Below are positions 1-3,569 of a stretch of DNA of 3,569 nucleotides, in pieces. The stretch lies in the sequence record MT830620.1; one strand, 5' to 3'. Within the stretch, counting starts at the first letter, position 1; the number at the start of each line of letters is the position of its first letter. Both the position numbers and the translations under genes were made by a program. The notes beneath the pieces are model-generated. The model was not told the origin of the DNA and ran no database searches. It saw nothing but the letters and a program-made list of their open reading frames with translations. This stretch comes from Escherichia phage MS2.

Positions 1-28
1 GGGTGGGACCCCTTTCGGGGTCCTGCTC
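1..28 (+). other. 5' terminal hairpin of the phage plus strand (core stem 6-12 GGACCCC / 17-23 GGGGUCC, loop UUUC 13-16; extendable to 1-28 with G-U pairs)
   Basis: Direct inspection: 5'-GGGUGGGACCCCUUUCGGGGUCCUGCUC folds into a GC-rich stem-loop. Levivirus plus and minus strands both start with GGG and carry a stable 5' hairpin. Confidence 0.8.
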
Positions 29-30
29 AA

Positions 31-36
31 CTTCCT
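31..36 (+). promoter_or_regulatory. Upstream complementary sequence (UCS) that can pair with the maturation-gene Shine-Dalgarno (long-distance interaction limiting A-protein translation)
   Basis: CUUCCU at 31-36 is complementary (including one G-U pair) to AGGAGG at 116-121. A UCS-SD interaction is established for MS2 (kinetic control of maturation-gene translation); the exact pairing register here is my inference. Confidence 0.5.
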
Positions 37-115
37 GTCGAGCTAATGCCATTTTTAATGTCTTTAGCGAGACGCTACCATGGCTATCGCTGTAGGTAGC
101 CGGAATTCCATTCCT

Positions 116-122
116 AGGAGGT
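116..122 (+). promoter_or_regulatory. Shine-Dalgarno / RBS of the maturation gene (AGGAGGU)
   Basis: AGGAGGT at 116-122, 7 nt upstream of the ATG at 130. Confidence 0.85.
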
Positions 123-129
123 TTGACTC

Positions 130-1311
130 ATGCGAGCTTTTAGTGTCCTTGATAAGGAATCCGAGACCTTCGTCCCCTCCATCCGCGTTTACGCTGATGG
201 GGAGGTCGTCGATAACTCGTTTTCCCTAAAATACCGTTCGAACTGGACCCCTGGTCGATTTAACTCGACTGGAGCCAGGACGAAGCAGTGGCACTATCCG
301 TCCCCTTATTCTAGGGGTGCGCTTAGCGTCACATCGGTAGATCAAGGCGCCTATAAGCGCTCTGGGTCATCGTGGGGTCGCCCGTACGAGGAGAAAACCG
401 GTTTTGGCTTCTCACTCGACGCACGCTCCTGCTACAGCCTCTTCCCTGTGAGTCAAAATATGACTTACATTGAAGTGCCGCAGAACGTTGCGAATCGGGC
501 GTCGACTGAAGTCCTGCAGAAGGTCACCCAGGGTAATTTCAACCTCGGTGTGGCCCTCGCAGAGGCCAGGTCGACAGCCTCACAACTCGCGACGCAAACC
601 ATTGCGCTCGTAAAGGCGTACACTGCCGCTCGTCGCGGCAATTGGCGCCAGGCGCTCCGCTATCTTGCCCTAAACGAAGATCGAAAGTTTCGATCGAAAC
701 ACGTGGCAGGCAGATGGTTGGAGTTGCAGTTCGGCTGGCTACCGCTAATGAGCGATATCCAGGGTGCATATGAGATGCTCACGAAGGTTCACCTTCAAGA
801 GTTTCTCCCTATGAGAGCCGTACGCCAGGTGGGCACTAACGTGAAGTTAGATGGCCGCTTGTCGTATCCAGCTGCAAACTACCAAACCACGTGCAACATA
901 TCGCGACGTATCGTGATATGGTTTTACATAAACGATGCACGCTTGGCTTGGTTGTCGTCTCTAGGTATCTTGAACCCACTAGGTATAGTGTGGGAAAAGG
1001 TGCCTTTCTCATTCGTTGTCGACTGGCTCCTTCCTGTTGGGAACATGCTCGAAGGCCTCACGGCCCCCGTAGGATGCTCTTACATGTCAGGAACAGTTAC
1101 CGACGTAATAACGGGTGAGTCCATCATAAGCGTTGACGCTCCCTATGGGTGGACAGTGGAGAGACAGGGCACTGCTAAGGCCCAGATCTCAGCCATGCAT
1201 CGAGGGGTACAATTCGTATGGCCAACAACTGGCGTATACGTAAAGTCACCTTTCTCGATGGTCCATACCTTAGATGCGTTAGCATTAATCAGGCAACGGC
1301 TCTCAAGATAG
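130..1311 (+). CDS. mat: Maturation (A) protein, the pilus-binding, single-copy virion protein; 393 aa
   Basis: ORF 130..1311 (ATG start, UAG stop). The translation (MRAFSVLDKESETFVPS...WTPGRFNST...LALIRQRLSR) is near-identical over its whole length to the MS2 A protein as I recall it. Same position and length (393 aa) as in MS2. Confidence 0.95.
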   Translation: MRAFSVLDKESETFVPSIRVYADGEVVDNSFSLKYRSNWTPGRFNSTGARTKQWHYPSPYSRGALSVTSVDQGAYKRSGSSWGRPYEEKTGFGFSLDARSCYSLFPVSQNMTYIEVPQNVANRASTEVLQKVTQGNFNLGVALAEARSTASQLATQTIALVKAYTAARRGNWRQALRYLALNEDRKFRSKHVAGRWLELQFGWLPLMSDIQGAYEMLTKVHLQEFLPMRAVRQVGTNVKLDGRLSYPAANYQTTCNISRRIVIWFYINDARLAWLSSLGILNPLGIVWEKVPFSFVVDWLLPVGNMLEGLTAPVGCSYMSGTVTDVITGESIISVDAPYGWTVERQGTAKAQISAMHRGVQFVWPTTGVYVKSPFSMVHTLDALALIRQRLSR

Positions 1312-1322
1312 AGCCCTCAACC

Positions 1323-1342
1323 GGAGTTCGAAGCATGGCTTC
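1323..1342 (+). promoter_or_regulatory. Coat gene RBS and initiator hairpin (SD GGAG 1323-1326; stem 1330-1334 GAAGC / 1338-1342 GCUUC with AUG 1335-1337 in the loop)
   Basis: Direct inspection of the inverted repeat flanking the coat AUG. A coat initiator hairpin presenting the AUG is described for MS2; the fold is not computed here. Confidence 0.6.
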
Positions 1343-1727
1343 TAACTTTACTCAGTTCGTTCTCGTCGACAATGGCGGAACTAGCGACGTGACTGTCGCC
1401 CCAAGCAACTTCGCTAACGGGGTCGCTGAATGGATCAGCTCTAACTCGCGCTCTCAGGCTTACAAAGTAACCTGTAGCGTTCGTCAGAGCTCTGCGCAAA
1501 ACCGCAAGTACACCATCAAAGTCGAAGTGCCGAAAGTGGCTACTCAGACCGTTGGTGGTGTGCAGCTTCCTGTAGCCGCATGGCGTTCGTATCTGAATAT
1601 GGAATTAACTATTCCCATCTTCGCAACGAACGACGATTGCGCGCTTATTGTTAAGGCGATGCAAGGTCTCCTAAAAGATGGAAACCCAATCCCCTCAGCA
1701 ATCGCAGCAAACTCCGGAATCTACTAA
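1335..1727 (+). CDS. cp: Coat (capsid) protein, 130 aa including the initiator Met; ends in tandem stops UAA UAG (1725-1730)
   Basis: MASNFTQFVLVDNGGT...KDGNPIPSAIAANSGIY matches MS2/R17-type coat protein. The true start is the AUG at 1335 with the SD at 1323-1326, not the upstream in-frame ATG at 1218 used by the ORF track. RNA-binding residues known from MS2 (V29, K43, T45, S47, R49, T59, K61, E63, Y85, N87) are all present. Confidence 0.95.
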   Translation: MASNFTQFVLVDNGGTSDVTVAPSNFANGVAEWISSNSRSQAYKVTCSVRQSSAQNRKYTIKVEVPKVATQTVGGVQLPVAAWRSYLNMELTIPIFATNDDCALIVKAMQGLLKDGNPIPSAIAANSGIY

Positions 1728-1905
1728 TAGATTCCGGCCATTCCAACATGAGGATTACCCATGTCGAAGACAACAAAGAAGTTCAACTCTTTATGTATTG
1801 ATCTTCCTCGCGATCTTTCTCTCGAAATTTACCAATCAATTGCTTCTGTCGCTACTGGATGCGGTGATCCGCACAGTGGAGACTTTACAGCAATTGCTTA
1901 CCTAA
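1678..1905 (+). CDS. lys: Lysis protein L (75 aa, single-gene lysis), +1 frame relative to coat, overlapping the coat 3' end and the replicase 5' end
   Basis: ORF 1678..1905 translates to METQSPQQSQQTPESTNRFRPFQHEDYPCRRQQRSSTLYVLIFLAIFLSKFTNQLLLSLLDAVIRTVETLQQLLT. This has the MS2 L architecture: a basic/polar N-terminal region, a hydrophobic transmembrane segment and the conserved Leu-Ser (LLLSLL) motif. Position is the same as in MS2. Confidence 0.92.
   Translation: METQSPQQSQQTPESTNRFRPFQHEDYPCRRQQRSSTLYVLIFLAIFLSKFTNQLLLSLLDAVIRTVETLQQLLT
1746..1764 (+). promoter_or_regulatory. TR translational operator hairpin (coat-protein binding site, replicase translational repressor and packaging signal): ACAUGAGGAUUACCCAUGU
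   Basis: Exact match to the canonical MS2 operator: stem 1746-1750 / 1760-1764, bulged A at 1751, G-C G-C upper stem, loop AUUA 1754-1757 (wild-type U at -5). The replicase AUG (1761-1763) lies in the 3' arm and the SD GAGG (1750-1753) in the 5' arm. Confidence 0.95.
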
Positions 1906-3398
1906 GGGATGAGTTGCTTACTAAGCATCCGTCGCTAGGTAATGGTAATGACGAGGCGACCCGCCGGGCTTTAGCTATCGCTAAGCTCCGGGAGGCGAAT
2001 GAGCGATGTGGCCAGATTAATAGGGAAGGTTTCCTACATGACAAATCCTTGTCATGGGATCCGGATGTTTTACAAACCAGCATCCGTAGCCTTATCGGCA
2101 ACCTTCTTTCTGGTTATCGCTCGTCGTTGTTTGGGCAATGCACGTTCTCCAACGGTGCCTCAATGGGGCACAAGTTGCAGGATGCAGCGCCTTACAAGAA
2201 GTTCGCTGAACAAGCAACCGTTACCCCCCGCGCTCTGAGAGCGGCTCTACTGGTCCGAGACCAGTGTGCGCCGTGGATCAGACACGCGGTCCGCTACAAC
2301 GAGTCATATGAATTTAGGCTCGTCGTAGGGAACGGAGTGTTCACAGTTCCGAAGAATAACAAAATAGATCGGGCTGCCTGCAAGGAGCCCGATATGAATA
2401 TGTACCTCCAGAAGGGAGTCGGCGCCTTTATAAGACGTCGCCTCAAATCTGTGGGTATAGACCTGAATGATCAGACGATCAATCAGCGTCTAGCTCAACA
2501 AGGCAGCATAGACGGCTCATTAGCGACGATAGACCTATCGTCAGCTTCTGATTCCATCTCTGACCGCCTGGTATGGAGTTTCCTCCCACCTGAGTTATAT
2601 TCATATCTCGATCGTATCCGCTCCCACTACGGAATCGTAGATGGAGAGACGGTACGATGGGAACTATTTTCCACAATGGGAAATGGGTTTACTTTCGAAC
2701 TAGAGTCCATGATATTTTGGGCTATAGTGAAAGCAACTCAAATCCATTTTGGTAACGCCGGAACCATAGGCATCTACGGGGACGATATTATATGTCCCAG
2801 TGAGATTGCACCCCGTGTGCTAGAGGCACTTGCCTACTACGGTTTTAAACCGAATCTTCGTAAAACGTTCGTGTCAGGGCTCTTTCGCGAGAGCTGTGGC
2901 GCGCACTTTTACCGTGGTGTCGATGTCAAACCGTTCTACATCAAGAAACCAGTTGACAATCTCTTCTCCCTTATGCTGATCATGAATCGGCTTAGGGGGT
3001 GGGGCGTTGTCGGAGGTATGTCAGATCCGCGCCTTTATAAGGTTTGGGTACGACTGTCCTCCCTGGTTCCATCGATGTTCTTCGGTGGGACGGACCTTGC
3101 TGCCGACTACTATGTAGTAAGCCCTCCAAATGCTGTCTCAGTTTATACAAAGACTGCGTATGGTAGGTTACTCGCGGATGCCCGTACCTCGGGTTTCCGT
3201 CTTGCTCGTATCGCCAAAGAGCGAAAGCACTTTAGCGAGAAGCATGACAGTGGTCGCTACATAGCATGGTTCCATACTGGAGGTGAAATCACCGATAGTA
3301 TGAAGTCCGCTGGCGTGCGCGTAATGCGCACTTCGGAGTGGCTGACGCCGGTTCCCACATTCCCTCAGGAGTGTGGGCCAGCGAGCTCTCCTCGGTAG
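1761..3398 (+). CDS. rep: RNA-dependent RNA polymerase (replicase beta subunit), 545 aa
   Basis: ORF 1761..3398. YGDD catalytic motif at nt 2775-2786 (GTIGIYGDDIICP). The sequence MSKTTKKFNSLCIDLPRDLSLEIYQ... matches the MS2 replicase as I recall it; same coordinates as in MS2. The stop codon UAG is at 3396-3398. Confidence 0.96.
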   Translation: MSKTTKKFNSLCIDLPRDLSLEIYQSIASVATGCGDPHSGDFTAIAYLRDELLTKHPSLGNGNDEATRRALAIAKLREANERCGQINREGFLHDKSLSWDPDVLQTSIRSLIGNLLSGYRSSLFGQCTFSNGASMGHKLQDAAPYKKFAEQATVTPRALRAALLVRDQCAPWIRHAVRYNESYEFRLVVGNGVFTVPKNNKIDRAACKEPDMNMYLQKGVGAFIRRRLKSVGIDLNDQTINQRLAQQGSIDGSLATIDLSSASDSISDRLVWSFLPPELYSYLDRIRSHYGIVDGETVRWELFSTMGNGFTFELESMIFWAIVKATQIHFGNAGTIGIYGDDIICPSEIAPRVLEALAYYGFKPNLRKTFVSGLFRESCGAHFYRGVDVKPFYIKKPVDNLFSLMLIMNRLRGWGVVGGMSDPRLYKVWVRLSSLVPSMFFGGTDLAADYYVVSPPNAVSVYTKTAYGRLLADARTSGFRLARIAKERKHFSEKHDSGRYIAWFHTGGEITDSMKSAGVRVMRTSEWLTPVPTFPQECGPASSPR

Positions 3399-3408
3399 CT
3401 GACCGAGG
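3390..3408 (+). other. Hairpin presenting the replicase stop codon in its loop (stem CCUCGG 3390-3395 / CCGAGG 3403-3408; loop UAGCUGA)
   Basis: Perfect 6-bp inverted repeat seen directly; the loop contains the UAG at 3396-3398. Confidence 0.6.
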
Positions 3409-3430
3409 GACCCCCGTAAACGGGGTGGGT

Positions 3431-3495
3431 GTGCTCGAAAGAGCACGGGTCCGCGAAAGCGGTGGCTCCACCGAAAGGTGGGCGGGCTTCGGCCC
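3431..3495 (+). other. 3' UTR cluster of four small tetraloop hairpins: three GNRA (GAAA) and one UUCG
   Basis: Direct inspection: GUGCUC-GAAA-GAGCAC (3431-3446), CCGC-GAAA-GCGG (3451-3462), CCACC-GAAA-GGUGG (3468-3481), GGGC-UUCG-GCCC (3484-3495). Consistent with the highly structured levivirus 3' UTR, which holds replicase recognition elements. Confidence 0.7.
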
Positions 3496-3538
3496 AGGGA
3501 CCTCCCCCTAAAGAGAGGACCCGGGATTCTCCCGATTT

Positions 3539-3569
3539 GGTAACTAGCTGCTTGGCTAGTTACCACCCG
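3539..3569 (+). other. 3' terminal hairpin (10-bp stem GGUAACUAGC 3539-3548 / GCUAGUUACC 3555-3564, loop UGCUUG) followed by a single-stranded 3' tail ACCCG
   Basis: Perfect inverted repeat seen directly. The levivirus 3' end is a terminal hairpin plus an unpaired ...CCC(A) tail used for replicase initiation; here the last base is G. Confidence 0.8.

Follow-up and report, generated by a model that had tools for sequence, protein, structure and literature searches.

A complete MS2-like levivirus genome, almost certainly belonging to a wild, environmental Emesvirus zinderi strain

The window (the whole stretch of DNA analysed here, 3569 nt) is a full-length genome of the family Fiersviridae, a levivirus of the species Emesvirus zinderi. 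Four genes and a series of regulatory RNA signals were located in it, all on the + strand, as follows.

1-129 (+): 5' untranslated region, with the 5'-terminal hairpin at 5-24 (1-28 in the full fold)
130-1311 (+): mat, maturation (A) protein, 393 aa, AUG start; open reading frame, Pfam PF03863 at 671 bits, exact match to QNI21284.1, dN/dS 0.04-0.08
1323-1349 (+): coat-gene initiator hairpin with the AUG (1335-1337) in its loop; fold of 1314-1350 at -9.5 kcal/mol, z = -2.0
1335-1727 (+): cp, coat protein, 130 aa; open reading frame, Pfam PF01819 at 223 bits, exact match to QNI21282.1
1428-1433 (+): 5' half of the Min Jou pairing, GAAUGG, read directly; partner CCAUUC at 1738-1743
1678-1905 (+): lys, lysis protein L, 75 aa; open reading frame, Pfam PF11125 at 129 bits, exact match to QNI21283.1
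1738-1743 (+): 3' half of the Min Jou pairing, CCAUUC, read directly, just upstream of the operator
1746-1764 (+): translational operator (TR) hairpin, exact 19-mer ACATGAGGATTACCCATGT, holding the replicase Shine-Dalgarno sequence and start codon; predicted by identity to be the coat-dimer binding site
1761-3398 (+): rep, RNA-dependent RNA polymerase (replicase beta subunit), 545 aa; open reading frame, Pfam PF03431 at 711 bits, exact match to QNI21285.1
3399-3569 (+): 3' untranslated region, with several short stem-loops, the 3'-terminal hairpin at 3538-3565 and the tail CCCG

The gene coordinates are the same as those of the annotated coding sequences of NC_001417 (laboratory MS2, also V00642), DL16, J20, R17 and ST4, and are identical to those in a published table for MS2-like strains (PMC3499819). 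The order mat-cp-lys-rep, which an earlier note on this DNA had reported, is thus found at the exact MS2 coordinates, as expected of Emesvirus zinderi, and the four Pfam families score 129-711 bits against cut-offs of 25 bits. The lys frame is offset by +1 relative to both cp and rep, which lie in one frame, and the first part of lys lies over the end of cp and its last part over the start of rep, in agreement with the overlapping +1 lysis gene described earlier; its conserved Leu-Ser motif is Leu48-Ser49. The YGDD motif of rep occupies residues 339-342 (nt 2775-2786). Members of a species in the Leviviricetes share roughly 80% or more replicase identity; the replicase of the window differs from that of NC_001417 at 21 of 545 residues (96.1% identity), placing it with Emesvirus zinderi. 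The coat protein differs from the solved MS2 coat structures only at residues 17, 77, 100 and 103 (Met = 1), the changes from laboratory MS2 being G17S, E77Q, S100D and E103A (96.9% amino-acid identity). The remaining mechanically called open reading frames, at 80-229 (+), 1218-1727 (+) and 3168-3566 (-), have no support of any kind.

The coat gene ends in the tandem stops TAA TAG (1725-1730), also present in laboratory MS2, and a third in-frame TGA follows six codons on, so no read-through domain is encoded, as the earlier note had also observed. Qubevirus (the Qbeta type) and the group II GA-type phages have the same family-level plan as the window, a plus-strand RNA of ~3.5-4.2 kb that carries genes for the maturation protein, the coat protein and the replicase. 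The Qubevirus combination of an A1 extension past a leaky UGA and no separate lysis gene is absent, however: the window has three in-frame stops within 27 nt after the coat gene in place of the leaky UGA and A1 extension, and it has a separate overlapping lysis gene. A levivirus contig in IMG/VR of similar size to GA (L014, 3466 nt) is 58% identical to the window in nucleotide sequence and 52% in the replicase.

The operator 19-mer ACATGAGGATTACCCATGT is exact, as claimed beforehand and as in laboratory MS2, with 0 matches expected by chance. With Rfam RF02359 it reaches 60.6 bits (gathering score 40; E = 4.8e-13), and it folds with a bulged A at -5.3 kcal/mol (z = -3.3), spanning the replicase start in the manner characteristic of Emesvirus zinderi. 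In the internal loop of the coat initiator hairpin, position 1329 is C in the window and U in MS2. The same C is found in DL16 and DL1, which also share with the window the AUG start of mat, a codon that is GUG in laboratory MS2. The function of the Min Jou long-distance pairing is known from published MS2 work; six of its Watson-Crick pairs are retained, while position 1744, C here and in most wild isolates but A in laboratory MS2, can no longer form the seventh MS2 pair, U1427-A1744. Automatic duplex prediction chose other registers for this pairing, and the 6-bp GAAUGG/CCAUUC core was read directly instead.

The 5' untranslated region folds with a minimum free energy of -60.2 kcal/mol (z = -5.96; 0 of 200 shuffles as good), and within this fold an upstream sequence at ~29-36 pairs with the mat Shine-Dalgarno region at ~116-123 (AGGAGG). 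The region is the same as in DL16, J20, FrHenna and a German isolate, and the same as in laboratory MS2 through position 127; DL1 carries one extra A here, which shifts its gene coordinates by one base. At the other end, the 3'-terminal hairpin folds at -17.9 kcal/mol (z = -4.9), and the 3' untranslated region is the same as in DL16, DL1 and ancestral MS2 apart from the last base; NC_001417 has a displaced CC dinucleotide in this region that is peculiar to the reference record. The window begins with GGGTGGG and ends with TTACCACCC followed by G. The conserved 3' end of these phages has been given as ACCACCCA (PMC3499819), and with respect to the conserved termini the 5' GGGTGGG and 3' ACCACCC are present, with G rather than A as the last base. 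The earlier description of the ends, 5' GGGUGGG and 3' CCACCC plus one base, is therefore correct with the amendment that the extra base is G where the canonical base is A. Laboratory MS2 has the same termini bar this base, and A stands in this place in all seven relatives whose sequences extend to the 3' end (7/7), DL16 and DL1 among them. The terminal G is probably an artefact of end determination, and since seven relatives have A there, the 3' end given here may differ from the true end of the virion RNA.

Comparison by megablast with MS2-group genomes gave 100% coverage at 92-95.3% identity, and the top matches were all Emesvirus zinderi / MS2; MS2, R17, ST4, J20, DL1 and DL16 span 92.0-95.3%. 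The best genome matches were DL16 (EF108464, 95.3%), DL1 (EF107159, 95.2%) and FrSaffron (94.8%). Identity to the environmental isolates DL16, DL1, FrSaffron, J20, FrHenna, FrBlood and the German isolate is 94.4-95.3%, and identity to NC_001417 is 92.0%. These isolates are mostly 93-95% identical to each other, and the window lies ~5% from its nearest sequenced relatives. In a neighbour-joining tree it lies among the wild isolates, and DL16 is its nearest neighbour in 142 of 200 bootstraps. DL16 has the same length, the same gene coordinates and an identical 5' untranslated region, and differs from the window at 14 residues in mat, one in cp, two in lys and eight in rep. R17 (EF108465) and M12 (AF195778) belong to the same species and have the same gene map and the AUG start of mat, but are 92.3% and 92.5% identical to the window, respectively, and group in the tree with laboratory MS2, outside the window's clade. 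IMG/VR contains a single MS2-group contig, of laboratory type (L013, 92.2% identity), and thus no closer relative. We conclude with near certainty that the window gives, in cDNA sense, the whole plus-strand RNA genome of a natural strain from the environment that belongs to Emesvirus zinderi (the MS2-like genogroup I F-specific RNA coliphages), in the same loose clade as DL16, DL1, J20, FrSaffron, FrHenna and FrBlood. No substantive evidence speaks against this reading.

This is a known and ordinary phage type, and no undescribed system was found in the window. The four proteins are letter-for-letter those of NCBI QNI21282-QNI21285, labelled 'Escherichia phage MS2' and located on a 3569-nt contig; judging by these four exact matches and the contig size, the strain is evidently already deposited in GenBank. 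The earlier note had called the window a complete MS2-like levivirus genome of the MS2 rather than the Qbeta type and no new system, and had proposed comparison with NC_001417 and other Emesvirus zinderi genomes as the check. The 3569-nt length, the MS2 gene map with every listed element present, the four Pfam families, the missing A1 extension, the identities and substitutions from that comparison and the proteins already in NCBI all bear out this reading.

The organism label of the matching NCBI proteins, simply 'Escherichia phage MS2', and the predominance of laboratory populations among the MS2 records of the phage collection leave room for the view that the window is laboratory MS2, whether the reference strain itself, a line evolved by experiment or a derivative made by engineering. 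The identities do not fit this view, as the window is 92.0-92.1% identical to NC_001417, ancestral MS2 and ST4, whereas those three are 98.9-99.6% identical to one another, and evolved laboratory populations score 91.3-92.0% against the window. The alignment with NC_001417 contains 286 substitutions and 4 indel columns; 212 of the 279 coding differences fall at third codon positions, and 46 real amino-acid differences are spread over the four proteins, which accords with the scattered synonymous and few non-synonymous differences noticed earlier. Because most of these substitutions are synonymous and most also occur in wild isolates (from US waters, chicken litter and Germany), laboratory passage or design is effectively ruled out. 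Nor does the window contain an insert, tag or restriction-site scar, its length and gene coordinates being unchanged, and neither a closest relative inside the laboratory MS2 lineage nor a source statement of derivation from ATCC 15597-B1 was seen. The laboratory origin is left with a vanishingly small probability.

The pattern of substitution points instead to natural evolution. Against DL16, 136 of 167 differences are at third codon positions, and dN/dS against eight relatives is 0.01-0.08 in mat, cp and rep. Nearly all differences from MS2 are also present in environmental isolates; the window has just 27 private sites, 26 of them coding, and 20 of those 26 are synonymous. From the 94.4-95.3% identity to environmental isolates, the shared differences, the few private sites and the low dN/dS, the strain is by its sequence natural and not engineered. 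Of the earlier suggestion of a natural or engineered variant other than the reference isolate, the non-reference and natural parts stand, and the engineered part is set aside.

A related possibility is an artificial sequence that imitates MS2, produced by in silico mutation or by a model. Consistent with this, no record in the phage collection searched is more than 95.3% identical to the window, and a 33-mer across the private coat change is absent from metagenome contigs. An artificial origin is nevertheless scarcely credible: all four proteins occur letter-for-letter in NCBI on a 3569-nt contig, the substitutions bear the mark of strong purifying selection, the untranslated regions and operator are untouched, and the few private changes are for the most part synonymous. 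Changes made at random or by a model would not recreate the variants of independent field isolates. With the substitution pattern and the exact protein matches in NCBI both against it, an engineered or synthetic origin was rejected.

The window could also be a recombinant mosaic of several MS2-like strains, for which there is a precedent in the recombination reported for the related JS strains (PMC3499819). The nearest relative shifts along the genome, from J20 or the German isolate (1-300) to DL16 (300-750), DL1 or FrSaffron (750-1350) and again DL16 (2100-3150), and in one triplet test, with DL16/FrSaffron and segment 1134-1553, the permutation p was ~0.02. This was the lowest value among 15 triplet tests, however, and fails correction for multiple tests, while the pairwise homoplasy index gave p = 0.19, 0.87 and 0.99 with windows of 20, 50 and 100 informative sites, showing incompatibility to be independent of distance. 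Because the clade is star-like, with members 93-95% alike, small local swings of the nearest neighbour are expected by chance. Homoplasy is high and may reflect either recurrent mutation or old recombination. No recombination signal was thus detected by the maximum chi-square scans (15 parent pairs) or the homoplasy index, and a mosaic origin, unsupported by either, is very improbable.

As every sequence element involved is conserved, this natural strain should be infectious and should work exactly as MS2 does. The steps of the life cycle are established knowledge for MS2, and phages of this species are characterised by virions of single-stranded plus-sense RNA that enter F+ E. coli by way of the pilus. 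The maturation protein would bind the F pilus and thereby bring the RNA into the cell, where the folded RNA would leave the coat start site alone open. Translation of the maturation gene would be confined to nascent plus strands whose 5' leader has yet to pair with the Shine-Dalgarno sequence of that gene. Ribosomes on the coat gene would break the Min Jou pairing and open the replicase start; later, coat-protein dimers on the operator hairpin would turn off replicase synthesis and begin packaging. The +1-frame lysis gene would be reached by ribosomes re-initiating after termination at the coat stop, and the RNA would be copied from its 3' CCC end by the replicase with host factors.

The genome adds nothing to knowledge of levivirus biology and matters little past bookkeeping; its modest value is as one further data point on the natural diversity of MS2-like phages. 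Phages of this type are in use as faecal-pollution indicators and process controls. In nucleotide sequence, wild strains are ~8% different from laboratory MS2; they keep every regulatory RNA element (here with six Min Jou pairs, not seven), and primer and probe sets designed on NC_001417, as well as operator-based tools, should allow for wild diversity.

There is a slender chance that some of the private changes are both real and functionally meaningful, affecting capsid antigenicity or surface charge, the interaction with the pilus, or the tolerance of the replicase for a non-A terminal nucleotide. The candidates are G17S in the coat protein, at a position in the surface-exposed AB loop, A90T and S362F in the maturation protein, S34C (equivalent to E61D in the lysis protein) and I298V in the replicase, and the 3'-terminal G.

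The window, 3569 nt long with 5' GGGTGGG and 3' TTACCACCCG as its ends, carries four open reading frames, the product of each of which has an exact match in NCBI under the name 'Escherichia phage MS2'.

Genes of the window and their exact NCBI protein matches
130–1311, + strand: mat, ORF of 393 aa, start codon ATG; maturation protein, QNI21284.1
1335–1727, + strand: cp, ORF of 130 aa; coat protein, QNI21282.1
1678–1905, + strand: lys, ORF of 75 aa; lysis protein, QNI21283.1
1761–3398, + strand: rep, ORF of 545 aa; replicase, QNI21285.1

Each of the four matching proteins sits on a single contig 3569 nt long. Since all four proteins match exactly, the genome has already been deposited and is clearly in the public record. 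The earlier note saw here a known model phage and no undescribed system, and the matches uphold it: the window represents a model phage that is well characterised, here as a wild-type variant with an existing public record. The four gene coordinates agree to the base with the CDS annotation of NC_001417 (the MS2 reference), DL16, J20, R17 and ST4, and PMC3499819 lists the same coordinates for every "MS2-like" strain of genogroup I. Length and the mat-cp-lys-rep order bear out the reading of the window as a complete MS2-like genome. The products belong to the four levivirus Pfam families, with scores far above the 25-bit cut-off (Phage_mat-A, 671; Levi_coat, 223; Phage_MS2_lysis, 129; RNA_replicase_B, 711 bits), and YGDD is kept at rep residues 339–342. 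The lys frame is +1 relative to both cp and rep, which share one frame, matching the overlapping +1 lysis gene claimed from the sequence. The 3' end of cp reads TAC TAA TAG, and six codons on the frame meets a third stop, so that there is no read-through extension; the tandem stops were correctly noted, and the window lacks the A1 read-through of the Qbeta type.

The mechanical listing of cp as 1218–1727 arises because the frame is open 5' of the cp start. Site 1329 shows a U-to-C change relative to MS2, by which the UGA closing the cp frame just upstream of the cp AUG is lost, leaving the frame open to an AUG at 1218 (a 169-aa ORF). This C lies in an internal loop of the cp initiator hairpin and is common to the window, DL16, DL1, FrSaffron, FrHenna and FrBlood; no sign of translation of the 1218 extension was seen. 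The mat start (130–132) is AUG in the window, all wild isolates, R17 and M12, and GUG in laboratory MS2 (NC_001417, its ancestral form and ST4); the GUG start looks like a quirk of the laboratory lineage and not of the species.

A megablast search of the window against 50,697 phage records matched 299, all bearing Escherichia, Enterobacteria or Emesvirus names except four labelled only "ssRNA". All of the best 40 of these 299 were MS2 or MS2-like, and 65 matches covered at least 80% of the window.

Whole-genome identity of relatives to the window
DL16: 95.3%
DL1: 95.2%
FrSaffron: 94.8%
J20: 94.6%
German isolate (LT898437): 94.5%
FrHenna: 94.5%
FrBlood: 94.4%
M12: 92.5%
R17: 92.3%
ancestral laboratory MS2: 92.1%
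ST4: 92.1%
NC_001417 (MS2 reference): 92.0%

The comparison with NC_001417 and its group proposed in the earlier note came out as predicted, with MS2-like genomes as the best matches. The environmental isolates are 93.3–95.0% identical among themselves, except for the FrHenna/FrBlood pair (99.4%), and neighbour-joining places the window in their clade, with DL16 as nearest relative in 142 of 200 bootstraps and DL1 in 47 of 200. Judged by its sequence, the window fits into this loose, star-like environmental clade as one more ordinary strain. The sources given for three of the isolates are New Hampshire bay water for DL16, a river in California for DL1 and chicken litter for J20 (PMC3499819). 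All the defining traits of the MS2-like group that sequence can show are found in the window, namely genome similarity, gene map, +1 lys gene, operator and replicase identity (96.1% to the MS2 rep protein); only the 3' terminus does not fit cleanly. To the IMG/VR levivirus contig L014 (3466 nt, GA-sized) the window is only 58% identical. The suggestion of a "natural or engineered variant" distinct from the reference isolate comes down on the natural side: non-reference status is confirmed, natural origin is supported by selection and by shared wild variants, and laboratory MS2 or an engineered derivative is excluded by the 8% divergence from a laboratory lineage that is itself tight (98.9–99.6% identity within) and by the variants that the window has in common with field isolates.

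The scatter of differences from MS2 described in the earlier note is seen as 286 substitutions relative to NC_001417 (plus four indel columns), with 212 of the 279 coding differences at third codon positions; the 167 differences from DL16 include 136 at third positions and 135 transitions. Nei-Gojobori dN/dS against eight relatives was 0.043–0.076 for mat, 0.014–0.056 for cp and 0.027–0.068 for rep. Both untranslated regions are the same as in DL16 save for the last base, and all intergenic variants are known from other wild isolates. The pattern of substitutions marks descent under purifying selection, and neither design nor passage in the laboratory nor mutation at random; this signature, together with the exact NCBI proteins, excludes a synthetic or in-silico sequence. 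Nominal dN/dS for lys is 1.2–3.2 against several relatives, because silent changes in cp and rep alter the L protein through the out-of-frame overlap. Most changes in L fall in the N-terminal half, clustering in the N-terminal third, and a few others (residues 61, 68 and 71) lie close to the C-terminus; such a pattern is expected of an out-of-frame embedded gene and need not imply positive selection.

Compared with the first 11 relatives, the window has 27 private sites, 20 of the 26 coding ones synonymous; at the protein level the private changes comprise mat A90T and S362F, cp G17S, and rep S34C and I298V, with rep S34C and lys E61D due to one base change. Private sites are this few despite ~5% divergence from every relative. 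A recombinant mosaic of MS2-like strains is worth testing, as the nearest neighbour switches along the genome and recombination has been claimed for related JS strains (PMC3499819), but the lowest permutation p in 15 maximum chi-square scans (~0.02) was lost on correction, and the pairwise homoplasy index showed no distance dependence (p = 0.19–0.99). Within the wild clade, ~54% of informative-site pairs are phylogenetically incompatible (window aligned with MS2-like genomes L001–L012). Incompatibility that is independent of distance, with so few private sites, points to saturation, with mutation recurring at a limited set of sites that tolerate change and are mostly synonymous, and not to recombination.

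Nucleotide 3569 is G in the window and A in all seven relatives reaching the 3' end (DL16, DL1, J20, MS2, ancestral MS2, ST4 and R17). Because the terminal A of MS2 RNA is added without a template, this G most likely arose as an artefact when the end was determined or cloned. The terminus reads ACCACCCG, against ACCACCCA in the MS2-like group, where the latter is given as the conserved 3' end (PMC3499819). In the 3' untranslated region of NC_001417 (window 3451–3463) a CC dinucleotide lies ~12 nt away from its place in all the other genomes compared, ancestral laboratory MS2 among them; this looks like an old reference-sequence error, not biology.

The expression scheme can be inferred from conserved elements whose function is established in MS2. 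The 5' leader folds into a terminal hairpin and cloverleaf (z = −5.96) in which nt 29–36 are base-paired to 116–123, the mat Shine-Dalgarno region with its AGGAGG; in MS2 this pairing confines maturation-protein synthesis to nascent strands, and it would do so here. The cp AUG lies in the loop of a modest predicted hairpin (1323–1349) and, as on mature MS2 RNA, would be the only open start. The long-distance Min Jou pairing, which in MS2 shuts the replicase start until ribosomes cross the coat gene, has its core whole (GAAUGG 1428–1433 with CCAUUC 1738–1743), and its disruption by ribosomes crossing cp would likewise open the rep start. Position 1744 is C in the window and most wild isolates and A in MS2, R17, M12 and DL1; the C removes the U1427–A1744 pair, which leaves Min Jou with 6 base pairs in place of 7. 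The exact TR operator reported earlier, the 19-nt ACATGAGGATTACCCATGT, occurs once, at 1746–1764, with none expected by chance, folds as a hairpin with a bulged A, and gives the sole Rfam match in the window (RF02359, 60.6 bits, gathering score 40, E = 4.8e-13). As in MS2, where the operator is the coat-dimer binding site, coat dimers would bind it to repress replicase synthesis and nucleate assembly; the coat differs from crystallised MS2 coat only at residues 17, 77, 100 and 103 (Met = 1), none of which is known to be an RNA-contacting residue. The lys frame is closed by a stop at 1672, just 5' of its AUG, and its product keeps the Leu48-Ser49 motif and conserved C-terminal half, features consistent with lys being reached by ribosomes that re-initiate after terminating at the coat stops. 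A stable 3' terminal hairpin (3538–3565, z = −4.9) is followed in the fold by an unpaired CCC tail, the start site of minus-strand synthesis in MS2 and probably here.

Fragments of MS2 mat, coat and replicase are also filed as "hypothetical protein" (protein clusters such as P0006, P0018–P0025, P0041 and P0044) under Listeria monocytogenes, Salmonella enterica, Staphylococcus aureus, Klebsiella pneumoniae and Vibrio parahaemolyticus. They sit on very short contigs and are probably carry-over of the MS2 laboratory control, not host genes.

Follow-up and report, generated by a model that had tools for sequence, protein, structure and literature searches.

Genome layout and the start of the maturation gene

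The stretch of DNA analysed here, which we call the window (3569 nt, sequence record MT830620.1), is a complete levivirus genome, a plus-strand RNA of ~3.57 kb with the gene order of MS2. All features described below lie on the plus strand. The maturation (A) protein gene occupies 130-1311 and encodes 393 aa (Pfam PF03863 Phage_mat-A, E 8e-202); it is followed by the coat gene (1335-1727; Pfam PF01819 Levi_coat), the overlapping lysis gene (1678-1905; Pfam PF11125 Phage_MS2_lysis) and the replicase gene (1761-3398; Pfam PF03431 RNA_replicase_B). The coat-protein operator hairpin lies at the replicase start (1729-1764; Rfam RF02359, 60.6 bits, gathering score 40, E 5e-13), and its presence confirms the MS2-group identity of the genome. 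The maturation protein is identical to NCBI QNI21284.1, deposited as 'maturation protein [Escherichia phage MS2]'. Exact look-up of the window's coat and maturation proteins in an assembly index returned no contig carrying either.

In the phage collection, the best matches to the window were DL16 (95.3%), DL1 (95.2%), FrSaffron (94.8%) and J20 (94.6%); no exact match was found there, the top identity being 95.3%. Nucleotide identity to the MS2 reference is 92.0%, to R17 92.3% and to fr 77%, and the values against MS2, R17, M12, DL1, DL16 and J20 span 92.0-95.3%. Gene order, whole-genome identity and the operator hairpin all place the genome in Emesvirus zinderi. We read the window as a natural MS2-group phage of levivirus genogroup I.

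Two observations concern the 3' end of the genome. A cluster of nine differences between the window and the 3' UTR of NC_001417, at 3451-3463, is unique to that reference record: ST4, the 'ancestral' laboratory MS2, a JGI MS2 contig, R17 and DL16 all match the window, and J20 is one base apart. The cluster probably goes back to the 1976 MS2 sequence, as an old error or a local shift. In addition, the last base of the window, 3569, is a G (...ACCACCCG), whereas all nine relatives that reach the 3' end (the MS2 reference, ancestral MS2, ST4, R17, DL16, DL1, J20, DL52 and fr) finish in ...ACCACCCA. Since levivirus RNA normally receives its terminal A from the replicase, the G is probably an artefact of end determination or assembly.

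The maturation gene opens with an AUG initiation codon at 130-132, the first start codon of ORF 130-1311, and the annotated maturation coding sequences of DL16, J20, R17 and MS2 have coordinates equal to those of the window. The Shine-Dalgarno sequence AGGAGGU (SD; 116-122) is evident in the sequence itself, with the 7-nt spacer UUGACUC between it and the AUG, and is invariant across all MS2-group genomes aligned. The window reads ...AGGAGGTTTGACTC-ATG at its start; the MS2 reference (NC_001417/V00642), at equal coordinates, reads ...AGGAGGTTTGACCT-GTG. Written as RNA, the initiation contexts are AGGAGGUUUGACUC-AUG in the window and AGGAGGUUUGACCU-GUG in MS2, and three changes relative to MS2 separate them: C128U, U129C and G130A. 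The first two make up the UC dinucleotide of the spacer (128-129; CU in MS2, ST4 and R17), which accounts for the only differences from MS2 and R17 in the 129-nt 5' UTR; leader bases 1-127 are identical to those of MS2. The initial annotation had given GACCU GUG for MS2 against GACUC AUG in the window, with a difference in the two bases just upstream of the start, and the reference record confirms both points.

The start codon across the MS2 group

A test against chance is meaningless for one codon, the relevant test being a comparison across strains. We therefore compared 14 deposited records of the MS2 group with the window by alignment over its first 200 nt. AUG was present in 11 of the 14 and GUG in three. 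Ten genomes share the window's GACUC-AUG without a change: DL16, DL1, J20, LT898437 (the German isolate GER_K20), FrSaffron, FrHenna, FrBlood, DL52, JP501 and M12. R17 combines AUG with the CU spacer (GACCU-AUG), and its genome is 96.6% identical to that of MS2. GACCU-GUG was confined to the MS2 reference, the 'ancestral' laboratory MS2 (MS2anc) and ST4, the last of which is 98.9-99.1% identical to the other two. Further afield, fr and an fr-like contig start with GUG, and GA, which lies outside the MS2 subgroup, starts with AUG. Of the references named in the initial annotation, M12 and R17 thus have AUG, and MS2 and fr have GUG. The comparison bore out one of the options offered by the initial annotation, a natural strain difference, since the closest natural MS2-group genomes have AUG.

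We also searched public assemblies, taking contigs by their membership in the cluster of the window's maturation protein. This recovered 11 MS2-like contigs, one of them from IMG/VR, all at least 99.2% identical to laboratory MS2; the nine that extend to the start codon all have GUG. These contigs (L017, L020-L024 and L026-L030; 99.2-100% identical to laboratory MS2) come from many unrelated public runs plus the one IMG/VR entry, a distribution consistent with spike-in or process-control MS2 rather than environmental phage. The sole divergent environmental contig, L025 (Logan SRR27716070), carries GACUC-AUG; its identity is 94.2% with the window and 91.5% with MS2. It represents an apparently undeposited phage of the DL/J clade, whose identity with the window and with six compared relatives does not exceed 94.2%. 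Another contig, L019 (Logan SRR27710284), is an fr-like phage, 91.1% identical to fr, with a GUG start; it too is apparently undeposited. Neither the initiation region nor the invariant leader gave a match when metagenomes were scanned, and viral-contig scans by DNA pattern and by protein returned MS2 itself only.

GUG was therefore seen only in MS2 and ST4, in contigs at least 99.2% identical to laboratory MS2, and in the distant fr lineage. Within the laboratory lineage it appears to be stable. When a probe with the MS2 background and A130 was compared with ~230 laboratory MS2 records, the full-coverage matches listed were all 98.4% identical, a value consistent with one mismatch at the start codon and hence with a stable GUG. 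Two laboratory MS2 records at 99% or more to this probe are probably the two partial matches.

To ask which codon is derived, we built a whole-genome neighbour-joining tree, bootstrapped with 200 replicates and rooted on fr. MS2 and ST4 group together in 200/200 bootstraps, R17 joins them as sister in 200/200, and M12 with JP501 joins these in 188/200; the DL, J, Fr and window lineages fall outside this clade. All lineages that branch before MS2/ST4 carry AUG. Because MS2 and ST4 are nested inside AUG lineages, GUG is, on this tree, a derived state that arose within the MS2 subgroup by one A-to-G transition on the MS2/ST4 branch. By the same reading, the CU spacer was derived slightly earlier and is common to the R17 and MS2 clade (200/200). 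At the species root the start codon is ambiguous, fr and the fr-like L019 having GUG and GA having AUG; parsimony with GA as outgroup would make AUG ancestral, an argument of little weight in view of a GA leader that is not alignable. One strain in the comparison stands apart in its overall identity: DL52 is 85-87% identical to most strains and 90.8% to DL16 over the whole genome, a pattern in keeping with a recombinant replicase region, as has been proposed for this strain (PMC3499819).

These comparisons lead us to conclude that, among the genomes aligned, AUG is the majority natural state of the MS2 group, that the AUG of the window is ordinary strain variation, and that a GUG start does not define the group. 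Behind the same structured leader, nearly all natural phages of the group have AUG. The GUG of the A-protein gene is peculiar to the lineage of laboratory MS2 (and, separately, to fr) and is not part of a conserved design. In substance, AUG in an MS2-group maturation gene was already known from deposited genomes and from the R17 sequence; Steitz (1969) reportedly found AUG in the R17 A-protein initiator region, and our literature searches on the start codon of the maturation gene gave nothing specific. The importance of the result is small: it corrects an impression drawn from the MS2 reference strain, and the site at 130-132 needs no special flag in a genome scan.

Leader folding and maturation-protein synthesis

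The maturation gene is controlled by the structure of its leader and by folding kinetics (review PMC6071253). In the window, the 5' untranslated leader (1-129) is predicted to form a 5' hairpin (1-28) and three further hairpins (37-73, 74-100 and 102-114) that lie inside a long-range interaction between the upstream complementary sequence (UCS; 29-36) and the SD region (116-123), which closes a cloverleaf. Bases 1-135 fold into one structure, with a minimum free energy (MFE) of -60.2 kcal/mol, in the window, R17 and MS2. The 29-36/116-123 pairing appears in the MFE and ensemble folds of bases 1-135, 1-200 and 1-400, and the cloverleaf with its UCS-SD pairing also appears in the RNAalifold consensus; in the folded leader, the predicted probability that the SD is unpaired is ~0. 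Comparative support for the UCS-SD helix comes from fr only, because bases 1-127 are invariant within the MS2 group: in fr, the pair at alignment columns 29/126 is compensated on both sides (A-U to G-C), and two further changes are one-sided. Of the features of MS2-type maturation control, the predicted fold of the window thus has the UCS-SD helix and the three-hairpin cloverleaf, and the start codon is AUG in place of GUG.

A 49-codon ORF (80-229) also begins in the leader; its AUG lies inside the second leader hairpin and is conserved in all strains but M12, which has UUG. It has no Pfam match and no evident SD and is probably not a gene; in the fr-like L019, a gene caller fused its AUG in frame to the maturation gene to give a 409-aa product.

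Work from the van Duin laboratory (Groeneveld, 1995; Poot, 1997; van Meerten, 2001) is said to have defined UCS-SD kinetic control, in which the interaction reportedly blocks initiation at equilibrium and permits it on nascent strands only. Because leader bases 1-127 are identical to those of MS2, we infer that initiation works in the window as it does in MS2. In the folded RNA the SD would be paired with the UCS (29-36 with 116-123), closing the three-hairpin cloverleaf, and ribosomes would load only on nascent plus strands that have not yet folded. The main translational brake is thus predicted to be intact. AUG as opposed to GUG would then be a secondary modulator of a small loading window and not the main limiter of maturation-protein yield. 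In silico, exchanging UC-AUG, CU-AUG, CU-GUG and UC-GUG shifted the MFE by no more than 1.4 kcal/mol, and the SD was always paired. A local hairpin of 3 bp (127-129 with 134-136) was dismissed; it appears in the 160-nt fold only and is absent from longer folds.

The best explanation of the data, to which we assign a probability of roughly 0.93, is that the window is a natural MS2-group genome with the group-standard AUG context, that GUG and CU are derived, and that initiation is MS2-like with the codon playing a secondary part. The prevalence of AUG behind this leader supports the established view that RNA folding, rather than codon strength, dominates the limit on maturation-protein synthesis. 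The suggestion in the initial annotation that GUG helps to hold A protein at about one copy per virion is correspondingly weakened, as most of the group uses AUG.

The codon may nevertheless have some effect. Measured with reporters in E. coli, the canonical alternatives GUG and UUG reach 10-100% of the initiation obtained with AUG (bioRxiv 10.1101/063800). Each opportunity may therefore yield somewhat more A protein with AUG than with the GUG of MS2. A several-fold higher A-protein yield in the window than in MS2 is conceivable. A stronger form of the idea is that AUG, together with the UC spacer, is a meaningful up-regulation that would give more maturation protein per nascent strand than in MS2, with an effect on assembly or infectivity, and that the GUG of MS2 would be an adaptive down-tuning. 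GUG is in general the weaker initiator in E. coli, as the reporter range indicates, and its retention hints that the two codons are not freely interchangeable: it is kept in the full-coverage matches listed among the ~230 laboratory MS2 records, and across ~9% divergence in the fr lineage. However, all natural lineages sampled from the MS2 subgroup have AUG, as does R17, so close to MS2, and we saw no change that would compensate for it: the leader is identical and the SD is predicted to stay sequestered. We also considered whether AUG strains compensate with a stabler helix at the start codon (described below) or a less accessible SD. This idea was rejected: the duplex energies, -6.8 to -10.5 kcal/mol, overlap with no trend between AUG and GUG strains, and therefore give no sign of compensation, and the small MFE changes in the in silico exchanges also count against it. 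We consider a meaningful up-regulation unlikely. With the SD-sequestering leader unchanged and AUG present in R17 as well, any effect on expression would be a modest modulation at most.

A further idea concerns the start codon itself. Folding 400 nt of the window, of R17 and of MS2 pairs bases 124-131 (the end of the spacer with the A and U of the start codon) with 362-369, inside the maturation gene; the putative 3' arm at 362-369 was inferred from these folds, and the helix also appears in the RNAalifold consensus. The three changes at the initiation site all keep the pairing: U128.G365 and C129-G364 in the window correspond to C128-G365 and U129.G364 in MS2 and R17, and A130-U363 corresponds to G130.U363 in MS2. 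The transitions at 128, 129 and 130 thus exchange U.G for C-G, C-G for U.G and A-U for G.U. Variants of the 3' arm, A369G (M12 and JP501) and C368U (JP501), also keep the pairing, and the only break in the MS2 subgroup is A363 in FrSaffron. In the alignment, 93.9% of cells are paired, with one-sided, pairing-keeping variation in five of the seven pairs. The count on the RNA alignment gave no double compensatory change in the pairs of this helix, whereas an adjacent helix has three, all from fr. In fr itself, two of the eight tabulated pairs are kept, so that the helix is not conserved there in register, and fr's own folds are unstable, the partners of the start region changing with the length folded.

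Transitions are more common than other mutations, and the sequences in which they occur are the ones that gave the structure; for these reasons the modelled helix is suggestive only. We think it distinctly improbable that this second long-range helix occludes the start codon beside the UCS-SD clamp and limits 128-130 to transitions that keep pairing. If it did so, RNA structure would shape the AUG/GUG polymorphism no less than initiation strength does. The serine codon for residue 78 of the maturation protein (361-363) falls within the putative 3' arm. It is UCU in the window and in the DL, J and Fr strains (UCA in FrSaffron) and AGU in MS2, ST4, R17, M12 and JP501, a switch that takes at least two substitutions by way of a non-serine intermediate.

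Origin of the sequence and comparison with known phages

We return to the reading of the window as a natural MS2-group phage with an MS2-like leader. The initial annotation had raised the alternative that the AUG marks an engineered MS2 or infectious-clone derivative; in such a construct, the start codon would have been strengthened deliberately. Two weak points speak for it: the record is labelled 'Escherichia phage MS2', and the G at base 3569, in place of the otherwise universal A, could be a cloning or end-determination artefact. An engineered clone should be nearly identical to laboratory MS2, and the window, at 92.0%, is not. It has 289 coding differences from MS2, spread over all genes (102 substitutions in the maturation gene, 30 in coat, 10 in lysis and 147 in replicase) and concentrated at third codon positions, which take up ~75% of them (76/102 in the maturation gene and 113/147 in replicase). 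Amino-acid changes relative to MS2 number 14/393 in the maturation protein, 4/130 in coat and 21/545 in replicase. Such a pattern is what long natural divergence under purifying selection leaves behind.

Several other results point away from a clone. The nearest relatives are the environmental isolates DL16, DL1 and J20 (94.6-95.3%), and the 5' UTR is identical to that of the natural phages DL16 and J20; the maturation protein was deposited as a phage protein; and UC-AUG recurs in 10 independent natural genomes. Vector sequence is absent and the 5' end is native (GGGUGGGACC). No insertions relative to the relatives were found, nor any scars of vector, linker or restriction sites at the ends or junctions. 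The clone origin thus finds no support, and we give it almost no credence. An error of sequencing or assembly in MT830620.1 alone, for which we see no specific point in favour, is just as implausible and is ruled out because ten genomes sequenced independently, and a Logan assembly, carry the identical 8-mer GACUCAUG.

The window is best understood beside its named relatives. Closest are DL16 (EF108464), DL1 (EF107159), J20 (EF204939), FrSaffron, FrHenna and FrBlood (PP430139-41) and LT898437, which have the window's gene order and coordinates, an identical or nearly identical 5' UTR, AGGAGGUUUGACUC-AUG and 94.4-95.3% genome identity; they differ from the window by 4.7-5.6% scattered, mostly synonymous substitutions. 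R17 (EF108465) also has AUG at 130, with identical SD and spacing and a leader identical apart from 128-129. Unlike the window, it has the CU spacer of MS2, and its genome, 92.3% identical to the window, belongs to the sister clade of MS2. MS2 itself (NC_001417/V00642) has in common with the window bases 1-127, the predicted cloverleaf with its UCS-SD pairing, the four genes and the operator hairpin, but has GACCU-GUG where the window has GACUC-AUG, in a genome that is 8% divergent. Most distant are fr (X15031) and the fr-like L019, which fall in the same species-level group, with the same gene order and a largely conserved cloverleaf leader, yet start at CCUCGU-GUG and CCUCAC-GUG, respectively, have GGGAG in the SD region and are ~77% identical to the window.

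Follow-up and report, generated by a model that had tools for sequence, protein, structure and literature searches.

Four coat protein differences between the MS2-like coliphage genome MT830620.1 and MS2: three residues shared with named strains and one private AB-loop substitution

Introduction

In the MS2 capsid, the coat protein exposes its helices on the outside, and its beta sheet is turned towards the RNA. The AB loop of MS2 protrudes from the particle and has been described as an immunodominant epitope (PMC10729756). The whole coat protein was scanned by Hartman et al. (2018), who scored every single substitution for virus-like particle (VLP) assembly in E. coli in an MS2 background, a read-out of assembly and not of infectivity, antigenicity or environmental stability (PMC5895741, Supplementary Data 1). 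On this scale negative values stand for poor assembly, and silent mutations have a mean of +0.63 (sd 0.3) against −2.66 for nonsense mutations. Positions 76, 99 and 102 rank among the most mutable in the protein, with mutability indices of −0.09, −0.04 and −0.04; the index of position 16 is −0.23 (PMC5895741).

Genomes of MS2-like strains have been described as well. DL52 and DL54 are JS recombinants, in which the 3' part of the replicase gene is divergent and the genome measures 3525 nt, and ACCACCCA is a conserved 3' signature of leviviruses (PMC3499819). Here we analyse the stretch of DNA deposited as MT830620.1 (the window, 3,569 nucleotides), with emphasis on its coat gene. A preliminary description, made from the sequence, had proposed that this coat differs from MS2 at four surface-loop or inter-subunit residues that could affect antigenicity or capsid stability without touching RNA binding. 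Residue numbers below follow the mature protein.

Genome organization and relatives

MT830620.1 (3569 nt) is the complete genome of an MS2-like RNA coliphage of genogroup I, Emesvirus zinderi. Both its size of about 3.57 kb and its gene content, with maturation, coat and replicase genes and an overlapping lysis gene placed as in MS2, are those of genogroup I. The coat gene (1335-1727, plus strand; 130 codons plus stop) has the same coordinates as the coat CDS in DL16, J20, MS2, R17 and ST4. The maturation (130-1311), lysis (1678-1905) and replicase (1761-3398) frames, all on the plus strand and taken from the ORF list, likewise lie where they are annotated in MS2, R17, ST4, DL16 and J20. The genogroup I assignment is borne out by a nucleotide identity of 92.0-95.3% to the genomes of MS2, R17, ST4, M12, DL1, DL16 and J20, compared with 77.5% to fr. 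It is also borne out by the coat-binding translational operator hairpin at the replicase start (1746-1764, plus strand; ACATGAGGATTACCCATGT), which is identical to that of MS2 and of all 14 aligned group I MS2-like genomes. The full-length megablast matches in the phage collection were DL16 (95.3%), DL1 (95.2%), J20 (94.6%), FrSaffron, FrHenna and FrBlood (each about 94.5%) and the MS2 reference (92.0%).

Trees were built by neighbour-joining with fr as the root, one from maturation plus coat and one from replicase. MT830620.1 groups with DL1, DL16, J20, the Fr strains and GER_K20, apart from MS2, R17, ST4 and M12, with bootstrap values of 81 (maturation plus coat) and 100 (replicase); placement inside this environmental grouping has bootstraps of 20-79. 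The coat residues Q76/D99/A102 are present in the same codons as in DL1, DL16, J20, DL52, DL54, FrHenna and FrBlood. The coat gene is best placed in an "environmental" sublineage comprising DL1, DL16, J20, FrHenna, FrBlood, FrSaffron and GER_K20. We also considered whether the phage is a JS recombinant and rejected this, as its replicase is 80.3-80.6% identical to that of DL52 and DL54 compared with 94-96% to that of DL16, DL1 and J20, and its genome has 3569 rather than 3525 nt.

MT830620.1 differs at 165 positions or more from each of its relatives, yet only 21 of its nucleotides are private. This combination suggests that most of the variation in the genome is shared polymorphism, which would have come from homoplasy at silent positions, from recombination between environmental strains, or from both. 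Measured against the 14 group I genomes, the whole genome holds three private amino-acid changes, including G16S in the coat. The other two are S362F in the maturation protein (TTC, 1213-1215) and a Gly at replicase residue 40 (GGA, 1878-1880), where the other strains have R or D; the latter codon lies inside the overlap with the lysis gene.

Some further features of the window concern its annotation and its ends. The maturation gene starts with ATG (130-132), compared with GTG in the MS2 reference. GTG occurs only in MS2 and ST4; ATG is the start codon in R17, M12 and every environmental strain, so that here again the laboratory reference is the outlier. A 169-codon ORF (1218-1727) extends the coat gene upstream in frame and overlaps the end of the maturation gene, and a metagenome gene call of 169 aa (P0016) has the same upstream extension on a DL16-type coat. 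We rejected this ORF as a longer coat and regard it as a gene-calling artefact. At the 3' end, MT830620.1 (3562-3569) reads ACCACCCG and departs in its last base from the levivirus signature, which is present in 11/11 relatives that cover the 3' end, fr among them. The difference is probably a sequencing-end or cloning artefact and has no bearing on the coat finding.

Comparison of the coat protein with MS2 and related strains

The coat ORF encodes a levivirus coat of 130 aa, matching Pfam PF01819 (Levi_coat) with E 1.6e-66 and 222.8 bits (cut-off 25) over residues 3-129 and profile positions 1-132. The sequence is already known. An exact-sequence look-up of contigs that encode it returned none; in a cluster look-up, all 130 residues match GenBank QNI21282.1, "coat protein [Escherichia phage MS2]". 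When aligned with the MS2 chains 5tc1, 2vtu and 1u1y (96.9% aa identity) and with NC_001417, the protein shows exactly four differences, G16S, E76Q, S99D and E102A. These are the four that the preliminary description had listed, and both its reading of the codons (AGC, CAG, GAC and GCG) and the MS2 residues it gave for comparison (Gly16, Glu76, Ser99, Glu102) proved correct by this alignment. Relative to the MS2 reference (NC_001417; 2MS2-type chains 5tc1 and 1u1y), 126/130 coat residues are thus identical, with 30/393 nucleotide differences in the coat gene. Every other coat residue is as in MS2, the RNA-binding ones included, and the operator hairpin is unchanged, in agreement with the proposal that RNA binding is left untouched.

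To locate the four residues we used an AlphaFold model of the MT830620.1 coat (mean pLDDT 76) for secondary structure. The loop that joins strands A and B contains residue 16, and residue 76 comes just past the turn of the F-G hairpin, so that the proposed loop placement holds for these two. Helix alpha-A spans mature residues 98-111 in the model, and residues 99 and 102 both sit in its first turn; these two are hence helical rather than part of "surface loops".

The distribution of the four residues was tabulated over 17 strains, made up of 14 group I MS2-like genomes together with fr, GA and a BZ13 strain. Three of the four turn out to be standard residues of named strains, an outcome that the preliminary description had itself named as one that would refute it. 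Codon 76 (1563-1565, plus strand) is CAG for Gln, compared with GAG for Glu in MS2; codon 99 (1632-1634, plus strand) is GAC for Asp, compared with TCC for Ser; and codon 102 (1641-1643, plus strand) is GCG for Ala, compared with GAG for Glu. Q76, D99 and A102 occur together, in identical codons, in seven named strains (DL1, DL16, J20, DL52, DL54, FrHenna and FrBlood). E76 is found in fr, GA, BZ13, MS2, R17, M12, FrSaffron and GER_K20, a pattern that makes Q76 a derived state, marking some of the environmental strains. The polarity at the two helix positions is reversed. D99 is carried by fr, GA, BZ13 and most environmental MS2-like strains, and S99 only by MS2, R17, ST4 and M12; A102 is carried by fr, M12 and all environmental strains, and E102 only by MS2, R17 and ST4. 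M12 has S99 as in MS2, yet keeps A102. Since fr, GA and BZ13 carry D99, and fr and M12 carry A102, the derived states are S99 and E102, in the MS2/R17/ST4 laboratory lineage, and D99 and A102 are older states that MT830620.1 has simply retained. Phage fr itself (X15031; PDB 1frs) shares D99 and A102 with MT830620.1 (local sequence FATNDDCALIVKA) and agrees with MS2 at positions 16 and 76 (G16, E76); its coat differs from that of MT830620.1 by 17 aa in all, and the coat gene is 81.7% identical in nucleotides.

Serine at position 16 is the sole private coat substitution. Codon 16 (1383-1385, plus strand; AB loop) is AGC, compared with GGC or GGT for Gly in every relative, and a single G-to-A transition separates GGC from AGC. 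Gly16 is present in 17/17 of the aligned group I and II strains. DL1 (EF107159), DL16 (EF108464), J20 (EF204939), DL52 and DL54 (JQ966307/8) and FrHenna and FrBlood (PP430140/39) are identical to MT830620.1 at 129/130 coat residues and differ at residue 16 only. Their coat genes have 16-22 further nucleotide differences, all silent, and they share its gene coordinates and genome organisation.

Searches beyond these strains gave a similar picture. A 30-aa AB-loop peptide with S16 had no 100% match among the 173 phage records that cover the loop, whereas the G16 version matched 156/173 of them at 100%. More distant relatives in the wider protein collection (64-68% identity) have N, Q or D at position 16, and in the same collection N12-G13-G14, ahead of the loop tip, is invariant. 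One MS2-like coat from the Logan assemblies (P0018; 96% identical) has GGPNNV in place of GGTGDV at the tip, through the substitutions T15P, G16N and D17N, and combines these with D99, A102 and S114; it is a more striking natural AB-loop variant than the S16 of MT830620.1. The N, Q and D residues and the GGPNNV variant indicate that the AB-loop tip is naturally variable. Scans of IMG/VR and the JGI metagenomes with degenerate DNA patterns returned two MS2-type contigs only, both with the laboratory MS2 coat; these collections are poor in MS2-like genomes, and the scans are uninformative on S16. A literature search found no mention of "G16S" in connection with the MS2 coat protein.

Assembly tolerance and constraint on the coat gene

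In the MS2 mutational scan, all four substitutions are competent for assembly. G16S scores +0.14, E76Q +0.55, S99D +1.10 and E102A +0.74, with S99D the top score at position 99 and a silent Gly at position 16 scoring +0.34 (PMC5895741). The suggestion that the differences might alter antigenicity or capsid stability finds no support here. The G16S score is the lowest of the four and lies under that of the silent Gly at the same position, and Ser16 may thus have a small cost or a specific effect.

Counts of codon differences from MS2 give no sign that the coat has been singled out for change. The ratio of replacement to silent differences is 4:24 for coat, 15:75 for maturation and 21:111 for replicase. 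There is thus no excess of replacement change in the coat, and the four differences are no more than background divergence gives.

Constraints at the RNA level were considered as well. The overlap with the lysis gene was rejected as a constraint, as the lysis gene starts only at 1678, downstream of all four codons. Nucleotide 1383, the base changed in codon 16, is predicted to be unpaired. It lies immediately 5' of a conserved hairpin (1384-1399) and has no covarying partner; a possible extra pair with nucleotide 1400 is not conserved among strains, and shuffled sequences fold as stably as the local stretch 1335-1470 (z = −0.22). With the base predicted unpaired, no RNA-structure constraint is evident at this site, and on all of these grounds we rejected an RNA-structure reason for G1383A.

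Discussion

The four coat differences are very probably near-neutral strain polymorphisms, ordinary variation of the MS2 group in a coat that works as an MS2 coat. Its dimers would build a T=3 shell and would bind the operator hairpin, repressing replicase translation, two functions suggested by the 97% identity to MS2. The differences would be of three ages, with D99 and A102 older, Q76 the marker of a subset, and S16, a single G-to-A transition at the exposed AB-loop tip, private to this record. The capsid tolerates substitution at all four positions, and a change of function need not be invoked.

Ser16 is the difference for which other origins have to be weighed. That it is a sequencing, RT-PCR or cloning error, or a quasispecies minority fixed by plaque purification, seems unlikely to us; were it an artefact, the true coat would be identical to that of DL1, DL16 and J20. 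The change is a lone G-to-A transition in one record only, the same record has only three private amino-acid changes in its whole genome, and its last base, at odds with 11/11 relatives, suggests imperfect end or consensus quality. A genuine variant is nevertheless equally plausible, given that G16S is tolerated in assembly and that polar residues are natural at position 16 in relatives. RNA phages have a high mutation rate, and at such a rate three private replacements in 3.5 kb are unremarkable.

There is only a slight chance that the substitutions are adaptive at the capsid surface. S16 would then alter the AB-loop epitope, and E76Q, S99D and E102A would alter charge, a shift that would in turn alter pore or inter-dimer contacts, isoelectric point, adsorption or disinfectant resistance. 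The immunodominance ascribed to the AB loop of MS2 (PMC10729756) is consistent with such a role, as is the net charge of +1 per subunit relative to MS2 (E76Q +1, S99D −1, E102A +1); moreover, genogroup I strains differ in removal and chlorine resistance (PMC6963950), and DL52 has the Q76/D99/A102 coat. However, the coat gene has no excess of replacement over silent change, positions 76, 99 and 102 belong to the most mutable of the capsid, and D99 and A102 are ancestral, so that two of the three charge changes are not new. Receptor binding in MS2-type phages is a function of the maturation protein and not of the coat, and no host-range pressure on the coat surface would be expected. DL52 and DL54, furthermore, have identical coats and yet behaved differently in the wastewater study, and thus the coat cannot explain those differences (PMC6963950). 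Least probable, in our judgement, is that Ser16 is a genuine circulating variant of the AB-loop tip. Together with GGPNNV it would then point to diversification of this epitope among natural phages of the MS2 group, which may for instance be driven by antibodies or by some other pressure on the particle surface in the guts of animals. Such a reading, if true, would bear on MS2 particles that serve as vaccine scaffolds and on the role of MS2 as a surrogate in water tests.

If the four differences are near-neutral strain polymorphisms, as we favour, their overall significance is small. Q76, D99 and A102 are already known from named strains, and G16S is a conservative, assembly-tolerated change in the peptide-display loop, without a demonstrated consequence. 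What the comparison brings out is that the MS2 laboratory reference is atypical of natural genogroup I phages at coat positions 99 and 102, and for many strains at 76 as well. The natural coat carries one more unit of net charge (+1) per subunit than that of MS2, a point of possible relevance wherever MS2 serves as a surrogate virus or particle scaffold.

Follow-up and report, generated by a model that had tools for sequence, protein, structure and literature searches.

The open reading frame (ORF) at 1678-1905 of the window, by which we mean the complete 3569-nt stretch of DNA that was analyzed, is almost certainly (probability about 97%) an orthologue of L, the lysis gene of MS2, carried by a natural MS2-like phage (Emesvirus zinderi) of the DL16/J20/FrSaffron lineage, and no feature of the sequence speaks against this. 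It is the textbook overprinted lysis gene, ordinary and already known, and its exact product is NCBI entry QNI21283.1, named 'lysis protein [Escherichia phage MS2]', so it is not novel. This L carries little weight as a discovery, and it is useful as a clean positive control, as the variation between isolates reproduces the experimental domain map of the protein.

Genome layout and the L reading frame

The window comprises the complete genome of an MS2-like phage (Emesvirus zinderi) with the four-gene layout of an MS2-type levivirus. A megablast search against 50,697 phage records returned 299 matching records, of which DL16 and DL1 were the closest, and all carried the names of Escherichia or Enterobacteria phages or of Emesvirus, except for four 'ssRNA' records. 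Over the whole window the identity was 95.3% to DL16, 95.2% to DL1, 94.8% to FrSaffron, 94.6% to J20, and 92.0% to the MS2 RefSeq genome (NC_001417). All four proteins are exact matches to NCBI entries QNI21282.1-QNI21285.1, which belong to a 3569-nt record named 'Escherichia phage MS2', and the gene coordinates coincide with the annotation of MS2, R17, ST4, M12, DL16, J20, and the phages with Fr names. The window is thus a natural isolate that has been deposited and annotated but is not among the phage records searched, and a search for contigs encoding exactly this L gave no match. The four genes are as follows:

130-1311, plus strand: maturation protein (match to Pfam Phage_mat-A)
1335-1727, plus strand: coat protein (Pfam Levi_coat, E = 1.6e-66), the final 50 nt of which overlap L
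1678-1905, plus strand: L, single-gene lysis protein (sgl), an ORF of 75 codons plus TAA (Pfam PF11125; PHROG 8450)
1761-3398, plus strand: replicase beta-subunit (Pfam RNA_replicase_B, E = 8e-214), the initial 145 nt of which overlap L

The L frame starts with ATG, ends with TAA, and is translated into the 75-aa protein METQSPQQSQQTPESTNRFRPFQHEDYPCRRQQRSSTLYVLIFLAIFLSKFTNQLLLSLLDAVIRTVETLQQLLT. Division of the start positions by three leaves a remainder of 0 for both coat and replicase and of 1 for L, which places L in the +1 frame relative to both. The overlap between coat and L amounts to 50 nt when the coat stop codon is included, and that between L and replicase to 145 nt, including the L stop codon. 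These recomputed values agree with the earlier note, which had described a 75-aa ORF in the +1 frame with overlaps of exactly these lengths. Its statement that three genes share the interval 1678-1905 is correct in that L overlaps both the coat and the replicase gene, but the sharing is pairwise only, since the 33 nt at 1728-1760 code for L alone and not a single nucleotide is common to all three genes.

ORF length was considered as evidence for L and rejected, since two further plus-strand ORFs of comparable length occur by chance in alternative frames of the window, at 891-1118 (75 aa) and 1999-2238 (79 aa). Neither is conserved: both are broken by stop codons in other strains, whereas the L frame is open in all 14 genomes that were compared. 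What lifts L above chance is therefore homology and conservation, and not its length. Minus-strand ORFs, such as the one at 1651-1776 (41 aa), were set aside, as the minus strand of leviviruses is not known to be translated.

L belongs to the MS2 lysis protein family

The L protein matched the Pfam family PF11125 (Phage_MS2_lysis) over the entire profile (positions 1-54 of 54) with 129.1 bits, against a cut-off of 25, and E = 5.6e-38, and PHROG 8450 with E = 1e-45. In MS2, R17, DL16, J20, and other phages, the orthologous ORF occupies the same coordinates and carries the annotation lysis protein. Together, the PF11125 match and these annotated orthologues bear out the earlier identification as a single-gene lysis protein. 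Alignment to MS2 L gave 91% identity with exactly seven changes (R4Q, F5S, A14E, R19F, K23Q, E61D, and T68E), of which five fall within residues 1-23 and the C-terminal tail holds the other two. The first two of these account for the N-terminal METQSP in place of the METRFP of MS2, a difference that the earlier note had stated correctly. None of the residues is unique to the L of the window, as every change relative to MS2 recurs in another isolate: Q4 is also found in J20 and FrSaffron, S5, E14, F19, Q23, and E68 in the DL16 clade, and D61 in M12 and fr. Because the carriers are plaque-forming isolates, each of these substitutions is compatible with lysis.

To describe the variation along the protein we used an alignment of the window with 13 group I genomes (14 in total), and the variability figures given below leave out fr and thus refer to 13 MS2-like strains. 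The protein can be divided into the following segments:

1678-1746, plus strand: variable polar N-terminal part, L residues 1-23, predicted to be disordered (pLDDT 50-57)
1747-1857, plus strand: invariant core, L residues 24-60, with the hydrophobic segment (38-60) and the LS motif; 0/37 residues vary
1783-1899, plus strand: predicted long single alpha-helix, L residues 36-74 (AlphaFold2 single-sequence model)
1819-1824, plus strand: LS dipeptide Leu48-Ser49, codons CTC TCG, located by protein alignment
1858-1902, plus strand: C-terminal tail, L residues 61-75, with E61D and T68E relative to MS2; moderately variable (4/15)

The hydrophobic segment was judged by the Kyte-Doolittle mean over 19 residues and by helix prediction. 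The best 19-residue window, at residues 40-58, reached 1.74 and so exceeded the usual 1.6, and the mean over 11 residues was 3.14 at residues 38-48, the sole uniformly apolar stretch. K50, N53, and Q54 fall within the best 19-residue window, so the segment is not a clean transmembrane helix. AlphaFold2, run on the single sequence, predicted one helix at residues 36-74 with a pLDDT of 90-96 over residues 41-75 and gave low confidence for the N-terminus, which in this model is presumably disordered; as a plain helix, the model contributes little. The conserved transmembrane segment proposed from the letters of the sequence is thus supported, since the hydrophobic stretch passes the Kyte-Doolittle criterion, lies within the predicted helix, and is identical to that of MS2 L. 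The same proposal had included a conserved LS motif, the loss of which would have spoken against the assignment; Leu48-Ser49 is unchanged in all 15 aligned L proteins, including those of fr (76% identity) and BZ13 (38%). A search of the PDB did not find a solved L structure, the best match having a meaningless E value of 0.73. For MS2 L, with the same hydrophobic segment, insertion into membranes and oligomerization have been reported in nanodiscs, and the C-terminal 35 residues are sufficient (PMC10688784).

RNA hairpins around the N-terminal part of L

The following RNA elements are present:

1643-1708, plus strand: lysis hairpin, from the predicted fold and covariation (name and role from PMC11979748 and PMC6071253)
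1714-1737, plus strand: coat-terminator hairpin, a 10-bp stem with loop CUAA and a fold of -13.7 kcal/mol (the CT structure of PMC11979748)
1725-1730, plus strand: tandem coat stop codons UAA UAG, 47 nt 3' of the L AUG
1729-1764, plus strand: replicase translational operator (TR) hairpin (Rfam RF02359, 60.6 bits against a gathering score of 40)

In the predicted lysis hairpin the L AUG (1678-1680) is situated at the junction of loop and stem, and the Shine-Dalgarno-like GG at 1665-1666 is paired. The predicted fold is identical in the 13 MS2-like strains, with a stability of -18.8 kcal/mol in the window and -16.6 kcal/mol in MS2, and three of its pairs show compensatory changes, such as 1658-1691, which is either G-C or A-U. 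This hairpin is known to control L expression (PMC11979748), and it is also described in PMC6071253, which cites Schmidt et al. 1987 for it. The coat-terminator hairpin holds the coat stop codon UAA (1725-1727) in its loop and the UAG (1728-1730) in its 3' arm, and its pair 1718-1733 is C-G, A-U, or G-C depending on the strain. The UAA was invariant in all 14 genomes, while the following UAG was kept in the 13 MS2-like strains and is GAA in fr. The operator, which is the binding site of the coat protein, is embedded in L codons 18-29; its core hairpin extends over 1746-1764 and contains the replicase AUG at 1761, and it is identical across all MS2-like strains. When the three helices were checked against the 14-genome alignment, standard pairs were found in 96.8% of the cells, compared to 30-45% when the partners were slid by 1-3 columns. 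Five helix pairs were changed on both sides, and none of 500 shuffles reached the observed values.

Three of the five N-terminal changes relative to MS2 (F5S, A14E, and R19F) fall on pairs of the lysis and coat-terminator stems. T1691C, which causes F5S, is compensated by A1658G, so that an A-U pair in MS2 is a G-C pair in the window, and C1718A, which causes A14E, is compensated by G1733U, one half of R19F, turning the C-G pair of MS2 into A-U in the window, with G-C in the GER isolate. The other half of R19F, C1732U, repairs an A.C mismatch. R4Q, F5S, and A14E are synonymous in the coat gene. The N-terminal sequence of L therefore seems to follow passively from synonymous drift in the coat gene and from maintenance of the RNA stems. 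The idea of such a 'regulatory overlap' reportedly goes back to Berkhout et al. in 1985. In this respect the MS2-like isolates show how covariation within RNA hairpins gives rise to amino-acid changes in a gene that overlaps in another frame.

Natural variation follows the functional domains of L

Among the 13 MS2-like strains, 11 of the 23 residues in the N-terminal part vary, compared to 0 of 37 in residues 24-60 and 4 of 15 in residues 61-75. The same distribution was visible from the side of the overlapping genes. Third-codon positions of replicase, which are second positions of L codons, were variable at 2 of 47 sites within the L overlap and at 273 of 498 sites outside it (Fisher p = 9.2e-13), and among all 145-nt stretches of the genome, variability is lowest in those that begin at 1733-1739. 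In the coat gene, 8 of the 16 third positions under L codons 1-16 were variable, compared to 50 of 114 elsewhere (p = 0.79). The N-terminus had been regarded as dispensable in the earlier note, and this agrees both with the variation of 11/23 residues compared to 0/37 in the core and with the coat synonymous sites beneath it being as variable as elsewhere. Also, the N-terminal half of MS2 L has been reported to be dispensable (Berkhout et al. 1985, as cited in bioRxiv 10.1101/2023.10.16.562596). Judged from the alignment, purifying selection on the part of L that overlaps replicase is strong, and the N-terminus drifts freely.

The four-domain model for L-like single-gene lysis proteins (Sgls), which PMC10229422 describes after Chamakura et al. 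2017, distinguishes a cationic N-terminus of variable length, an essential hydrophobic domain, an LS dipeptide at the C-terminal end of the latter, and a variable tail. In the L of the window, domain 2 is hydrophobic, domain 3 contains LS, and domain 4 is a variable tail. On the evidence of the aligned genomes, natural variation alone reproduces this published map, with a free N-terminus, a frozen hydrophobic and LS core, and a looser tail.

A frozen core could also arise if the conservation of 1740-1860 came mainly from RNA structure (the operator, the Min Jou long-range pairing, and the replicase start region) and from the replicase N-terminus, which would make the L core a by-product. The operator hairpin and the replicase initiation region are indeed located inside this interval, and another replicase region without a conserved overlapping ORF, the control region 1999-2238, is low in third-position variability as well (31% versus 59%), so a lowered synonymous variation does not point to dual coding alone. 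However, the L overlap, with 4% variable positions, lies far below the 31% of this control region, and low variability continues for approximately 100 nt beyond the operator and ends exactly at L residue 60, from where on positions vary again. Moreover, lysis by MS2 genetically requires L, and missense changes in the L core abolish function, according to the account of Chamakura et al. 2017 given in PMC10229422, and the LS dipeptide and flanking residues are retained even in BZ13, at 38% identity. In a provisional register of the Min Jou long-range pairing, A1744C was not accompanied by a compensatory change at 1427, a result to which we give no weight. We consider it very improbable that the L core is a by-product, and favor selection on L itself, to which RNA structure may add at 1761-1860.

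N-terminal charge and dependence on DnaJ

The N-terminal domain of L has been described as 'highly cationic' and linked to DnaJ dependence, which is removed by deletion of the domain (PMC10229422; bioRxiv 10.1101/2023.10.16.562596). In residues 1-36 the L of the window contains five K/R and four D/E residues, resulting in a net charge of +1, and the basic cluster R30-R31-R34 beside the hydrophobic domain is kept. The net charge of the same region is also +1 in J20, FrSaffron, and fr, +2 in DL16, +3 in DL1, and +5 in MS2 and ST4. Four of the changes relative to MS2 (R4Q, A14E, R19F, and K23Q) together remove four net positive charges, and this raises the question of whether the gene is the same and its regulation is altered, with a DnaJ dependence that is lower or differently timed than that of MS2 L. 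The charge of +1 in the window, J20, and FrSaffron and of +2 in DL16, compared to +5 in MS2 and ST4, would fit with this, as would the loss of DnaJ dependence upon deletion of the N-terminal domain (PMC10229422; bioRxiv 10.1101/2023.10.16.562596), and the MS2 mutation K23E (A1744G) has been reported to impair lysis, indicating that charge at this position can matter (PMC11979748). However, binding of DnaJ in vitro survives truncation up to residue 32 and weakens only at residue 35 (PMC10688784), which places the DnaJ binding site within residues 24-36, a stretch that is invariant in the window. The L of fr is likewise low in charge (+1) and has Q where it aligns with residue 23, and low charge in fr and in wild isolates points to a common natural state, from which MS2 is the outlier. 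Since DnaJ binding in vitro maps to residues up to approximately 32-35, which are invariant, an altered DnaJ phenotype is possible but unlikely.

Taken further, RNA structure and drift at synonymous coat sites would for the most part determine the N-terminal sequence of L, and the lineage would lyse with a DnaJ dependence or timing unlike that of laboratory MS2, and this, too, we regard as doubtful. Based on the sequence comparison, the DnaJ part of the MS2 mechanism may not be transferable unchanged to the L of the window. As the N-terminus is low in charge in most wild isolates, the 'highly cationic' domain of laboratory MS2 may be atypical, which matters for any generalization of the DnaJ model.

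Probable coupling to coat translation and expected lysis mechanism

Translation of L in MS2 is coupled to termination of coat translation (PMC12548453, citing Berkhout 1987 and Schmidt 1987), and this coupling functions at a spacing of -50 nt (PMC12548453). The route is debated for MS2, for which the evidence allows either re-initiation after back-scanning or opening of the hairpin by the ribosome as it terminates, and for fr scanning is favored (PMC12548453). The wording of the earlier note, in which ribosomes terminate at the coat stop and reinitiate, is acceptable, though it covers just one of these models. All prerequisites of the MS2 scheme are intact in the sequence and predicted structure of the window, namely a closed start site, the -50 nt spacing, and the tandem stop codons, and between 1678 and the coat stop there was no other ATG or GTG in the L frame.

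From the work on MS2 and fr, the following sequence of events would be expected. The lysis hairpin would close the L AUG, so that free ribosomes cannot start there, and a small fraction of the coat ribosomes that terminate at 1725-1730 would melt the hairpin, slip back by 47 nt, or do both, and then initiate at 1678. The L protein would then build up slowly, in proportion to coat synthesis. Its disordered polar N-terminal domain would bind DnaJ and modulate the timing, and its C-terminal helix would enter the inner membrane and oligomerize. Finally, L would trigger autolysis without blocking peptidoglycan synthesis, as a type II or 'L-like' Sgl. For MS2 it has been reported that L contains the LS motif, is lytic when expressed alone, and does not inhibit peptidoglycan synthesis when it lyses the cell (PMC10229422; bioRxiv 10.1101/2023.10.16.562596), and that DnaJ, acting on the N-terminal domain, is a modulator and not a member of the core pathway (PMC10229422).

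Comparison with known lysis systems

The closest relatives are found in the DL16 group. The L proteins of DL16, DL54, FrHenna, and FrBlood (ABO33462.1 etc.) and of FrSaffron (WZB35604.1) are 97% identical to that of the window, and J20 L (ABQ02457.1) is 95% identical; all of these fall into the same 90% cluster as the window L. Two differences separate the window from DL16 L (R4Q and E61D), and two separate it from FrSaffron L (I16T and E61D).

MS2 L itself (NC_001417.2 1678-1905; YP_009640126.1) has the same coordinates, length (75 aa), frame, and overlaps as the L of the window, residues 24-60 are identical, and the lysis hairpin, the UAA-UAG stop codons, and the operator are shared. The two differ in that the lysis hairpin is predicted to be 2.2 kcal/mol more stable in the window, the N-terminal charge is +1 instead of +5, and the coat-terminator stem is perfectly paired, whereas that of MS2 contains an A.C mismatch.

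The L protein of fr (CAA33137.1, 71 aa) is 76% identical, with the same core, LS motif, and C-terminus; it likewise has Q opposite residue 23 and D opposite residue 61, and it is also coupled to coat termination (PMC12548453). However, its start codon is located 12 nt further downstream, resulting in a spacing of -38 nt versus -50 nt, with a CUG aligned with the AUG of the window, and the local hairpin fold is unlike that of the window. Further away, the L proteins of group II leviviruses (BZ13/GA/KU1) share the position at the coat-replicase junction, a hydrophobic domain that ends in LS, and the four-domain layout (PMC10229422), but they show 38% identity, are shorter, and begin at the coat stop, whereas the L of the window begins 50 nt before it.

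Outside this family, the type I Sgls or 'protein antibiotics', phiX174 E, Qbeta A2, and phage M Lys, resemble L in being single small proteins that lyse the cell without a muralytic enzyme, and phiX174 E is likewise overprinted and dependent on a chaperone (SlyD). Type I Sgls are without sequence similarity to L, and they inhibit defined steps of lipid II synthesis or flipping (MraY, MurA, and MurJ) and block peptidoglycan synthesis, whereas L does not block it (bioRxiv 10.1101/2023.10.16.562596).

Alternative-frame ORFs and residues particular to the window

As controls for the lysis gene L (75 aa, 1678-1905), two other alternative-frame ORFs of L-like length were followed through an alignment of the window with 13 group I genomes:

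891-1118, + strand, 75-aa GTG ORF inside the maturation gene, equal in length to L
1999-2238, + strand, 79-aa ATG ORF in an alternative frame inside the replicase gene

The ORF at 891-1118 is uninterrupted in the window alone, with one or two internal stops in 13/13 other genomes. It is a chance ORF, and serves as a negative control for L. Besides the window, eight genomes of the DL16 clade keep the ORF at 1999-2238 open, and stops interrupt it in MS2, R17, ST4, M12, FrSaffron, and fr. The third-codon variability of the replicase gene is lowered across this interval (25/80 versus 248/418, p = 4e-6), which is more likely related to RNA structure than to a gene.

Several residues were found in the window alone among the genomes compared, namely replicase V298, maturation protein F362, and coat Ser17 (codon 17, 1383-1385), the latter being Gly in all 13 other genomes and the sole coat residue unique to the window. 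The L overlap holds replicase C34 and G40. C34 is caused by the change at 1860 that also gives L D61, a change shared with M12, and G40 reflects a G at 1879 versus an A in DL16, which is synonymous in L (V67).

Position 1744 and the L start codon

Position 1744, at L codon 23, lies in the presumed 3' arm of the Min Jou long-range pairing. Most isolates, fr among them, share C1744 (L Q23) with the window, and MS2, R17, ST4, M12, and DL1 carry A1744 (L K23). A compensatory change for 1744 was sought at position 1427, and none was seen. In laboratory MS2, A1744G (K23E) has been described as a 'cheater' with impaired lysis (PMC11979748).

At the start of L (1677-1680), the German metagenomic isolate L006 (LT898437.1) reads AGUG versus GAUG, which would make GUG its L start codon. 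In the coat gene, codon 115 (Asp114 in mature coat protein) is then AGU, for Ser, in place of GAU, for Asp. Either L naturally starts at a non-AUG codon in this isolate, or the sequence contains an assembly error.

The deposited record and the MS2 reference

All four window proteins are identical to QNI21282.1-QNI21285.1, from a 3569-nt record named 'Escherichia phage MS2', and the best nucleotide identity to the window in the INPHARED phage collection was 95.3%, with no record higher, thus the window is a deposited isolate that is absent from INPHARED. It ends at position 3569 with ...ACCACCCG, and fr and DL54, relatives with a retrieved 3' end, terminate with ...ACCACCCA. BLAST alignments to 3569-nt records all stop at 3568, and an artefact of sequencing or of a primer may account for the terminal base of the window.

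The MS2 RefSeq genome NC_001417.2, when rebuilt from synthetic DNA, was reportedly not infectious, whereas isolate sequences were (2026 preprint, PMC13596492), which makes isolates the safer reference for comparisons 'to MS2'. Since ST4 is identical to the RefSeq in the L region, and R17 differs by R19C only, the conclusions on the L of the window are unaffected by this problem.

Follow-up and report, generated by a model that had tools for sequence, protein, structure and literature searches.

The question raised by positions 1746 to 1764 of this genome is whether the hairpin around the replicase start codon is the translational operator known from MS2, and whether the coat protein encoded upstream of it has kept the surface with which the operator is bound. 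In MS2, the operator contains the rep start codon, represses rep, and serves as a strong encapsidation site (PMC10610835). The MS2 operator and coat protein form one of the best-studied RNA-protein interactions and are in standard use for tethering and imaging RNA and for VLP packaging.

A field-type MS2 genome

The whole stretch analyzed, here called the window, is a complete MS2-group (Emesvirus zinderi) genome of 3569 nt, given as the plus strand. By megablast against 50,697 phage records, the window was 92.0% identical to MS2 (NC_001417/V00642) with 100% query coverage, and its nearest relatives were DL16 (EF108464; 95.3%), DL1 (EF107159; 95.2%), FrSaffron (94.8%), and J20 (EF204939; 94.6%). 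The genes are arranged in the order mat-cp-lys-rep, with CDS coordinates that match those of the MS2 reference record (Table 1), and this order, a length of about 3.57 kb, and the high nucleotide identity to MS2 are those of Emesvirus zinderi. All four window proteins were exact matches to NCBI entries QNI21282 to QNI21285, which are named Escherichia phage MS2, and the Pfam families Phage_mat-A, Levi_coat, Phage_MS2_lysis, and RNA_replicase_B were matched far above threshold. The window is an already deposited complete GenBank genome of a field-type Emesvirus zinderi strain.

Table 1. Positions of the genes and RNA elements in the window
Feature	Positions	Strand	Basis
Maturation protein gene	130-1311	+	ORF; Pfam Phage_mat-A
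Coat gene, 130 codons including Met, stop codon at 1725-1727	1335-1727	+	Pfam Levi_coat, 222.8 bits; identical to QNI21282.1
Predicted long-range (Min Jou) helix, 5' arm, within coat gene	1428-1433	+	Whole-genome MFE fold
Lysis protein L gene, +1 frame, reading through the operator	1678-1905	+	ORF; Pfam Phage_MS2_lysis, 129 bits
Predicted 10-bp hairpin directly 5' of the operator	1714-1737	+	211-nt and whole-genome folds; covariation
Match to Rfam RF02359 (Bacteriophage MS2 operator hairpin), model positions 1-36 of 36	1729-1764	+	60.6 bits
Predicted long-range (Min Jou) helix, 3' arm, adjoining the operator	1738-1743	+	Whole-genome MFE fold, pairing with 1433-1428
Replicase translational operator (TR) hairpin, -15 to +4	1746-1764	+	Identity to MS2; folds; Rfam RF02359
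Putative replicase Shine-Dalgarno element, GAGGA	1750-1754	+	Read from the sequence; spacing to AUG as in MS2
Replicase beta-subunit gene, 545 codons	1761-3398	+	Pfam RNA_replicase_B, 711 bits; identical to QNI21285.1

At its 3' end (3569), the window reads ...ACCACCCG (CCCG), whereas the MS2 reference, fr, and DL54 end in ...ACCACCCA (CCCA). The terminal A is described as an untemplated addition by the replicase (PMC10610835), and the terminal G at 3569 may be genuine, or it may be an artefact of sequencing, cloning, or the primer. When the coat, replicase, and maturation proteins of the window were looked up in their protein clusters, fragments of MS2 proteins also turned up that NCBI lists under the name "hypothetical protein" and assigns to Listeria monocytogenes, Salmonella enterica, Staphylococcus aureus, Vibrio parahaemolyticus, and Klebsiella pneumoniae. 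We suspect that these bacterial assemblies were contaminated by MS2 RNA used as a control or spike-in.

The hairpin over the replicase start

Positions 1746 to 1764 read ACAUGAGGAUUACCCAUGU / ACATGAGGATTACCCATGT, which is identical to the same positions of NC_001417, and this 19-mer occurs once in the window on the plus strand and zero times on the minus strand. With the A of the replicase AUG (1761) numbered +1, base 1751 is the bulged A at -10 and lies between a 5-bp lower stem and a 2-bp upper stem, and the loop A-7 U-6 U-5 A-4 (bases 1754 to 1757; AUUA) has the four-base form A, N, pyrimidine, A. Base 1756 (-5) is the wild-type U rather than the C of the C-5 variant. A first-pass annotation of this DNA had described the element as the canonical 19-nt MS2 operator in the same terms (bulged A-10, AUUA loop, and U-5), and the description was confirmed.

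The 19-mer folded as (((((.((....))))))) in both the MFE and the centroid solutions, with an energy of -5.3 kcal/mol and a z score of -3.3 relative to shuffles. In 31-nt and 211-nt contexts, the MFE and centroid structures again showed this hairpin. Its pair probabilities ranged from 0.88 to 0.99 when the context spanned 100 to 1000 nt, and the whole-genome MFE fold contained all of its pairs (7/7). Thus, the bulged-A stem-loop, the fold that the annotation had proposed as a check on its claim, was predicted at each length from the 19-mer to the entire genome. Besides, RF02359 was matched with 60.6 bits against a gathering threshold of 40 (E = 4.8e-13). When both strands were scanned for a strict consensus (an A bulge, 2 bp, an ANYA loop, and a lower stem of at least 3 bp), the operator at 1746 to 1764 was the only site in the genome (n = 1), and dinucleotide shuffles contained a mean of 0.18 such sites, with a site having a 5-bp lower stem in 3% of shuffles. 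A chance or artefactual match of the 19-mer was considered and rejected on account of its homologous position, its Rfam score, and its uniqueness.

The hairpin also carries signals for replicase translation. GAGGA, the presumed replicase ribosome-binding site, spans the 5' stem, the bulge, the upper stem, and the first loop base, and the replicase AUG (1761 to 1763) supplies three of the lower-stem pairs. The hairpin therefore encloses the replicase AUG together with the ribosome-binding site and lies downstream of the coat gene, as members of the RF02359 family do. The same bases double as residues His24 to Cys29 of the L protein, according to the codon positions read from the sequence.

We aligned 12 group I genomes (the window, MS2, R17, M12, ST4, DL1, DL16, DL54, J20, FrSaffron, the German isolate, and fr), in which 34% of the sites were variable. 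Within the operator, only base 1755 (-6) varied, and only in fr; when fr was left aside, the 19-mer was unchanged in all 11 MS2-like genomes (the window and 10 others) and stood at the start of a 64-nt invariant run (1745 to 1808), the second longest in the genome. Taken by itself, the match of the 19-mer to MS2 is unremarkable, because an unchanged 19-mer is expected with a chance of about 20% (0.918^19) at 8.2% divergence. The invariance across 11 genomes, taken with the 64-nt run, is stronger evidence than the pairwise identity to MS2. Covariation within group I is uninformative for the operator, since none of its pairs varies there (7/7 without any variation). In BZ13 DL10 (GA group), the loop is AAAA and the -11/-1 pair has changed on both sides, from G-C to A-U, which preserves the helix. 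This is the sole compensatory pair of the operator, and it was contributed by a single genome that is more distant.

Part of the operator conservation may come from overlapping constraints on L codons 24 to 29 and on the start signals of the replicase (Shine-Dalgarno element and AUG). A more radical reading is that such functions, together with a structure that limits ribosome access, are the main reason for conservation of the hairpin and that coat binding plays a minor part. This would agree with the extension of the invariant run well past the coat footprint, with the passage of the L ORF through the operator, and with the fact that about 7.5 to 10% of the 19-nt segments in the 12-genome alignment are as conserved as the operator itself. 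Several observations speak against this reading, however. The sole change in fr falls at -6, the loop position that tolerates any base for coat binding, whereas no change is seen at -4, -5, -7, and -10, even though these bases form no pairs and belong neither to the Shine-Dalgarno core nor to the AUG. Furthermore, the GA group alters the loop together with coat residue 87, as co-evolving partners would, and solved complexes are available for exactly this RNA with a coat protein 97% identical to that of the window. We consider it extremely improbable that coat binding is a minor factor, and we prefer the reading of the hairpin as a coat-bound operator.

The IMG/VR database was also scanned for ACATGAGGANNACCCATGT, which covers the natural variation at -6 and -5, and three hits were obtained, one of them in an MS2 genome, where the two bases are UU. 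The remaining two, in unrelated dsDNA-phage contigs that are otherwise dissimilar to the window, were taken as chance occurrences. These 19-mers, of the form ACATGAGGA-NN-ACCCATGT and with the loops GACAAC and GAAAAC, lie at 5860 to 5878 on the minus strand of contig L015 and at 814 to 832 on the plus strand of contig L014; the motif in L015 includes an ATG and is preceded by a GC-rich repeat that resembles a terminator and carries a T run.

The coat protein and its RNA-binding surface

The coat protein matched Levi_coat (PF01819) over profile positions 1 to 132 of 132, with its score of 222.8 bits standing against a cutoff of 25. Relative to MS2 (mature numbering), it has four substitutions, G16S, E76Q, S99D, and E102A, and residues 17 to 75 and 77 to 98 are those of MS2. 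All 17 contact or specificity positions (V29, K43, T45, S47, R49, S51, S52, N55, K57, T59, K61, E63, R83, Y85, N87, E89, and T91) were unchanged. Part of the list of these positions is taken from papers, and the conclusion is independent of its exact make-up, because residues 17 to 75 and 77 to 98 match MS2 wholly. Among the listed residues, Val29, Lys43, Lys57, Lys61, and Glu63 are taken by us to be RNA-contact residues, as in the structures of Valegard et al. The coat protein also aligned over its entire length with the coat chains of the operator complexes (a sequence shared by 1ZDI, 1ZDH, and 2BU1; E = 7.9e-80), to which it is 97% identical. Accordingly, the alignment to complex structures proposed in the first-pass annotation gave a full-length match with zero substitutions at contact residues, and the claim that the coat protein keeps its RNA contacts stands for the interface, although the protein as a whole is not wild-type MS2 coat.

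Several of these residues have been examined in the MS2 complex. A-4 and A-10 touch Thr45 and Ser47 in different subunits (PMC5007439), Tyr85 stacks on a loop base (PMC1635273, PMC12803234), and Arg49 belongs to an extended RNA-binding patch (PMC12810256). Binding is abolished by N55D and weakened by Y85H and N87L (PMC11789479), complexes of the mutants T45A, T59S, N87A/S, and E89K are found in the PDB (PMC10610835), and the Q-beta operator is accepted by MS2 coat once Glu89 is changed (PMC12724129).

The four coat substitutions lie away from the RNA-binding beta-sheet face. Residues 99 and 102 are presumably near the start of the C-terminal helices. In the dimer, the C-terminal helices of one monomer interdigitate with those of the other, and the AB loop (Gly13-Gly14-Thr15) projects from the outer surface of the capsid (PMC10729756); residue 16 adjoins the AB loop and so lies away from the RNA. 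E76Q is within the FG loop (residues 66 to 82), a loop that is coupled allosterically to RNA binding as the capsid assembles (PMC12356212). Three of the substitutions, E76Q, S99D, and E102A, are common to DL1, DL16, DL54, and J20, whereas G16S (codon 1383 to 1385) was private to the window among the 50,697 phage records, in which the best coat matches reached 99.2%. An effect of G16S on RNA binding is unlikely. The residue is next to the surface-exposed, immunodominant AB loop, and G16S may alter antigenicity. Judging from the sequences of both partners, the coat-operator interaction, which the annotation had predicted to be intact, is probably so.

Flanking RNA, proposed working, and known systems

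The coat stop codons UAA UAG fall in and next to the CUAA loop of the 10-bp hairpin immediately upstream of the operator. Pair 1718/1733 of this hairpin covaries: the window and the majority of field isolates have A-U, MS2, R17, and ST4 have C-G, and the German isolate has G-C. Its pair 1719/1732 is A-U in the window versus an A.C mismatch in MS2. The base changes in this hairpin recode the lysis protein (A14E and R19F). Between this hairpin and the operator lies the 3' arm of the long-range helix. The operator begins three bases after this 6-bp helix. In MS2, the helix couples translation of the replicase to that of the coat protein (PMC5007439). At 1744 (-17), the window has C in place of A, a change that also gives K23Q in the lysis protein; base 1744 was unpaired in the whole-genome fold, and a U1427-A1744 pair at the end of the long-range helix would be lost through A1744C. 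C1744 is a common polymorphism, being shared by fr, DL16, DL54, J20, FrSaffron, and GER_K20. The covariation within 1714 to 1737 and the polymorphism at 1744 are small but useful data for models of levivirus RNA structure.

These changes raise the possibility that the operator and its contacts are intact and that the interaction nevertheless differs quantitatively from that of laboratory MS2, with G16S, E76Q, S99D, E102A, and A1744C shifting assembly coupling or the timing of replicase shut-off. E76Q lies in a loop that responds allosterically to RNA binding (PMC12356212), A1744C precludes the putative U1427-A1744 pair, so that the helix is left with 6 bp and 1744 unpaired, and G16S is private to the window in the phage collection. 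However, because E76Q, S99D, and E102A recur in DL1, DL16, DL54, and J20 and C1744 recurs in the six genomes named above, these are common natural polymorphisms of replicating phages. [quoted passage not shown] A quantitative departure of this kind is very unlikely in our judgment. We likewise assign little credence to the more specific proposal that three changes of this lineage, namely, C1744 (which trims the Min Jou helix to 6 bp), the strengthened, all-Watson-Crick hairpin at 1714 to 1737, and E76Q, together with the window-only G16S, retune coat-replicase coupling and operator-triggered assembly; if true, the strain would be a naturally occurring variant whose kinetics of repression or assembly differ to a measurable extent.

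We conclude with high confidence that 1746 to 1764 is the replicase translational operator and that the operator-coat pair would work as it does in MS2; binding affinity, repression, and assembly nucleation are expected to follow MS2 in view of the identity between the two. The working proposed here is drawn from MS2 biology (PMC5007439, PMC10610835, PMC12356212, PMC9023274). Late in infection, one coat dimer would bind the hairpin across its beta-sheet face, with A-4 and A-10 inserted into two symmetry-related adenine pockets (Thr45, Ser47, Thr59, Lys61, and Val29), U-5 stacked on Tyr85 and read by Asn87, and the backbone held by the basic or polar residues Lys43, Arg49, Asn55, and Lys57. Coat binding would stabilize the hairpin and thereby hide the ribosome-binding site, so that replicase synthesis would be turned off. 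The resulting complex would be a high-affinity nucleation site for capsid assembly, in which the dimer, once bound to the operator, would be switched towards its asymmetric A/B form, the driver of capsid growth, and the operator may be helped in nucleation by neighboring stem-loops between 1700 and 1800. Packaging would be shared with many weaker operator-like stem-loops and with the maturation protein. MS2 mutants with a weakened coat-operator interaction stay viable, and the term "packaging interaction" used in the first-pass annotation therefore overstates the role of one hairpin. The term is right in that the operator is one strong signal, but the maturation protein and numerous further stem-loops are also involved (PMC5007439, PMC10610835).

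The annotation had further called the interaction MS2-specific, which is correct with respect to GA/BZ13 and Q-beta but too narrow within group I, where R17, M12, and the field isolates share the operator. It is likely that the operator-coat pair is a recognition module shared by group I, interchangeable among MS2, R17, M12, fr, and the field isolates, and probably bound as well by the less selective GA-type coat. The identical 19-mer in 10 other genomes, the single difference of fr at -6, and the same residues at 17/17 contact positions in fr, M12, and the field isolates all point in this direction. GA coat is known to tolerate the MS2 operator, with residue 87 setting the preference at -5. 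The breadth of such a module has its limits, for the Asn87 and Glu89 signature and U-5 are of the MS2 type as opposed to GA/BZ13 and Q-beta (for the role of Glu89, see PMC12724129). A shared module refines, and does not contradict, the conclusion that the pair works as in MS2.

The operator-coat feature is already known, and the operator itself is ordinary, so that the significance of the finding goes little beyond annotation. Still, a field-type MS2 genome that is 8% diverged from the laboratory strain retains the interface of both partners, which agrees with strong purifying selection. By implication, MS2-based reagents (MCP and MS2 hairpins) should recognize the RNA and coat protein of this strain, and vice versa.

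Compared with the operator of MS2 and R17 (RF02359), that of the window has the same 19-nt sequence, coordinates, fold, A-10 bulge, AUUA loop, and enclosed AUG. The MS2 coat (PF01819; 1ZDI, 1ZDH) is identical to the window's at residues 17 to 75 and 77 to 98 and differs from it by the four substitutions outside these segments. The flanks of the operator differ from those of MS2 by A to C at 1744 and, in the 5' hairpin, by C-G to A-U and by the A.C mismatch to A-U, within whole genomes that have diverged by 8%. The closest genomes, DL16, DL1, J20, and DL54 (JQ966308), are 94.6 to 95.3% identical to the window, with about 5% of nucleotides differing; they have the same operator and a coat protein that is the same except for the window-only G16S, and several of them also have C1744 and the A-U form of the neighboring hairpin.

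Outside these close relatives, fr has the same hairpin architecture and the same residues at all 17 contact positions, but it carries A at -6 (loop AAUA), and its coat is 86.9% identical to that of the window. The GA/BZ13 group (Emesvirus japonicum) has a homologous bulged-A hairpin with a four-base loop over the replicase AUG and a coat protein of the same fold family. Unlike the window, its operator has an AAAA loop (A-5) and A-U at -11/-1, and its coat has K43R, S52G, N55K, R83K, N87S, and E89D, all six of which are absent from the window. The specificity boundary of the operator-coat pair lies towards the GA/BZ13 group and Q-beta.
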